From positions 205,791 through 269,790 of IMG/VR virus record IMGVR_UViG_3300011678_000001: a stretch of DNA of 64,000 nucleotides. One strand, given 5' to 3'. The notes below the pieces were generated by a model. It ran no database searches. It was not told where the DNA came from and saw nothing but the letters and a program-made list of their open reading frames with translations. The translations under genes and the position numbers were made by a program. Origin of the DNA: a virus (lineage: Duplodnaviria > Caudoviricetes). Positions 1-64,000 of the stretch are shown in pieces. Every line of letters begins with the position of its first letter. The stretch's first letter is position 1.

Positions 1-471
1 GACGCTGGCATCCGCGTTCCATTCATCCGGCACGTACAACACACTGAGCCCGCCCAACTCCTCAATCACCTCAATACTCAAGGTATCGACGTACTTCAGG
101 TTGGCTGGGGTGCCCAGTGTGTTATTGACGTTGACAAACTGCTTGGACTGGCGCCAGTCATGACTGGGAGTCCCTTCCAACACGCGAACAATGATGTTGC
201 GCTTGGCGCAGATTCTCAACACCTCGGCGATCCATTCTTGGATCGCATCCACTTCATCTTGCGGCAGGCTCATCAACCGATCAAAGACGTCGCCTGCAAA
301 GAAGAGCACGTCAAGCTTACCGGTCTCCTCTGTGTCCGGGAACGCCTTTCTCAGGTTACCGATGATGTGGTAGGTGTTGGTCCGAGGGTGGGCCAGGTGA
401 ATGTCCGAAATAAAAGCAACGAACAGGTCACGCGGCTTAAAGGGGTTCGAAGTCGTCTTCGTCGAAGTCAT
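1..471 (-). CDS. sbcD: SbcD/Mre11-like metallophosphoesterase nuclease, 5' part (runs off the window)
   Basis: Not in the ORF track because it has no stop in the window. Manual translation from ATG 471: MTSTKTTSNPFKPRDLFVAFISDIHLAHP...LFFAGDVFD...LEGTPSHD, containing the calcineurin-like motifs DxH, GDxxD and GTPSHD. Lies downstream of the chmA/nvRNAP block as in phiKZ-like phages. Confidence 0.85.
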   Translation of the reverse strand, partial: MTSTKTTSNPFKPRDLFVAFISDIHLAHPRTNTYHIIGNLRKAFPDTEETGKLDVLFFAGDVFDRLMSLPQDEVDAIQEWIAEVLRICAKRNIIVRVLEGTPSHDWRQSKQFVNVNNTLGTPANLKYVDTLSIEVIEELGGLSVLYVPDEWNADASV

Positions 472-1033
472 CAATGGGTTTCCGAGCAGAGGTAGATGCA
501 CCCCCTGCTACAGGTGTGCCACCGAGTTCTTTTTCAACCAGCGGCGCATCGGCACCGAACATCAGTTCGAGTGGGATATTGTACCGCTTGTAAATCATGG
601 CCCACATTTTAGCGTAGACCGTGGAAATGGCATCCGCAGGCGTGTGGTTCAACGCCACCAAGCGCTGGACGTAGTTGTCGATCACAGCGCCGGGGTGGGC
701 CGTGGTGATCTCGGATTCAAACTGCGCAGCCAACTCAGACACGTCCGTCTCAGGCGAGGCCTGGAGTGTGCGGATGGCCATGGGCGTTGGGGCAATCAGC
801 GGCGGGACCACAAAGAGCACTTTGCTGGGATCGTTGTTGTCTACCACATCAATCATGCGGTTGGCATGTCCGGCCACAGCCAGGAAGATGTCCACCGGCT
901 TGTGAGGGGCGCCTTCCGGTGACGGAATCAGGTGAGGCAGGAGTCGACGGGTGAAGTCCACTTCGCGCAATTTGGCGTTGGATTCACTACTCATCGCCTC
1001 CAGATTGGCGAAGTCTTGATCAGTCAATTGCAT
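437..1033 (-). CDS. conserved jumbo-phage hypothetical protein
   Basis: 198 aa ORF with GGAG RBS, genome-typical codons and an acidic C-terminus; overlaps the sbcD start. Confidence 0.7.
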   Translation of the reverse strand: MQLTDQDFANLEAMSSESNAKLREVDFTRRLLPHLIPSPEGAPHKPVDIFLAVAGHANRMIDVVDNNDPSKVLFVVPPLIAPTPMAIRTLQASPETDVSELAAQFESEITTAHPGAVIDNYVQRLVALNHTPADAISTVYAKMWAMIYKRYNIPLELMFGADAPLVEKELGGTPVAGGASTSARKPIDDFDEDDFEPL

Positions 1034-1048
1034 GGCGATTCTCCATAA

Positions 1049-1077
1049 AGAGGGCGGTTGGACCGCCCTCTATGCCG
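1049..1077. terminator. hairpin AGAGGGCGGT-TGG-ACCGCCCTCT followed by ATGCCG
   Basis: Perfect inverted repeat between two ORFs; member of the hairpin+TATGCCG family. Confidence 0.6.
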
Positions 1078-1086
1078 AGTGGCTGC

Positions 1087-1860
1087 TTATTCAGCAGCAG
1101 GTTCTACGCCCGACTCGTCATTCGCGCCAGTGGCAGCGGTGACTTCCATGGCCTTCTTGGAGGTTTCCTGACGGAACTCTTCCAGGGCGACGCTGTCGAT
1201 CACGTAGTAAGGACGATCGTTGACGCCGCCGTAGGAGACGACCAGGTCGCCCATGACGTGTTGGATCTTCGCATCACGCATGCCTTCGGAGAGCGCTTCA
1301 CCGGAGACCCACTGCTGGGTTGCCTTGTCCTGCTCTTCGACGATTACGCCGTTGTCGGTGACCGTGACACGAACGGAACCCGGTACGTAGCCTTCGACCA
1401 CTACCAGCTCAGGCGCACGCTGCTTGGACGTCTTGGCCTTGTGGGCAATGGCGTTGGCACCGGCGATGAACATGCGCTGGGCAATGGAGTCGACCATGAC
1501 CGGATCGTTGAACAGACGCTGCATGTGATCGGCAGTCAGCTCGACGAGGGTACGGTTGACGGCCATCAGGGCGTCGTTGGTGGCCACGAGGGTTTCTTCC
1601 AGCTGAGTCACGCGCGCCTGCAGGGCTTCGATGCGCTCTTCTTGAGAAGCTTCACGCTCTTCTTCAGAGACTTCCTGCTCGACCGGGCTGATCTCCAGGA
1701 TTTCTTCACGGAAGATCGCCATGTTGCGGGTCACTTCGATCTTGTCGCCCACTTGCAGTTCGCTGACCGTGACGGTCTGGCCGTCTTCACGAACGACTTC
1801 AGCGTCAGAGGCCAGGATGACTTCGCCCTGGTTGGTGGTCAGCTTAACGGTGTTGGACAT
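1087..1860 (-). CDS. hypothetical protein with N-terminal beta-rich segment and coiled coil
   Basis: 257 aa with AAGGAG RBS and strongly biased codons; heptad segment EERIEALQARVTQLEETL. Confidence 0.8.
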   Translation of the reverse strand: MSNTVKLTTNQGEVILASDAEVVREDGQTVTVSELQVGDKIEVTRNMAIFREEILEISPVEQEVSEEEREASQEERIEALQARVTQLEETLVATNDALMAVNRTLVELTADHMQRLFNDPVMVDSIAQRMFIAGANAIAHKAKTSKQRAPELVVVEGYVPGSVRVTVTDNGVIVEEQDKATQQWVSGEALSEGMRDAKIQHVMGDLVVSYGGVNDRPYYVIDSVALEEFRQETSKKAMEVTAATGANDESGVEPAAE

Positions 1861-1869
1861 GATTGCTCC

Positions 1870-2292
1870 TTAGTTGTTGAGGCCGCGTGTAATGAATGGT
1901 CGGCCGTCGTTTTGCAGATCAATGATACTGCGAATCTTTGAGTTGGATGAACTGACGACGTGCTTGAGGTCGATTGACTTGTTCCCGTCTCGTAGGATAG
2001 CCGTGATTTGTAAATCAATACTGGTCTCAGTGGTTGTCGTGGATACGTCGAGCGTAACCTCGTCAAATTGCCGTGCCAGGTAGTCATTAAGGACCCGTCT
2101 GACCTCGTCTTCCAGGGTCATGCGGTTATTGCCATACTGACTGATGATGTTACTCAGGCTGGCAATGCTACCCCGGTAGATGTCTGACTGAGAGCGCTGG
2201 GCAATATAGAAGTTGGCCATGGCTTCGTCAGCTTTGATGGTCAGGTCTGATGCGAACCCGGCGGCGCCGAGGACAGGGATTACACGGGCCAT
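1870..2292 (-). CDS. conserved phiKZ-like protein, possibly a gp25-like baseplate/sheath-initiator fold
   Basis: 140 aa with GGAG RBS. Helical N-half and alternating beta C-half (VTLDVS..IDLQITAIL). Fold assignment is inference. Confidence 0.55.
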   Translation of the reverse strand: MARVIPVLGAAGFASDLTIKADEAMANFYIAQRSQSDIYRGSIASLSNIISQYGNNRMTLEDEVRRVLNDYLARQFDEVTLDVSTTTTETSIDLQITAILRDGNKSIDLKHVVSSSNSKIRSIIDLQNDGRPFITRGLNN

Positions 2293-2389
2293 AAACGTCT
2301 CCAGGACGAAAAAAGAAAAGGCTGTAGGGGAAGGTGATGCACATACCCATTAGGGCAGTGCATCACAGTCCTGTCACAGAGACCCGTTA

Positions 2390-2702
2390 TCAGGCCTTAC
2401 GACGGATGGGGGTCCTTAAGGCATCCTGCATTGACCACCCATACCGTTTTACCCTATCGAATAGGGTGCTGTAGGGAATGTTATTAAGTCGTGCGATCTG
2501 AGCAATAGACAGTTTCTCCCCTAAGACAACCACAACTCGTGGTACTGCCTCGTTTAAGGCAATATCCCCTTACCGTGGTTCTCTCTCCGCAGTCACAAAC
2601 ACATTCCCATTGCCACTCGCCCTTAGCGTTACGCGTTGGGATTTGCACAGGAACATGTAGCTTACCAAACCGGAGGCCTGATAAGTCTTTTTGAAAGGAC
2701 AT
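2390..2702 (-). pseudogene. internally deleted HNH/AP2-type homing endonuclease remnant
   Basis: Frame 1 gives DLSGLRFGKL..WECVCDCG..SCGC, the typical N-terminal Zn domain. A shifted frame from the GGGG at ~2518-2521 gives GEKLSIAQIARLNNIPYSTLFDRVKRYGWSMQDALRTP, the typical C-terminal HTH. No HNH core lies between them. Lower GC than the flanks. Confidence 0.75.
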
Positions 2703-2723
2703 ATTGGCCTCCAGCTGGTTTAC

Positions 2724-3347
2724 TTAAAGTGAATTATTGTCTTCTGAGGACGGATCATCAAGCCCTTCATCGAGGAAGGTGTTGAAGTTCGCCCACATGG
2801 AGTCGCGGATTGTGGTCTGGTCGTGGAATGCCAGCTCCGTCCGGCCGTCTTCGTCGTAAAGATGGAGGTACTGCACGAAGTGTGCATTGCCTTCGTCGTC
2901 GAATTGGGCCAAGCCGTGCATGACTTGTTGGTAGTCCGGATCGTCGTCACCGAAGCGACCGGGATGGCGGTTAACATAGTTGTCACGCCAGCCGTGCATC
3001 ATGTCCTTCTCGAACAGTCGCTTGGCACGCGGGTTCGCCATCAGCCACCGCTGCTGACGTGGACCTGCTTGCTGGAACTGCCCGATACGGGACATTGGCT
3101 GGATGTCATCCTTATCGAACAGGTGTGTTACCTTGCGCTTCAGGGCAGCGATCTTACGCTCAATCCGGTCGAAGTCGAACGAATTGAACCGTTCTATGGC
3201 CCGCTGGTACAAGTCGGACCCCATCAGTCCGAAGGATCGGGCTGTGTTCTCCATTCGCTCCCTGATAGCCGCACGGTCCTCTGACCGAGGGAGTCCGTTA
3301 TGCATCACTTCGAACTCTTGGTCATCAGCGTAAATAGCTATCGCCAT
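2724..3347 (-). CDS. conserved jumbo-phage hypothetical protein downstream of nvRNAP beta' N
   Basis: 207 aa with AAGGAG RBS directly after the stop of nvRNAP exon 2. Confidence 0.8.
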   Translation of the reverse strand: MAIAIYADDQEFEVMHNGLPRSEDRAAIRERMENTARSFGLMGSDLYQRAIERFNSFDFDRIERKIAALKRKVTHLFDKDDIQPMSRIGQFQQAGPRQQRWLMANPRAKRLFEKDMMHGWRDNYVNRHPGRFGDDDPDYQQVMHGLAQFDDEGNAHFVQYLHLYDEDGRTELAFHDQTTIRDSMWANFNTFLDEGLDDPSSEDNNSL

Positions 3348-3358
3348 TGTGTACTCCT

Positions 3359-3544
3359 TTATTGCGAAACTTGGTCACCCTCGATAATCCAGTTGGTCGA
3401 CGTGGCAATAAACGGCGCCGGCAGGGTCGTGTTGCGCGACACTGTGAACGGCTTGTTGAGGTCCATCACGCCGGTGACCGGATCGAGTCGACTCATGACC
3501 TTAGCATTCTTGTGGTCGAGTGGTAATTCGCCCCAGAGTGCGTC
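3359..3544 (-). CDS. non-virion RNA polymerase beta' N subunit, exon 2
   Basis: Begins GAC (D), completing NADFDG-D. Reads DALWGELPLDHKNAKVMSRLDP...IIEGDQVSQ* (61 aa) and is preceded by the intron terminal G at 3545. Confidence 0.85.
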   Translation of the reverse strand, partial: DALWGELPLDHKNAKVMSRLDPVTGVMDLNKPFTVSRNTTLPAPFIATSTNWIIEGDQVSQ

Positions 3545-4934
3545 CGTATAATTACACCATTAGCACATTGCCGACTAAAGACTGGACTCTTCAGACGGTA
3601 ATTTAATCAAATCCAAGTCGGCGTAGGCAAACCGAAATGAACCATATTCACTTACACTGCCTAGATCACCATCGCGCTTCAGCCGTACGGTGATGGCTTT
3701 CTTACTGAGTTCATTAACCGCTATGAACTCGCTCGCACTAGGGTAATGTGTGATTTCACCTCTTTTCACTCCGATCACTGCTACAGGCCGCCCAATACCC
3801 CATCGAGAGGCATTTAACAGTGTTTCGTAATCGTAGTGTCTGAACTCCCTGTCTGCGTATGCTACCTGATACCGTCCCCTGAAAAGGGACAACCTAGGAG
3901 TTCTGGCGACGGCCGACAGATGGCCAGTGAGGACTCCGTGAGCAGTAGCTGCTGCTGTCATCGTTGGGTAGATTGTTATCTCCCCAGTATGGATGTCACG
4001 GAGTTTTGTGGGGCTTTCTGGAATCATCCCTAACCTGTCTCGTTTCGGGATGGTCGTCTTCCTGAGATGAGCCGGCACTGGGTCGTGAGAGCGCTGGTGT
4101 TTGAAACTGTAACCGTTACAGGCGTTACCAGTCACAATCGCCTGCCAAACGTCCTCAGCAGAGCAACCCGCTATATGCCCAGCTGTATCCAAAGATTCAG
4201 TGAGGATACTCTCGGCTTCGTTTGATTTCCAGACAAGTATCATTGGACGCGTTGGCGGCTTGCTCAATGCATGATGGATGTTGTTGAGTTTGACAGTAAT
4301 CCATTCCAGATTTGACTCGTCATTATTAGACTTATCGCTGTCCTTATGGTTGACTGTCAACTGCATGGGGTCTTCTGGTGGTTCTATGAACGCCAGGGCC
4401 ACCAGGCGATGAACTCCGAACGTCACCCATCCTGTTTCAGTAAGGACTGTGGCCGTCGAGTATCCATCGCCGTTTTTGTACTGCTTCCTGAGGTTTCCTG
4501 CGGGATCGTATATCTCGCCTGTGTTAGACGCGAGAAACCCGCAGGTGTTTGGGATTTCCTTTAACATATCGATCCTCGTACTTCTGTGCTAATGATGTTC
4601 GTCGGGGTCGTTACGCCCGACCGATGTAAATGTCCAGTTTACACCGAACGCTATGGTTTCCCATAACGACTGACTATATCTTCACCTACCTAAATAAGTG
4701 CTCCCCGTTTCGATTTAAAGCTTGCGCTCCCCACTTGGGGCCTACTTCCTTACGGAATAGTCGATGAACCTTACTCGTATCTTGCCATCTCGACAATATG
4801 TAGAGTCTTGGCTGCTGATTGCCCAATCCGCTTGATTTTCAAACATTCACGCTCACCGTTTCCAGTCACGTTGTAGTTCAAGCGGCTCTCAGGGGTTTCC
4901 AGCAGTTAAAGGAGTTTAATGACAGCAAAGGTTT
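3545..4934 (-). mobile_element. group I self-splicing intron (1390 nt) with HNH ORF, inserted in the RNAP catalytic motif
   Basis: Exon 1 ends in U (GAC GGU). P1 pairs GACGGU with GCUGUC, giving U-G at the splice site. Core-like segments CUGCUGGAAA (P), AAUCAGCAG (Q), UUCAUCGACUA (R), AAGAUAUAGUC (S). Terminal omega-G. The ORF is looped out by CAUUAGCACA/UGUGCUAAUG pairing. Confidence 0.9.
3575..4567 (-). CDS. intron-encoded HNH homing endonuclease (NUMOD4/I-HmuI-like architecture)
   Basis: VHRLVALAF...VNHKDSDKSNNDESNLEW...NNIH HNH motif; C-terminal repeated DNA-binding modules (IYPTMTAAA, HYPSASEF). Confidence 0.92.
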   Translation of the reverse strand: MLKEIPNTCGFLASNTGEIYDPAGNLRKQYKNGDGYSTATVLTETGWVTFGVHRLVALAFIEPPEDPMQLTVNHKDSDKSNNDESNLEWITVKLNNIHHALSKPPTRPMILVWKSNEAESILTESLDTAGHIAGCSAEDVWQAIVTGNACNGYSFKHQRSHDPVPAHLRKTTIPKRDRLGMIPESPTKLRDIHTGEITIYPTMTAAATAHGVLTGHLSAVARTPRLSLFRGRYQVAYADREFRHYDYETLLNASRWGIGRPVAVIGVKRGEITHYPSASEFIAVNELSKKAITVRLKRDGDLGSVSEYGSFRFAYADLDLIKLPSEESSL

Positions 4935-6212
4935 ACCGTCGAAGTCGGCGTTCTTGTCGATGAGGTTCAAGGGAGAGATGGAAATGGTGTTATCCGTCGG
5001 GTCGGTCTTGACTTCATCGATCTGGTTGTAGCCGATCGAGCCACGGGTCAGGGTCGGGTTACGACCAAACGTCGTGGGAATGGTGCCGCTGGGCGCTTCG
5101 GCTAAAAGCTCCTTGAACAGATCATTCAGATGAGGATGGTACCGCAGGGTGTTCTCGTAAATCAGGGCCTGAATCTCGTTGGGAATGTACCCTTGAGTCA
5201 GCAGCTTGTTTTGCAGGTGCACCTTAAACAACAGGGTGCTCATCGACCATGGAATTTGCATTGCGTCCTGGCGATGGGGTTTCTGGCGCGAGGTGATCAC
5301 TGCACGGTAACCGAAGTGTGGTCGAGTCCCGTAGATCAGCTTACGGGCAATGCCGGGCTTCTTGAAGATTACCTCTGCTTCGAAGGTCCGGTAGTACTCG
5401 TTGAAATGCTGCAGGGCACTGACGACACGGGCTTCCTTTACCGGTTGGGCCAGCTTGGGCTGGTTCTCGGCGGTTTCCCGGTTGTCGATCCCGATCAGGA
5501 TGTGCGCAGCGTTAACGGCGGCCACCATCTTCGGGTCAGCGGTGATGCGGTTGTTGGCATTCTCACGGATGAAGCCCAGGCGCGTCGGGAACGGCATGTA
5601 CTCGGAGAATGTCTTGTCGTAGTTCTCTTGCAGAAAGCGCATGATCTTACGACGTCTACGAGCTGAGGCAGAAGGTCCAATCAGACCGGCCTTGAACAGC
5701 GCCACCAGGATGGCTTCGTAGTTTTCGATGAAGTGGTTGTAACCCCGTGGGATGTCCAACCGCTCAAGTTTGCGCATCTTGTCTGCAGCCAACGTGGTCG
5801 GTGCATTATAACGCGGGTTGCACAGGTACTCCAGGATGTTGAAGTTGGAGTGCGTCAGGTTCTTGGACAGAATCCGCCACACGGTGATGTTGATAAATGC
5901 CTTGATGCCTTCAGGCACCTTGAGCCACAGCATCGACTCCAGCGGCTTTTCCGTGATGGGCACGACTTGGGACAGACACACCGGGCAACGGATGCCGTAG
6001 TTGTCCATGCCTGTGATGTTATTGCAGTCGCAGGCTGCCGTGTTGTTCAGGGAATCCCCGTCCAAGCTGGCATAAATCAGATTGTTGAGCTTAAGGCGGT
6101 CGGCCTCAAGGTCAATGTTGAAGTCGTTCATCATGATCGCAGGATGCGTCAGATGCCGGAACATGCTATCGTAGTGGACTACCCGCAGGTAAATGCCATT
6201 CCGTTCTTTCAT
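4935..6212 (-). CDS. non-virion RNA polymerase beta' N subunit (phiKZ gp55-like), exon 1
   Basis: Zn-finger CDC..CPVC, KPGIARKLIYG, RAVITS, GRNPTL and NADFDG at the exon end; immediately downstream of chimallin. Spliced product about 487 aa. Confidence 0.92.
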
Positions 6213-6242
6213 CAACTCTGGCCCTTAAGTATAGTACCGATG

Positions 6243-6282
6243 AAAAATAAAAGACATAGCTCGGGGGAGCAACTGCTCCCCC
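6243..6282 (-). terminator. intrinsic terminator after chmA
   Basis: GGGGGAGCA-AC-TGCTCCCCC hairpin followed on the minus strand by TATGTC and a T-rich tract. Confidence 0.65.
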
Positions 6283-6306
6283 TTGCTATTTGAGTGCCGC
6301 TATCGG

Positions 6307-8229
6307 TTAGAAGCTCGAGCCGAAGCCGAAGCCGTTACCGATGGAACCACGCAGCGAACGCTGGCCATCACCAACTACACGACGGGACAGCATGCCGTGA
6401 GTCAGGTCACCACCGACGAAGTCGCGGATGCGAGTGTTGCCACGCGCACGGCGATTGCCGAAGGAGTAATGAGCCGAACGCTGATCGATGTTGATCTTGC
6501 AGTCAGCGATTGCCAGTGCCAGAGCCTCGATGAACTTCGGGTTGAAGTACGCGAGGTCCACGTAACGGCTGAACTTGACGTTCGAAGCGCCGAGAGCGGT
6601 GGTCAGCTGCTGGAACTGTTCGCTGACACGCACTTCCACGTCCAGATCCTGACGGTCGATCACGCCCTGGTACAGGAGTGCCGATTCGCCCTGATCGTTC
6701 GGGTTCTGTGCCAACCAACGGAGCAGGTCCCAATCACGCAGGTCACGCTCGTTGCCTTTCTCGTCGATCCAGGTACCGGTCAGGTAACGAGCACCGGACA
6801 TTTCCAGCGGAGTGTCGACGCCGAGTTCGCGAGCACGACGGGTGAAGTTCCCGTTGGTCAGGCGATCTGCGTAGTCGTACAGGCGGCGGATTGCGTCGCC
6901 GTTTGCCGAAGTGTCGGTAGCTGCGTCAGCGAGCAGGCTGGTGATCCAGCTGTTGTCGCCGCCTTCTTCCAGTTCCACAGCCCAAGCCAGGTTCTCGTCC
7001 ACGAGGGAGAAGAAGTACTGACCCCACTTGTGGGTGTCGAGGCTGGCACGTGCGTCGAACACGACCGGCTCGTGATCCTGATCTGGGCCGAGGATGTTCA
7101 GCAGACCAGTGTCACGGGTGTCGATTTCGCCACGAGGTACGTCGCCCGGCAGGAAGGTGTGAGCCCATGCCTGATCCTTGGAGATGACCGAAGCACCACC
7201 CAGCGCGAGCAGCAGCAGTTCCGGCGTGATGCCGTTGGTGCCAGTGTCCATGCGGTTGATGACGAAGGTCGGAGTGAAGTACGGCTCGTTGCGAACGGCA
7301 GTACGCGCCCAACGCTCAGTCTGCTGCGGCGGGGAGTACATCAGGTTGACGTAACCGCCCAAGTTGGCCAGGCCAACGGAGACGTTCTGGTCACCCTTGC
7401 GGATCACACCAGCTACGCTAACAGCGATGTCGCTGCGGCGCGGCAGGCCGTCGGCCGAAACCACGTCACGACCGGACAGGTCAACGTTGATTTCCAGCGT
7501 GGACTGCTTGTTCAGCCACTCGAGGCTGAAGTACAGGTCCGGGTTGAACAGGTCGTTGTAGATCGCAGTCAGTGCGGCCTGTGCGTAGAACACGACAGTA
7601 CGCGCTTCGGTGCTTTCCGGCTCGTTGAAGTCGACCTTGCGGTCAACGGTACGCCAGCCAGCGCGAACGATTTCCACGTTGCGGCGGGTCTGCTCGAAGT
7701 TCTTCTTGGTGATCTCGTCAACCAGAGCCAGGTAGCTCTCGGTCACGTAGTCAGAAGCAACGACCGGCAGCTGGAAGCTGCGATGGTTGATGTCGACGTT
7801 GCGAACTGGGGACTCGTCGGTGAGAGTGCCTTCCAGTGCCAGCGCGTGGGTCAGGACCTTAACGGTACCCTGATGCTCGACCGGGTAGGCCAGGATGATG
7901 CTGGAGATCGAGACGTTGTGCTCGGATGCTTCCAGACCGATTACCTGGACCTTGGACAGGTCGATGACGCCGGCGCCGGCGACTTGACGCTCAGGGGAGA
8001 ACCAGAACTTGAAGCCTTTAACAGCGGAGACCAGAGCCTCACCGCTGGTACGACGGCTCATCGGCGCGCCCAGCAGGCGGTTGATGTCGAGCAGGCCAGC
8101 TACCGGCGTAGCGTGCTGCTGACGGTCAGCGCGGTCAGCACGAGCTGCAGGGTTGGCGTTCTGAGCCGGATGGTCGTTCTTCGGACCGGTGATCGGATCG
8201 TTCTGGGTGTTTTCGTCTTTAACGGCCAT
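6307..8229 (-). CDS. chmA: chimallin, the phage nuclear shell protein (phiKZ gp54-like)
   Basis: 640 aa with very strong high-expression codon bias, low-complexity N-tail and a C-tail ending GNGFGFGSSF. Canonical position directly upstream of nvRNAP beta' N and near DNA polymerase. Confidence 0.85.
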   Translation of the reverse strand: MAVKDENTQNDPITGPKNDHPAQNANPAARADRADRQQHATPVAGLLDINRLLGAPMSRRTSGEALVSAVKGFKFWFSPERQVAGAGVIDLSKVQVIGLEASEHNVSISSIILAYPVEHQGTVKVLTHALALEGTLTDESPVRNVDINHRSFQLPVVASDYVTESYLALVDEITKKNFEQTRRNVEIVRAGWRTVDRKVDFNEPESTEARTVVFYAQAALTAIYNDLFNPDLYFSLEWLNKQSTLEINVDLSGRDVVSADGLPRRSDIAVSVAGVIRKGDQNVSVGLANLGGYVNLMYSPPQQTERWARTAVRNEPYFTPTFVINRMDTGTNGITPELLLLALGGASVISKDQAWAHTFLPGDVPRGEIDTRDTGLLNILGPDQDHEPVVFDARASLDTHKWGQYFFSLVDENLAWAVELEEGGDNSWITSLLADAATDTSANGDAIRRLYDYADRLTNGNFTRRARELGVDTPLEMSGARYLTGTWIDEKGNERDLRDWDLLRWLAQNPNDQGESALLYQGVIDRQDLDVEVRVSEQFQQLTTALGASNVKFSRYVDLAYFNPKFIEALALAIADCKINIDQRSAHYSFGNRRARGNTRIRDFVGGDLTHGMLSRRVVGDGQRSLRGSIGNGFGFGSSF

Positions 8230-8307
8230 TATGGCTAACTCCTTGGTGTTTTGATGCGTTACTAGGGCCTAGTGAACATCTTGAAGCTTTGTCTCGATAT
8301 TCACGTT

Positions 8308-8335
8308 GATAATGTAGCACCGTGATAATTTCGAA
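8308..8335 (-). promoter_or_regulatory. putative early phage promoter TTCGA-N14-TACATTATC upstream of chmA
   Basis: Matches a motif found with the same spacing upstream of 7 minus-strand operons. Confidence 0.65.
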
Positions 8336-8564
8336 TGGAATTCTTATTCCAAGCCTCATTATCATTCGGCACCGGGGTTTATTTTTACGGTGTGCAGCCA
8401 AGAAAAGGAAATACCCTCCCTTGAAGACAAGGGATTAACCTTGCCCGGAGCACATGTCCTATACCATATGGTGAAACCAGTTCTTTTTTACGATTCTGTT
8501 TCTCTCCCATGAACGTAAAGGTTGGCTAATCCTTTGAGACTCTAACTGTCATTGGACCTTCCCC

Positions 8565-9671
8565 ATGTACACACTCTTCAATACCGACGCCAAGATCAAG
8601 CAGACAAACGTCGCGACCTTTGGCTTGGACTACGTTAAGCGGGAGCTGATGGGGGTACAGGTTGACCGCTATAAACAGTACCGGGCAATGAACCCTGGGT
8701 ACATCAAGAGCGACCACCTGATCCTCAAGCTTCTGGCTATGATTGACATCCCCTTCACCGGCGACCTTCCTGACTTCTACCTACGGGCTGGCAGTATCGT
8801 GGATCGGATCGCAGGACAGATGGGCTTGGTCACATCAGCTCACCACGGGCGGGTGCGTAACCACAGTCACTTCTACGGCAAGGGCGTCAATGAGATCGTC
8901 ATCGCTGTAGCAGACGACACCCTGACCCCGGCTGAGATCTGGTTCGGCTGGAACAAGATGAGCGCGGTGCGGATACTGGCCCACCCTATTAAAGGCTGTG
9001 GCATTATCGAGCTGGACGGCAGCAACGAGTTCAAAGGCCTGCCAGACGGAGCCACTGCAGTCGTTGAAATCAACCTGCCCCTGCTGGCTTGTCAGTACCA
9101 TCTGTGGCGCATGGCGACGTCCATGCTGGCTCCAGAAGGGACTGCGCTGCCGTCGGCTCACTTCGTGTCCCAAGTGGTGATCCCCAACATGCTGCCCAGT
9201 CACTTGGATGTGGCGGTGTTAAATACCCTGCATGCCTTGACAGGTGCGCCGGGCTACGTGCAGGTCAACAGCGACATGCCGTTCTACACCACCGACCTCT
9301 ATCCCCGACTGGAGAAAGGCTTGCTGGAGTTGCTGGAGCGTTTTACCAAGGCTACCTTGACGTACAAGGACATTCTGTCGAACACCCCCGTGTTTGGTCA
9401 GGACACCTTGATGCAGACGGTCAAGATGCCGGACATGGCCTTCACCAACCAAGCCATCTGGGCCTTGACCATTGCGCGGTTGCCGGTGATTGCCCTGTTG
9501 CTTAAACTTGACTTCCTCAGTCGCAACGTCAAGAACGATTCTGAAAAGAACCGGATACGGCGCAGCTTAAAGGAAGCCGAGAGCGGCAAGTACCTGACCA
9601 ACCAACTGCCGAGTAACGTCTCAGCCTGGGTGGCCAAGTACATTCAAGAGAACATCACGCCCTACCTGTGA
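8565..9671 (+). CDS. conserved Chimalliviridae protein divergent from chmA (phiKZ gp52-like)
   Basis: 368 aa; syntenic position between chmA and DNA polymerase. Confidence 0.7.
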   Translation: MYTLFNTDAKIKQTNVATFGLDYVKRELMGVQVDRYKQYRAMNPGYIKSDHLILKLLAMIDIPFTGDLPDFYLRAGSIVDRIAGQMGLVTSAHHGRVRNHSHFYGKGVNEIVIAVADDTLTPAEIWFGWNKMSAVRILAHPIKGCGIIELDGSNEFKGLPDGATAVVEINLPLLACQYHLWRMATSMLAPEGTALPSAHFVSQVVIPNMLPSHLDVAVLNTLHALTGAPGYVQVNSDMPFYTTDLYPRLEKGLLELLERFTKATLTYKDILSNTPVFGQDTLMQTVKMPDMAFTNQAIWALTIARLPVIALLLKLDFLSRNVKNDSEKNRIRRSLKEAESGKYLTNQLPSNVSAWVAKYIQENITPYL

Positions 9672-9707
9672 ACATAGCGAGGAGCCCTAGGGCTCCTCGT
9701 TTATGCT
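9672..9707. terminator. bidirectional hairpin between convergent genes
   Basis: CGAGGAGCCC-TA-GGGCTCCTCG flanked by ACATAG and TTATGCTG. Confidence 0.65.
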
Positions 9708-9985
9708 GTCTCACCAGATTGGAGCTGGTGCACGTCTTTATTGATCAGCTCTGCGATGGCGCTGGCTAACTCAGGCTCCAAGTCCTTCAGTTGCTCAGCC
9801 AGCTCCATGTACAGAATCCACCGCTCAGGCCCTAGGTTAGACAACAGCTCTGACACCAGAGCACGGGTCATGGCGACCGTGTGGCTGTGGACAGAGCTGC
9901 GCATGAGGGCCATCATTTCTTCATCCGTGGCAGACCGGGTAATGGACTGTCCACCGCTACTTACCATCACTTTGGGGCGATTCAT
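9701..9985 (-). CDS. hypothetical protein
   Basis: 94 aa with GGAG RBS; in tandem with the upstream ORF. Confidence 0.6.
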   Translation of the reverse strand: MNRPKVMVSSGGQSITRSATDEEMMALMRSSVHSHTVAMTRALVSELLSNLGPERWILYMELAEQLKDLEPELASAIAELINKDVHQLQSGETA

Positions 9986-9990
9986 GTCAA

Positions 9991-10398
9991 CTACTCCGGT
10001 TCGACTTCAGGACACAGGTTGGTGGTTCGGATGAGGTCATCGTCAGAAGCCTTGAAACGTGCCCTCACCGCTTCGAGTAACCGAACCAGACGCGGATCGG
10101 TCGTCTCTTCAGCCACTCGTTTAAGCAAGAAGTCAAAGTCCAAGGTGTTGTTCCCATCTATATCGACACGAACCACCTGAGCCCCACGGGTATGGACGTT
10201 GATGCAGGGTTTGATGAACATCGTCGAGCTTGCCGTAAACGCACTGCTGCACGTCACATCCGAAAGGATTGAGGACGACACCAGCCCATCACTGCTCAAG
10301 GCATCGGCGAACGCCTTTAACCTGTCAAACTCGGAGGGGGCTTTCGCCCGCTCCGGAAACTGGAAGATCTGGCAATCAGGTTTACCAGTCGTATCCAT
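9991..10398 (-). CDS. hypothetical protein
   Basis: Likely start MDTTGKP at 10398, overlapping the polymerase stop; 135 aa. Confidence 0.6.
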   Translation of the reverse strand: MDTTGKPDCQIFQFPERAKAPSEFDRLKAFADALSSDGLVSSSILSDVTCSSAFTASSTMFIKPCINVHTRGAQVVRVDIDGNNTLDFDFLLKRVAEETTDPRLVRLLEAVRARFKASDDDLIRTTNLCPEVEPE

Positions 10399-12661
10399 CT
10401 TCTTCTTCCTCTTCGAAGAGCTCATCCTCATCGTCATCCATGGCGCTGTTGGCATCGGTGGCCTCTGGCTGGAGGTTCACTTCGCCGGACGGGGTGTAGA
10501 TGTCGCTGATCAGACGAACGTATTTGCTGTCCACCTGGAAGATCCCAAGGGATTCCAGAATCATGTAAAACGACTCGAGGATTTCATAGGTCAGTCGACG
10601 GATGTCGATCATCACCATGACTTCTTCCGGCATGCCGTTCCCTGACAGGATCGACAATGGCATGTAGAGTGTCCGAATCTGATCCCGTTCTGTGCGTTCG
10701 CAGTACAGACGGAACCGCTCGGCAAACTCAGGATCAATGGCATCGATCTGGTTCAGCCAGGTTTGCATGTCGGTTTTGTTGCCCACAGCCATCGGGACCT
10801 TAATCACCGTGTAGGGTGGGCTTTCCACGTTGCCGTACTTGGGAGCGAACACGTCCTGCCACATGGTGTAATGGCGGTAGTTGGTCTTCTCCTTATACGG
10901 GTCGTCCTTGTTCATGTTGGCGTACGATTCCTGAATCTGTGACGACTTCAGGTATTTGTGCTCGCCTTTCTTGATCGAGTTGTAGATTTCCTGCTCGTGC
11001 TGCCAGACCTTCATGTACAGCTCTTCCAAGGAGAACTGGCGGTTCTCATCGGCGCGGGTCATGACTTCTTTCATCAGGGCCTTGGCGGACTTGATAATCG
11101 AGGGCGGAACCGTTGAGGATCGCAGGGCCACGCCCTTGATCTCCATGTCGTATTCCTTATACACGTTACCTTCACGAGCCGACATGAACGCGTAGTAGTG
11201 CTTGGCGCGGCTGGTCAGGGTGAACACCGGGAAGGCGTACTCGTTCTTCATGGTCAGGCGATGCAGGTCTTCCTGGATCACCCCCATGTTGGCCGACAGC
11301 TTAGCCAGAACGTGGACGATACACTGACAGGCAATGTAGGTCGTGGTGTACCAGATACCGTCGCCTTCTTTGGTGCGGGTGGCGTCATTGGTGTACCAAG
11401 TCACCCAGTCTTGCGTGGTGAAAATGGTCGAGTCCGTATCTGAGGCCAGTACCACACGCCGCAGGATGCCTTTAATGTTGGCCACGGTTGGGCACAGCTG
11501 TACTGGGGTCAGGAACACCCGAATAAAGGTGAAGTACTCCTGCATTACATTCTGGATGTTGATCGCCGTGACGGCTACCTTACGCAGCACATCGAAGCGG
11601 CCCTTCTCCTTCAGGGAGTCAAAGTTCTCACCAAGGGTCTCCTCAGCGTTCAGGTACGTCGCCAGCACCTTGGTGTCATCATCGATCGCCTTACCGGTTA
11701 GAAAGCCGTAGGGATCGTCCATGGAGGTCTGATCGGCACTGGGGTCGTACTTGATGATCTTGTCCATCATGCCCCGGACGAAACCGTCGTTATACTGGGC
11801 AATGTGGTAGAGGTCACCGGTGTACATCACGATGGCACGCTCAAGCGGCGTCAGGCGGACAATAAAGTCCACGATCTGCTGGAAGCGCCCTTCGTTACGC
11901 CAGTACAGGTCTGTGCTGCGGCGGATACATTCGGCGGTCTGTTCCACGGAAGGGTAAACGAAACCGCAGGTCTGCATGGCCTGCTCGAACTCTTCATGCG
12001 GCTGACTGGTGATCAGCGCCAGCATGTTACTGAGCGCAATGGTCGGGGACCAGTAATGCCGGGAGCCTGCCAAGAGCTTCTCATTGTTGGCGTTACCGTA
12101 GCCGGTGGCCGAACGGCACATGGAGGTCAGGGAACTGTGACCGGATTTGACGTAGAGGATGTTGCCGGAGAAGCCGTGCATCCCGGACAGGGAGTTGATC
12201 GCGATCTTCTTGGCGTTCTGTTCGGCGTCCTTGATCTTCTCGAGGACTTCGTCGCCTGCAACCTTGGCGTAGAACATTTCGTTCTTGGCTTTCTTACGGC
12301 CGGCAATGCCCGTTTCAACGAACTTGGCCGAAGGCGACTTGAGGACCTTAGGGTTCTCGTAGCAGACCATCGACGGCGACAGGATACGGTTGGTATCGGT
12401 CACGGTACGGATGTAGGTCAGCATGGTCATTTCATCACGGACCCGGTTACCTGGGCTCTCTTGCTTGAGCACCAGCATGTTCGGATCACGCAGTGGAAAC
12501 TTGCCCCCACGAGAGAGGGTCTTCTTAAGGAACGTCAGGCACTTGTCCTGCGGTTGGCCGGTCATCCGGTGCAGGAACAGGGTATTCTGGTCGAAATATC
12601 CCTTCAGCAGGTCGAGGTCCCGCTTGTACTCGGCCTTCTGCAATACGAATGGATTTTCCAT
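10382..12661 (-). CDS. family B DNA polymerase, polymerase-domain subunit of the split phiKZ-type enzyme (gp50-like)
   Basis: Motif B QNAKKIAINSLSG, motif C ASDTDS, AKHY, KGV; acidic tail. Confidence 0.92.
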   Translation of the reverse strand: MENPFVLQKAEYKRDLDLLKGYFDQNTLFLHRMTGQPQDKCLTFLKKTLSRGGKFPLRDPNMLVLKQESPGNRVRDEMTMLTYIRTVTDTNRILSPSMVCYENPKVLKSPSAKFVETGIAGRKKAKNEMFYAKVAGDEVLEKIKDAEQNAKKIAINSLSGMHGFSGNILYVKSGHSSLTSMCRSATGYGNANNEKLLAGSRHYWSPTIALSNMLALITSQPHEEFEQAMQTCGFVYPSVEQTAECIRRSTDLYWRNEGRFQQIVDFIVRLTPLERAIVMYTGDLYHIAQYNDGFVRGMMDKIIKYDPSADQTSMDDPYGFLTGKAIDDDTKVLATYLNAEETLGENFDSLKEKGRFDVLRKVAVTAINIQNVMQEYFTFIRVFLTPVQLCPTVANIKGILRRVVLASDTDSTIFTTQDWVTWYTNDATRTKEGDGIWYTTTYIACQCIVHVLAKLSANMGVIQEDLHRLTMKNEYAFPVFTLTSRAKHYYAFMSAREGNVYKEYDMEIKGVALRSSTVPPSIIKSAKALMKEVMTRADENRQFSLEELYMKVWQHEQEIYNSIKKGEHKYLKSSQIQESYANMNKDDPYKEKTNYRHYTMWQDVFAPKYGNVESPPYTVIKVPMAVGNKTDMQTWLNQIDAIDPEFAERFRLYCERTERDQIRTLYMPLSILSGNGMPEEVMVMIDIRRLTYEILESFYMILESLGIFQVDSKYVRLISDIYTPSGEVNLQPEATDANSAMDDDEDELFEEEEEDGYDW

Positions 12662-12701
12662 GGCTCAATGACCCTTGTTGAAGCAAAAAGAAATAAAGTC
12701 G

Positions 12702-12725
12702 GGGTAGCTCATATAAGAGCTACCC
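12702..12725 (-). terminator. hairpin GGGTAGCTC-N6-GAGCTACCC upstream of the polymerase
   Basis: Perfect stem with T-tracts nearby on both strands; the loop reads TTATATG on the minus strand. Confidence 0.55.
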
Positions 12726-12741
12726 TTCGTTTTTATTGACG

Positions 12742-13239
12742 TTACGCGTAGTACCCAAGCGAGTAGACTTGGCTGTCCTGCTCGCGGAATCCTTCGAAGT
12801 TGGTCAGGCAAAACCAGTCATCTTTGTTCAGGTTATTCTTCAGAATCTCCAGAAGTTGATGGTAGCCGTTGGGTTTCTTCGTGGAATTGATGAAGTTCAC
12901 CAGCTCCTCTAGGAAATCACAGGCTACAGCTTCGCCGAACAGCTCGTGGGCCTCGTCCATCATGTGTTCAGTCAGGGCGAAGTCCTTGATGTCCTCATGC
13001 AGCATGACATCCACGATGTAGTACGGCGAGCCCAGCAGGTGCATCGCTTCACGATCGTCCTCAGGCAGACGGTGCTTGCTAATGATCCGGTTCATGGCAT
13101 CAACAAAGCGACCGTAGGCCTCAAACCACTCTGCATCAAAGGCGAAGATGAAGTGCTGGTCATCCTCCTCATTACGCGTTAGCCGGTATGTCCAAGGAGC
13201 CAGTCGTCTAGTACTCGATCTTGAAGTCGGAAATGCCAT
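12742..13239 (-). CDS. hypothetical protein (possible member of the paralog array)
   Basis: Acidic ORF; start uncertain (ATG 13239 overlaps the upstream gene). Confidence 0.6.
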   Translation of the reverse strand: MAFPTSRSSTRRLAPWTYRLTRNEEDDQHFIFAFDAEWFEAYGRFVDAMNRIISKHRLPEDDREAMHLLGSPYYIVDVMLHEDIKDFALTEHMMDEAHELFGEAVACDFLEELVNFINSTKKPNGYHQLLEILKNNLNKDDWFCLTNFEGFREQDSQVYSLGYYA

Positions 13240-13597
13240 TTTGGAGTAGTGCCTGTTTGACCAGATTCTCGGTGGAATCTGCAATGTTGTTTATGGTGAT
13301 CACAAGCTTACGGTCGGTGATCACTTCGATGGTGTCGTTCTTGATCCACGGAATCCCGAGGACTTCGACATCACCGTTGCCGTAGCGCAGCTTGACGTAG
13401 TTATACGCACTCGCTGACTGGGGCAGGTCGGTCAGGAAGTTCTTGACCTGAGCATGCTTGGCCCGGACATCCCCGAGCAGCATCGCCGTGTCGAGGTCGA
13501 GCACCGCCACGACCGTCACGTTCTGACGGTTAGCACCCAAGACTGCGGGGGCGGCTGTGTCGAACTTGACGGTGGAGCCGATGAAATTACTGATCAT
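13208..13597 (-). CDS. conserved phiKZ-like hypothetical protein
   Basis: 129 aa beta-rich ORF containing VLGIPWI; ATGA coupling with the upstream ORF. Confidence 0.75.
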   Translation of the reverse strand: MISNFIGSTVKFDTAAPAVLGANRQNVTVVAVLDLDTAMLLGDVRAKHAQVKNFLTDLPQSASAYNYVKLRYGNGDVEVLGIPWIKNDTIEVITDRKLVITINNIADSTENLVKQALLQNGISDFKIEY

Positions 13598-13899
13598 GAG
13601 GAGTGGCCTTCTTCAAAGGTTAAAATGTACGTCCCATCGGTATCTACCACGTCCACGTCTATCCAGACTCGGTCGGCCAGACTGCTTAGGAAGCGGTCAC
13701 GGCGCAAACGAGCCAACCAGTCTGGATCATGCAGGAACTCCTCCGTTAGCACATGGAAGAATGCACGCATGATCAGAGCTCGGACGCACTGGCGTACCGT
13801 GGCTGGGAGTTCCCCGATACAAGGGGTGTCTGGATCGAGGGCGTAATATACCTCAGGGAGCAGGTCTGCGATTGCGTCTGAAGTATTGATGACGATCAT
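13594..13899 (-). CDS. hypothetical protein (paralog array)
   Basis: 101 aa; N-terminal strand IVINTS and C-terminal hairpin DVDVVDTDGTYILTF. Confidence 0.65.
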   Translation of the reverse strand: MIVINTSDAIADLLPEVYYALDPDTPCIGELPATVRQCVRALIMRAFFHVLTEEFLHDPDWLARLRRDRFLSSLADRVWIDVDVVDTDGTYILTFEEGHSS

Positions 13900-13908
13900 G
13901 TTGATCTC

Positions 13909-14247
13909 TTAGCGGATCGAGGTCAGAACCAAGGCCCGGTCTTGTTCACTGTAAGCGGCATGCGTGACGCTGCGCCTGTCTAGCCCCTGTGTGGACCGGT
14001 CGATGGTACAATAGAGGTTAATCATAGCATTGCGTAATGCGATGAAATCCTCGGCGGTCTCTTTAACCTCCGGGGGGAAGAGCTGTGCAACAAATTCATC
14101 AACGAAGAGTTCACCTCGACGACACCAGTCGCCGTACAGACAGTAAATCTCATCGATGTCGTATTGGTGTTCCATCACTTGGGACAGATCACCGAGGAAG
14201 GCGGCATGGAGCGCCTCCCCGTCTAGCAAAATGATTCGTTCAGCCAT
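13909..14247 (-). CDS. hypothetical protein (paralog array)
   Basis: 112 aa acidic; IILLDG...AAYSEQDRALVLT. Confidence 0.65.
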   Translation of the reverse strand: MAERIILLDGEALHAAFLGDLSQVMEHQYDIDEIYCLYGDWCRRGELFVDEFVAQLFPPEVKETAEDFIALRNAMINLYCTIDRSTQGLDRRSVTHAAYSEQDRALVLTSIR

Positions 14248-14641
14248 CAGAAATTCTCACTAACACACTGTTGTCAACCGGATCATAACTGACCAGTTCA
14301 GTGATTAATGAGTCCACATCACGGTATCTGCTCAGTTGTCCGGCGAGGTCTTTAAAAAGGTCGATCGCCAAGTCGTAAGCTTCATCCACTTCGACCATTA
14401 GGCGAACCATTGACGCGTGACCACATCTGTGCCTGTCCATCCAATAACTGAGCACTTCACCATACTCTGCCGCGAGGTTGTTTTTAATCACCCCACGCAG
14501 TGAGCACGGTATGACTGCCAAAAGCAGTTCAGGTTTTACGGTTGATAACCAGTCGTTTTCGGCTTTTAGGCACAGGGTGAGCGGGAGTTGTACCGGCTCC
14601 CAAGGCCAATGGGACGATTTCGACGCAGGCAGTATTATCAT
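14240..14641 (-). CDS. hypothetical protein (paralog array)
   Basis: 133 aa ending ELVSYDPVDNSVLVRI; start uncertain. Confidence 0.6.
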   Translation of the reverse strand: MIILPASKSSHWPWEPVQLPLTLCLKAENDWLSTVKPELLLAVIPCSLRGVIKNNLAAEYGEVLSYWMDRHRCGHASMVRLMVEVDEAYDLAIDLFKDLAGQLSRYRDVDSLITELVSYDPVDNSVLVRISDG

Positions 14642-14963
14642 CTTCGTTCACCTCTAAGAGTCGGACAGATTCGCTTTGGTTAACGAGGCGTTCTGTCTGA
14701 GCCAGGAGGTCATCGGTAAGGTCACACAGGATCTTACGAATAAAAAGGCTTTCGACATCGCTCAAACGTCCGTCTGTCATAATCTGGGCAGGAAACCGGT
14801 CTTCGCGTTTGGCCAGCAGGGAGTCAGACAAGTGAGCAAACAACTGATCCAGACTCATGCCGGTGGCCTGCATCACGTTATACACGTTCAGCAAGAACTC
14901 GCCATTGGTTTCCAAGGTGATGATCGCGCGGATTTCGGGAGGCGGCAATGACGACGTCTTCAT
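14529..14963 (-). CDS. hypothetical protein (paralog array)
   Basis: Likely start MKTSSL at 14963; contains RLLEVNEDDNTACVEI. Confidence 0.6.
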   Translation of the reverse strand: MKTSSLPPPEIRAIITLETNGEFLLNVYNVMQATGMSLDQLFAHLSDSLLAKREDRFPAQIMTDGRLSDVESLFIRKILCDLTDDLLAQTERLVNQSESVRLLEVNEDDNTACVEIVPLALGAGTTPAHPVPKSRKRLVINRKT

Positions 14964-15312
14964 CTGCTTCGCTGTAGCGGACAGCAAGGAGGACGTAGGG
15001 CTGTTGAGTGCGCGTCGCCTGCGTGGCACGACTAGCCCCGTCGTAATCTTTTTCATAGTAGCGCCTTAAATTGGTAAAGACGTCGTGAAACGTCGATTGA
15101 ATATCGTCAAGCCACCACCGGATTTCTTCTTCTTCCTCCGGATGGTTCTCTAATAGGTCCTCTATATAAAACGCCTCATCGAATACAAAATACGCGATGG
15201 CGGCATAGAGCATGGCAGAGGCGCCAATACACCCGGCCAATGAATCACCGAGCATATTGAACGCCTGCCTATACGGTAAGGTCAAAGCGATTGAGCTGAT
15301 TCCAGTCGACAA
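14878..15312 (-). CDS. hypothetical protein (paralog array)
   Basis: 144 aa acidic ORF overlapping both neighbours. Confidence 0.55.
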   Translation of the reverse strand: MSTGISSIALTLPYRQAFNMLGDSLAGCIGASAMLYAAIAYFVFDEAFYIEDLLENHPEEEEEIRWWLDDIQSTFHDVFTNLRRYYEKDYDGASRATQATRTQQPYVLLAVRYSEADEDVVIAASRNPRDHHLGNQWRVLAERV

Positions 15313-15754
15313 CTTTTCTCACCTCCAAAACCACTAGGCCATCACAGTACTCTACCGCACGACAGGCCATGTCGAAGTTTTCCAACAGGCCACGGAATGC
15401 GGTTTTGAGGGCGCGCGAGACTTCATGTACATCTGACAGGTGCATCATCCGACGTTCGGGGGATGTCCTTTCAAGCCAACTGCGTCCTGCGGGTGTGGCC
15501 AATATTTCCATTGACGTGAGCCCACAATTGATCATCTCAATCATGGGGATCATGATCCCAATTTTCCCAAGCTTTCGATAAAAACGCTTAAACACATCAT
15601 GGCCCATGGGAGACTCGACCATCACGTACTTGACCATACCGGGACCGGTATTGATCGTGCAGCGTGCAATCTTGTACGGCTCATAAGCTTGAGGATAGCT
15701 CTTCGATGGCTCGGCGTAAACGTTCGGGATAGTAATCACCTTGCGTCCGCGCAT
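15269..15754 (-). CDS. hypothetical protein (paralog array)
   Basis: 161 aa containing AVEYCDGLVVLEV; start uncertain. Confidence 0.6.
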   Translation of the reverse strand: MRGRKVITIPNVYAEPSKSYPQAYEPYKIARCTINTGPGMVKYVMVESPMGHDVFKRFYRKLGKIGIMIPMIEMINCGLTSMEILATPAGRSWLERTSPERRMMHLSDVHEVSRALKTAFRGLLENFDMACRAVEYCDGLVVLEVRKVVDWNQLNRFDLTV

Positions 15755-16118
15755 GCTGATACTCTTCCTTAATTCGACCTACAGGGTCTGGCTGACCCAC
15801 CCGTCTGGGTGTGACTACGATGGCTTCACTGTTTGGGTCGTATTGTAGTTCCGCCACCTCGATCCGAGGGTCGACGAAGCGATCAACCAACCCTAGGAAA
15901 CCTGCAATGATAATGTCGAACGGCGAGTAGTCATCCAGGCGTCCGCCGAACAACTCAATCACCACACCAATCAGGTCATCGCCCTGCGACTGGTTATAGC
16001 TTTCCACTAACGCCTGAACCGTGTCAGGCACTTCTCGTGGGAAGTCAAGGGCATTGTGCGCATCCATGAGCGCCGTGATGGTGTTTTCCAACTCAGAGGT
16101 TGACACGAGGTATTGCAT
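15681..16118 (-). CDS. hypothetical protein (paralog array)
   Basis: 145 aa with AGGAGG RBS; VAELQYDPNSEAIVVT. Confidence 0.7.
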   Translation of the reverse strand: MQYLVSTSELENTITALMDAHNALDFPREVPDTVQALVESYNQSQGDDLIGVVIELFGGRLDDYSPFDIIIAGFLGLVDRFVDPRIEVAELQYDPNSEAIVVTPRRVGQPDPVGRIKEEYQHARTQGDYYPERLRRAIEELSSSL

Positions 16119-16132
16119 CAGAGCCTCCTACG

Positions 16133-16750
16133 TTAGTAGCGTTTGAGGGCGTCAGCGTAGATCTGCTTGACCATGTCCCGCGTGGGTTCATGAGAGATGC
16201 CTTTGAAGGTCTCAGCCAGGACACGTTGAATGTACTGTTCGTAGACCTCCAGGTCACCTTCCTCAAACGGCTGCACAGGTGGCTTTGGCGGCGTCAGTTG
16301 GCGCAATTGCAGCAAGGCATCGCTGTAACGCTCGGCCAGGATGTCCCCTTCGATGTTGATCAGCAGGTCTTCGGAGTGCTCCGGCAGCTGGAACGTCACC
16401 GAACGGCGATCCAAGTGTTTGCTCACCGCTTCAACCAACGGATCGAAGAAGAGCACCAGATTCAGGTAGAAGTCATCGACCTCAATGGCCAGGTCATCTA
16501 CCGCGGTTTCAGCCATGGTCTTGATGGGGTAGCCTAACGCATCCAGCAACACCAACACCGGGTCTGGCTTCTTGCGCACATGGCGCATGGAGGACAGGAT
16601 GTATGCCTGAGCAAACTCACCGGCAGCTTTGGCCAGCGTCTTGGTGCGCTGTGGGCCCTGATCCGCGACGAAATGACCGCGTGGCCAGATAGCCAGCGAT
16701 CCGTCGAGGTATGAAATCAAATCTGATAATGGTATCCGGATTAACTGCAC
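16133..16750 (-). CDS. hypothetical protein (paralog array)
   Basis: 205 aa; GTG start with AGGAG RBS. Confidence 0.7.
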   Translation of the reverse strand: MQLIRIPLSDLISYLDGSLAIWPRGHFVADQGPQRTKTLAKAAGEFAQAYILSSMRHVRKKPDPVLVLLDALGYPIKTMAETAVDDLAIEVDDFYLNLVLFFDPLVEAVSKHLDRRSVTFQLPEHSEDLLINIEGDILAERYSDALLQLRQLTPPKPPVQPFEEGDLEVYEQYIQRVLAETFKGISHEPTRDMVKQIYADALKRY

Positions 16751-16760
16751 GTGCTCACTC

Positions 16761-17099
16761 CTAATTAAGTGACGTGATCTTGATAATGACTAAGACGTCA
16801 GTCGTCATCTCGATAGCCAGCACGTATTCCCGTAAATGAGAAAGAGTGTGCTCATCAAGTTGGCAGACGAAATTCAGCTCATACCGCTTCTGTAGACGGC
16901 GAATCAACTCGTACTGTCTCTCCAATGAAGCACAGTGTGGCGCCCTCGGAATCAGTGTGAGTCTCCCCACGCTGACCAAATCCGATTCGATCACATACTG
17001 CCATGCAAGAGGCGATAGGTCGTTATCCCTGTCTAGGGTACTGGTAAGAGAAGAAACGTCGAAGATGAAGCCTATAGGGCCTTTAAAATCGATATTCAT
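16761..17099 (-). CDS. hypothetical protein (first gene of the paralog array)
   Basis: 112 aa with GGGAG RBS. Confidence 0.65.
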   Translation of the reverse strand: MNIDFKGPIGFIFDVSSLTSTLDRDNDLSPLAWQYVIESDLVSVGRLTLIPRAPHCASLERQYELIRRLQKRYELNFVCQLDEHTLSHLREYVLAIEMTTDVLVIIKITSLN

Positions 17100-17153
17100 G
17101 GCTCCCCCTACACAATACGGCCTTGCGGTATCTTTTTACCCGGTTACAGGCGT

Positions 17154-17197
17154 AAAAAATAAAGCCAGGAGACGAGGTGATCGTCTCCTTTATGCCG
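17154..17197 (-). terminator. intrinsic terminator with CGGCATA/TATGCCG flank
   Basis: AGGAGACGA-GGTGA-TCGTCTCCT stem; T-tract on the minus strand. Confidence 0.7.
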
Positions 17198-17201
17198 TCG
17201 C

Positions 17202-17408
17202 TTAACTGAAGCTGGGGAAGCCATCATCGCCGGCCGGATTGATCTTATTCAAAGCGGGACCGTGCTTGTTATAATCGTAGCTCTCCTCTGGAAATTCATG
17301 GTGCCAATCGCCTGTGACGCAGCGATGACACTTATAACCCGGTGAGGTTTGCGGGGTGCTGTGAATCGAGTCGCAATTCGAGCAGCATTCACATTCAAAT
17401 ACATGCAT
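17202..17408 (-). CDS. small Cys-rich putative zinc-ribbon protein
   Basis: 68 aa from MHVFE with CSNC...CHRC pairs; AAGGA RBS. Confidence 0.6.
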   Translation of the reverse strand: MHVFECECCSNCDSIHSTPQTSPGYKCHRCVTGDWHHEFPEESYDYNKHGPALNKINPAGDDGFPSFS

Positions 17409-17419
17409 TTGTTTGTTCC

Positions 17420-18157
17420 TTAAAGGTAATTCCAATCCGGTCTGTTTTCAGACTTAAGACGGTAAGCTATTGTTGATTCACCTAGTCCAAGTATTTTAGC
17501 CGCAGTAGCTATACTCGGGTAGGACACACCTTCAATTACAATTGCCTTTTGGCACGTTTCTAACTGTCTGGCTCTTGCCGTAGGTGTGAAATGAACTTCG
17601 CGGCGGGCATTTGCCTCATTCATCTTCTGGCGCGTCTCGGGACTGATTCCTCCATTGCGGTGCCATGCTTCTGACATCTTCCGACGAGTTTCTTCGGAGG
17701 CAGGGCCTTGAGCAGCACGTGCCTTTGCCATATTGGCAATCACCTGTTCTCTAGGGCGGGCAAAGTTCATCTGCCTAACACGTTCGACATTTTGAGGCTG
17801 TAGAGCAAACCTGCGAGACGCCTCTATTAAATGGTGCCGGTATTCTTCAGGCATGCCGCCTGCCCACACGCCTGTAGACCCTGTCCCTATATTAGCAAAC
17901 AATGGGTCGCCTGCGTGGAAATCGAGCAGTGATTGCTCGTGACGACGTGCTGAATCTAATGTCGAATATTCTACATACTCGATCTGGATGTTGTGCCAGC
18001 CGGAGTAAGACCGTTGAAAAATATGGTTATCGTGGACTCCCCTATTTAACTTCGATCTATGGCTGCTAAGTCTGGCACTAAGATTACCTGTACTTCCGAC
18101 ATAGAACATTCCCGTCACTACGTCAGTTAAGACGTACGCAGCAGGAATGCTACGCAC
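17420..18157 (-). CDS. free-standing GIY-YIG homing endonuclease (Seg-like) #1
   Basis: AAY-N10-YVG, R...H, HxN, catalytic E (RHEQ), NUMOD3-like SEETRRKMSE repeats and C-terminal HTH YPSIATAAKILG. Lower GC; GTG start with GGAG RBS. Confidence 0.9.
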   Translation of the reverse strand: MRSIPAAYVLTDVVTGMFYVGSTGNLSARLSSHRSKLNRGVHDNHIFQRSYSGWHNIQIEYVEYSTLDSARRHEQSLLDFHAGDPLFANIGTGSTGVWAGGMPEEYRHHLIEASRRFALQPQNVERVRQMNFARPREQVIANMAKARAAQGPASEETRRKMSEAWHRNGGISPETRQKMNEANARREVHFTPTARARQLETCQKAIVIEGVSYPSIATAAKILGLGESTIAYRLKSENRPDWNYL

Positions 18158-18209
18158 CGTTTACTCCAAAAATCGAACACATATTAAGTTACTCCAAGAG
18201 GAAGGGATT

Positions 18210-18238
18210 GCTGGTCACATGGGTAATATGTGACCAGC
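18210..18238. promoter_or_regulatory. 11-bp hairpin upstream of GIY-YIG #1
   Basis: GCTGGTCACAT-N7-ATGTGACCAGC; the minus-strand loop region reads CATATTAC, close to the phiKZ early promoter element TATATTAC. Confidence 0.4.
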
Positions 18239-18250
18239 GTAAAGTGGAAG

Positions 18251-18895
18251 TTACTCGCTAACCGGGACGGGTTCGGGACTTGTCTCTGCTCTCGAAGGCC
18301 ACCGGCGCGGGCGGAATAGCGGTTTCATCTTGAGGTTGGGCAGCCCCAGCATGCTGACCGGCTCGATGACGATCGGTGCCCAGGCTTGATTGAACTGTTC
18401 CTCGGGCGTATCAGCAACGCTCATCCAAGGAATGACCTTTACCGTGCCTTCATTGTTGAGGATGTGCAGCTCCCCACGATTGTGGTTACGGATGAGGATG
18501 GCTTCTTGGAAATTCGGGACTTCCAAGGCCTCGATGGGCTCGACGGGCATGGCGCGAAGCACACGCAGACGGTTGGACAAGGAAGTCAGTTCGTTGTCCA
18601 GGATGTAGCCCTTACGGAAGACCTTCGCAGGCTTCATGAGGACATTCGTGCGTCCCATTTCCCGAAGGAGGGCAGTTCGACGAACACCCATGCCGCCAGG
18701 CAGACGACACTCGCCGCCAGTGGTTTCATCATACACCGTGAGGTGGTCGACACCTCCGCGCTTTGCAAAACGGAGCAGCTTGTCACGGAACGCCATCTTG
18801 GCGGGCGTACCCAAGACAAACCAGCGCGTGTTCTGGTAGTTGGCATTGGTGAGCAGTTGACGGCGGTAGTTTTCAATGTTCTCGGCGTAGCTCAT
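18251..18895 (-). CDS. basic hypothetical protein, tandem paralog A
   Basis: 214 aa; shares YAEN, IRN..GELH, GTVKVIPW and PLFR with the next ORF. Confidence 0.8.
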   Translation of the reverse strand: MSYAENIENYRRQLLTNANYQNTRWFVLGTPAKMAFRDKLLRFAKRGGVDHLTVYDETTGGECRLPGGMGVRRTALLREMGRTNVLMKPAKVFRKGYILDNELTSLSNRLRVLRAMPVEPIEALEVPNFQEAILIRNHNRGELHILNNEGTVKVIPWMSVADTPEEQFNQAWAPIVIEPVSMLGLPNLKMKPLFRPRRWPSRAETSPEPVPVSE

Positions 18896-18931
18896 GGTGG
18901 AACTCCTTTAAACAAATCGACTGTTGGCGTG

Positions 18932-19555
18932 TTACGGGGTTGTAACAGGTCTACGGTTCATGCGGGGTTGACGGAAGAGCGGCCTGAATATGAACGAGGG
19001 AGTGAAAAATCGCCCGAAGGTGTCGCACTGAAGGTTATTCCAGGCTTCGTAGAAGACTGTGTCCGTGAGGCCTTCACGCATCACCCAAGGAATGACCTTC
19101 ACCGTACCTGTGCGATCACGAACATGCAGCTCACCCTGCTTGCCATTACGGATAACCACCAGTGACTCGATGTGGTCGACCTGTATGAGCTCAAACGGCA
19201 CCACCGGCACGATCCCTTCAATGTTCATGCGTCGGTGTAGGCCGATCAGATAGGCAGGGTGGTTCACGATCCGCCGTGACACCTTGGGAGCTTTACGGCC
19301 AATCGATGTGGAACCGGTTTTGCGCATCATTTCCTTGCGCTTCTTGCCGGCCCACCCTATCTTCAGGTCCTCTTCAGTGACCTTGTCAATCGCACTCAAA
19401 AACACGTTAACGCCAGACTGATCAGCATAACGGCGCAGTTTGGCAGTGAGTGCCTCATAGCTGGGTTTGCGGTACCCTCCATACATTAACGTCTGACGCT
19501 GCTGGCAACGAGACAGCTGAAACAGAGTGCGTTTAACATTCTCGGCGTAGGCCAT
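18932..19555 (-). CDS. basic hypothetical protein, tandem paralog B
   Basis: 207 aa with GAGGAG RBS; paralog of 18251..18895. Confidence 0.8.
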   Translation of the reverse strand: MAYAENVKRTLFQLSRCQQRQTLMYGGYRKPSYEALTAKLRRYADQSGVNVFLSAIDKVTEEDLKIGWAGKKRKEMMRKTGSTSIGRKAPKVSRRIVNHPAYLIGLHRRMNIEGIVPVVPFELIQVDHIESLVVIRNGKQGELHVRDRTGTVKVIPWVMREGLTDTVFYEAWNNLQCDTFGRFFTPSFIFRPLFRQPRMNRRPVTTP

Positions 19556-19565
19556 GTATCACTCC

Positions 19566-20270
19566 TCAGATCAGCAGGTTAGTCTGCAAGCCATCGTCAT
19601 CGGACTTGTCAAAGTCCTGAAGCTCTTTGGCCAGCTTCTGTGCCGCTTCCAGTGTCTTGGTTTCACGGAACTCGACTTGCAGGTCACGCCAGGAGGTGTA
19701 TTCCTGTTGGAACTCGAGGTTCTCGTGCTTGCCGTATTCGAGCTTGAGGTTGTTCAGTTGCACGTCGTAGTCGGCGTCTTCAGTGGCGAAGATGATCGAC
19801 TGATCGGACTTGGGTTCTACGATCCGCACCACACCCACCCGCGGAGGCAATACTTCGAAGGCAGGGTCGGTGACTTCCAACCACCAGTCCGGCACTGGGA
19901 ACTCATCGGTGAACTCGTAGCGGGAAACGTTCTCATCCATGACGACCATCTCGATCGCTTCTGGCCAGAAGGTCAGCAGTTCCTCACTGGATTCGACGTA
20001 GGCCATCAACTGCGCATGGGTATCGGCCATTTCAGTCAGCCAATACGGGTGCATGAAGGGCCAGGCAATCGGGCGGACATCCTGAGTATAGTCCGGGTCA
20101 TTGAGGTAACGCTCAGCGACTGGCAGCTTGAAAGTGATGAGCAGCAGGCGTGCGCCACCGGGTACATTGACGTAGTGGGTTTGGCCGGTCTTCTGCACAG
20201 GCTGCATGACGTACATGGGCTTACCATCGGCATCATAGATGGTGTTGGCGGGATCGTTACGACGGTTCAT
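19566..20270 (-). CDS. two-domain protein with a C-terminal catalytically dead GIY-YIG-like domain
   Basis: C-terminal KLEYGKHENLEFQQEYTSWRDLQVEF aligns to KLNRGVHDNHIFQRSYSGWHNIQIEY of endonuclease #1 but lacks the Tyr, Arg and Glu catalytic residues. Confidence 0.7.
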   Translation of the reverse strand: MNRRNDPANTIYDADGKPMYVMQPVQKTGQTHYVNVPGGARLLLITFKLPVAERYLNDPDYTQDVRPIAWPFMHPYWLTEMADTHAQLMAYVESSEELLTFWPEAIEMVVMDENVSRYEFTDEFPVPDWWLEVTDPAFEVLPPRVGVVRIVEPKSDQSIIFATEDADYDVQLNNLKLEYGKHENLEFQQEYTSWRDLQVEFRETKTLEAAQKLAKELQDFDKSDDDGLQTNLLI

Positions 20271-20299
20271 GGTGTGGCTCCTTCTGGGTGAGAATTAGG

Positions 20300-20719
20300 T
20301 TAAATATACGTGTCGAGGTAGTCTGTCAGCTGGTCCACCGTGTGAACAGGCCGATGCAGGCGGTTGTCACGGTCGGTCAGGTGAATAGCGATCTTGTGGG
20401 TGTCGGCTGCTTTGACCAACTTGTTCCACAACACGCTGTCACGGCTTTGTTCGTGAGGCTTGTGGTGTTCGCTGCTGTCATAGACGACGTACGTCTGATC
20501 GTCGCGGTCCATGAACCCGGCTGAGTAAAAGATGGTGCCGTCATGGTCGTGCTGATACAACTGGACGACTACGTAAGAATCGCCCAAGAGAGAACGGACC
20601 TTCTGGAACGGCACAATCAAATTGTGCAATGCCTGATCGGTGGACTCGGCAATCTTTTTCGCGAGCGCCTCGATTCCTTCGGGGGTTTTCACTGACTCGA
20701 TTAAAGTGGTGATTGTCAT
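20300..20719 (-). CDS. hypothetical protein
   Basis: 139 aa with GGAGG RBS. Confidence 0.7.
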   Translation of the reverse strand: MTITTLIESVKTPEGIEALAKKIAESTDQALHNLIVPFQKVRSLLGDSYVVVQLYQHDHDGTIFYSAGFMDRDDQTYVVYDSSEHHKPHEQSRDSVLWNKLVKAADTHKIAIHLTDRDNRLHRPVHTVDQLTDYLDTYI

Positions 20720-20729
20720 CCTTGCCTCC

Positions 20730-20762
20730 CGGCATAAGGACAGCGGGATTGCTCCCGCTGTC
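20730..20762. terminator. hairpin after phuZ
   Basis: GACAGCGGGA-TTGC-TCCCGCTGTC followed on the minus strand by CTTATGCCG. Confidence 0.6.
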
Positions 20763-20769
20763 GATCGGC

Positions 20770-21762
20770 TTAGAAGATCAGACCGGTGTCCGATGCTTCA
20801 TCGTTGTCGCCTGCAAAGGTCACGGCGCTGGCGCGGGTCTTGCGCTGCATTTCCATTTCCTTCTTCAGACTTTCCAGCTCGGTGCGGATCTCGGAGAACG
20901 AGGTGTTCTCGATACCGAAGAACAGGCTGGTGTTCGATTGCGCCACGGCTGGCATGAAGCCATCGCAGCTGTACGGCACGAAGATGCTCGGCTGAAGGTC
21001 GTCTTGATCGCGCTTGAGGTAGGCAGCCGAGATCGGGTCCTTCATGTTGGACTCAAAGCCCTTGATGGTGTCGTACACGTGGATGCGCGACAGTTGGGCC
21101 GGGACGTCCGTGGACTTGTTGAAGAACACGAAGCTCTTGATGTCTGCAGTATCGAGACCGTGGTTACGGCGGCTGCACAGCATCGCCAAGGAGGCGATCA
21201 TCAGGTGGGCTTCTTTGTCGATGGCCGAGCGCGGCACATCCGGACGGTTCATGCCGAACTGAATGACGACCGGCTTGTCGACCGCACGACTGATGGCATC
21301 GAGGGTCTTCATGGTGCCGATGGTGTTTTCAGCGGTCTTGATCGACTCGTACGAGCCGGTCACAACACCAACGGTCACATGGCCGTCTTCGAGCAGCTGC
21401 TTCATGATCAGCGGCCCAGCCACCGAACCCGTACCGCCGGAGGCGGTGAAGATTACGATGTTCAGGTCAGCAGGCTTGAACTTTCGCAGGATGTCCGGCA
21501 CCGCTTTGGCAATGGTCTTGTCATTGCTGTTGCGGATCTTGCCCGAGCCATCGAGGTCGGTGAAGAGCCAGGTGTTCTCGACCAGGCGATCATCGAGGTT
21601 GGAATCGGAGGTGTCGATGCAGGCCAGTTGGAAGTTGGCGATGTCGGCACTGTGGCCCTCGTGGAAGCTGAGGTATTCCTTACCGAGGTTGATTCCCCCA
21701 CCCCCGCACGCATACACCCTGATAGTACCCACGGGCCGAGTGCTTAGTCCTGTTGTTGTCAT
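20770..21762 (-). CDS. phuZ: PhuZ tubulin (phage spindle protein)
   Basis: ACGGGGINLG T1 loop, IDTS, GSGK, SGGTGS tubulin signature, LDTAD, and acidic C-tail ending DTGLIF. Confidence 0.95.
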   Translation of the reverse strand: MTTTGLSTRPVGTIRVYACGGGGINLGKEYLSFHEGHSADIANFQLACIDTSDSNLDDRLVENTWLFTDLDGSGKIRNSNDKTIAKAVPDILRKFKPADLNIVIFTASGGTGSVAGPLIMKQLLEDGHVTVGVVTGSYESIKTAENTIGTMKTLDAISRAVDKPVVIQFGMNRPDVPRSAIDKEAHLMIASLAMLCSRRNHGLDTADIKSFVFFNKSTDVPAQLSRIHVYDTIKGFESNMKDPISAAYLKRDQDDLQPSIFVPYSCDGFMPAVAQSNTSLFFGIENTSFSEIRTELESLKKEMEMQRKTRASAVTFAGDNDEASDTGLIF

Positions 21763-21794
21763 GTGTATCTCCTCACTATGGTAGTTACTGCTGA

Positions 21795-22493
21795 TTATTT
21801 AGATCGATTAATTCGACCGTGTAAGGTGGAGGTTGGAATGCCCAGAATCCTAGAAGCGTCAACTAGGCTCGGGTAACACACTCCTTCGTAAACTATTTCT
21901 TTCTTTCGACTTTCCGCCTGGCGGAGCTTAAGGTCTGGATCGTCAATGTACTTTTGCCGAAGTCCCTCTGAGACAGATCGTTTGGTTTCAACTGATCGCT
22001 GCCGCCCAACGTGTTTAGCTCTGAACTCCGGATCTTTCCACAATTCCTTAGAGCGCTCTGACTGTACCTGCCTGGCTGCTTCGTCGGAAAACTGGCGACG
22101 AGTAGCCTCGCTCAGCTTCCTCTTGGCCTCTTCAGGGACCGGGACACCTAATCCTGTTCGACGGGCATCGGTAGCTACGTTAAACAGTCTGCCTTGACTA
22201 TGGCCGGCGTCCAGCAAATGCTGTTCAATGTCAAGCGCTTCTTCTTTACTTTCGGCTTTAATGAAACCCAGGTCGAAACGAGGATCGTCATCATAAGCCT
22301 TTTGTAAATTTGGGTTCCGGTGAGTCCCGTCTTTCAAACGGTTCTTGTGCTGATTAATGCGGGTATATAGATTATGCGTGCTGCCGACATATGCCCTGCC
22401 TGTCTTTTGGTGAGTCAGGACATAAGCCGCTGGAAATGAATGTTCTTTCCTTGTCGGTTTGCCCCTCAGAGAAGCAAGAACTATGTCGTTCAT
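21795..22493 (-). CDS. free-standing GIY-YIG homing endonuclease #2, inserted at the phuZ 5' end
   Basis: AAYVLTHQKTGRAYVGST..RINQH..HRN..LDIEQ..LFN and C-terminal HTH YPSLVDASRILG; lower GC. Confidence 0.9.
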   Translation of the reverse strand: MNDIVLASLRGKPTRKEHSFPAAYVLTHQKTGRAYVGSTHNLYTRINQHKNRLKDGTHRNPNLQKAYDDDPRFDLGFIKAESKEEALDIEQHLLDAGHSQGRLFNVATDARRTGLGVPVPEEAKRKLSEATRRQFSDEAARQVQSERSKELWKDPEFRAKHVGRQRSVETKRSVSEGLRQKYIDDPDLKLRQAESRKKEIVYEGVCYPSLVDASRILGIPTSTLHGRINRSK

Positions 22494-22496
22494 CGC

Positions 22497-22571
22497 TTAC
22501 ACCCCTGTATTGTCCCCGCACGCAAAAATCCTGATAGTGCCTACGGGGCGAGTGGAGAGACCAGTACTCAT
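22497..22571 (-). pseudogene. orphaned 5' stub of phuZ (MSTGLSTRPVGTIRIFACGDNTGV*)
   Basis: 15 of 17 aa identical to PhuZ residues 4-20 (TGLSTRPVGTIRVYACG); has its own AAGGA RBS and the upstream promoter motif. Confidence 0.85.
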
Positions 22572-22633
22572 GGAGGATGTTCCTTCTTTGGGTTGCTTGG
22601 GTTGTGTTGGTTTAGAACGGGTATTGACGCAAG

Positions 22634-22661
22634 GATAATGTATCATTACATCGGATTCGAT
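22634..22661 (-). promoter_or_regulatory. putative early promoter ATCGA-N14-TACATTATC driving stub, endonuclease and phuZ
   Basis: Same motif and spacing as upstream of chmA. Confidence 0.65.
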
Positions 22662-22796
22662 TAGGTTCGTGGAAAATCTAAAGGGGTTAGAGCAGGGCTA
22701 CGGTCAGATCGTATGTATGAGGTCGGTATAACGACTTAATGAATTGTCTGCCCCGCCTACAAGTTTCATATTAACCATCCATTAGGAGAATTCATA

Positions 22797-23624
22797 ATGG
22801 TAGATTTAGTGACCGTGGCTCTTGACCGCGTTAAATTCGAGGTGCCCTCGGAGGTGCTGCGCTATACATTCTCTCCGACCCGTTACGATCCCTCCAAGGA
22901 AGGGTTGATCCGTGACTTCAGTACCGGTATCAGCAATGACACCGTGATCCGGCGTCAGGTCGTAGAAGCCCGCGTGCTGGTGGACATCAACCTCTGCACC
23001 GGTGTGGAGGTGTTCATTCCACTGGTCAATGTGCAAGCTGATCGCATTGACAACTGGACGTACGTCTACCGTATCCCGAAAGAACTGACCCAAGGTCGCA
23101 GCATTACCGAAGTGTACGGCTTGGCTTACGGCATGGGCAATACGCTGGGCAATGTGGGAGTGATCTCAGAAGACCGTTCGATGGTGTTGGAAGCCGCGGC
23201 CGGGTTGCTGCAATCCAATTCGGCGTGGACTCAGGTCCAGACGGCGTACTGCACACTCGTGGCGGACAATACGGTCATGGTCACTAACATGAACCGTGTA
23301 CCGGGCATTGCCTTCTTGCGCTGCATGGTCAGTCATGAACCGAACCTTGCCAACATCTCAAACATCTACGCCGATGTCTTCAGCGAATTGGTGATCCTGG
23401 CCACCAAAGCGTTCATCTACAACCGAACCATTATCCAGCTGGATGAGGGTGCGATTCGAGGTGGTGCGTCGCTCGGGCGGATTCGTGAGATCGTTGACTC
23501 CTACGCTGATTCTAACCAGATGTACAAAGAGCATCTGCGGGACCGTTGGCGGAAAGCAGGCACTATGGCGAACAAAGAACAGAACCGTCGCCTTATGCGC
23601 TATACTGTTGGGTCACGCAGGTGA
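22797..23624 (+). CDS. conserved Chimalliviridae protein, probably virion structural
   Basis: 275 aa with AGGAG RBS; upstream TATG elements suggest a late promoter. Family recognised from memory only. Confidence 0.65.
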   Translation: MVDLVTVALDRVKFEVPSEVLRYTFSPTRYDPSKEGLIRDFSTGISNDTVIRRQVVEARVLVDINLCTGVEVFIPLVNVQADRIDNWTYVYRIPKELTQGRSITEVYGLAYGMGNTLGNVGVISEDRSMVLEAAAGLLQSNSAWTQVQTAYCTLVADNTVMVTNMNRVPGIAFLRCMVSHEPNLANISNIYADVFSELVILATKAFIYNRTIIQLDEGAIRGGASLGRIREIVDSYADSNQMYKEHLRDRWRKAGTMANKEQNRRLMRYTVGSRR

Positions 23625-23676
23625 CAAAAGAAAAATGAACTAGGAGGAGAGGGGAGTCTCTCCCCTCTCTATGCCG
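23625..23676. terminator. bidirectional terminator with TATGCCG
   Basis: A-tract, GAGAGGGGAG-TCT-CTCCCCTCTC, TATGCCG, between convergent genes. Confidence 0.7.
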
Positions 23677-23682
23677 CCTCAC

Positions 23683-24375
23683 TTATCTTTCTTCATGATT
23701 TTTCTGTCGTCTGAACCTACTAACAAGAGTATAGTAGTTAATACCTGTTTGAGCGGCGGCTTCCTTGATGCTGGAGTAATGGACCCCATCTATGGTTACT
23801 GGTCTGGATAAGGCAGCAGCCATTTTGGCTTTATGTGCCGGATCGTCCATCATCTTCTTCGCTCTAGCTGCCTGGGCTGATTTTAGATCTGGATCGTTCA
23901 TGACTACTTTCATTTTCTCTGAAAGCCTTGCTCGAAAAACAGGGTCTACATTCTTGACTTTAGCCTGCTCTAATAAAACCTTACGGACCTCTTCCGATAC
24001 AGTCTTACCTGCCATGGAGCGTCTTGCATCGGTTGCAATATTGAAAAGATCATTGCAAACGTGCCCTTCATCCAGCAATTGCTGTTCCAAGTCAAGGGCT
24101 TTCTCTTTGCTATCGGTGAGAATGGCCGACAGATCAAAACGAGCATTGTTATTGTAGGCTTCTTGCAAGGGTCGGTTATCGTGAGTGCCTGCTTTGAGTC
24201 GAGACTTATGTAGACACACTCGATTATAAAGATTCACCGTGCTACCTACATAACGCTTCCCAGTCGAAGGGTGAGACAGTACGTATGCAGCAGGGACTGC
24301 ATGATCCTTTAAACTGAGGGAGGTAATTGGAGAGGCGACCGCCGGTGGCTGTCTGGACTGATCATTCTCGATCAT
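23683..24375 (-). CDS. free-standing GIY-YIG homing endonuclease #3
   Basis: AAYVLSHPSTGKRYVGST..RVCLH..HDN..LDLEQ..LFNIATDARR and HTH YSSIKEAAAQTG. Start 24375 has a GGAG RBS; alternative start 24423. Confidence 0.9.
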   Translation of the reverse strand: MIENDQSRQPPAVASPITSLSLKDHAVPAAYVLSHPSTGKRYVGSTVNLYNRVCLHKSRLKAGTHDNRPLQEAYNNNARFDLSAILTDSKEKALDLEQQLLDEGHVCNDLFNIATDARRSMAGKTVSEEVRKVLLEQAKVKNVDPVFRARLSEKMKVVMNDPDLKSAQAARAKKMMDDPAHKAKMAAALSRPVTIDGVHYSSIKEAAAQTGINYYTLVSRFRRQKNHEER

Positions 24376-24449
24376 TGCGGTATCTCCGTAGGATGTAACG
24401 GTATCATTCAGATTATGAGTCATTTGCGTATTTCTTTACAAGGGTTGAG

Positions 24450-24495
24450 AAAAAAGAAAGGACAGAGGGGAGCCCTTCGGCTCCCCTTTATGCCG
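24450..24495 (-). terminator. intrinsic terminator with TATGCCG
   Basis: AGGGGAGCC-CTTC-GGCTCCCCT stem; T-tract on the minus strand. Confidence 0.7.
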
Positions 24496-24501
24496 ACAGA
24501 C

Positions 24502-24837
24502 TTAACCAATTGCGGGTTCCTTATCTTTACCGATGATGCAGATTATGCCCACGACAGCGCACAGTAACGCAACGATTAAGACAGCCCAATGACGGTCATG
24601 CCAAATCATCAGAGCGCCCAATATCGTCAACAAGGTCCAGTTAATGACCGCGATGTAGTTGTAGCTAAACACCGTGTATTTAATGGCCCAGCGGATCAAT
24701 GCCGCGTACGCTTTAAATTCCATTCGATACGCACTGCGCATGACCACATACCACCCGATCAACATGACGATGCAGTAGGTAACAAACGCCAACGTGATAA
24801 AATCCGCCCAATATGCTAAGTCAATCATGACAGGCAT
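24502..24837 (-). CDS. small multi-pass membrane protein
   Basis: 111 aa with about 3 hydrophobic segments. Confidence 0.7.
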   Translation of the reverse strand: MPVMIDLAYWADFITLAFVTYCIVMLIGWYVVMRSAYRMEFKAYAALIRWAIKYTVFSYNYIAVINWTLLTILGALMIWHDRHWAVLIVALLCAVVGIICIIGKDKEPAIG

Positions 24838-24896
24838 CCTTGCTAAGTTAATGAGAGGACAGTCCCGAAGGACTGTCCCGTTAAGCTGACACTCGA

Positions 24897-25034
24897 TCAG
24901 ACTGCCGCAGCAGTCTTCTTGGTGACCTTGATCGAGAACTTGGTGCTGGTGAATTCCGACTCGATGTCGTAGTTCTTCAGCACGTAGTCAGTCAGTGCGC
25001 AGCCGACAACAACACCGGCAAATGCTTTCCACAT
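24897..25034 (-). CDS. 45-aa protein with hydrophobic N-terminus
   Basis: Below the ORF-track cutoff. MWKAFAGVVVGCALTDYVLKNYDIESEFTSTKFSIKVTKKTAAAV; AAGGAG RBS; biased codons. Confidence 0.7.
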   Translation of the reverse strand: MWKAFAGVVVGCALTDYVLKNYDIESEFTSTKFSIKVTKKTAAAV

Positions 25035-25045
25035 GATGCTACTCC

Positions 25046-25189
25046 TTACGTTGGTTGAGGGGCTTCTTCGGAGGAAGAAGGTTCGGGTTGAGCTTCAGGC
25101 TGCTTGGCTTCAGCAGCTTGTAGCTTCTTCTGGTGGGCATTGACACCGATGATGACGCCAATAGCCACGCCAATGAGGAACGATTTCAT
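25046..25189 (-). CDS. 47-aa N-terminally anchored membrane protein
   Basis: MKSFLIGVAIGVIIGVNAHQKKLQAAEAKQPEAQPEPSSSEEAPQPT; AGGAG RBS; GxxxGxxxG pattern. Confidence 0.72.
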   Translation of the reverse strand: MKSFLIGVAIGVIIGVNAHQKKLQAAEAKQPEAQPEPSSSEEAPQPT

Positions 25190-25225
25190 AACGCTGTTAC
25201 TCCTGTTACAGGTGGATGCAGCGGG

Positions 25226-25600
25226 TTAGGCTGCTTTGAGAAACGGCTCAGACACAGCGCGGGTGATGTACGCCACGCTGGCTGCACCTTCAGGACCCAT
25301 GGCTTCCAGGGTCTCTTTCAGGCCCGCAATGACTTCAGCCGCTTGGGCGTCATCTTCCATTTCCGGATAGATCACGCCGTTACGGATAATCGAATCTTTG
25401 AAGAACAGCGCAGGGTTGTTCTTGAACTGCTCAACGACCATGTTCACGAATTCGCCTTCAACCAGCGATTCGTTTTCATAGGGCTTCATGACATCCAGCA
25501 CCTTCTCTACCCGAGTCAACAGAATCGGAGCGAAGGTGAACGGAGCCATGGTTTCGGTGAACAGAGTCTGCAGGTGGGCTTTAGCGATGGACAGTTCCAT
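25226..25600 (-). CDS. acidic hypothetical protein, first gene of putative early operon A
   Basis: 124 aa with AAGGAG RBS, directly behind the promoter repeat. Confidence 0.8.
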   Translation of the reverse strand: MELSIAKAHLQTLFTETMAPFTFAPILLTRVEKVLDVMKPYENESLVEGEFVNMVVEQFKNNPALFFKDSIIRNGVIYPEMEDDAQAAEVIAGLKETLEAMGPEGAASVAYITRAVSEPFLKAA

Positions 25601-25634
25601 GGTGTTCTCCTTAAGAACGGGGGTATGATAGGAG

Positions 25635-25690
25635 GATCATTCTTCCTATTCACTGTTACTATGTATTGTCAAAAATATTTCGAATCGAAT
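25635..25690 (-). repeat. promoter/leader repeat, copy 1 (34 bp identical to 47464-47497)
   Basis: GATCATTCTTCCTATTCACTGTTACTATGTATTG plus a similar AAAAATATT(T)CGAATCGAAT; contains TTCGA-N14-TACATAGT on the minus strand. Confidence 0.85.
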
Positions 25691-25738
25691 CGACACGGCA
25701 TAAGGGGAGGGCACGTGCCCTCCCCAGTATGTTGACGG

Positions 25739-26245
25739 TTAGTCTTTGTTGAACCATTCCACGCCGGTGTAGTACCCGCGGAACAGGTCACGCTTAGCAC
25801 TGACCATGCAGCGCACGTTACCGTGCAGCTTGTTCTCGAACACCGAGCACATGTCCTTGAAGGTCATGAGGGTCGAGCCGATGTAACGGATGTCGTGACC
25901 GATATCACGCGCAGCAGGCTCTGCCATGGTTGGGGTGATTTCACACAGGCGCTCGTAGGCCTGGATGTCGTCGATGAACAACTTGAGCAGGTCCTCTTGG
26001 GTCATGCGCAGGGTGCGGTCGTATTCGCGGCTGACTTCTTTCAGGGTCTGGGTCACGAACTTGTCGCCCCAACTGTCCCGGATGAAGACCATCAGTTTCG
26101 GATACGCCTTGTCCACCTGCTCCGCTTGGCGGCTGACCAAGAAGGACAGCGGGATGTATGCCAGGGCTTCTTTGGCCCACGCATGCTTGGTCGAAACCAA
26201 GTTAACGTAACGTACATACTCACGGATCGCTTTATTCAGGCTCAT
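25739..26245 (-). CDS. hypothetical protein
   Basis: 168 aa with genome-typical codons; followed by hairpin 25703-25725 and TATGCCG. Confidence 0.75.
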   Translation of the reverse strand: MSLNKAIREYVRYVNLVSTKHAWAKEALAYIPLSFLVSRQAEQVDKAYPKLMVFIRDSWGDKFVTQTLKEVSREYDRTLRMTQEDLLKLFIDDIQAYERLCEITPTMAEPAARDIGHDIRYIGSTLMTFKDMCSVFENKLHGNVRCMVSAKRDLFRGYYTGVEWFNKD

Positions 26246-26349
26246 GCTGCTTGTTCTCTAGGTTAAGTGTGGTCGCCCGAAAGGATGATAGGGCAATGTC
26301 AAACCATTGTCCCCTAACGGTAAATAAAACCACACTGACCTATCACTGT

Positions 26350-26763
26350 TCAACGGAACTCATGGTCCCCATCGACCCTGGGATTCACCCCAATGGCCGT
26401 CAGGTGTTCACGCAGTTCGATGAGACGCTCTTCAATGCTGACTTTGACCTTACCCTCGTTGATCACAAGGACCGGGATGCCTTCGGCCGCGTTCTCAGGT
26501 TTGCCCTTGTAGTAGAACAGTACCTGTGGTTGGGGACCACGCGTTACCTCGTTATCCGGAACGATCCCGTTGTTTGAGGCATTCTGTTCCTGAGAGACCT
26601 GAGCCCCCAAGGGAAGGACTTGGGCTGCGTAGCCGAGTTCTGCGATGCGTCCTGCGGTCAGGGTGACGTTCTCATCCCAGTCTTGGACCAGTAGCCCTAC
26701 GATGGGGGCTTTAGGTTCACCGATAGGGGAGAGGATGTCTTCAAGCGATGCAAAGTAATTCAT
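26350..26763 (-). CDS. hypothetical protein
   Basis: Likely start MNYFAS at 26763 (AGGA RBS); 137 aa. Confidence 0.55.
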   Translation of the reverse strand: MNYFASLEDILSPIGEPKAPIVGLLVQDWDENVTLTAGRIAELGYAAQVLPLGAQVSQEQNASNNGIVPDNEVTRGPQPQVLFYYKGKPENAAEGIPVLVINEGKVKVSIEERLIELREHLTAIGVNPRVDGDHEFR

Positions 26764-26907
26764 GGGAGGTATTTCCTGAGCCAAATAGAGAATCGGCAAC
26801 CTAAGGTGGTGTGCTTGCCTGTCTGGGTAATGTCCCACAATGGTCACAGTACAGACGGACAGGAGGAGGGATTGGCAGCTTGGGTGGTTGGGGCTTGATC
26901 ACGGGAG

Positions 26908-27588
26908 TCACCATTTGGTAAAACGGTTGTTAGTACGAGGTTTGTACGGAATGCGCCGATCACTGCCCAGCGTCACCGTATTGACTTCTGCGTAATCAAT
27001 CACACCAGGAGACGGGTAGACCATCAAGTGAGGGACATTGGATGCGTAACGACGACGCCCTGCCTCGAAATCGTCCCGCTGACTGGCTCGGATGTAAGCT
27101 GAGCGGGTCTTGCCTTGGTTGAGCTGGATCTGCTTCTTGAACTCAGACCATTCCCGACCCAACTCGCCCCACTTACGCTGAAGGGTATCAATCTCCTTCA
27201 GGTATTTCATCAGGAGCACCGGATCATCATCCACCCAATTGTGTTCTTCAGCAAACTTGTCCAAGAAAGCGGTCTTACGCTCACTCTCCACCACCCGATA
27301 CAACAGATCTCGCTGCAGACTGTCTACATCTACGATGTACTCATAGAGCTTATTGCCCTTGAACCAGACAGCGTGGTCTTGACCGTAAAGGTTCGGGAGG
27401 ATGTCAGCAGGGATGGGATCAAAGAAGAATGAGATGTGATCGACGTAAGGTCCTTCGAGTCCAAGTCTTCTCGCCGATTCTTCAGCCCGCTTGATCTCAG
27501 CCACATCGGCTTTGCCTGATTTACGCCGTGTCTGTAGATTAGGGTAGAAGTCTGGTGCGTAGTGGTAAAGTTTCAATGAAGGGTTCAT
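26908..27588 (-). CDS. conserved jumbo-phage hypothetical protein
   Basis: 226 aa; LYHY..L.TR, YVDHISFFFDPIP, YASNVPHLMVYP. Confidence 0.75.
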   Translation of the reverse strand: MNPSLKLYHYAPDFYPNLQTRRKSGKADVAEIKRAEESARRLGLEGPYVDHISFFFDPIPADILPNLYGQDHAVWFKGNKLYEYIVDVDSLQRDLLYRVVESERKTAFLDKFAEEHNWVDDDPVLLMKYLKEIDTLQRKWGELGREWSEFKKQIQLNQGKTRSAYIRASQRDDFEAGRRRYASNVPHLMVYPSPGVIDYAEVNTVTLGSDRRIPYKPRTNNRFTKW

Positions 27589-28008
27589 GGATAGACCTTA
27601 GGGATAAAGGATCGTGCTATAGGATTCCGGTCTAGCAGCATAAACACCAGCCTCGGGCTGGCCTAAATGTTTTTTAGTACGGAATTCTTGGTATGGTGTG
27701 ATATGTCAATTCACCCCTTAGTATAGTGAGGCTTCGCCTCACAGGGTATGCTCGTGTTGTGCGTCTCTCCTCCGGTCATTCTTCCCTCCAGACAGCCACC
27801 CAAACACGGCAGGTCTATCCCATCCTATCCTTTCTTCCCTCACTCCCCCAGATTAATTCCTCACTTCGTTCGTCATTAATCTTGCCCCCTCGCTCCCTTC
27901 TTTCCTTTCCTTCCCAGAGCGGCGACAAGACTGTGCATACTATACAGATCGAGGTTACAAAAAATAAACAAGGCTACCTACCCCGAAGGGCGGTAGCCAA
28001 TTATGCCG

Positions 28009-28437
28009 TTAGTTCACCAGGCCGGAACAGCGCCATTCGAACTGTCCCATGACCCGCTTAGCGTCCTCGCCGTAGTTACGCGACAGGGGTGCGTAGACGC
28101 TCATGTCCAGCTCTTCATCGAGCAGTTCGCCGTAGATGGTTCCCTTCTGAACAAAGATCCGGTACTTGAGACCTGCCTTGACCAACTGGTCGTAGATGTC
28201 ATTACGCACCACTTCCATCTGCTTGAAGAACTCTTCAGCGGTGAACGAGTGGAACAGCTCACGGTCATAGCCAAACAGCATCGCCGAGCAATGCCGGACG
28301 GCAGTGACGATGTGTTCACGCAAGCGGCTGTCCAGTTCTTCCGGGACTTGGTCCACGTACTGGTTACGCTCAAGGGTCAGATCACGCAGGGTGTTGATGC
28401 ACAGCGCGGTGGTGGGCTCATTGACGGATATGGACAC
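28009..28437 (-). CDS. hypothetical protein
   Basis: GTG start with AGGAG RBS; followed by terminator 27958-28008. Confidence 0.65.
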   Translation of the reverse strand: MSISVNEPTTALCINTLRDLTLERNQYVDQVPEELDSRLREHIVTAVRHCSAMLFGYDRELFHSFTAEEFFKQMEVVRNDIYDQLVKAGLKYRIFVQKGTIYGELLDEELDMSVYAPLSRNYGEDAKRVMGQFEWRCSGLVN

Positions 28438-28538
28438 GGTACTGCTCTCCTGAAACAAAAAAAGATCCTCATCCGACCGGCCTTAACGGCAAGGGGAAGC
28501 CATGGCCGGGTTAGGGGCATGGATGAGGATCAAAGCGG

Positions 28539-29162
28539 TTAGCTAGGTGTGTCACCCAGCTGGAAGGTGATGTAGAAGGTCGCCGCTTGCGGTGCTACCG
28601 ACTCAGGCTTGTTATCATCTTCTTTCAGCAGACCGAAGCCGACATTGTTGATGATGTCCAGAGCGCGCTTGTTGCGAATATCCTTCATAGAGATGACTTC
28701 ACTAAAGCCTTTACGAATCTTGCTCGCATTCAGCCCTAGGGTCAGCAGCTTAGTGCCCCGGTCGTAGTAGACCTCGACACCGAACTTCTCCATGACGTCA
28801 AACTTCTGGGTCAGCTCTTGCGTGTCGAACGCCTCGCGCAGTTCAGCGTAGATCAGCTCGTAGGCTGGATGGACCTTGGCTTTCTCACGCCATTCGGCCT
28901 GAGTGATGCAGCCAGTTGTTTCATCGAGCAGGCAGTTCAACCGGCTGGTCAAGGTGCCTTTGACTTCCCGGATTTCCGGCAGGCCCTGACCCACACGGGT
29001 CACACGCACGGCACTCAGGCCTTGCTTGATGAGATGGGATTCTTCCTCTTGGAAGATGACTTCATCCAGACGGCTGAGATCGATGTCCTGTGCCCACTGA
29101 TCACTGTGGTCGGCCAGGAACTGGTTGATCGGATGGACTGCAATTGAATTGGTAGTGTGCAT
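28539..29162 (-). CDS. hypothetical protein, probably early
   Basis: 207 aa with AGGAG RBS; promoter motif at 29212-29239. Confidence 0.75.
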   Translation of the reverse strand: MHTTNSIAVHPINQFLADHSDQWAQDIDLSRLDEVIFQEEESHLIKQGLSAVRVTRVGQGLPEIREVKGTLTSRLNCLLDETTGCITQAEWREKAKVHPAYELIYAELREAFDTQELTQKFDVMEKFGVEVYYDRGTKLLTLGLNASKIRKGFSEVISMKDIRNKRALDIINNVGFGLLKEDDNKPESVAPQAATFYITFQLGDTPS

Positions 29163-29211
29163 AGTGACTCTCCTAAGTAAAGTCTAGGTTACAGGTGGGT
29201 GTTATCAACTC

Positions 29212-29239
29212 TATCATGTATCGTTGAAATGTTTTTCAA
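29212..29239 (-). promoter_or_regulatory. putative early promoter TTGAA-N14-TACATGATA
   Basis: Variant of the recurring motif. Confidence 0.55.
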
Positions 29240-29309
29240 TCGACAAACGACTCACCAACCACGTATCGCTATGATACTTCCGTCACGACCGTCTTAACAG
29301 GATACCCCC

Positions 29310-30569
29310 ATGTCAGGCACAACCCCGACAGTGAAGTCTCTGTTCGATGAGGCTTGTAGCCACATCGTCATTGACCGTAACTTCATTCGCCGCCTGCAGA
29401 CCTATCGCCAGAACTTTGCCAACAAGAACGATGACCATGTAGCGTTCTTCGGCGGTCACCTGATGGGTGTGCAAGACGTACGCTTTACCAAGAGTGACCG
29501 GATCGAATGGTTCACCACCGTTTTGGACTTTGACGACGTCAGTCTGCAAAACGACCTGCTCCAGCTCAAGACACTGGTCCCTGATCCGAAGAAGGTGCGC
29601 TACGTTTCCACCGACGTAATGAACCTCTCCTGCTTGTGGTTGGTGCATGCCATCTACAACGCGAAGCTGACAGACACTGAGAAGCACTCGGCAATGATCG
29701 ATGCACTTCTGGTGCTGCAATATAAATTTATCACTTCCATTTTATCTTACTGGTTTCCAAGCCGGGCCGATGAAGCGGTAGCGGTAGCCACTTATGCTCG
29801 CCTGCCGAAGAAGTACAAGCTTAAGGAATTGGGTAGTTGGGGTGCCTTACTCCAATATCGGGCTGAAGCTTCGATCGACAAGCGGTCTCCCCATGCCTTG
29901 AACAAGACCTTCCAGAACTTTGATGACGATTACGACATCATCTACATGGTCAACGACATCCAAGGCCGGATCAAAGGCTACCTGAAGAACATCCGGGACG
30001 AGTTCGAGATTGTCCGTCGTGACCCAACCGCGCTGATCCGCACCAACTCCAACACCACGGTCAACATGGACGGCGAAATTGTCGTCAAGACCAAGAAGAA
30101 CCAGTACACCGTGTACCGGCGCTACTTGGATGACGTGATGACGGACCGCAACAGTTTCATCGTCAAGGAGCTGACCGAGATCGTCGCAGGCTGCATGCCC
30201 AAGCTGCCCTACCACAACATGGTCGAGTGCTTGGAGTACATGGCCAAGCATTCATCCAAGCTCAAGGGCGATCCAAACGTGATCAAACTGGCTGACCTGA
30301 CGCTTGAGCATCTGTTCGACTTCATTGCGAGCAACCGCAACAGCATCAACGTCAAAGACTTGCCCACCCTCTTGACCAAGCTGCGTAACCTCTACACCGC
30401 GTCTCGTGCTAACAACGACCTTCTGTTGCAAATGCGCGATACCGGCTTTGAAGTGGTCCGCAAAGCAGTCAAAACCAAAAACGCTGCACTGGTTGCCTCG
30501 ATCCGCACCGGTGCCATCCTTTACTTGGTGCTGCGTACAGTCACCATGAACCATTACAGGAAAGACTAA
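29310..30569 (+). CDS. conserved Chimalliviridae protein, probably virion structural
   Basis: 419 aa helical protein containing NKNDDHVAFFGGHLMGV; TATG upstream. Recognised as a phiKZ-like core family from memory. Confidence 0.7.
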   Translation: MSGTTPTVKSLFDEACSHIVIDRNFIRRLQTYRQNFANKNDDHVAFFGGHLMGVQDVRFTKSDRIEWFTTVLDFDDVSLQNDLLQLKTLVPDPKKVRYVSTDVMNLSCLWLVHAIYNAKLTDTEKHSAMIDALLVLQYKFITSILSYWFPSRADEAVAVATYARLPKKYKLKELGSWGALLQYRAEASIDKRSPHALNKTFQNFDDDYDIIYMVNDIQGRIKGYLKNIRDEFEIVRRDPTALIRTNSNTTVNMDGEIVVKTKKNQYTVYRRYLDDVMTDRNSFIVKELTEIVAGCMPKLPYHNMVECLEYMAKHSSKLKGDPNVIKLADLTLEHLFDFIASNRNSINVKDLPTLLTKLRNLYTASRANNDLLLQMRDTGFEVVRKAVKTKNAALVASIRTGAILYLVLRTVTMNHYRKD

Positions 30570-31381
30570 TGTCCCGCCCTCGCACTCGCGTCATTGATGA
30601 AGACGATAAAGACATCTCAGGCTTGAACGACATCTACACCCCGTACCGCCTGACTCGCGGAGCATGGAATGAAGACGAAGGCCGAGGTTGGTACACCCCT
30701 CGGGCGCTGATGAACCATGAGTACCGTCGGATGATCCCGCCTTATCAGGCCCGTGAACACGGCTGGCTGACCATCGCGGGCAAACCCCTGGGTGCAGGGT
30801 TGTTCGATTTCCTGGACATGGAATTGGTGGCGTACAAGACCCTCAAGGCGACGGCGTTCGAGTGCGGCCACCGTCAGTTGGATTGGGCATTGGGTTTTGC
30901 AGACCTGTCCCCGGCAGAGCAAGCTGATGCATTGGACACCCGTCCTGTAAGCGCTGCAGAGCTCCTCAGAGACACGCAGATGAAACTCCTAGGGTTGGTG
31001 CAGGATATGTCCTTCGTCGAGCCTAAGAGCCGTCATGGGACCTTCTACCCGGTGATTAAGTTCCCCGTCAATCCTGATCCGCTGGTTGAAACCAAGCCGT
31101 TCCTCGTTGACGCGGATAAAGCCATGGAGTTGATCAAGCGAGCCAACGCCTTCGATGCCTTGGCAGATGCCGTTGAGCGTGAGTTCGATGGCATTGAAGT
31201 GAAGATGAAGAAGCTGGCACTCCTGCACAAAGTGGCCTTAAGGCCGTACTTGCACAAGACCAAGTACCTGCACCCTGAACTGCTCAATGATGCCAACATC
31301 CAGTTGGCCGGTGGCGTGTTCTACAGGGCACGGGCACTGGCGGACTTCCTGCGCAAGATGGTCTACATCAACGTCATGTAA
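30569..31381 (+). CDS. hypothetical protein
   Basis: 270 aa; TAATG coupling to the upstream gene. Confidence 0.75.
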   Translation: MSRPRTRVIDEDDKDISGLNDIYTPYRLTRGAWNEDEGRGWYTPRALMNHEYRRMIPPYQAREHGWLTIAGKPLGAGLFDFLDMELVAYKTLKATAFECGHRQLDWALGFADLSPAEQADALDTRPVSAAELLRDTQMKLLGLVQDMSFVEPKSRHGTFYPVIKFPVNPDPLVETKPFLVDADKAMELIKRANAFDALADAVEREFDGIEVKMKKLALLHKVALRPYLHKTKYLHPELLNDANIQLAGGVFYRARALADFLRKMVYINVM

Positions 31382-31384
31382 GAC

Positions 31385-31421
31385 AACATAGAGGGAGGGC
31401 CGAAGCCCTCCCCTTATGCCG
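31385..31421. terminator. bidirectional hairpin between convergent genes
   Basis: ACATA-GA-GGGAGGGC-CGAA-GCCCTCCC-CT-TATGCCG. Confidence 0.7.
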
Positions 31422-31423
31422 TT

Positions 31424-33646
31424 TCACCGAATCATGAAGTTACTGCTGTTACTGCGGAAGGTGGTACGACGACGCTCGGCCATACCCAGGTTCAGCGGAC
31501 GATCCAACTCCAGTTCACGGCCAGGCCCTGCGTTGCGACTGATGATAGCTCGCTTCTCACGGTTGGTTTCCTTGATCTGGTCAATCGAGCCAATCGGCTC
31601 CATGTCAAACTCGTCACTGGCCTGTGCCATCAGCACATCAAGCTTATGTTGAATCTTGATGCGTTCGTACGTGTTCTTCTCCGTGTTCAGGCGTTCCATC
31701 AGTTCCCCGACTTGATCCCGAATGCGTTGCTGCTGGTCGTACTTGCGCTGTTCATCCCACGAGAGCTTGTGTTCGGCTTCATAGACCCGCCGCTTCACTT
31801 CACTCAAGGTAATGCCGTAGTGCTCCAAGTTCTTACCGTAGGTGAGGAACCAGTGACACAACAGCCAACTGATGACATGGTCATCGTGTCCGGAGGCATC
31901 ATGGTCGATCCGATTGTTCCGCTCTACCAAGCGAGACAATTCACCTTGAAGCTTAGCGTCACGCACCAGACTGCCTGACTTCTTCGCCGCTTCTTGCAAC
32001 ACAGGCCCGTAGAGGATCTCCCGCAGTGAGGCGTTGGTGGGGAAGCCGAAGAACTTACGGTACGACCGATAATGGTCCCGGTCACCGACGTATTCCTGGA
32101 AGCGTTTACGGTCATGGGCCGATTCATCTTTGGTGTCGACCAGGGTCGAGTAGATGCGTCTGGCCGGGTCGATCTTGTAGGTCGGCAAGGTCAGGAGCAT
32201 TGTATCCAGAATCCCGATCCAGGTGGATTTCGATTCCGGCACCAAGGTGAGTTTCGGGAACCTGACAATCATCTTGATCAGCCACATGGCAAAGGCCGTG
32301 AGGTTGGTGTCGTTAATGGTCCAGGCCCCGACGACTTCCAAAGTACTGGTGTCCACAATCACACCGGTGATGTTGTCTCGTCCCACCGCGTTCGAGGTAT
32401 CCATCCCCATGATCACTTCACGGCCCGGCAAGCCTGCCTTGACTTCAGCTTCAGGTACGTACCAGCGCACCGAATAATGGTCGACCTTATCGATCTCCAA
32501 ATACGTCGGTTTGGTGACACTGGCATGAATCTTACGCAACGTGTCTTTGGTCAATGGGTTTCGGGCGTTACCCGAGGTCCATTCGTTCATGTAGTCTCGA
32601 CGGACCCCATCACCCGTTTGACGGGATTCGGCGATCTTGGTTCTGAGCCATTCGTCGGTCTTACCCAACTGCTTGTGGTTGAACGTACCGTTGATCAGGA
32701 TTGCTTCTTTGTTGCGACACTGCTTACGCACGACTTCGTAGAGTTCTTTGTTGTCGGTGCAATCATAGAAGTGATCGTTCCACTCTGCCCCGCCGGTCAT
32801 CATGTCGTACGCGTACGCGCCTTCAGGGGTGTCCAGTTCGCCTGCGGTTGTGGTGAAGATGTTACCGTAGGGTAGACCGTTGCGTGCCGCTTCTTCACGC
32901 GCCGCACCACCACCTGCGAGCATAACACCGAGGGAGATGTGTACGTTCTTCAAGAAGGCGATTTCGTCCGTATGCGAGTGTGAGGTGGTCAGACCACGAC
33001 CCAGGTTACGGGCAGCTTCTTCGTCTTTCTGCGGGATGTACACCACCATCCGGTTACCTTGGGAGTAGTTGGTGAACTCCTTCTGGTTGTCGGTGTCTTT
33101 CTTGGTGACGTTCACGAGGTACTTAGGTAACAAGCCCCGCAGTTTCTTCAGACGGGCGATGTGTTCTTTAAACAAGTCGCCTTTGGTGAACAGGTTGGAA
33201 CGCGAGTTACGTGCACCGAAGACCTGATACCACACGGAGATACCGTCGGAGTTCAGGGACTTACCGGTCTGACGAATCTGGACCAGGAAGTAGTCGATGT
33301 GATTCAGGAAGCTCCACCAGAGTGAGATGTTACCCCGGTTAGCCTGTAGCTGCATGGGTGTATCACCGGCAGCCGGAGGCACACGCATGACTTCACGAAT
33401 AAAGTACCACGGGTTAAACGTGCACTCAATCTTGATCTTGAGCTTCATTTCGTCCGACAGCATAGGGTCGAACGGATCGACACCTTGCAGGTCTGGCTGC
33501 ATCAGTGCCAACGGGAACAGGTGGTTCTGAATTCCCATGTGTTTAAGCAGGGCTGAGAATTCCAGGAACGAGGTGTTGTTTGTCTTGGTGTCCCAGATCG
33601 CAGTGGGGTAATTATCCCAATCCTGCATGAATAGGATCGTTTGCAT
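31424..33646 (-). CDS. terL: terminase large subunit (phiKZ gp25-like)
   Basis: Walker A IRQTGKS, Walker B HTDEIAF, motif III FTTTAG, nuclease IMGMDTS...HDDHVISW. Start ATG 33646 with GGAGG RBS; uninterrupted. Confidence 0.92.
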   Translation of the reverse strand: MQTILFMQDWDNYPTAIWDTKTNNTSFLEFSALLKHMGIQNHLFPLALMQPDLQGVDPFDPMLSDEMKLKIKIECTFNPWYFIREVMRVPPAAGDTPMQLQANRGNISLWWSFLNHIDYFLVQIRQTGKSLNSDGISVWYQVFGARNSRSNLFTKGDLFKEHIARLKKLRGLLPKYLVNVTKKDTDNQKEFTNYSQGNRMVVYIPQKDEEAARNLGRGLTTSHSHTDEIAFLKNVHISLGVMLAGGGAAREEAARNGLPYGNIFTTTAGELDTPEGAYAYDMMTGGAEWNDHFYDCTDNKELYEVVRKQCRNKEAILINGTFNHKQLGKTDEWLRTKIAESRQTGDGVRRDYMNEWTSGNARNPLTKDTLRKIHASVTKPTYLEIDKVDHYSVRWYVPEAEVKAGLPGREVIMGMDTSNAVGRDNITGVIVDTSTLEVVGAWTINDTNLTAFAMWLIKMIVRFPKLTLVPESKSTWIGILDTMLLTLPTYKIDPARRIYSTLVDTKDESAHDRKRFQEYVGDRDHYRSYRKFFGFPTNASLREILYGPVLQEAAKKSGSLVRDAKLQGELSRLVERNNRIDHDASGHDDHVISWLLCHWFLTYGKNLEHYGITLSEVKRRVYEAEHKLSWDEQRKYDQQQRIRDQVGELMERLNTEKNTYERIKIQHKLDVLMAQASDEFDMEPIGSIDQIKETNREKRAIISRNAGPGRELELDRPLNLGMAERRRTTFRSNSSNFMIR

Positions 33647-33706
33647 GATGCCTCCAAATACCCAGGCCCGCCGAGGATTGCTCCTCGACAGACCCAAGTA
33701 CGTTTA

Positions 33707-35383
33707 TCAGTTACTCTGCTCGACAGCCAGACCCGTCACACCCAGTTGAAGCTGAGCGTTCGCGGTTTCGCGAATCCACCTTAGGTAGATGGTCTCGCCA
33801 ATATTCACGTCGTTGAGGATCGGGAACTCTTGCTTCCATTGGGAAATGGCAAACATGTATTCACGGGTCTTCGTGTGAATGATGAAGTGCGTCGGCTCAG
33901 GAGCCTGGACTTCACTGGTGTCATCGAACAGATGGTTGAGGGGATAGTACAGCTTGTTCAGCCAATCGCCCACGTCTACAGCACCGACCTGCAAGTTCAG
34001 GTACGACAGGTTGGTGTTGACGAGGCGGTTCTTAGCTGCAACACCTGCACCGAAGAACTTGGCTTGGGCTGGGTCAACTTTGACCTGCCACTTGTCGCCT
34101 GACTCGGTACCGGCTTTGTTGAGCGAAATCTCGCTGGCTTGGGTGAAGCGGTGTGCACTGAAGACCGGATCGACGTTGCTGAGCAATAGACCGAACTTCA
34201 AACGCTGACGGGACACGAAGTCCGAACCGTCAAAGGCCACTTCATTGTCTGGGATCTCCACCACACTGCGCGGTACACGGTAGTACACATCGCGGTCGAT
34301 ATTGAACAGCCAGAAATCCAGATCATAGCGACCCGCTGGAGTGTTCCAGGTCGGGAAGGCGTACAGACGCACACTATAAGCGTTGTCAGCCGCCACAGCC
34401 TTGATCGTGAAGGCTTCGGTGATGTAGCCGTTTTCGGTGATCCCGTGCTCCAACGAATACTCGTCTTCACTCAACCGGTAGGACAGGGTGAGCTTGTGCG
34501 GATGTGATTGGATCGTTGGGGAATACCAACGCAGGCCGTGCAACGCCATCTTGCCTGTACCGTCAAGGACGATCGGCACTTCCATTTCTTCACCGGTGTT
34601 ATACCGCACCACACCGACCATGGACACCGTTCGAACATCGATGTTGATCGGTACAATCAACTGACTTGGATCGGCATCGGACACGTACGGGCTCTTGATG
34701 CGGATCGAGCGGATCTGCTTGCGACCCGCCGCTGTCCGGCGCACCAAGGTGGTGTTTTGGATCAGCATAGACGAATGACTGAGCTTGTGACCAGCAGCGC
34801 TGTACAGCACCACGGTGACCACTTCCCCGTCGTTGAGCTTGCGGTTGGTGTTACCCGCTTTCGGTGCCCAGATGGCGAAGTTGTTGATGTTGTCAGTGCC
34901 GACGTGTTCGAGCGGGATATTCTCACCGATGAACTCACCGGACGGACTGTAGTACGCACTGAGCACGATACCGTTGTCAGTCAGGTCAGTACCCAAGAAC
35001 ACCTTGTAATGATCGGCATCCGACCGGTACAGGTGCAGACGGCCATCGATTTCCATCGAGTACGGCATCTGGCGGGTGTCAATGTTGACGCGCCAGGTTT
35101 CGCTCTGCATGCCGGTGCTAACACCTAGCAGCTGATCGATCACGACATTGTTCTGCGTCACCGCAGGCAAGGTCCATGGGATGTACTGGCACAGGCCAGT
35201 GGTGATGTCGATGGTGGTAACCAGGTACCAGCCCGAAGTCAGATCCAGAATCAGATCATTGACGTTGGGGCAGTGCAGACCCGTACCGGCTTTACCGGTA
35301 AAGATTTCTGTCATGTTCCAGATTTTCCACCCGCGGTCCAGATTAACAATACCAATCTGGGGAGTATCAGAAACTGTACTCAT
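33707..35383 (-). CDS. virion structural protein (phiKZ gp26-like)
   Basis: 558 aa beta-rich; synteny terminase-gp26-gp27-gp28-sheath. Confidence 0.7.
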   Translation of the reverse strand: MSTVSDTPQIGIVNLDRGWKIWNMTEIFTGKAGTGLHCPNVNDLILDLTSGWYLVTTIDITTGLCQYIPWTLPAVTQNNVVIDQLLGVSTGMQSETWRVNIDTRQMPYSMEIDGRLHLYRSDADHYKVFLGTDLTDNGIVLSAYYSPSGEFIGENIPLEHVGTDNINNFAIWAPKAGNTNRKLNDGEVVTVVLYSAAGHKLSHSSMLIQNTTLVRRTAAGRKQIRSIRIKSPYVSDADPSQLIVPINIDVRTVSMVGVVRYNTGEEMEVPIVLDGTGKMALHGLRWYSPTIQSHPHKLTLSYRLSEDEYSLEHGITENGYITEAFTIKAVAADNAYSVRLYAFPTWNTPAGRYDLDFWLFNIDRDVYYRVPRSVVEIPDNEVAFDGSDFVSRQRLKFGLLLSNVDPVFSAHRFTQASEISLNKAGTESGDKWQVKVDPAQAKFFGAGVAAKNRLVNTNLSYLNLQVGAVDVGDWLNKLYYPLNHLFDDTSEVQAPEPTHFIIHTKTREYMFAISQWKQEFPILNDVNIGETIYLRWIRETANAQLQLGVTGLAVEQSN

Positions 35384-35426
35384 CTATTCAATCACGGGGG
35401 CTGTTACCCCCGTGCTCCTAAGACAA

Positions 35427-37997
35427 TTAAATGGGCAGGTGATCGATGACGATCGAGTGCGTGATGTCGATCTTGTCATTGAGCATGACGCGAATGACAC
35501 GGGCGATGAAGTTGTACTGGTACACGGTCAAGGCGTACGGGGTGTTGCGCTCATGGGCATCAATGGTCACGTAGCGCTCATCGAAGTCCATCATGGTCGG
35601 CTCGTAGTCGAGCAACCACAGGTAAGGCTCACACCATTTCCGCACATCCTGATCGCTGTAGTACTGTTGCAACGGCGTCTGGTCGAAGAACCCATTGATC
35701 ACATCGTGCATGATCTTGCTCACGAAGGGGCTGCACAACGCATGACGCCTTGGGATCAGGCTGACTTCTTGCGCTGGGATCTCACCCAGGCGTTCGGTCA
35801 TGTAGTCCTCGATCTGCAGGTCCGTGGCTTCAGCCCGATTACGCATGGAGTACGCATCTTCATACGTCACCCCACGCAAGGGGATCAGCGGCTCAGTGAC
35901 CTGATAGGGTGCACCGTTACGCACGTTGGCCAACAGGACCTCAGGACGGTTTTCCGCCCAGTCCATTTCTTCCCGGCAGTACAGACGACCATCGGCAATG
36001 ACCCGCACGACTTTGTCATCACGCAGGTTCCAACGGTTGTTACGGCTGAGCAGCCCGTTCTCAACAAACCCGTACTCGGCTTCCTTCACCCGGCTCATGT
36101 CCGGATTACAGAACCCGGTGGCACGGATCGTGACCGTGTTGTGAGTCCCCGCCTGGTTACGCCATTGCTTGTTGAAGATGCAGACTTCCTTATCGACCAT
36201 GACCCAGTCCAGCTTCTCGATCAACGGATGACCGTTCAGCCACACTTCAAGCAACCCACTTGGGATTTCAACCAAGCCGTTATACGCCACGCCATCGATG
36301 CGCAGTTCCTTAACGTTCAGACTGAACCGAAGCAGTTTGTCTGCGTAGTCGAGTTCCAAGTTGTAGGTCAGGAATGTGTCATCGAGCTTGATGGCGGTGT
36401 AGTACTCAGCCGGGTTGACCTTCCACATCACTGTCCCATCGACCAGGTCGTAGTAGGTGTCGTTATCGGTCACATCCATCCAATCACCTGTCGGTTTCCC
36501 GGCAAAGATGGGAGTAACGTAACACCGGAACGTCAGGCCTTCTGCTGGGGTGTGGTTATGAGCGTATACGGTGGAGAGCACGTCCCCGCCACGGCCACAA
36601 ATGGCTTCGACATACCGGCACTCAGCTGAACGAGGCACGTACCATTGCGCGTTCTGATTCAGGTGCCATCCAAGTAACACGCCTTGTGCGCTGTACTCGT
36701 AAACGGTACTCATGGCCCGAAGACCAAACGGTAATTCCACCCACGCCTTACTGCCCGCAACCTTTTGAGGGGTGTCAGCCAGAATGCGCGTGATTGAGTT
36801 ATACCCGTAAGCGGCCTCAACCATCTCACGAGTGATGGTGCCTGCTTTAGCTCGCATCAAGGCGGTGTACATGGATTTCTCCAAGGCCTCAATACGCCAG
36901 ACATCCACCACAGCTTCAGACCCCATGATCGCAGCCAGGAAGTCTTTGTCATCATCGAACTTATACAGCTCTTTGATGTGCTGGGCTTCGTCTAACAGGT
37001 CCTTGTCCATGCCCGAGCGACGCTGAACCAATTGCAGGGTCAGTTGGTTGTTCACTGCCCAGTTTGGATTGAGCGAGCAGAACCGGTCGATGTAGCTGGT
37101 CGGAACTGAGTAGTCTTGGTGAGTGACCATCCGGACGGAGTCTTCCAGGTTCTTGTGGAAGTACACGCCCTTTTGAACGAAGGGGGTGCGCTTGAACATC
37201 AGGAAGATGTCTTGATCATCGCGGTAACGCAACGTCAAGTCACCGGTGCGCGGTGGATGGAGCAGGTACTTCTGCTTGGTGTCCAGTTCAGATAGGAACA
37301 CCGGCAGGTCAGCGACCGCAAACTCAACCACCCGTTCAACCGAGCTGTCACGGACCAGTTCGACCCGATCACCCCGCACCACCGTAGCGGTAGTGATGTC
37401 ATTGACACGCCAGCCATTGACGTAGCAGAACACGTACCCCGAGCGCGCTTGCATTTGCCGCAACAGGAATGTCAGGGCATTGATCTGCGAGGTATTGGCC
37501 GGAAGACTATAGTGGTACTCGATGCCTTCGTGAACGTCGTGCTGTTCAATCCGGTTGAAGAACTCGTTGCTGTAGAAACGGAAGTACACATCCTCTTCAC
37601 CGAACAAACCAATGCTCGGGATATTCTCAACAGCCACCACAAGGTTGCTGTCTTCGGTCATGAGGAAGTAGACCGATTGCCGTGGAATCATCAAGCCGCG
37701 ATCGCTATAGATGTCGATCAGCATGCTGCTGTTGACCATCTGACTGCTCGCGCTGGTCCAGACGTTCTTTTTCAGTTCAAGGCCCAGGTTCACCTGAGCG
37801 ATGTTACCGAACTGAAACACGTGGTACCGCGTCCCCGGTGCGGGGAGGTTGTACGTGCTCCAAAGGACAGGGATGCTTCCACGAGCCCCGACTTTAGGGC
37901 TGATGCGTGCAGGCCGCAGGATGTGTTGCCGGTCTTGTTCCGGTGCACACCACACATGCTCGTACGCATGGTTGATCAAGAAATCATCGGAGTTCAT
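35427..37997 (-). CDS. virion structural protein, probably baseplate (phiKZ gp27-like)
   Basis: About 856 aa with N-terminal VWCAPEQDRQ; synteny. Confidence 0.72.
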   Translation of the reverse strand: MNSDDFLINHAYEHVWCAPEQDRQHILRPARISPKVGARGSIPVLWSTYNLPAPGTRYHVFQFGNIAQVNLGLELKKNVWTSASSQMVNSSMLIDIYSDRGLMIPRQSVYFLMTEDSNLVVAVENIPSIGLFGEEDVYFRFYSNEFFNRIEQHDVHEGIEYHYSLPANTSQINALTFLLRQMQARSGYVFCYVNGWRVNDITTATVVRGDRVELVRDSSVERVVEFAVADLPVFLSELDTKQKYLLHPPRTGDLTLRYRDDQDIFLMFKRTPFVQKGVYFHKNLEDSVRMVTHQDYSVPTSYIDRFCSLNPNWAVNNQLTLQLVQRRSGMDKDLLDEAQHIKELYKFDDDKDFLAAIMGSEAVVDVWRIEALEKSMYTALMRAKAGTITREMVEAAYGYNSITRILADTPQKVAGSKAWVELPFGLRAMSTVYEYSAQGVLLGWHLNQNAQWYVPRSAECRYVEAICGRGGDVLSTVYAHNHTPAEGLTFRCYVTPIFAGKPTGDWMDVTDNDTYYDLVDGTVMWKVNPAEYYTAIKLDDTFLTYNLELDYADKLLRFSLNVKELRIDGVAYNGLVEIPSGLLEVWLNGHPLIEKLDWVMVDKEVCIFNKQWRNQAGTHNTVTIRATGFCNPDMSRVKEAEYGFVENGLLSRNNRWNLRDDKVVRVIADGRLYCREEMDWAENRPEVLLANVRNGAPYQVTEPLIPLRGVTYEDAYSMRNRAEATDLQIEDYMTERLGEIPAQEVSLIPRRHALCSPFVSKIMHDVINGFFDQTPLQQYYSDQDVRKWCEPYLWLLDYEPTMMDFDERYVTIDAHERNTPYALTVYQYNFIARVIRVMLNDKIDITHSIVIDHLPI

Positions 37998-38013
37998 GAA
38001 ATCCACCTATTGA

Positions 38014-38952
38014 TTAACGGGTCTTGCCCTTGGCCATGCCCGCCAGCACTTCCATGGAGCGAACGAATTCATCCGCTGCACGGCCAGCACTCAGGCGTTC
38101 GACCAGTTTGCCCAGATGGGTCTTGCGCCACACCTTGGCGTTGCAGGCTGCTTCAACCAGGGCGAGGTAGGCAGGCGGGTATTCCAACGACACAGCTGAA
38201 ATTTCCTGTGCACCGTAGCCGAACCACGAACGCCCCAAGGTCATGACCAAGAAGCCCACGTTGATCTGGGACACACGGGTGTTGTGAACGAAATACGCCT
38301 GTACCGCTTTGACGTAATCGTCGAGCAGGGTCATGTACGGCACTTGTCCAACGATGCCTTCAATCAACGGCAACGGGTGGCGAGTCCAGCGCTGAATCAG
38401 CTTGACTGCCTTGGCTTTACCACTTTCAGACATGCAGTCCTGGGCATCATTGAACTGATGGAAGTAGTAGACACCCGTAATGATTTGAAGCTCTCTTGAC
38501 ACTTCAAGGTCAAGACCGAGTTTGCTGGCGATCGAATGACTCACCCACGAGATGTAAACCTGAGCCGCCAGATCACCGGTGCGCAGGAAATCTTCCCGCA
38601 GCGAAGGCTCTTTGATCCAGAGGGCTGTCAGTTCGCCAATGCGATTGAAGAAATCTGCCTGCATCTGGTTGACGACGACAAAGCCTGCATCCGAACGGTT
38701 CTCACGGCGCATGAACGATCGTCCGTCCATGAACACCGCACCGTCTTCATTCAGTCGACGGTCTGCGTATTCGCACGAAGTGATCGGCATCACAAACGGC
38801 GGGACCTTTTCGGCCAGAGGTGTGACCAGTAGCACCGACGCTGTGTCGGCGACCAATCCACCCATGGCTTTCGCGATGGCCAACTCGCTGACGATGGCTG
38901 CAACCGTTTTATGTTGCCGCAACACGGTGGAATTCCAGGGACTGACAATCAT
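38014..38952 (-). CDS. conserved protein (phiKZ gp28-like)
   Basis: Likely start MIVSPW at 38952; contains LEYPP; divergent from the sheath gene. Confidence 0.7.
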   Translation of the reverse strand: MIVSPWNSTVLRQHKTVAAIVSELAIAKAMGGLVADTASVLLVTPLAEKVPPFVMPITSCEYADRRLNEDGAVFMDGRSFMRRENRSDAGFVVVNQMQADFFNRIGELTALWIKEPSLREDFLRTGDLAAQVYISWVSHSIASKLGLDLEVSRELQIITGVYYFHQFNDAQDCMSESGKAKAVKLIQRWTRHPLPLIEGIVGQVPYMTLLDDYVKAVQAYFVHNTRVSQINVGFLVMTLGRSWFGYGAQEISAVSLEYPPAYLALVEAACNAKVWRKTHLGKLVERLSAGRAADEFVRSMEVLAGMAKGKTR

Positions 38953-39118
38953 TTTCTGCAACCTCTTCCTGTGCATCTGGTAAAAAAATACAAAATAGTA
39001 TGTGGTGGTGGTATCGAACACATCGAGTACCGAATCCTACGTGTTAAATGTAGGCAAGGGCCATACCATTCGTAACTTCACGCGCGAAGTTGATTCATTT
39101 CCCATGGGAGACATTATA

Positions 39119-41173
39119 ATGTCGTCTGTATCAATGGCTTCGTCTTTGCCGAGAACGGAAGTTCTTGGTTTTAAAGATGTGAGCGGCCAAGGCCAACCGC
39201 TGGAGATCGTCAACCTGCCGATCTTCCTGCCGTTCTGCCCGCTGTACACGTCTTGGGGTCCGTCGGACACTGCCAACCTGGTCAGTGGCGATGGCTTCAG
39301 CACCATTTATGGCGCTGATAACTTCTACGCCGGTTCCAAGTTCCTGAGCCACCAGGCTGCCATGCTTGAGAAAGTCATGCAGGTCGGTGCTATGGCGCTT
39401 GTGCGTCGTATGAAGCCTGCAGGTGCCAAAGTGGCCACCCTGCGCGTCTGGGCTGATGTTGTCGCTGACAAGATCGACCAGTACGAGCGTAACGTCGACG
39501 GTAGCTACAAGCGCACCAACGGCGAACTGGTTCCGACCGGTGAACAGGTTGATGGTTTCCGCGTCCGCTTCAGCGTTGATGAGCCAGGTGATGGCGCCAT
39601 CCGTCAAGGTAGCCCGACCACCGGCACCATGACGTCCAGCACTGGCGAGCCGTCGACCATGTACCCACTCATCGACATGGAAGCTCGCTTCTTCGGTGAG
39701 AAAGGTTCGAACTTCGGTATCCGTCTGGTTGCCCCGAACACCAACTCCAGCACTCCGGCAAACGCCGAGCTGGTAGAAAGTCAGGGTGCGTTCCTGTATC
39801 GTCTCTCTATTCTGGAGCGTGCGAACAAGAACTCCACTGGCGAAGTGCTGATGAACATGAACGGTGAGCCGTTCGTTGAGTTCAGCCTGAAAACCGGTGT
39901 GGTCGATTCGAAGACCAACATCAACTACTCCTACGACAAGCGCATCCTCAAGGCGTTCGAGGACAACGATCCGGAAGTGTTCACCGGTTACGGCCCTCTG
40001 AAGTCGTTCCACGTGTACAGCGCTCACCTGAAGACCGTTCTCGATATGCTGCTGAGCACCGAGGCAGACTACGGTCTGATCTCTGCTGACGCCACGCCTG
40101 AGCATTCGATCAACCTCTTCGGCGCTGCCGACATCAACGGCGTACCGTACTACTCGATCAAGGTCGAAGGTCCGTCTGCTGGTGGTGTGCTCTTCGGTGA
40201 TTCGGCCACTCACTGGCTGCTCGGTGGTTCTGACGGTGACGTCAGCCCTGAGGCGTACGACGCTGCCGTACAAGGCGAACTGAACGTATTCGGCGAGGGC
40301 GAGATCCCTTACGCTGACCGCGCCAGCTTCCCGATGTCCGCGTTCATCGACACCGGCTTCACCCTGGAAACCAAGCGTCTGATGTCCAACATCATGCGCG
40401 TGCGTCCAGACGCCTGGGTCCTGGCTTCCACGCAGGACGTGCTCGAGCCGCTGAACACGCCGGAAGAAGATTCCAGCATCGGCGCTACGCTGCGTAATGC
40501 CCTGGCTCTGGTTCCTGAGTCTGAGTTCTACAACACCGGCGCTTGCCGTGCAGTCGTCATGAAGCACGCTGGCGAGTACCTCGATTCCCAGTACGACGGC
40601 ATCCTGCCGTTCTCCGTGGACTTCGCGGTCAAGGTTGCTGCCTACATGGGTGGCGAGAAGATGCGTACCGGTTATGCGCCGGACAACGGTTACTACCGTG
40701 TTGTGGCTCGCTTCATCAACCACAATGCCAAGTTCCGTCACGTCAAGCCGCGTAACACCGATTGGCAAGCGGGTATCAGCTCGGCTGAACCGTTCGACCA
40801 TCGTGGTTCGGTGTTCTTCCCCGGCATCCAAACCGTCTATCACGACAACACGTCGGTCCTCAACTCCTTCTTCCCGATGGCGATCTGCTGCCACCTCAAC
40901 CGCCTCGGCGAGTTGGCATGGCGCATGTTCACTGGCGACAGCCGCTTGACTGCTGGCGAGTACGCTGTGAACGTCGACCGCTTCCTGGAAGGTCAGGTGA
41001 AGGATCGTTACGATGGTCGTGCTGACATCACCCCGCGTTCCTACTACACCGCTGCTGACACTCAGCGCGGCTACAGCTGGCACACGGACATCGAAGGCTT
41101 GTTCGACGGCATGAAGACGGTCGGTGTATTGACTGTTGTTGCTGGTCGTCGTCCTGGTCAGGAGACTGAATAA
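39119..41173 (+). CDS. contractile tail sheath protein (phiKZ gp29-like)
   Basis: 684 aa from MSSVSM with high-expression codons; GFKDVS, FIDTGFTLETK, PESEFYNTGACR, FFPGIQTVY. Confidence 0.88.
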   Translation: MSSVSMASSLPRTEVLGFKDVSGQGQPLEIVNLPIFLPFCPLYTSWGPSDTANLVSGDGFSTIYGADNFYAGSKFLSHQAAMLEKVMQVGAMALVRRMKPAGAKVATLRVWADVVADKIDQYERNVDGSYKRTNGELVPTGEQVDGFRVRFSVDEPGDGAIRQGSPTTGTMTSSTGEPSTMYPLIDMEARFFGEKGSNFGIRLVAPNTNSSTPANAELVESQGAFLYRLSILERANKNSTGEVLMNMNGEPFVEFSLKTGVVDSKTNINYSYDKRILKAFEDNDPEVFTGYGPLKSFHVYSAHLKTVLDMLLSTEADYGLISADATPEHSINLFGAADINGVPYYSIKVEGPSAGGVLFGDSATHWLLGGSDGDVSPEAYDAAVQGELNVFGEGEIPYADRASFPMSAFIDTGFTLETKRLMSNIMRVRPDAWVLASTQDVLEPLNTPEEDSSIGATLRNALALVPESEFYNTGACRAVVMKHAGEYLDSQYDGILPFSVDFAVKVAAYMGGEKMRTGYAPDNGYYRVVARFINHNAKFRHVKPRNTDWQAGISSAEPFDHRGSVFFPGIQTVYHDNTSVLNSFFPMAICCHLNRLGELAWRMFTGDSRLTAGEYAVNVDRFLEGQVKDRYDGRADITPRSYYTAADTQRGYSWHTDIEGLFDGMKTVGVLTVVAGRRPGQETE

Positions 41174-42039
41174 TGGGCGTCCGTCATCGCGACACTCTCC
41201 TGGGCCAAGGCCTGGGATACGGTGAGTTCAACAACTCGCCGATGGTAAACCTGGCAGTTGGTGGGCAGAACGCCTACCAGTCTGACCTGCGTTACTTCCA
41301 TGCCAACACCGACTACGTCCGTCGTAACCTGGTCATCAAGGTGTTGCAGGCTCCTCGTGGGTTCCAGCTGCTGGATAATCCGGACAGCTACTACAAGGCC
41401 CTCAAAGGCATTGTGGAAATGCACGCACAGACCTGGGACGGCTTCAACCGTACCCTGCAGGTCAACAGTGTCGAGGCTCCGATCTCCGGTGCTGGTGAAG
41501 TGCAGCACACCCCGAGCAACGTGACGCGCACGCGTTCCGATCCTTCGATGTCCATCCGTGAAAAGTACGGTCGTCCGGTTCAGCGGTTCTTCGAATCCTG
41601 GATCACCGAGCTGATCATGGACCCGGACTCGAAGGTCCCAGGTATCGCCACGCGCGTCAACGCGCCGACCGACCTGCTGCCGGACATGTACTCTATGTCC
41701 ATCATCGCGTTCGAGCCGGACCCGACCTTCACCAAGGTCAACGCGGCTTGGCTGATGACCAACATGTACCCCACCACTGCTGGCGACTTCACTGGTCGTC
41801 GCGACAAGACTGCAGACGGCGAAGAGCTGATGCTGTCGATCCCGTGGACAGGCATGCAGCAAGTGGGTATCGCGGTAGACCGCTTCGCTCAGCAGCTGTT
41901 GGACGCCATGCCGAAGACGGGCACCAGCCCGAACCTGAAGCCTGCGTTCATGACTGCCGTGGAAGAAGACGTCAAGAAGCACAACGTCGGCTTCACTGAG
42001 CAGGTTGCGGAGTTCAACCGTACTTTCATCAAGCTCTAA
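41173..42039 (+). CDS. tail tube protein (phiKZ gp30-like)
   Basis: 288 aa coupled to the sheath by TAATG; GGQN, YVRRN, EKYGRP, FEPDP, NMYP. Confidence 0.82.
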   Translation: MGVRHRDTLLGQGLGYGEFNNSPMVNLAVGGQNAYQSDLRYFHANTDYVRRNLVIKVLQAPRGFQLLDNPDSYYKALKGIVEMHAQTWDGFNRTLQVNSVEAPISGAGEVQHTPSNVTRTRSDPSMSIREKYGRPVQRFFESWITELIMDPDSKVPGIATRVNAPTDLLPDMYSMSIIAFEPDPTFTKVNAAWLMTNMYPTTAGDFTGRRDKTADGEELMLSIPWTGMQQVGIAVDRFAQQLLDAMPKTGTSPNLKPAFMTAVEEDVKKHNVGFTEQVAEFNRTFIKL

Positions 42040-42052
42040 GCCTGACGAAAGA

Positions 42053-42099
42053 AAAAAAGAACAGCTAGGAGGGAGCCCACTGGGCTCCCTCCTATGCCG
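42053..42099. terminator. bidirectional terminator with TATGCCG
   Basis: A-tract, TAGGAGGGAGCCCA-C-TGGGCTCCCTCCTA, TGCCG. Confidence 0.75.
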
Positions 42100-42103
42100 T
42101 CAG

Positions 42104-43981
42104 TTAGTATTTCAGGACAATCGGACGCAATGCATTACCTGGAACCCGGAGGCTCGCCGAATCAGGACTCAGCTTAGTTTCACGTCCAAGTCGACAAGTA
42201 TCTGCCAGTCGGACGATAAACATCTCGGCGTAGTCATCATAGTCAGTGATGATGTACGTGCCCTGCATCCCTTCGACTTTCACGAATTGGTTCATCTGCG
42301 GAATCCATGACTGGCATCCTGCATCTGCTTCTTCATGTTCACGACGTATGTCCTGCGCTGAGGTCATTTCACGCACACCTGCCCCGAAAGGTCGATGGGC
42401 GTTACGACCGCCCTTGAACTTCCGGCCGAGATCAGCAAACCCAAATTGCTTACGCTTCGACTCACCAATAACACGAATGTCCATGGTGACTTCCGCGGGG
42501 GCGTGGGTGATTTTCTCGGAGGAAACAGCCTTTAGGCAGCGGTTTTTATAGCAGTAGAAGAATGCATGATTCTTATGCACCACTTGCACTGCTACGGTAT
42601 CGTCATGACTGGCTTCATGTACCGATACCACCGCACTGTCGAGGATACCCTCATAATGCAGCTCATCGAACAATTCCGACCAGAACCAGCCCTTATCCAT
42701 GTTTTTCAAACGGGTCATGCGGTCGATATCATCGACACCCAGTTCAACCTCGAGCCAACGGTTACCCCGTAGCTCGACCTCGGTGTTGAGGTTTTCCACC
42801 TTGCTACCGCGTGCATCCTGAGGGGGTGTGGGTACAACTTCCTCCTTGTTCTCTTCCTGCCAGATCAGGTCGAACACCGCCAGGTCTTCTTCGATCTTGT
42901 CGCGCTCCATGGGAAGGAAGCGATTGACATCGAACCAGTAGTAGGTGCTCCCGCTGTGGTCGTTCAGCCGCATATACAGCTGGACCCCAGCTTGCGTGCA
43001 ACCCAGGGTTACCCTTACCATGGCCTTATTGTCACGGGCTATGAGGACGTCCTGAATCGCACTCCAGACCCCACCATTGTACATGGACAGGACCGCATCC
43101 AGCTCCTCTTCGCTATCGCAGAAGAGTTTGACCTTATTGCCGGTGTTCAGCGCCTTCTCGACACTGTAGCGCTTTTCAAACACCTCCTTATCCTTGGCAT
43201 TTTTAGCACCCAGCGCATTGCCAACAGTCCCCTTGGAATCAAGCATACGCTTAGCCAGATCAGCGCGTGGTGGTTCAGGGACCTCTTTCTTGAGACTGCG
43301 GGTGATGCGAGCGACCATGTGCCCAGCGCCGTTGACCCGTGGGTCGTCGGTTTCAACAATCGCCTCATCAACCACGGTCAGGAATACAATGGCCTTAGGG
43401 TCATCTGATTCAGGCACCAGCTCGATCCACTTGTGGTTACGGAACCCGACCATGGCACGGAAGAAGGCCACCTCGCCAAAGGTCACCGGCTGATTGTTGC
43501 GGTCGCTGTAGCCTGCTTGTTTATCAAGGGCGTTGATGAAATCCACGATGATCCCAGTTTTAGGGATTTCGCGGATACTTTCGGTTTTGACATGAACTTG
43601 CATGTTGACATCCTTTTCAGTAGAAGTAGGTTTAATTACTTTGGCACGCGGATCGGTTCGGCGTACTTTCATAATGGTTCTGTAGTTGTAGTTATCTTCA
43701 GGTACATAGGCCTCAAGATAAACCGTGCCATGGGTATCTGCACCATGGGTCAGGAAGATGGCTTCGTCATCCGCGTTCAGTATGACCACGTGGCGCTGCC
43801 GACGATAACCTTCGACCAATCTGAACTCTTCAACCGGACCAAAGCGCTTGGCCTTGGCGTCGACGCCAATGTAGCCCAGTTGCTGACCGATCAGGTTGAG
43901 GATCTTACGGTATTCGCCATGTTTGGGCAGGGCTTCTGGGTTTTCATAGATGTTCATGACGATGGGGAGTTGCGTTTTCAT
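42104..43981 (-). CDS. multidomain hypothetical protein with internal repeats, probably early
   Basis: 625 aa with AGGAG RBS and its own promoter motif; duplicated N-terminal domain. Confidence 0.8.
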   Translation of the reverse strand: MKTQLPIVMNIYENPEALPKHGEYRKILNLIGQQLGYIGVDAKAKRFGPVEEFRLVEGYRRQRHVVILNADDEAIFLTHGADTHGTVYLEAYVPEDNYNYRTIMKVRRTDPRAKVIKPTSTEKDVNMQVHVKTESIREIPKTGIIVDFINALDKQAGYSDRNNQPVTFGEVAFFRAMVGFRNHKWIELVPESDDPKAIVFLTVVDEAIVETDDPRVNGAGHMVARITRSLKKEVPEPPRADLAKRMLDSKGTVGNALGAKNAKDKEVFEKRYSVEKALNTGNKVKLFCDSEEELDAVLSMYNGGVWSAIQDVLIARDNKAMVRVTLGCTQAGVQLYMRLNDHSGSTYYWFDVNRFLPMERDKIEEDLAVFDLIWQEENKEEVVPTPPQDARGSKVENLNTEVELRGNRWLEVELGVDDIDRMTRLKNMDKGWFWSELFDELHYEGILDSAVVSVHEASHDDTVAVQVVHKNHAFFYCYKNRCLKAVSSEKITHAPAEVTMDIRVIGESKRKQFGFADLGRKFKGGRNAHRPFGAGVREMTSAQDIRREHEEADAGCQSWIPQMNQFVKVEGMQGTYIITDYDDYAEMFIVRLADTCRLGRETKLSPDSASLRVPGNALRPIVLKY

Positions 43982-44016
43982 GTTGTCACTCCTGATGGTG
44001 ATAGGTTATTCAGATG

Positions 44017-44044
44017 TATCATGTATGGTTGAAATAAAGTCGAG
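44017..44044 (-). promoter_or_regulatory. putative early promoter CTCGA-N14-TACATGATA
   Basis: Recurring motif immediately after terminator 44051-44095. Confidence 0.6.
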
Positions 44045-44050
44045 TCGGAC

Positions 44051-44095
44051 AAAAAAGAAATAAGGACAGGAGCCCGAAGGCTCCTGTCTATGCCG
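44051..44095 (-). terminator. intrinsic terminator with TATGCCG
   Basis: GACAGGAGCC-CGAA-GGCTCCTGTC (UUCG loop on the minus strand); T-tract. Confidence 0.75.
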
Positions 44096-44099
44096 CCTG

Positions 44100-44459
44100 T
44101 CAACCCCGACTGTACTGGGTGTCGACGTGCCCTAATGTGATCCAGCCCTTGTTGCTTTGGATCATCAGGTGGTTGGTGCGAAAGCCTCGCTTGACAATAC
44201 GACGGTATGGCGTGTAGGTCGGTTCACGATCCCCGTCACGCCAAAGGTCCACTTCAAATCCCGGTGTGCTGACTAAATCAATCACCGCCTGTAAGCTCGC
44301 TATATGCGCCATAACGCGTGGATCAAGATAATGCGAGGCGATGTATGGCGGAACACTTAAGTCGTCCTCTACGGCCCTTACAGCGGCTTCTAACGCTACA
44401 TGGTTATAGGTAGCATCGGGGTCGAGGTCAACAGGGATGTAATCCTCTAACACGTCCAT
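44100..44459 (-). CDS. hypothetical protein
   Basis: 119 aa ORF within the operon. Confidence 0.6.
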   Translation of the reverse strand: MDVLEDYIPVDLDPDATYNHVALEAAVRAVEDDLSVPPYIASHYLDPRVMAHIASLQAVIDLVSTPGFEVDLWRDGDREPTYTPYRRIVKRGFRTNHLMIQSNKGWITLGHVDTQYSRG

Positions 44460-44474
44460 GGCAAGGCTGTCTCA

Positions 44475-44957
44475 TCAAGTGCACTCGATCACCGTAAAGC
44501 GTGACCGACGGCGTGCGTATTCTTCTTGAGCCTCGTGCAAACGACGCTGCTCTTCTTTGAGTTCTTCATCCATCATGTCAATTCGGGCCAGGGCATCAAT
44601 CACGGTGCCAAGGTCCTCCAATGAACTGAAGACGGCTTCAGGGTTTTCTTCATTCATCCGGACACTCAAGCAGGGCTCTTTGATCCCAATGTCCAGGATG
44701 AAGTAATCCAGTTCGCCTTCTACATCCCAGAAGCTTACCCGGATGCAGTAGTCAAACCCTTCGAGGGTGCTGCGCGAGAACGCAAGGCGTGTATCCTCAT
44801 CGATCAACTCATCGCCCATGAACTGATTGGACTCATCAAAGATCGGGATACGGTCTTGATGACGCCATTCGTGCCCATGATCGGCAGCGTGGGCTACCTT
44901 GTCTTCAATCGCACCGAACGCTGCCACCAGTGCAGCCTCTATGATAGACAACTTCAT
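44475..44957 (-). CDS. highly acidic hypothetical protein
   Basis: 160 aa with GAGGTG RBS; ends RRSRFTVIECT. Confidence 0.7.
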   Translation of the reverse strand: MKLSIIEAALVAAFGAIEDKVAHAADHGHEWRHQDRIPIFDESNQFMGDELIDEDTRLAFSRSTLEGFDYCIRVSFWDVEGELDYFILDIGIKEPCLSVRMNEENPEAVFSSLEDLGTVIDALARIDMMDEELKEEQRRLHEAQEEYARRRSRFTVIECT

Positions 44958-45004
44958 ACCCACCTCTCAAAGCCTCCGCCCGAAGACGGAGGCATGCGTC
45001 AGAA

Positions 45005-45652
45005 TCAGCTACGGATTTCGCGGATCACCGTAAACTGCCGGCGCTTAACCGGAGCAGCTTTAGGCGAGCGCTTCGACCCTTCACTGACCGTGTTCTTGAC
45101 CGCCTTGGGTTCGGCCTTCTTCGGCTGAGCTTTGGGCTGAATCTTGGCTTCCGGTTGGATACCAGCGGAATGTGCCACGGCAGCGAGTGTCATACGTTTA
45201 GGCCGATTCTCACGCGGAGTATGAATGCGCTCACTGAAATAGAAGCCCATGCCACAGTTCTTGAACTGCACGAGGTAGGCTTTCTGAGTGGTGTCGAACG
45301 CTGCAGTGATGCCATACTCTTCGAGTAGGTCAGTCTTGCCGCCTTTAACCGCGTCCATCAGCAAGGGCTTGCTCTCGCGCACAATGGCGTCGATGCGATC
45401 TTGTAGGGACTGGGCCAGTGCAGCGCCGTAGAAGAAGTTGTCCTTACCCTTGGCATTCGGGTTGGGGGACATGCCGTCTTTGGCCCGCTGGCGAATGTCA
45501 GCCATGTGCAGGATGTCGTCGGTCATGATCAAGCGGAAGTAGAACCCGCCTTTGAGCAGTGCCTCGGCAATCGCCTGAAGCTCGTTACGCAGGATGACTT
45601 GTTCCTGACTGAGTTCCAGGCAAGTGTTGGCTGGATCGACGAAAGCGTTCAT
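45005..45652 (-). CDS. hypothetical protein with Lys/Ala/Pro-rich basic tail
   Basis: Start 45652 has an AGGAG RBS; alternative start 45700. Ends RRQFTVIREIRS. Confidence 0.75.
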   Translation of the reverse strand: MNAFVDPANTCLELSQEQVILRNELQAIAEALLKGGFYFRLIMTDDILHMADIRQRAKDGMSPNPNAKGKDNFFYGAALAQSLQDRIDAIVRESKPLLMDAVKGGKTDLLEEYGITAAFDTTQKAYLVQFKNCGMGFYFSERIHTPRENRPKRMTLAAVAHSAGIQPEAKIQPKAQPKKAEPKAVKNTVSEGSKRSPKAAPVKRRQFTVIREIRS

Positions 45653-45802
45653 GTGGTGCTCCTGTTGTCTATGCTTGAGTGTAAGGCATGTGTTGGCCAT
45701 GCTTCACAGAATGTTCGGGACCAGTTCTATATTCCTGGCTTAGAAAAAAGAAACGACATAACAACCAGTCACCGAAGTGACTGGCTGCGTGGCCGCAATT
45801 GC

Positions 45803-46267
45803 TTACTTGTCGAAAGCTGCAGCGAAGGTGTCGTTCACGTGGGTGATTACACGCTTCAGATCGCCACGCTTAGCAGCAGCGCCGCTGTCGAGCTTGACGG
45901 AGACATTGCCGTACTTGGCACGCTCTTCGGTGGCGCCCGGTGCACGGACCATGACCTTGCGATCAACCGAGGCACGGATGGTGTTGTTACCGAAGTCCAG
46001 GGACACGGAGGTACGTTCCAGATCAGGCTTGTCTTGCATGCGCTGACGGGTGGAGTTACCCAGGCCCAGGGCTACCGCACTGGCAAATACGGCTTCGGTG
46101 TTCTGAACGCGCTTGATCAGATCAAGGTCCAGACCTTCTTCGAGGTTGTCCTTCACGAAGGTTTCCGGCAGGACCGCAGCACCATCGTCGTCGTAAGACA
46201 GGCTGTCTTCAACGATTTTGCCCAGGTTCTTGATCTCATCGGATACTTTGTTCAGTACTTCGGACAT
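45803..46267 (-). CDS. hypothetical protein, probably highly expressed and early
   Basis: 154 aa with strong codon bias, GGAG RBS, own promoter motif and downstream terminator (45766-45786). Confidence 0.8.
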   Translation of the reverse strand: MSEVLNKVSDEIKNLGKIVEDSLSYDDDGAAVLPETFVKDNLEEGLDLDLIKRVQNTEAVFASAVALGLGNSTRQRMQDKPDLERTSVSLDFGNNTIRASVDRKVMVRAPGATEERAKYGNVSVKLDSGAAAKRGDLKRVITHVNDTFAAAFDK

Positions 46268-46365
46268 CGCTATTACTCCATTTAATTTTCGTTGGTCAAC
46301 ACGTGTTAACGCACATCAGTGGCGGCTGAAGTTTTTATTTACAATCAGCTTCCGATATACACAAG

Positions 46366-46393
46366 GGTAATGTAGCCCCACAAAAAGCTTGAA
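46366..46393 (-). promoter_or_regulatory. putative early promoter TTCAA-N14-TACATTACC
   Basis: Recurring motif just after terminator 46414-46437. Confidence 0.6.
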
Positions 46394-46446
46394 TCGAATC
46401 AAATCAACAAAAGAAAAAGGACCCGAAGGCCCCTTTTCTTCCAGCC

Positions 46447-46698
46447 TTAGCTGGCAGTAGCTTCGGCCTCAGGCGCCGACTCAGTCTTATCGACAGGAGC
46501 GGTTTCAGCTTCCTTGAGGGCGTCTGCTGCATCCTTGCTCTGCTGGGCCTTCTTGGCCTTGCAGCGCTTACGCAGGTAGATGCCACCACCGGCGACCGCA
46601 ACAGTCGCCACGGCGATGCCAGCGGCTGCTACAGGGTTAGCGCGAGCTGCGCCGACAACAACAACGACAGTACCTTTGATCGCTTCGAGAATTGCCAT
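46447..46698 (-). CDS. 83-aa single-pass membrane protein
   Basis: PVAAAGIAVATVAVAGGGIYL followed by basic RKRCKAKK; GGAG RBS. Confidence 0.75.
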   Translation of the reverse strand: MAILEAIKGTVVVVVGAARANPVAAAGIAVATVAVAGGGIYLRKRCKAKKAQQSKDAADALKEAETAPVDKTESAPEAEATAS

Positions 46699-46726
46699 GG
46701 TGTTTCTCCAAAATCTATAATGAGGT

Positions 46727-46870
46727 TTATTGAGTGATGATGCGGGTAGCGCCGCGCAGGGCGGCTTTCTTGCGTTTATCATGCTTGTCACCGATGTAAC
46801 CGATCACAAGCAACAGTACCATGAACCCGGCTATAACCGCCAGGTCCATCATGGGGTTATGGTCGGCCAT
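46727..46870 (-). CDS. 47-aa single-pass membrane protein
   Basis: MADHNPMMDLAVIAGFMVLLLVIGYIGDKHDKRKKAALRGATRIITQ; AAGGAG RBS. Confidence 0.72.
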   Translation of the reverse strand: MADHNPMMDLAVIAGFMVLLLVIGYIGDKHDKRKKAALRGATRIITQ

Positions 46871-46872
46871 GT

Positions 46873-47004
46873 TTATTCTCCTTTCTCTTTCATCTTGTTG
46901 CGCAGGATTTCATTTTCCCGGCGCAGTTCATTGCGTTCGTCGTTACGGCTCTTCAACCACCAGCCCAGGCCGACACCGACAGATACAAGAATTAGCTTTT
47001 CCAT
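46873..47004 (-). CDS. 43-aa N-anchored protein with coiled-coil tail
   Basis: MEKLILVSVGVGLGWWLKSRNDERNELRRENEILRNKMKEKGE; AAGGAG RBS. Confidence 0.72.
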   Translation of the reverse strand: MEKLILVSVGVGLGWWLKSRNDERNELRRENEILRNKMKEKGE

Positions 47005-47040
47005 GAGTAGTCTCCTTAAGACTGAGGTGAATCAGAGGGA

Positions 47041-47427
47041 TTAACGGTAGAACGATTTGGTCTCGTTCGCCACTTCAGCGACGAGCAATACAGGAAGCAC
47101 TACGAAGAACTCCATGAGAGCGCCCTCGGCTTTGATAGCGTCGATTGCTTGCAGGAACTCATCGTCTGTACAGGGTAGCAGTACGCCGTTCTCTATGCGG
47201 CCTGTGAAGGCCTTAGGCGTGAAGTAGCTGAGGATGTGGTCAGCAGTATCCAGGTCTTCCTGAATCAGCTGACTTTCATCGAAACGGCTTTCTTCTTTGA
47301 GGCGCTCGGCAATGGCATTCATCTGAGCCAAGGCTTCTTTACTGAACACCACATACTCGCCCAGCTCACGGTTGGTGAACAGGTTGGCTACTTTGGCTTT
47401 CAGGGTATCACGAGTAATTGCAGACAC
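47041..47427 (-). CDS. acidic hypothetical protein, first gene of putative early operon B
   Basis: 128 aa; GTG start with AGGAG RBS; hydrophobic stretch near the C-terminus. Confidence 0.75.
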   Translation of the reverse strand: MSAITRDTLKAKVANLFTNRELGEYVVFSKEALAQMNAIAERLKEESRFDESQLIQEDLDTADHILSYFTPKAFTGRIENGVLLPCTDDEFLQAIDAIKAEGALMEFFVVLPVLLVAEVANETKSFYR

Positions 47428-47463
47428 AGTTGTTCTCCTGGAACATAAGGGTTAAAACAGGAA

Positions 47464-47519
47464 GATCATTCTTCCTATTCACTGTTACTATGTATTGCTG
47501 AAAAATATTCGAATCGAAT
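47464..47519 (-). repeat. promoter/leader repeat, copy 2
   Basis: 34 bp identical to 25635-25668; contains TTCGA-N14-TACATAGT. Confidence 0.85.
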
Positions 47520-47596
47520 TTATTTCCAGGCAAGCCAGCATAAACCCCCTGCCCTCAGCACGAAGCCGGGGACAGGGGGTTTATGACAGGTGTTGC

Positions 47597-48892
47597 TTAC
47601 TTGGCAGCCTTATCAGCAGCGCGCTTGATCGCGACGTTCAGTTCGCGAATGATCGACGCCATGACAGTGAAGCCAGTGTTGTAGCAGGACCAGCCCAGAC
47701 GATCCATTTCAGAGATCAGACGGACAGCAACAGCAGCTTCGGAGCTACCGGTGACCTTGGCCTTCAGTTCAGCAACCAGCTTCTTGTGCTCGGCCCACTT
47801 CTTCGGCGACTGAGCGCGCTTGTCGCGGGTCTTGGCAGCAGCGGAAGCTACCTTGCTTGCGCCTTCGATCAGGTCATCGATCTTCACCTGCTGCTTCTTC
47901 AGCGCGCCGTAAGTGAAGTAGATGAGGCCCGACTGGTCAGCGAACAGCAGTTCAGCGATCAGGCCCTTGTGGGCTTTACGCCAGCTGACGTCCAGCTTGG
48001 CAGCGTTGGCCCAATCGCCCATGGCTTCAGCGCCCTTCACTTTGAAGGTGGAAGCTTGGAACTTGCGGTTGCCCATAACAGCGCGAGCAGCGAAGTTACG
48101 AACGACTTCAGCGCCGACGTTCTTCAGACCCTTGATCTGCTCGAGCGCTTTCTTGGCGGCGTCGGCATCTTTCCAGTCAACCTTGACAGCGATGTCGGTC
48201 GCTTTCTTGGCAGTGGCCATGGCCTGGTCGCCGTACGCGAGCAGCTCGTCCATCGCCTTACCGGTGCTGGCAGCAGCGACCGAAGGGGAAGTCATCTTGC
48301 CGTCAACGATGAACGCCTGAACGACGCCAGTAAAGTAGGCAGCGCTACCATGGCGGGTTTCGACGTCTTTGCCAGCGTGTTGCTTCATGGCCGCGATGTT
48401 GGCTTCCAGTTCAGGAATCTCGCGGTTCATCATGCCGAGCTTGTCCCACAGGTCGGACAGGGAGTAGCTTTCCATGGTGACGTTCAGTGCCGACTCGAGG
48501 CTGGCGCTGGTGTTCAGCAGGTGTTGACGCACTTCAGCAGCACGCTGAGCTGGGTCCATCGAGGACTCCATGCCAGTAGTCTGCATGACGACGCCGTAAC
48601 GACCAGTCACAGCGTTGGCCAATGCAACGGCAGCATCGAGCTGCTCGTGGCTGACTTCTTGACCTTCAGCGATCTGAGCAGCGGCGCTGGTCAGGGTCTC
48701 GACGTCGCCTTCGACTTCAAGGCGGTCTTCGACGTAGCTTTCAGGGGTCAGCTCGTTGCTGTCGACAGCGGCTTCGTACAGCTCTTCCTGCATCTCGGCA
48801 TCGGTTTGCTCGAGAGGAGTAGGCTCGGAAGGCTCACCATTCAGCGAGGCCATGGAAACGGAAAGAGCTTGTTGCAGAATCGGGTTTTTCAT
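47597..48892 (-). CDS. internal head (inner body/ejection) protein, phiKZ-type
   Basis: Acidic propeptide with GMES/SLES/TMES prohead-protease sites, then an Ala/Lys-rich mature region; high-expression codons. Confidence 0.75.
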   Translation of the reverse strand: MKNPILQQALSVSMASLNGEPSEPTPLEQTDAEMQEELYEAAVDSNELTPESYVEDRLEVEGDVETLTSAAAQIAEGQEVSHEQLDAAVALANAVTGRYGVVMQTTGMESSMDPAQRAAEVRQHLLNTSASLESALNVTMESYSLSDLWDKLGMMNREIPELEANIAAMKQHAGKDVETRHGSAAYFTGVVQAFIVDGKMTSPSVAAASTGKAMDELLAYGDQAMATAKKATDIAVKVDWKDADAAKKALEQIKGLKNVGAEVVRNFAARAVMGNRKFQASTFKVKGAEAMGDWANAAKLDVSWRKAHKGLIAELLFADQSGLIYFTYGALKKQQVKIDDLIEGASKVASAAAKTRDKRAQSPKKWAEHKKLVAELKAKVTGSSEAAVAVRLISEMDRLGWSCYNTGFTVMASIIRELNVAIKRAADKAAK

Positions 48893-50199
48893 TTGGAAGG
48901 GTCCTTGACAGTTTTCTTGAGCACATCATTAGCGATAAGCGTGATGTTACGGTACACATACGAAGCATGGTCCTCCATCATAGTGGCGATGGACTTCCCA
49001 AGGAACATGTATTGCGACACGCTCCGACGCGCCGCCCGATGCAGAGAACGAAGCTCCCTGACACGAATGGCATTTTCTTGCTCAGTCTTTTCGGTGTTGA
49101 CGCGGTTGTATGCATCGTCCATGTCGCTAGACATCCGAGTGATCCGCTCACCCATGGCCGCTGCCATTTGAGCAAACTTCACCACCTGGTTGTTCAGCGC
49201 AATGGTGTCGTCCAGCATACTAATGAATGCTGAAACGTCGGTTTCTCCGCCACCGGCTTTAACTTGATTGACCACCTGTTTCTGGGCAGCCACCACGTTA
49301 ATGCCAGCCACACCTCTAACAGACTTTACCGGTCCGCCAATGGAGAAGCCGTGTATCTTTTTCGTGGCCAACTGTGTCACCAGATTGTTCGCATCAGCTT
49401 CCTTGGTCGTGAACTTCCAAAGGGATTTGCTGACCCGATACTGAGGGTAACCACGTTTATCGAGGTAAATCATACGATTACCTAACAAATGAAACTTTGT
49501 CAGGTTATTGAACTCAGTGCGGTCCAGCAAGGCCTCGTCAAACTGATCGATGGCGTCGCGGATGTCACTTTCAGAATCGCTGTTGCAGGCCTCACGGAAA
49601 CGCTTGCTGAGGCTGGTGGACAACTCGAACAGATGCTTGTAGTGCACTTCGCACGCCTTGATAAACTCAAGGTCTTCATCGATTGCGGTGTCCAGTCCCT
49701 TGACCGGTTTGTTGTCGCGGGTCAGGAAGTTATACGACGAAATCGAGTCCAACAGCACAGGCTTGGCCTCAATGGCCTCTTTGTGTTTGGTGATCTCGTT
49801 GCGAATGGCGACCAAGTCTTTCCCGAAGGTTTTCATCAAGGTAGCCATCGTGCCAAAGGTGCGCTTCAAGGATCGGATCAGGTCCGATTCCATTGAAGGG
49901 CGGTGCAGCATTTCCATGGCAACGCGCAGTTCCTGTACCAGCGCTTCCCCAGTCTGGGCATTGCCGGTGATCATGTCACGATGAGATGCTCGCCATTCCC
50001 GATACGTCTGTTCAGCTTCCAGAATATCGACAACTGACCCGTCGGCCATGGTGATCTGCTCAACGCAGGCTTCCAAGGTCATGCGACTGGCATCAATGTC
50101 GGCCATTTCCGAAATCACGGGAAGTGCCGGAGCCAGAGAGGTCTCTGACTCCAAGCGCTCGACAGCATCCACCAACGCAGTGTTGATGGGGTCTTGCAT
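48889..50199 (-). CDS. internal head protein paralog
   Basis: Acidic N-region ending in AME/SMES; helical; adjacent to the protease. Confidence 0.7.
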   Translation of the reverse strand: MQDPINTALVDAVERLESETSLAPALPVISEMADIDASRMTLEACVEQITMADGSVVDILEAEQTYREWRASHRDMITGNAQTGEALVQELRVAMEMLHRPSMESDLIRSLKRTFGTMATLMKTFGKDLVAIRNEITKHKEAIEAKPVLLDSISSYNFLTRDNKPVKGLDTAIDEDLEFIKACEVHYKHLFELSTSLSKRFREACNSDSESDIRDAIDQFDEALLDRTEFNNLTKFHLLGNRMIYLDKRGYPQYRVSKSLWKFTTKEADANNLVTQLATKKIHGFSIGGPVKSVRGVAGINVVAAQKQVVNQVKAGGGETDVSAFISMLDDTIALNNQVVKFAQMAAAMGERITRMSSDMDDAYNRVNTEKTEQENAIRVRELRSLHRAARRSVSQYMFLGKSIATMMEDHASYVYRNITLIANDVLKKTVKDPSK

Positions 50200-50979
50200 T
50201 TACCACCTCCAGGCGCTGGGAACGTACGCCTTGATAGGCCGTTCGATCTCAGCAATGAGGGACATGACATTGGCGTTGGATTCAAAGCCGATGCCTTCAC
50301 CGAAACCGACCTGAGGAATGGCACGGGCTTCACGACGCAGGGCGTCTACGAAGAACGCGGTTTCCAGATCCGCTTCAGGGATGTCTTGGGCCAACGACTC
50401 AAGCGAGGCCGTGCCGTACTTGGACGACTTGGCGATGCCCGGCTCATTGACCGTGTCCCAGGTGACGATCTTCTTGAGGAACTTGGTCTTCACCCCACCG
50501 ATGACTTTGTCTTCGGTAAAGGAACGGATGGAGAAGCAGACGTCTTCATCACGGTTCTCCAGCTGACGGTCCAACCAAGTGCTTTCCTTACCGGACGACT
50601 TGACTTCACCGACGACCATGGTCACTTGACGACCGCGCTCATCCACACCCGGCTCTAAACGAATCCGGCGAATGTGCACGCAGACGTTTGGCTCGAAGAT
50701 GTCGTTGACACGGCTGAACCATTCCAGCTGCGTCATGCCAGGACGGAAACGTGGATGACCGCACTCACCACGCAGGCGAGCGGTTTCCATCATGCGCATC
50801 AGACCGCCCGATCCTTCGATCAGACGACGGCCTTCCGGCTCGCTGTACAGCCAGCCAGCAGAGTTGAACGCACCGAGTGCACCCAACCGAACTTCGTAGT
50901 ACCCATTGTCGAGCTTCTTCAGGTCCCCCACCCGATTGATGCCCTGGAGTACGTTACACTGATAAACAATACGTTCCAT
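50200..50979 (-). CDS. prohead (head maturation) serine protease (phiKZ gp175 / SPN3US gp245-like)
   Basis: LRGECGHP (His), FSIRS (Ser), TWDTVNEPGI, and C-terminal self-cleavage site SLES. Confidence 0.9.
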   Translation of the reverse strand: MERIVYQCNVLQGINRVGDLKKLDNGYYEVRLGALGAFNSAGWLYSEPEGRRLIEGSGGLMRMMETARLRGECGHPRFRPGMTQLEWFSRVNDIFEPNVCVHIRRIRLEPGVDERGRQVTMVVGEVKSSGKESTWLDRQLENRDEDVCFSIRSFTEDKVIGGVKTKFLKKIVTWDTVNEPGIAKSSKYGTASLESLAQDIPEADLETAFFVDALRREARAIPQVGFGEGIGFESNANVMSLIAEIERPIKAYVPSAWRW

Positions 50980-50992
50980 AACTCTTAACCTT

Positions 50993-51724
50993 TTACGTCC
51001 GAAGTATCTTCTCAGTCCGCTCGACGCGCTCGCCAGGGTTAACAATCGCACTGGTCATGCCTTCGTCGAACCGCGAACCGGTGATTTTAGCGATGGTGTT
51101 CGTGGCGCCGTAACTGACGTTCCGCAGTGGAATGATCGTCGGTGGCGACTGAGTGATGTCTTCGTAGGTTTCGACCACTTGACGGTAGTACCGCCTGAGG
51201 TCATTCTCATCCCGAGCAATCGCAGCCGTGATGATCTCCATAACCGCCGGTGTCTTACCGACGCGGACCCCTGCATGCTTCAATGAGGTCTGGAAGATAC
51301 CGCCAAGTTCGGTGTAGGTGATGTACCAGGGCACTCGACCTTTGGCGATGATTTCGTCATAGATACGATAGAGCAAGTTATCGATCATTACGAGGTCTTC
51401 ACTACAGATGACCCGATCACCGGGCTCGTAGTGCATTTCGATGTATTCGACCTCGTCGATAACCGCGGTGTTGACCAGCGTGGGCTCACTTCGGATCGGG
51501 GCACAGATCTTGGACGCCATGTAATAGGTGTCCTCGAGAACGATGGCGCAGATACCCGTGAAGGTGATCTCGTCTTCGAACGTAGCCAAGTCGCGCTGAG
51601 GAAACCGAGCGGGGATGTAGACCTTGAGCGGCTTCAGCGCCACAAACGAACCTTCATCGGTCCGCTGGAGAGCCTTGTGGACGCGCGCTGCGTCACGGAC
51701 GAACTTACTCGATTTGATGCTCAT
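50993..51724 (-). CDS. phiKZ gp176 / SPN3US gp244-like virion RNAP-associated protein
   Basis: 243 aa; synteny protease-gp176-gp177-vRNAP; C-terminal GSRFDEGMTSAIVNP..ERTEKILR. Confidence 0.7.
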   Translation of the reverse strand: MSIKSSKFVRDAARVHKALQRTDEGSFVALKPLKVYIPARFPQRDLATFEDEITFTGICAIVLEDTYYMASKICAPIRSEPTLVNTAVIDEVEYIEMHYEPGDRVICSEDLVMIDNLLYRIYDEIIAKGRVPWYITYTELGGIFQTSLKHAGVRVGKTPAVMEIITAAIARDENDLRRYYRQVVETYEDITQSPPTIIPLRNVSYGATNTIAKITGSRFDEGMTSAIVNPGERVERTEKILRT

Positions 51725-51776
51725 TGCGAAAATCCTGATGATAGCCAGAGGGTGTGACCCCTCTGGCTAGAGACGG

Positions 51777-53129
51777 TTATGCCTGGATGAGGCCCATCTG
51801 ACGGCACAGCCAGTAGTTGACGTACTTGATGGTAGCCATCAGCGCGATTTCACGTGGGTCAGTGTCAGCGTTAACGCCAGCACCGGCACGGTTCATCAGG
51901 CAGATGAAAGTCAGTGCATCGGTCTTCGGGTAGAAGACTTCACAGACCACTTCAGTGACCAGATTGTTGATGTCGTCGCAGTTGCGCTCATTGATCTTGC
52001 TGACCAACTCGGCAAGCTTACGGGAAGCTGCTTCCATACCTTCGCCGAGGTCTTTGGCAATGATCTGCTTGGCCACGCAGGTGCGGATGGCTTCGCGAAC
52101 GATACCGGTCATTTCGGATTGGACCTTCAGACCACGCAGGTTCATCTCGCGGTTGTAGATCTGCTCCAATGCGGTTTTGTTCTCGATCAACTGACCGGCT
52201 GTGAACCGACGACCGGCCATTTCGTTACCGATCAGGGCTTCAGGCGTGAGGCCTTTTTCCAGCAGACCGCGATAAACCCGACCCATGACCACGATGGTGG
52301 TGAGCGAGTCACGACCGTCAGTGGAATAGAGGGTGCCGAGCTTTTCAGCTTCAGCATAACGGATCATGGCAGCACGGATCAGCTGAGCAGTCTTGCCCAA
52401 CAGACGGTTGACCTGGTTGTTGTACTCGACCAGGGTCATGTCCACACCTGGCTCAGGCTCACCATAGATGGCTTGCGCAGCAACCAGTACACCCGGCAGG
52501 TAATCAACGTGAATCTGATTGATGCCCACTTGTCCAGACAGAACCCTCTGTACGGCGGCGTAGCCTTCGTCGTTGTTCAGGCTGAGGGTGGTTGCCAGTT
52601 CGGCGTCAACACCGGCCATACCCGTTTTGCAGAGTTCCTTGACGCGGTCGATAGTCACGACGGCGACAGCACGGACGATGTAGTCCAGCTGGGAGGGCTG
52701 CGGGTAACGCTCGGCCAACTGCTTGAGTGCAGCGTTGGTGTAGATCGCTGGGATTTCCTTCATCACCACCGAGTACGGCAGCGAAGCTTCGATCCGACGG
52801 GCGTTGACATATTCTTGCACTTCGGCCGCCAGCTCTTTGATAGCCGGGAGCACTTGGGTGCGGGTGATTTCATGCAGACGGGCCACCGAGAGGGAAGCCA
52901 GCTTGATGATGTCGGCTTTCGCCACACGGTGAACGTCACCGCTGGTGCGCTGTTGCAACGTGGCAACGATGTCGCTGTTCTCACCGAGGCTGTTGTCGAT
53001 CAGGCTGTTATCCACAGCCATGGCCATGCTCATCAGCGGCGAGTTATCGTTCGGCAGCACGCGGAGCTTACGCTCGTCCAGGCGCTGAACGACTGGGAGT
53101 GCGGCCTCGATCGAAATACGGTTAAGCAT
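51777..53129 (-). CDS. phiKZ gp177-like head protein
   Basis: 450 aa helical; synteny. Confidence 0.68.
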   Translation of the reverse strand: MLNRISIEAALPVVQRLDERKLRVLPNDNSPLMSMAMAVDNSLIDNSLGENSDIVATLQQRTSGDVHRVAKADIIKLASLSVARLHEITRTQVLPAIKELAAEVQEYVNARRIEASLPYSVVMKEIPAIYTNAALKQLAERYPQPSQLDYIVRAVAVVTIDRVKELCKTGMAGVDAELATTLSLNNDEGYAAVQRVLSGQVGINQIHVDYLPGVLVAAQAIYGEPEPGVDMTLVEYNNQVNRLLGKTAQLIRAAMIRYAEAEKLGTLYSTDGRDSLTTIVVMGRVYRGLLEKGLTPEALIGNEMAGRRFTAGQLIENKTALEQIYNREMNLRGLKVQSEMTGIVREAIRTCVAKQIIAKDLGEGMEAASRKLAELVSKINERNCDDINNLVTEVVCEVFYPKTDALTFICLMNRAGAGVNADTDPREIALMATIKYVNYWLCRQMGLIQA

Positions 53130-53316
53130 TATCGCGGCCCTCGATCACATTGTTGATGTCAGCTGCTACAATAGCAGCGATGGTGCGGTCGTTCAGCGGG
53201 GCGCCTTCCAGGTGGTTGGAGACGAGGTTACCCGAGACGTTGGAGATGATCTCCACCGCCAGATCCACGGCGTTCGAAATCACCGACAGATTTTGGAAGG
53301 TAGTAGCATTGCTCAT
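53122..53316 (-). CDS. small conserved protein between vRNAP beta and the gp177-like gene
   Basis: 64 aa from MSNATTF; AGGA RBS; preceded by hairpin 53359-53380. Confidence 0.6.
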   Translation of the reverse strand: MSNATTFQNLSVISNAVDLAVEIISNVSGNLVSNHLEGAPLNDRTIAAIVAADINNVIEGRDNA

Positions 53317-53386
53317 GAGGCAAGTTCCTGTTAAATTTCGAGGCGCTGTAAAAGGAGATCCGGGGGTGGGTACCCCCGGACTTCGA

Positions 53387-56300
53387 CTACTTGGTATCGT
53401 TGGCCATCCACATCGCTGCTGCTTTCTCACCAATCGAGGTTTGCACCGCAATCGACATACCGATCAGCAGGGCTGACAGGACGATACGGTCCATGACCGA
53501 TTTAGCACCGAAGATGGCATTGATCTGCTTGCCTGATTCCGTTTCGTTGATACCGTTTAACCGGTGACCGACGACGGTCTTCATCTGGTTACAGAACACT
53601 GCCTTATCACCGACACCCATGCCTTCACGGTGAGTGATGTAGATTTTAATGGCCACGTGATCGAGTTCCAGACCGTTCCCATCAATCCGCAGGGACTGGT
53701 CGACCTGACCTGTGACAACCGGTTTGCCCAGACGCTTGGCCACCTTACGACGGCGTTTGTCATGGGCACTGACCAACTCCAACAACGAATCCGACATGTC
53801 GTCCGTATCGCCGTGGTAGAAGACTTCGATCTTCGAGACCTCACCAACAGCGCCAGCAGTAGGCGTCGCTGAGGACATCATTCGAAGGGTTTCAAGGTCA
53901 TCGTCAGAGAAGAGTCCAGAATCCGCTGTTACAGCATCTTCAATCGTGCATAAGATACTCGTGATGTCCGTATGGTCCCCTTCCTTCACCAGGTTACGAA
54001 CGGTCTGGTCAAACCGCACCACGACTGTTTTCACCTTGGTGACTTCCGAGCCCAATTGACTGGACAACCAATCGTCTATTGCCGAGGAGTCTTCCAGGGT
54101 ATAGGACGCTTCCATGAGTGCCGTGCGGGCGATGACCCCAGCTTTCCACTGCACTTGATGGCGATGGAACTTGCTCGGCTTAAAGAAGCCCGAGTTGTAC
54201 TTGAGGATGTCACCGGCTTGGACCTTATCGCCCAACTGGAACGTCGAGGCTTGTTTCTGCGGATAGACCGACCCGGCTGAAATACCGTACTGGGTCGTCA
54301 GGTCAATGTGTTCGAAGGTTCCGTCTTCGTACGCCACGACCATGTGTTCATCAGTCCGTTCCACCACCTCACCATTCTTACTGGCAGGGACTGCGAACAC
54401 CTCATCGACCCGGTGGGCCAAGACATGATCGTAGCCGGTGGAGATCGGCGACTCACGATACCCCTCGGCGGAGATCACGTGCGACTGTTGAATACCAATG
54501 AAGTTTACCCGCTTCGGGTCGTCTCGGTCAGCGAACGGCGAGATCAGGGCAGAGGTCGACACAATGTTGGCAGACCCGTCCTTCTCCTTATCGAACTCCC
54601 GTACCGTTCCGCGCACACTGGTGATGTTTGCGTTCGGCGACATGTAGGTGATCACCGCTACGTCACCGGAGTCTACGGTACTTTCCGAAATGAACCCAAT
54701 GTCACTTTCCTTATACAGACGCGCCTCGGCAGTCATCGACCGACCACTGCGACCACCACGGCCACCGTAGGTAATGATCTCTTTCTGCTTCAGGTTCTGA
54801 ATCGGGTTGATGTCGTCCACAATGGCCGACGCCGGGTCTTGAACGATGTTCGTCCAGACTTCGTGTGGCTTCATGGTGACCTGTGAGCTGTTGTTGGCAT
54901 TGCGCGAGTTGTAGACCCGAATCGAACGCACGAGTTCAGCATACACTGCACCCGGAATCCGCTCGTAGCCTTTGGCTCGTTCCAGCCCTTCAACCAGTCC
55001 TTCGGCCGTGTCAACCTTCTTGGGCACATACCGCGTGACCAACAGTTCACAAGCGCGCATCAGCAACGGTACAAACTCGGTCGGCTCCTTCATCCACTCC
55101 AATACACCTTTGGTGATCGGGTCGACCCACATGGCGCTCATCAGGTCCAGCTCGCGCAGGTAGCGCAGCCCGATGTTGTTGGCGTCGAGGATGTTGAAGT
55201 AGACGTCCTTGGCATTGAAGCTATGACGACTGTAGTTCCGTACGTGCTTGTGATAATGCAGGAAGCCTGCAAAGATCATGCTGCTCTGCACGTCGGTCTT
55301 GTCCATCACCAAGGTTTCATCGAGGAACTTGATGGCGTATTCGTCGGCACCCATTTGCAAGCGCGTGCCCAACGGAACAACCCGGTACTGCGCCTTGGTC
55401 ATCTCCAGTAGCGTATTGAAGCCTACGAGGTATGCCAGCGCGATACCAACCGGCATGGTCTTACCGAAGATGCTGATCTCGGCCATGTTGACCGGGGCCT
55501 TGTCTTGCGGCAGGTTGAGGATCTCTTCGATCTGACCCAGAGGCTGTGCATCATCGCTGCCCCGCTTGACCAAATAGAAGACGTTATCTCGTCCGACCAT
55601 GATGTACTGTGCGCCACGCTTACCACAGACCACCCACCCTTTGAATCGGGTCTCAAGCTCGGTCAATGTGGCTTCATCAAACAACCGAGAACGCAGGCGG
55701 TTCTTGTAGTCAAACCAATAATCGCCATTGGCCTCAAAGCTCATCACCCGGCTACCAATCACGGTGTAGACTGTTGGCAGGTCAAGGGAGAAGTCTGCCA
55801 CGTCGGCAATCTTCACGTTCTTGATGGTGTCGTCGGCAGGGTCCAAGCCTTTGGCAATGATCTGCTTACCGATCCAGTTGTCGTAGTTGAACACGGCACG
55901 CATGGAGCGATCAACGAAGATCTTGCTGTAGTAGGACGTCAAGGCTACACGGGAGCTCGACACTTTACGGATTGGCACGTCTGCTTTCTGGGTCCGCATG
56001 CGATACCGCTGACCGTTGGAGACGTACACACCGCGCTTGTCCACCACCGGCACTCGGAAGGAGATGGTCGAGGGTTTACCGGTCACAGGCGTCAACTGAA
56101 TCTTGTGGACTTCATAATGACTGACCGCATCTTCCACTACCTCCACGCTATACCCTGTCACCGCGATGCCTGCTTTCTGCACCGACATGACCGCGTTGAG
56201 GATGTCCTTCTTCATCACCTTTTCGATGTACTGACTGTCCATCTTCTCGACAGTCGACTCCAGCATCGATTCATCCCGCACCGCATCGGACTTGGGATAG

Positions 56301-57769
56301 GTGTCGCCTTGGCCTAGAACGAGGTCTTGCTCACTGATCTCAAGCGAGCCTTCGATCGTCTGTGAATTGTCCCAGGGGTTTGGCAGGGTCTTGTAGCTTT
56401 CTGCCAACCGCTGCATCCGGCGATACTGCGCACCGGTGTAGAGGTCCTTGTCCACCAACTCTTCCAGACGTTCCTGAATGGCGGTGGTCAGGGTTTGCTC
56501 GGTAGCACGACTGGCCACCACAGCAGGCACAGACTCACGCTCCTCGACCTGAGATTCGATGATCAGCTCACCGTCCTCATCGGTCATGATCGCATCGTCA
56601 GTAGGCGTGGCGGGGACGTCGAGGTCTGCAGACAGCTCCTCTTCTTCCTCTTGCGCCAGCTCTTGAGCAGAACCTGACTCTTCACGCATCCGCGCTTCGA
56701 CTTCAGCATCATCGCGTTCATCTTCTGCAACGCGTTCTTGCTCGGCCTCTTCTGGCTCCGCTTCAGCCACCACTGTGCTGGTCTGGTTGATGACTTTGGT
56801 CAACAGCTTCAGGAACCGCACTTGGATGATCTTAGGATCAAGACCGTTCGGGGCTTCCATGGACACGTCCATGATCCCTTCGACAGGGGTGGTGTCACCT
56901 GCCTGTTCCAACGAGACGTACTCATCGTACAGGCTGTCGAAATCAAACTGATCGTCAGCCGGTTGCGGCTGGAACGCTTCCATGGAAACGCCCGCATCGG
57001 TTTTGCGCCAGCTGTCCAAACGCCCCAGGTTAATCACCAACCAACCGGTGTCACGACGGATCACCAGGTCCACTTCATGCAGACGTGCCGCATCCAAACG
57101 CCCCATGGGGGTGTTCTTACGGTTCTCGCCCAACCAGCACCAAATGTCCAGCAGGTCCATCCGCTCACGGGTGTTGAACACCTTGGTCATGAGCAGCGGC
57201 GTGATGCCTCGTTCAGCCTTACGTAGATCGGACAGCGCAGGCAGTGATTGAGGCACATCGAAGATCACCATGTGATGGCGTTCGTTCTGAGTCTTGAGCT
57301 GATTGATGCGTTCCCACATGGTGCTGCGGATGTTCTTCCAGTACCACCACCGGCTCAGTGCCGAGCGCATGTACTTGTACATCTGGCCAACCATGGAATA
57401 GTTGACCACGACCATGTTCAACGGCTCTTTGCTCGCCGCCTCGTAATCGCGCATCGGACGGACCATCATGTTTTCACGACGGTACTGTTGTTGCATTGGA
57501 GCGACCAGCTTGTACGTCGGACGAGGATTGCCTTCCTTTACCAGCAAGTCACCTATGTGATCGATGTACGTCAAGCGCTGCCCAAGTCCGAAGATGGGGC
57601 TGTCGGAGGCCGGTCCCAATTCGGTTTCGGAGACGGGCATGTAATGCAGTGTGGTGCCACGAGGCAAGGTAAACCGAGCAATCGGTCTGACCCGTGGGTT
57701 TTCCAGACCGCCTAGTCGCAAGATACCAAAGAGCTTGGTATAGCGGTCATACTGAAACATCACGGCCAT
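53387..57769 (-). CDS. virion RNA polymerase beta subunit (phiKZ gp178-like)
   Basis: 1460 aa; RKVSSSRVALTSY, GGRSGRSM, SESTVDSGDV, DDPKRVNFIGIQQSH, EDSS, GDKAVFCNQMK; uninterrupted. Confidence 0.93.
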   Translation of the reverse strand: MAVMFQYDRYTKLFGILRLGGLENPRVRPIARFTLPRGTTLHYMPVSETELGPASDSPIFGLGQRLTYIDHIGDLLVKEGNPRPTYKLVAPMQQQYRRENMMVRPMRDYEAASKEPLNMVVVNYSMVGQMYKYMRSALSRWWYWKNIRSTMWERINQLKTQNERHHMVIFDVPQSLPALSDLRKAERGITPLLMTKVFNTRERMDLLDIWCWLGENRKNTPMGRLDAARLHEVDLVIRRDTGWLVINLGRLDSWRKTDAGVSMEAFQPQPADDQFDFDSLYDEYVSLEQAGDTTPVEGIMDVSMEAPNGLDPKIIQVRFLKLLTKVINQTSTVVAEAEPEEAEQERVAEDERDDAEVEARMREESGSAQELAQEEEEELSADLDVPATPTDDAIMTDEDGELIIESQVEERESVPAVVASRATEQTLTTAIQERLEELVDKDLYTGAQYRRMQRLAESYKTLPNPWDNSQTIEGSLEISEQDLVLGQGDTYPKSDAVRDESMLESTVEKMDSQYIEKVMKKDILNAVMSVQKAGIAVTGYSVEVVEDAVSHYEVHKIQLTPVTGKPSTISFRVPVVDKRGVYVSNGQRYRMRTQKADVPIRKVSSSRVALTSYYSKIFVDRSMRAVFNYDNWIGKQIIAKGLDPADDTIKNVKIADVADFSLDLPTVYTVIGSRVMSFEANGDYWFDYKNRLRSRLFDEATLTELETRFKGWVVCGKRGAQYIMVGRDNVFYLVKRGSDDAQPLGQIEEILNLPQDKAPVNMAEISIFGKTMPVGIALAYLVGFNTLLEMTKAQYRVVPLGTRLQMGADEYAIKFLDETLVMDKTDVQSSMIFAGFLHYHKHVRNYSRHSFNAKDVYFNILDANNIGLRYLRELDLMSAMWVDPITKGVLEWMKEPTEFVPLLMRACELLVTRYVPKKVDTAEGLVEGLERAKGYERIPGAVYAELVRSIRVYNSRNANNSSQVTMKPHEVWTNIVQDPASAIVDDINPIQNLKQKEIITYGGRGGRSGRSMTAEARLYKESDIGFISESTVDSGDVAVITYMSPNANITSVRGTVREFDKEKDGSANIVSTSALISPFADRDDPKRVNFIGIQQSHVISAEGYRESPISTGYDHVLAHRVDEVFAVPASKNGEVVERTDEHMVVAYEDGTFEHIDLTTQYGISAGSVYPQKQASTFQLGDKVQAGDILKYNSGFFKPSKFHRHQVQWKAGVIARTALMEASYTLEDSSAIDDWLSSQLGSEVTKVKTVVVRFDQTVRNLVKEGDHTDITSILCTIEDAVTADSGLFSDDDLETLRMMSSATPTAGAVGEVSKIEVFYHGDTDDMSDSLLELVSAHDKRRRKVAKRLGKPVVTGQVDQSLRIDGNGLELDHVAIKIYITHREGMGVGDKAVFCNQMKTVVGHRLNGINETESGKQINAIFGAKSVMDRIVLSALLIGMSIAVQTSIGEKAAAMWMANDTK

Positions 57770-59396
57770 GTTTGAATCGTCCTGTCAGGTTGTGAATGAC
57801 GTACTTGATGGTGTCGTAGTCGTAGGAAGCCAAGAGGCTGCCATCGGTGTCGACCCAATACTGACGTGAGCGCAAGATGCGGTCGTTCTCGGCCAAGGCT
57901 TCTTTGGACATGACCAACGTTGCCGAACCGGTGTCGCCGTCAAAGTCCGCCGCGAGCCCCACCAGCTTGGTGGAATGCGGTGATTGCGTGTCCATATAAG
58001 ACGTAGAGCCGGTCATGGGGAACTCAAGCGCCACATGCTCGTCATCGTCGTACGGTGCCCAGCTGTCATCGAGCTCAACCCGACGTTCACCGACCACTGT
58101 GGTCTTGACGTACACCCGGCTGGCATAGATCGAACGGTTACCGGAAATCGGATAACGACAGATCTGTGCAAAGTGCTTGTTCCAATAGGCATAACCGCAC
58201 AGGTACAGCATCTCGACCAAGTTGATAGGTGAGACCAAACTGCGGTCTAGGTGATCCGGCATATCTTCGATGTCAAAGAAGATCTTAAAGGTATTGTCCA
58301 AGCCTTTATAAATCAGGGCAAGGTAATGACCTTCGATCTCCACAGGACGATGACGCATCTCCACCATCTGGTACCGATCAATGACCGAACTCAACCCATC
58401 ACGGGTGGTCCAGGTATCACGGGTCTCAGGTGAGAGCGTTACCCATGTTGGGCGTAGGGTGTCTTTGCTGATCAGTTGAGCTTGACCTTCACCGGATTGA
58501 ATGCGCTCACCAAAAGTGCGCCGCAGGTGGTGAATGGTAATGGGCGTGACCCCTTTGATGACCTGGAACAACCCCAAGCTGGTGGCATCGAACCCCGGTG
58601 CGTTGGCATCGTTCAAATCCGCAATGGAGGTATCCATCACCGTCAAGACGTTCCGCGTACCGTAAACCACACGACGCGACGCCCACTTGTCCAGAATAAA
58701 ACCGTTCTTACCGCCCAGCATCCCCTCGATAAGTTCGTAGATTTCCATCAGGCAGTTGGTCAACGCATTGCGTGCGATGTCCAAGGCTGGGGATTCCATG
58801 TCACTGGTCACCGGGATGGTGTTGCTGATTGACAGCGCGCGGTAATAAAGGTCGTGAATCTCGTTCTTGGTGACAGCACCGCTTTCAGAGATCTCGATGT
58901 CACGGATACCGGCAGGCAGGACAGGGATGTAACGCGTCAAGGCGTCTTTGCGCCACTGGTTGATAAACTCAACCCGCATCATCCGCGTCGGTGACTTGCT
59001 CTTGCGCAGTTGCAATTCATGGAAGTGCCGCACAAAGAAGCTGTAACCAGTTTCGGCCTTGTCCGAGGTGTCAGCCACGAAGTCTTTGGTCACCGGGTCA
59101 AAGATGGCGGTTTCCCGCCCAGCAACGATGCCTCGGTAAATGCCCTTAAGGCTCATCAGGTCACGGAAGACCTTCGGGTGGAAGATCCGCACTTTAAGAT
59201 CGATGTAAGAGAAGTTGCGGTCACGGTCATCTGAGCCGACCCGACCAAAGATTTTGGTAGAGTACAATCCATCGTCGTGAAACTCGCTACTGGCCCCATC
59301 ATAGATGTCCAGACTGGTCACAGGTGTCATGTGACTGACCCGTTCCTTCGTCAGCACCATGGGCCAAACTTTGGCTGGTGTTTCCGCGTAGTTCAT
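57747..59396 (-). CDS. virion RNA polymerase beta' N subunit (phiKZ gp180-like)
   Basis: GLYSTKIFG, VLPAGIRD, GTRNV, RYP and an intact ADFDGD; start MNYAET. Confidence 0.93.
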   Translation of the reverse strand: MNYAETPAKVWPMVLTKERVSHMTPVTSLDIYDGASSEFHDDGLYSTKIFGRVGSDDRDRNFSYIDLKVRIFHPKVFRDLMSLKGIYRGIVAGRETAIFDPVTKDFVADTSDKAETGYSFFVRHFHELQLRKSKSPTRMMRVEFINQWRKDALTRYIPVLPAGIRDIEISESGAVTKNEIHDLYYRALSISNTIPVTSDMESPALDIARNALTNCLMEIYELIEGMLGGKNGFILDKWASRRVVYGTRNVLTVMDTSIADLNDANAPGFDATSLGLFQVIKGVTPITIHHLRRTFGERIQSGEGQAQLISKDTLRPTWVTLSPETRDTWTTRDGLSSVIDRYQMVEMRHRPVEIEGHYLALIYKGLDNTFKIFFDIEDMPDHLDRSLVSPINLVEMLYLCGYAYWNKHFAQICRYPISGNRSIYASRVYVKTTVVGERRVELDDSWAPYDDDEHVALEFPMTGSTSYMDTQSPHSTKLVGLAADFDGDTGSATLVMSKEALAENDRILRSRQYWVDTDGSLLASYDYDTIKYVIHNLTGRFKHGRDVSV

Positions 59397-59479
59397 CGTA
59401 CGTACCTGTAAGTTCTTGGTCGTTTTCGACAGTTGGTATGAAGGAGGCTTAGTATTATAAGCCGATTTGGAGAATTTCG

Positions 59480-62400
59480 ATGGCAAATAAAGACGAAATC
59501 GATCTGAGCGGGCTTGACCTAGATGATTTCGACTTCGGCATTCCTGAGTGGAGTGCAGATGAAGAAATCGACAGTTCATCCCGTAAACCGATCGACAGCG
59601 TAGTAAAAGGTACGAAGGCTGGCCTCAAGAAAGAACTGGCCTCACCGTCTGCCTTACGCCGTGCGCTCTCGATGGCGTTGCCCGAAGGCTATGGACTTGC
59701 CGCAGACACCATTGAGAACGTCGCAACAGATGCTCGATCGCTATACGATAAGGTGACCGGAGAGTCGCCTGAGCTCGTACGTGGCAGTAAGGCTTTTGGC
59801 CGTAAGGCCATGAACATGGTCGGCACCAAGGTCCTGCCTAAGAAGGTGGCAGACCGTCTCAACAATGCCCTCCAAGAAGATGAAGACTATAGTGTCAAGT
59901 CTTCTAACGACTATCGCCGGGAACAGGAAGAGAACGACCTGGCAGGCTTAGCTGAGATTTTCAAAGCCTCGGCAGCCGCTGGCGAAGAACGGGCTAAACG
60001 TGACGATGTGGAAAGCATCGAACGTAAGGCCATGGATCAAGCGCGGTTCAAATCCAACATTCAAGCCCTGTCTGCAATTAATCGCAGCATGGCACGCTTG
60101 GTGGGTTACCAGGACAAGATTACCGCGCGTTATCAGCACAAGATGCTGGAACTCAATTACCGTCAGTATGCCACTACCAAGCAGCTGACGGATTTGATGG
60201 CTGAAGCCACGTCCAAGCAGACCCAGATCCTTGAAACCATTCGCCACAACACAGCCCTGCCAGAAGCGGTTAAAATCCGTGGCAGCGAAATGTTTGGGCA
60301 GTTGGCTAAACAACGGTTGATGGGCCAAGGCTTGAACTCGGTGTCCAATTGGACGCAGAACTACGGCAAGCAGGTCATGGACAACGTCTCCGGTATGATC
60401 CGGGGATTGCTCGATCCAATGGGTGGTGGCCTTGATGCCGCCGATGGCATGGGTAAAGCAGAACTCGGTGGTTATCTTGCCGGGTCCAAAGCGGGCGCTA
60501 AAGTCCGCGACCATGCGGCGATGTTTATCGCCCCCTACCTTGCCAAAAACAAGTACGTGGCAGCCGGTGGAGAGAAACTGCGTAACACCTTCACAGGCCT
60601 TCCACAACGCATCAACGAGTTCGCACAGTCCGAGTCGGAAGGCTCCGGGTACCGTGCGGTGGCGATGCAGACGTTCAAGAGCTTCCTGCCCCAGTTCAGC
60701 TTGGATGCAAGTCCAGGCGGTACCGCAGTAGACAAGCTTGATGAAATCGGAACGTTTGACACCATTGCCCGTCGTTCATTGATCGAGATCATTCCAGGCT
60801 ACCTGTCTGAAATTGCCCACTGGAGCCGTGTTGCGGTCACCGGGGAAAAGGACAGTGAGAAGAAGGTCTACAACGTAGTCCGGGGTGGGTTTACCTCGGA
60901 GAAGGAACAGCTCAAGGACGTTCAGCGCCAGATCATGTCCCGCTCGGAGCGTGAATCGCTTCGCGGTGCTGCGGACGAGTTCCTGGTAATGATTGGCGGG
61001 GACATCATGTCCTCAAAAGCCCAACGGGTTCTGAAGCGCAAGCTTCTCGATGAGTTGGCCAATGGTCGTGACCTGGTGCCTAAACGGCTCGCCGACCCTG
61101 TTGAGTATCCGGGCGAAGACGTAGGCATTGTTGATGAGATCACCTCCTTAATCATCGACAGCTTCGGACTTGACTTCGAAGGCAATAGCACGGACAGCAG
61201 TACCGAGGGCCGTAAGCGGTTTAACAACATCCGCGACCAGTTCTTGCGCATGGCCAGCATGATCCCTGCCAGCGGGGATCGCATCCGTATTCTGGGTGAC
61301 GTGCTTGGCAAGGACAGCCTTCGTAAGCTTGGGTACATCGAACGACAGGATCGTGATGATGCTATCAATTACGATAAAATTTGGAGTTCGGTACTCGATG
61401 AGGATGACGAACCAGGCGAAGCTCGAGCTTCGAAAAGCAACAAGGATGGTGATCATCGCCGTGATATCCGTACTAATCGTACTTATGTCGATGATCAAGT
61501 TCGTGGCGATCTCTCCGATCGTGCTGCTCGAGCTGATCGTGCACGTGTTGAAGGGGATGCCGAAGGACACTTCGGTGGACTCGAACGATTCCTAGGTGAC
61601 AAGAGCACCCTGATCACGCTGATCCGTGAATCACGTAACTTCCATGAAGAGACCGTGAACTTGCTGAAAGCGTTGAAAGGGTGCGGGTGCGTTGGGGCCG
61701 GAGCACATGCAGCGCCTACCGGTGCAGCCGGCCGTCTCCAGCAAGTGAACCAGTGGACTGAAGAGGCCATCAGCAAGAGCATCGATAAATTCGATGAGGT
61801 CAAGCGTGAAGCCAAAGACATCTGGATTCAAGGCGAAGACCATCCACGGTTAGAGGAATGGAAACTCAAGGCGGAGATGTACCGGGACAAAGCGTCCGGT
61901 GAAGTCATCAAGCGTTGGGAAGACATTCAAGGCGATGTGGTCGACCTTAAAGGGAAGACCGTGGCCCGTTACACCGAGATCGTGGAATCGGGTGTGATTG
62001 CCGATCATAAAGCCAAGGTCATCAAGCGGGCCTCCGATCTCCTGGGTCGGGCTAAGGGCAGTAAGCTTGGGGTTGCAGCGGCGGCAGGTCTTGCATCTGC
62101 TCAAGCGCGCCTCTCAGGCTTCATGGGCGGTGCTGACACTGACGCCACAGCTAAAGAGCAGCGTAAGTTCCGTCCACGGCTTAATCGCCTGATGAAGTTC
62201 TTCCGCAGCGACAAGGCGGATGCGGACATCAGTGGACAGCTCTCAGGTAACCCGAAAGAAGACATGGTCACCTTACTGATGCGCTCGGTCCAATTGCAAT
62301 ACGAGACGCTCAAACAAGTCACTCCTGAGAAGATCCGTAAGGGTTCCTTCCAAGACCTGTTCAGTCGCCGTAAAGAAATGCTCGGTGATGCCAAAGAGAA

Positions 62401-64000
62401 GATCAAGGGCAAGTTTGCAGACACTCAAGGCTTGTTTGCCAAAGGGGGTTTGCTGGCGGGTCTGATGGATAAGATCAAAGGCAATGGCGGCGAGGATGGT
62501 AATGGGGGTGGTGGTATCCTGGATACCTTGGGCGACATTGGGGACATCTTCGGCGGTGGCGACAGCGCTGATGGTCGGACCCGTAAACAACGTCGTCGTG
62601 CAGGACGTACTGGCAAGCTCGGTAAGCTTAAGAACCTAGCCGGCCGCGGGCTGGATAAGCTGGGGCTCTTCGGTAAAGCAGTCAAACTGGGTGCCAAGGG
62701 TACAGGCCTGATGGGTCGTCTTGGCTGGGGTGCTACCAAGCTCATGGGTAAAGGGGCATGGGGCGCCTTGAAACTTGGCAAGAACGTCCTGACCAATCCG
62801 TTGACTCGGATGGTGGTTGGTCAAGGGGCACGGATGGCATTGGGTGCTGTCATGGGCGCGGCAGGCTTGATCAGTGCTCCGGTACTGGCAGGTGCTGCAG
62901 TTGTCGGCGGAGCCATTGTGCTAGGCTCGTACATCTACGGCGCCATGAAGGATAAGCTTCCACCATTGATGTTAACTCGGATGGCGCAATACGGTATCGA
63001 CCCTGATCCGAAGAACGAACAAATCGGTGTACTGGTCGAGCTTGAAAAGCTCTTTGCGAAAGCAACGTCGGTGGATGCAGAAGGTAAGGCATCGATTAAC
63101 GTCCAGTCTGTGCCGTTCGAATCAGTTGCAGCGATCCTGAAACTGAACACCACCAATCCCGATGGCGAACCACAAGTTCAACGGGCGATGCATTACTTGA
63201 GGAACCGCTTCTCAGCTGTGTACTTGGCGCATGTCTCCAATTACTACGCGCTGACCAAGTCATTGGACCTGACTCAGGCTGACACCAAGCTGACCGGTAA
63301 AGTGGCCATGGAGTTCTTGAACAAAGTGACCCTCAAGGATCGTCCTGAAGTCTTCGAGGACATGGTGGCACCGTTTGAGAAGGAAGAGTTGAAAGTCGAT
63401 GCCGGTGATGTCGAGGATTACATTGACACCGCCAAAGGCATGATCGAAAAGCAGATCAAGAAGGAAAACAACCCGGAAGGGAAGTCAGCCTCTGAACTGC
63501 ATGCCGATGCCCTCAAAGCAACAGCAGCGGCTGGGGCCGTGGCTGGCGCGTCCAACATGGGTGCTAAACCTAAGTCGGATCGTGCGGTAGGGGCGCCTCC
63601 GGGAACACCGGGTGCGAAGGGAACGACTGAACTGTCCATGAATGCTGGGGATAAAACCAAAGGCACCCTTCCAGGTGGTCTGGCGGTTCCAGCAACGACC
63701 GTCGCGGCTGTCACAGCCACGGTGGTAGGCGGTGCAGTGGTCAGTGGGGATGTGAAAGCAATCGACCGCTCCATTCAGGTGGTGCAGTTAGATGACGCTA
63801 CCCCTGTGCGGTATCGGGTGTACGGTCTGACAGAGATGGGTGAAATCAAGGTTGGCGTGTTGCAACTCTTGGAAACCAACCTGTGGAAGTCCGTGCAGTA
63901 CGACAAGGACAAAGTGGCCAGTCTACGTGATGTCCATGAAGGCTACCTGATCGCTCAGAAGCTGTTCTCGCCGTACGACAGCGATGAGTTGTCTAACCTG
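59480..64000 (+). CDS. giant tail/tape-measure protein (phiKZ gp181-like), 5' part; runs off the window
   Basis: Absent from the ORF track, consistent with no stop in the window. ATG 59480 with GGAG RBS reads MANKDEIDLSGLDLDDFDFG...; contains TALPEAVK and IEIIPGYLS and a Gly/Lys-rich region with hydrophobic helices near 62600-62950. Divergent from vRNAP beta'. Confidence 0.85.
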   Translation, partial: MANKDEIDLSGLDLDDFDFGIPEWSADEEIDSSSRKPIDSVVKGTKAGLKKELASPSALRRALSMALPEGYGLAADTIENVATDARSLYDKVTGESPELVRGSKAFGRKAMNMVGTKVLPKKVADRLNNALQEDEDYSVKSSNDYRREQEENDLAGLAEIFKASAAAGEERAKRDDVESIERKAMDQARFKSNIQALSAINRSMARLVGYQDKITARYQHKMLELNYRQYATTKQLTDLMAEATSKQTQILETIRHNTALPEAVKIRGSEMFGQLAKQRLMGQGLNSVSNWTQNYGKQVMDNVSGMIRGLLDPMGGGLDAADGMGKAELGGYLAGSKAGAKVRDHAAMFIAPYLAKNKYVAAGGEKLRNTFTGLPQRINEFAQSESEGSGYRAVAMQTFKSFLPQFSLDASPGGTAVDKLDEIGTFDTIARRSLIEIIPGYLSEIAHWSRVAVTGEKDSEKKVYNVVRGGFTSEKEQLKDVQRQIMSRSERESLRGAADEFLVMIGGDIMSSKAQRVLKRKLLDELANGRDLVPKRLADPVEYPGEDVGIVDEITSLIIDSFGLDFEGNSTDSSTEGRKRFNNIRDQFLRMASMIPASGDRIRILGDVLGKDSLRKLGYIERQDRDDAINYDKIWSSVLDEDDEPGEARASKSNKDGDHRRDIRTNRTYVDDQVRGDLSDRAARADRARVEGDAEGHFGGLERFLGDKSTLITLIRESRNFHEETVNLLKALKGCGCVGAGAHAAPTGAAGRLQQVNQWTEEAISKSIDKFDEVKREAKDIWIQGEDHPRLEEWKLKAEMYRDKASGEVIKRWEDIQGDVVDLKGKTVARYTEIVESGVIADHKAKVIKRASDLLGRAKGSKLGVAAAAGLASAQARLSGFMGGADTDATAKEQRKFRPRLNRLMKFFRSDKADADISGQLSGNPKEDMVTLLMRSVQLQYETLKQVTPEKIRKGSFQDLFSRRKEMLGDAKEKIKGKFADTQGLFAKGGLLAGLMDKIKGNGGEDGNGGGGILDTLGDIGDIFGGGDSADGRTRKQRRRAGRTGKLGKLKNLAGRGLDKLGLFGKAVKLGAKGTGLMGRLGWGATKLMGKGAWGALKLGKNVLTNPLTRMVVGQGARMALGAVMGAAGLISAPVLAGAAVVGGAIVLGSYIYGAMKDKLPPLMLTRMAQYGIDPDPKNEQIGVLVELEKLFAKATSVDAEGKASINVQSVPFESVAAILKLNTTNPDGEPQVQRAMHYLRNRFSAVYLAHVSNYYALTKSLDLTQADTKLTGKVAMEFLNKVTLKDRPEVFEDMVAPFEKEELKVDAGDVEDYIDTAKGMIEKQIKKENNPEGKSASELHADALKATAAAGAVAGASNMGAKPKSDRAVGAPPGTPGAKGTTELSMNAGDKTKGTLPGGLAVPATTVAAVTATVVGGAVVSGDVKAIDRSIQVVQLDDATPVRYRVYGLTEMGEIKVGVLQLLETNLWKSVQYDKDKVASLRDVHEGYLIAQKLFSPYDSDELSNL

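Follow-up and report, generated by a model that had tools for sequence, protein, structure and literature searches.

In the window analysed here, the whole stretch of 64,000 nucleotides of viral DNA, phuZ is interrupted by a cassette that very probably represents a mobile element specialised on this gene and built around a free-standing GIY-YIG homing endonuclease. PhuZ is the spindle tubulin of nucleus-forming jumbo phages. A first-pass annotation of the DNA had read the locus as the insertion of an endonuclease that took over the phuZ promoter and restored the gene with a 5′ end of its own, and this evolutionary reading is strongly supported. We demonstrate the anatomy of the locus, a presence/absence polymorphism among relatives, a native stub, a foreign working 5′ end, horizontal movement of the cassette and, in one lineage, decay of the homing endonuclease gene (HEG).

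Organization of the phuZ locus

On the minus strand, a promoter-like motif is followed by the native leader, a 24-codon stub, the GIY-YIG HEG, a new leader with its ribosome-binding site (RBS) and a complete phuZ. The features are as follows.

22633..22644, minus strand: promoter-like motif GATACATTATCC, 5′ of the stub; candidate resident phuZ promoter (promoter function inferred)
22572..22632, minus strand: resident phuZ leader with the Shine–Dalgarno (SD) sequence AAGGAA; 89% identity to the native leader of L009
22497..22571, minus strand: stub, the displaced native phuZ 5′ end, a 24-codon open reading frame (ORF) with stop codon TAA; closest to the HEG-free lineage L009
21691..22505, minus strand: whole inserted cassette, ~815 nt, edges ±6 nt, placed by the stub-tail alignment (left) and the comparison with L007 (right)
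21795..22493, minus strand: free-standing GIY-YIG homing endonuclease gene, 232 aa, I-TevI-like architecture; PF01541
21763..21830, minus strand: foreign leader remnant in the cassette with the SD GAGGAG, overlapping the HEG 3′ end; 82% identity to the L020 stretch
21691..21762, minus strand: foreign phuZ codons 1–24 in the cassette, the working N-terminus (MTTTGLSTRPVGTIRVYACGGGGI); 86% identity to the L020 cassette copy
20770..21690, minus strand: resident phuZ body, codon 25 to stop; ~97% identity to L007; Tubulin and TubZ_C_2 domains

The cassette is composed of a linker with a stop codon and an SD, the HEG, the foreign leader remnant and the foreign phuZ 5′ end. In the window, the HEG ATG lies 3 nt past the stub stop codon, and the GAGGAG RBS lies 7 nt ahead of the phuZ ATG. 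The full phuZ (21762..20770, minus strand) encodes 330 aa with Tubulin and TubZ_C_2 domains (Pfam). All 330 residues, the N-terminal 24 included, are encoded by the downstream gene, and the product aligns end to end with PhuZ of HEG-free phages. The order of promoter motif, RBS, stub, GIY-YIG gene, second RBS and phuZ had been given in the first-pass annotation, and we reproduced its coordinates and reading frames. Every checkable detail of that observation was confirmed, with corrections to two, the codon preference and the point where homology ends.

Neither an intron nor an intein accounts for the insertion, as had been claimed. Group I and group II intron models (Rfam) gave no match in 20500–24600 even at E≤1, the stub ends in a stop codon (TAA), indicating that there is no intein, and the HEG is provided with a separate ATG and SD. 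The definition of an intron- or intein-borne HEG, a self-splicing core or an in-frame splicing fusion, is not met. The same observations make it barely credible that an intron or intein was missed or that the locus is an artefact of assembly or annotation. All instances of the stub–HEG–phuZ triplet are on metagenomic contigs, which keeps the artefact under consideration, but samples in IMG/VR, Logan and ENA, assembled independently, all yield the triplet, and phuZ is complete without the stub.

The nuclease

The HEG product matches PF01541 in Pfam (E 2.4e-9; 37.8 bits, where the cutoff is 22.6) and phrog_314, homing endonuclease, in PHROGs. The top PDB matches of its AF2 model are the I-TevI catalytic domain structures 1LN0 and 1MK0 (TM 0.73–0.78, prob 1.00), the best being 1LN0 with a TM of 0.78. 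Residues Y24, Y35-V36-G37, R45, H49, H58, E90 and N105 are invariant in eight HEG homologues, down to 44% identity, and we take Y24, Y35, R45, H49, H58, E90 and N105 to occupy I-TevI catalytic-type positions. Like I-TevI of the T4 td intron (1LN0, 1I3J), the protein has an N-terminal GIY-YIG domain, followed by a helical linker and a C-terminal tail that may be of helix-turn-helix type; in the model, the tail runs strand-strand-helix-helix. Unlike I-TevI, with which it has ~18% sequence identity, it is not intron-borne, and the similarity of its DNA-binding domain stays below threshold. PF20987 (I-TevI_DNA-bd) gave only weak matches below the cutoff (E 0.011 for the window, 0.0011 for L012), and 1I3J ranks only 47 among the structural matches of the model. 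A PDB sequence search with the HEG returned nothing meaningful. Judged by its sequence and predicted structure, the window nuclease gene appears intact; its cleavage activity is inferred, as there are no enzyme data.

The stub and the working 5′ end

The N-termini encoded by the stub and by the working copy are identical at 15 of 17–18 residues, and synonymous differences occupy 7 of the first 9 shared codons; both counts agree with the list in the first-pass annotation when the codons are compared. When the 300 nt upstream of the HEG are compared with the 400 nt downstream as protein, the best local match scores 86, versus a maximum of 39 in 20 shuffles, so the resemblance is not due to chance. 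The four further GIY-YIG paralogues in this genome have corresponding flank scores of 28–38, within the shuffle range, and show no duplicated flank. The further claim that the stub uses preferred codons and the working copy rare ones holds only in part. Four of the seven changes from stub to working copy are to rarer codons, but one is to a commoner codon and two are neutral, and codon adaptation is low in both 5′ copies (0.45 and 0.36, versus 0.73–0.96 in the phuZ body).

Stub codons 1–19 are recognisable, and codons 20–24 correspond to a decayed Gly-Gly-Ile and a cassette-borne GAG GAA. After the GGGG, the stub tail reads GAC AAT ACA GGG GTG TAA in the window versus GGC GGT ATC GAG GAA TAA in relatives; the two tails are of equal length and identical at 19 of 30 bases. 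On this alignment, the window tail is read as the decayed continuation of the gene, indicating that homology, and with it the junction, ends after the Ile24 codon and not at the first Gly. The similarity had been said to break exactly at the GGGG loop; it instead runs through the Ile codon.

Working copy and stub are 73% identical, which is within the range of native alleles among themselves (66–86%), so selection for recoding is not required. As far as the sequences tell, the "recoded" end is just a foreign allele, no more diverged than is usual between lineages. The proposal that the cassette carried a recoded 5′ end that restores the gene is thus upheld for the restoration, as a foreign 5′ end does complete phuZ, but not for the recoding. 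The two 5′ ends have different closest relatives. The stub is closest to the native allele of L009 (86% coding, 89% leader), and the working copy to the cassette copy of L020 (86% coding, 82% leader); the resident leader and the working-copy leader are only 62% identical. In L022, L013 and L012, the leader stretch of the cassette is recognisable as a copy of a native phuZ promoter and leader.

In the Ile24 region, the working copies of the window and L020 have GGA-ATC. An immunity substitution at this codon (ATA in place of ATC in L012, L022/L013, L025 and L027) was considered and rejected, because the samples are few and not phylogenetically independent.

Filled and empty sites among relatives

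The cassette is present or absent at one fixed site among related phages, and where present it brings a foreign, co-converted flank, as the definition of homing at a fixed site demands. The phuZ bodies of L011 (HEG-free) and L012 (filled) are 97.3% identical. The stub region of L012 is 95.6% identical to the native 5′ region of L011, whereas its working 5′ end is only 67% identical to that region. This pattern is repeated in the window versus L009 and in L022 versus L015. In the public run X1, one contig matches the window at ~94% identity over 22538–22646 and then continues straight into a phuZ body; a second matches at 99% identity and diverges at 21693 to another 5′ end. The expectation that stub plus downstream body would rebuild the allele of HEG-free relatives is met in the L011/L012 comparison, for the window stub against L009 and in a joined public contig. 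The window and L007 are 97–98% identical on both flanks, and at the right edge the sequences are identical from ATCAAC onward. In the nucleotide-binding loop, the Gly-run/Ile24 codons mark the two edges of the cassette.

A survey for stub–nuclease–gene triplets, as the first-pass annotation had suggested, located them in six further lineages (L012, L020/21, L022, L025/26, L027 and run X4). A stub in endonuclease-free relatives would have refuted the insertion, and none was seen in the eight HEG-free lineages, which include L008/L014, L009, L010, L011, L015, L007 and pPa_SNUABM_DT01. The last is the nearest cultured phage, with 56% PhuZ identity, no HEG and no stub. A megablast search of the locus against 50,697 phage records gave no match, and a tblastn search of the HEG against cultured phages gave only matches of ≤32% identity, none adjoining phuZ. 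A metagenome scan with the PhuZ alignment yielded two loci only (the patterns were too short); searching with the HEG protein and looking up contigs proved much more fruitful.

The junctions bear on whether the cassette spreads as a unit. L023 and L024 have the order promoter, HEG, phuZ, without a stub. Such an upstream HEG could have given rise to each stub independently, by separate one-sided illegitimate repairs in a too-divergent phage, with no spread of a unit; one-sided illegitimate repair is documented in T4 (PMC2988022), and the junctions of L025 and L027 are unlike those of the window group. However, the 12-nt linker with its stop codon (ATC GAG GAA TAA GCA ATG, with the flanking Ile and start codons) is recognised as homologous among L012, L020, L022 and X4, with a decayed form in the window, L025 and L027 have their own common junction motif, and all instances have one break point, whereas independent microhomology joins would scatter. 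We therefore consider independent origins improbable.

Horizontal movement and decay

Between the window and L020, the HEG is 90.5% identical in amino acids and 87.7% in nucleotides, whereas the PhuZ body is 49% and 66.6% identical, respectively, and the neighbouring DUF7484 protein 66.8% (aa). Between the window and L012, the catalytic domain of the HEG is 96% identical and PhuZ 74% (aa). An HEG that is ~90% identical in phages with 49% identical PhuZ bodies indicates that the cassette moves horizontally. The GC3 of the HEG is 47%, versus 68% for the genome. In L013, an HNH endonuclease gene has invaded, and next to it only a C-terminal HEG remnant is left. PHROGs clearly identifies the upstream ORFs of L007 and L013 as HNH genes, and Pfam is negative. 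Only the HNH gene of L007 and the HEG of L023/L024 have the classical intergenic layout.

The polymorphism could also reflect an old, vertically inherited arrangement in which homing has ceased and HEG-free alleles arose by precise deletion between stub and working copy. Direct repeats of 57–72 nt, ~73% identical, would permit such deletion, the HEG has decayed in L013, and the decayed stub tail of the window implies some age. But vertical descent cannot give an HEG identity of 90% beside 49% for PhuZ and 67% for DUF7484, the catalytic residues are invariant, and the empty alleles match the stub over its whole length, leader included, with no chimeric cassette-derived tract. A purely vertical history is accordingly quite unlikely, and we retain horizontal spread of the cassette. 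Which changes were gains and which were losses is inferred, however; recombination between stub and working copy would remove exactly the cassette, so that "empty" alleles may in some cases be secondary.

Promoter motif and junction signals

The motif GATACATTATCC occurs exactly once in the window and is found at the orthologous place in L007–L012, L020, L022, L023, L025 and the cultured P. aeruginosa phage pPa_SNUABM_DT01. Its 9-mer core, TACATTATC, has 7 occurrences in the genome versus 1.3 expected, 6 of them on the strand of the phuZ cassette. A scan for sigma-70 promoters and terminators gave scores not above those of shuffles; the scan is unsuited to this phage type.

In all six lineages, the stub stop codon is found close to the HEG start, at most 3 nt ahead of it or 14 nt past it. 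Predicted RNA folds of the stub/HEG and HEG/phuZ junctions have z-scores of −1.07 to +0.75, and over all windows the folds at the stub/HEG junction are weak and inconsistent (z −2.1 to +0.3); short windows at the HEG start give z −2.07 in the window and −1.95 in L025, and the remaining lineages are not significant. A regulatory hairpin at the junctions is unsupported by these scores, and translational coupling of stub and HEG is left unproven by the weak folds.

The close spacing, together with the conserved catalytic residues, would suit a domesticated nuclease that benefits the phage, for example by shutting out competitor phuZ alleles or by serving as a weapon during co-infection, with the stub as a functional upstream ORF that tunes nuclease translation. 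The intron endonuclease of PhiPA3 gives a competitive advantage over phiKZ (PMC12908238, citing PMC11620839). We hold domestication to be unlikely, though not negligible, because a selfish cycle is seen in the presence/absence pattern, the decay in L013 and the replacement by an HNH gene, because the stub tail decays, and because there are no expression or fitness data.

A model for insertion into phuZ

We favour a selfish cassette that homes into phuZ as follows. The nuclease would cut empty phuZ alleles near the Gly-loop codons, a step inferred without cleavage data, and a filled genome would serve as the repair template, the stub and upstream DNA forming the left homology arm and the phuZ body the right one. 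The cassette lies between the Ile24 and Asn25 codons, directly past the nucleotide-binding loop with its GGGG. Resident promoter, leader and some 23 initial codons are severed as the stub, whose displaced frame is closed by an in-frame stop in the short linker; the linker also provides the SD of the nuclease. The carried donor codons 1–24, fused in frame to the resident body, give a complete PhuZ, with no need for an intron or intein. The resident promoter presumably transcribes stub, nuclease and phuZ, and ribosomes ending the stub may assist the nuclease start. The founding event may have been a one-sided illegitimate repair from a donor with an HEG upstream of phuZ, a layout kept in L023/L024. 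T4 provides precedents for one-sided illegitimate double-strand-break (DSB) repair at microhomology and for cleavage at a distance by free-standing endonucleases (PMC2988022).

The diverged working 5′ end may escape self-cleavage and mis-pairing. However, the window working copy differs from the presumably cleavable L007–L009 alleles at only 2–4 nt in ~45 nt at the junction, so resistance is not evident from sequence. Cleavage resistance, attack on co-infecting phages and translational coupling all remain inferences.

Comparison with known systems

To our knowledge, HEGs are thought to need an intron or intein in order to occupy a conserved site of an essential gene, and otherwise to be intergenic or to split the gene.

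The closest parallel is the mORF gene hybrids of fungal mitochondria, known for atp6 of Allomyces macrogynus (Paquin et al. 1994, PMC45324, as cited in PMC3630166) and for atp6, atp9, cox2 and nad3 of Glomus (PMC3630166). There too, an intronless endonuclease ORF lies inside a conserved protein gene, a foreign duplicate gene end keeps the gene whole, and the displaced native relic is closer to the sequence of relatives than the carried copy is. The defining combination of endonuclease ORF, carried foreign gene end and displaced relic is met at phuZ. In mORFs, however, replacement affects the 3′ end or C-terminus, and the ORF lies downstream of the host gene and often in phase with it, whereas at phuZ the 5′ end, leader and RBS are replaced, the relic retains the promoter and stands first in the operon, the nuclease forms a cistron of its own, and a jumbo phage takes the place of the organelle as host. 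The phuZ cassette is a mirror-image variant of the mORF in a phage.

Seg-type GIY-YIG enzymes of T-even phages (SegF, SegG) spread by "intronless homing" (PMC155333; reviewed in PMC2988022). They are likewise I-TevI-like and intronless, adjoin the presumed target gene, spread by DSB repair with co-conversion of flanking markers, and are present or absent among relatives. But the seg genes are intergenic, and the target ORF is neither interrupted nor duplicated; the T4 review does not mention a duplicated gene end (PMC2988022). Genes in pieces, namely nrdA/mobE of Aeh1 (PMC1851037) and T4 gene 39/60 with mobA and gene 43 of phage 25 (PMC2988022), resemble phuZ in having a free-standing endonuclease gene within a conserved region of an essential phage gene, without intron or intein. 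There, two polypeptides reassemble; here, one full-length PhuZ is made and the upstream piece is redundant, so that the need for reassembly that defines these genes is not met. PhiPA3 carries an intron-encoded endonuclease that cuts the vRNAP gene of phiKZ (PMC11620839, reviewed in PMC12908238). This is also a homing endonuclease of a nucleus-forming jumbo phage and could act on co-infecting relatives, but its carrier is a group I intron and its target an RNA polymerase gene; neither a GIY-YIG element nor one directed at phuZ is mentioned in the review (PMC12908238). As far as we could find, the literature holds no description in phages of an HEG that carries a 5′ gene end.

Implications

A phage element can thus enter an essential gene by supplying its own promoter-proximal gene end. 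More tentatively, and with doubts that outweigh our confidence, a carried gene end could be a general third route beside introns and inteins, with the Gly-loop codons of phuZ contested in nucleus-forming jumbo phages by two unrelated families (GIY-YIG and HNH) as allele-exclusion weapons between co-infecting phages with PhuZ identities down to 49%, which would imply that such phages mix DNA in a common phage nucleus; as part of this joint reading, the HNH gene of L007/L013 would also have brought a foreign phuZ 5′ region with the same end point.

The enzyme family offers candidate site-specific nucleases recognising the coding sequence of a tubulin/FtsZ-type Gly-loop, although their cleavage specificity is inferred. 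Gene calling, pangenome clustering and PhuZ phylogenies can go astray where such stubs and chimeric 5′ ends occur. The cassette marks phuZ as a hot spot of selfish-element traffic and is direct evidence that quite diverged chimalliviruses exchange DNA. Such exchange bears on the limits that the phage nucleus sets to recombination and on speciation in the chimallivirus family.

Architecture of the phuZ locus

The phuZ locus lies on the minus strand of the window and contains a short ORF resembling the 5' end of phuZ (the stub), a GIY-YIG nuclease gene, and complete phuZ.

22644-22633, minus: conserved motif GATACATTATCC, the first element, upstream of the stub
Between this motif and the stub ORF, minus: leader containing AAGGAA
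22571-22497, minus: stub ORF, 24 codons, MSTGLSTRPVGTIRIFACGDNTGV, stop codon TAA
Three bases, minus: spacer from stub to nuclease ORF
22493-21795, minus: nuclease ORF, 232 codons (Pfam GIY-YIG, E 2.4e-9)
32 bases including GAGGAG, minus: spacer from nuclease to phuZ
21762-20770, minus: phuZ ORF, 330 codons (Pfam Tubulin and phage TubZ C-terminal domain)

The 330-residue protein has a Tubulin and a phage TubZ C-terminal domain and is therefore PhuZ. The stub matches its N-terminus at 15 of 17-18 residues, while 7 of the first 9 shared codons differ synonymously. Reading the minus strand confirms the element order, the stub, and the N-terminal match described in the first-pass annotation; the codon differences are exactly those it listed. 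When the DNA on either side of this nuclease gene is compared, the best local protein match has a score of 86, against at most 39 for shuffles; the other GIY-YIG paralogues of the 269,790-bp virus record, four in number, give scores of 28-38. The repeat is not a matter of chance.

One of these paralogues (23683-24423, minus, 246 aa) is 44% identical to the phuZ-linked nuclease and convergent with the DUF7484 gene. It is common to the related locus L007, absent from L008-L011, and has no duplicated flank. Three more, bringing the genome total to five, are located at 17420-18157 (minus) of the window and at 187589-188290 and 190791-191522 of the whole record (C1); an upstream/downstream duplicate was looked for around these three and found in none.

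The nuclease gene

Eight homologues show no variation in the residues that correspond to GIY, YIG, Arg, His, Glu, and Asn, and we take these to be equivalent to the I-TevI catalytic positions. The best match of the predicted structure (pLDDT 75) is the I-TevI catalytic domain (TM 0.78). The C-terminal tail gives only sub-threshold matches to the I-TevI DNA-binding domain. Base composition marks the gene as foreign (GC3 47% versus 68% for the genome).

The first-pass annotation inferred insertion without an intron or intein, and this holds. Apart from two irrelevant weak matches, no Rfam family is detected around the locus at E 1. As to an intein, the stub closes with a stop codon and phuZ is complete by itself. 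Neither element is present.

Empty and filled sites in related phages

A megablast-type search retrieved no close cultured relative of the window, the best being Pseudomonas phage pPa_SNUABM_DT01 (PhuZ 56% identical). Searching viral contigs yielded nine phuZ loci with PhuZ identities of 72-98%, in which the DUF7484 gene and phuZ are divergently oriented. In six of the nine (L008/L014, L009, L010, L011, and L015), the DUF7484-phuZ interval lacks a nuclease gene and holds a single copy of the phuZ 5' end, as expected if nuclease-free relatives have no stub.

L012 carries a triplet like that of the window: a stub (MSQGLSTRPVGQVRIYSCG, then VIEE and a stop), the nuclease gene three bases after that stop, and full phuZ. 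L011 is its empty-site twin. The phuZ bodies are 97.3% identical and the L012 stub region is 95.6% identical to the native promoter-leader-5' region of L011, whereas the 5' end of complete phuZ in L012 (the working copy) is 67% identical. For the window, the allele nearest to the stub is the native one of L009 (86% coding, 89% leader) and that nearest to the working copy is the L020 cassette copy (86% and 82%). The L022 stub matches the native 5' region of L015. In a 1,101-nt contig from a public run, a stretch with about 94% identity to the stub region leads directly into a phuZ body, with no nuclease gene. A second public run contig is 99% identical to the window phuZ body until 21693 (Ile24 codon) and has a different 5' end beyond. 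The prediction that stub plus phuZ body rebuild the allele of relatives is borne out by the L011/L012 pair and by the run contig join.

Edges of the cassette

At the right edge, the window resembles the L020 cassette up to GGGGGA and is identical to L007, its 97-98% relative, from ATCAAC on; in L012, identity to L011 starts directly after the ATA Ile codon. At the left edge, the stub ends GGT ATC in L020 and L022 and GTC ATC in L012, followed by a linker (GAG GAA in L022 and L012, GAG GGA in L020) and TAA GCA ATG. The window has GAC AAT ACA GGG GTG TAA GCG ATG, which is of equal length and represents a decayed copy of the relatives' sequence (19 of 30 bases). Both comparisons therefore place the insertion between the Ile24 and Asn25 codons, within ~6 nt, directly after the GGGG loop.

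The junction is of common origin in the window, L012, L020, and L022. L025 and L027 have their own common junction motif, with the stub frame stopping 14 nt after the nuclease ATG. The cassette holds a remnant of a donor phuZ promoter and leader as well: native leaders align with the DNA preceding working phuZ in L022, L013, and L012. This fits an origin from a donor with the nuclease gene upstream of phuZ.

Movement between phages and turnover

With the nuclease protein as query, six relatives were identified, all encoded between DUF7484 and phuZ. The survey for triplets proposed at first pass was productive: besides L012, L020/L021, L022, L025/L026, and L027 each carry a stub that stops at the Gly run, then the nuclease gene and complete phuZ, and a wastewater contig in public run X4 shows the same stub/linker junction. 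In L023/L024, the promoter motif is followed by a nuclease gene (50% identical protein) and phuZ, and the stub is absent.

Between the window and L020, the nuclease is 90.5% identical in amino acids (87.7% nt), the PhuZ body 49% (66.6% nt), and DUF7484 66.8%. Between the window and L012, PhuZ is 74% and DUF7484 77.5% identical. The nuclease is far more similar than these host genes, and therefore the cassette is transferred between diverged phages and has a mosaic composition. The catalytic half of the nuclease is 96% identical to that of L012 in protein and 93% in nucleotides. For the C-terminal half, presumably DNA-binding, identity is only 54%, and the leader and phuZ 5' end that accompany it are different. 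This mosaic (window 21795-22103 versus L012:5622-5999) suggests domain swapping within the cassette.

In L013, all that is left of the nuclease gene is its final ~40 codons, fused to a native leader.

L013:587-1366: HNH endonuclease gene (phrog_374, E 6e-68)
L013:1477-1641: nuclease C-terminal-domain remnant (...KEIVYNGVTYPS...ILGIPTSTLHGRIKRS...), between the HNH gene and phuZ
L007:5148-5921: related HNH endonuclease gene (phrog_374, E 4e-73), between DUF7484 and the phuZ promoter
L007:5923-6055: promoter-leader-5' stretch after the HNH gene (compare window 22514-22757)

The GIY-YIG gene in L013 has decayed and been overrun by another endonuclease gene. L022, whose leader and phuZ 5' end are identical, represents the intact precursor of the L013 arrangement. 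L007, the closest relative of the window, has no stub, and its promoter-leader-5' region shares only 76% identity with the window stub region between flanks of 97-98%, from which we infer that a second endonuclease family brought in a foreign phuZ 5' region. It looks as if the HNH family converted the same region, up to the Gly run.

Mobility and relation to known elements

At the level of sequence, these comparisons show a mobile cassette that replaces the phuZ 5' end and strands the native one. The observation is confirmed and its main interpretation, a mobile phuZ cassette, is supported; the element has so far been seen only in metagenomic jumbo-phage contigs. We propose that the nuclease would cut empty phuZ alleles near the Gly-loop codons, although there are no biochemical data on cleavage specificity. 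Repair would then copy the cassette, one homology arm being the stub plus the DNA upstream of it and the other the phuZ body. The founding element could have arisen by one-sided illegitimate repair, as documented in T4 (PMC2988022).

Among known enzymes, those of the T4 Seg type come closest and share intronless homing, but their genes sit between genes, whereas the phuZ cassette is inside one. Known in-gene insertions in phages cut the protein in two, and the T4 review does not mention duplicated gene ends (PMC2988022). No description of the phuZ element was found in literature on PhuZ and homing endonucleases or on Chimalliviridae and GIY-YIG. The closest known system is the endonuclease mORF of fungal mitochondria. 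According to PMC3630166 (citing Paquin et al. 1994), such an mORF interrupts atp6, atp9, cox2 or nad3 and carries a foreign C-terminus; the native C-terminus stays behind as a relic matching that of close relatives. The phuZ element mirrors this arrangement at the 5' end of its gene, with its own operon logic.

Possible expression and exchange of the phuZ 5' end

Transcription is likely to start from the resident promoter, because all relatives retain the motif, and its core shows ~five-fold enrichment and a strand bias in the genome; no copy of the motif survives before working phuZ. The motif (G/A)(C/A)TACATTATC, with TG 3-4 nt on, recurs upstream of genes on one strand (C1 43510, 75434, 150650, 179843, 214106, and 228432, all minus). 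Its 9-mer has 7 copies in the genome versus 1.3 expected, and the same motif precedes phuZ in pPa_SNUABM_DT01. It is probably a promoter class of this phage group. The stub-less L023 has tandem promoter-like motifs, GATACATTCG and CATACATTATCC, before the nuclease gene (L023:1380-1540), which may be a trace of earlier duplication or stub loss.

The constant position of the stub stop suggests translational coupling to the nuclease, without solid RNA-fold support. A small hairpin (GCGAUGAAC / GUUCUUGC, 6-nt loop; window 22470-22498, minus) surrounds the start codon of the nuclease gene, with a local fold of -14.7 kcal/mol (z -2.07). L012, L020, and L022 retain the hairpin, with a single change from A-U to G-U; the sequences are too similar for a covariation test.

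The first-pass claim of a recoded, cleavage-resistant 5' end is unsupported as stated, the carried end being 73% identical to the stub and native alleles 66-86% to one another. Only a few bases near the junction set the carried end apart from alleles that are presumably cleavable. The working copy may still be resistant. The argument that the stub uses preferred codons and the working copy rare ones is correct only in part, because codon adaptation is poor in both 5' copies: 0.36 at 21703-21762 and 0.45 at 22515-22571, versus 0.73-0.96 for any 19-codon window of the phuZ body. The first ~20 phuZ codons may reflect start-region constraints, or may have undergone repeated exchange with cassettes from lower-GC phages.
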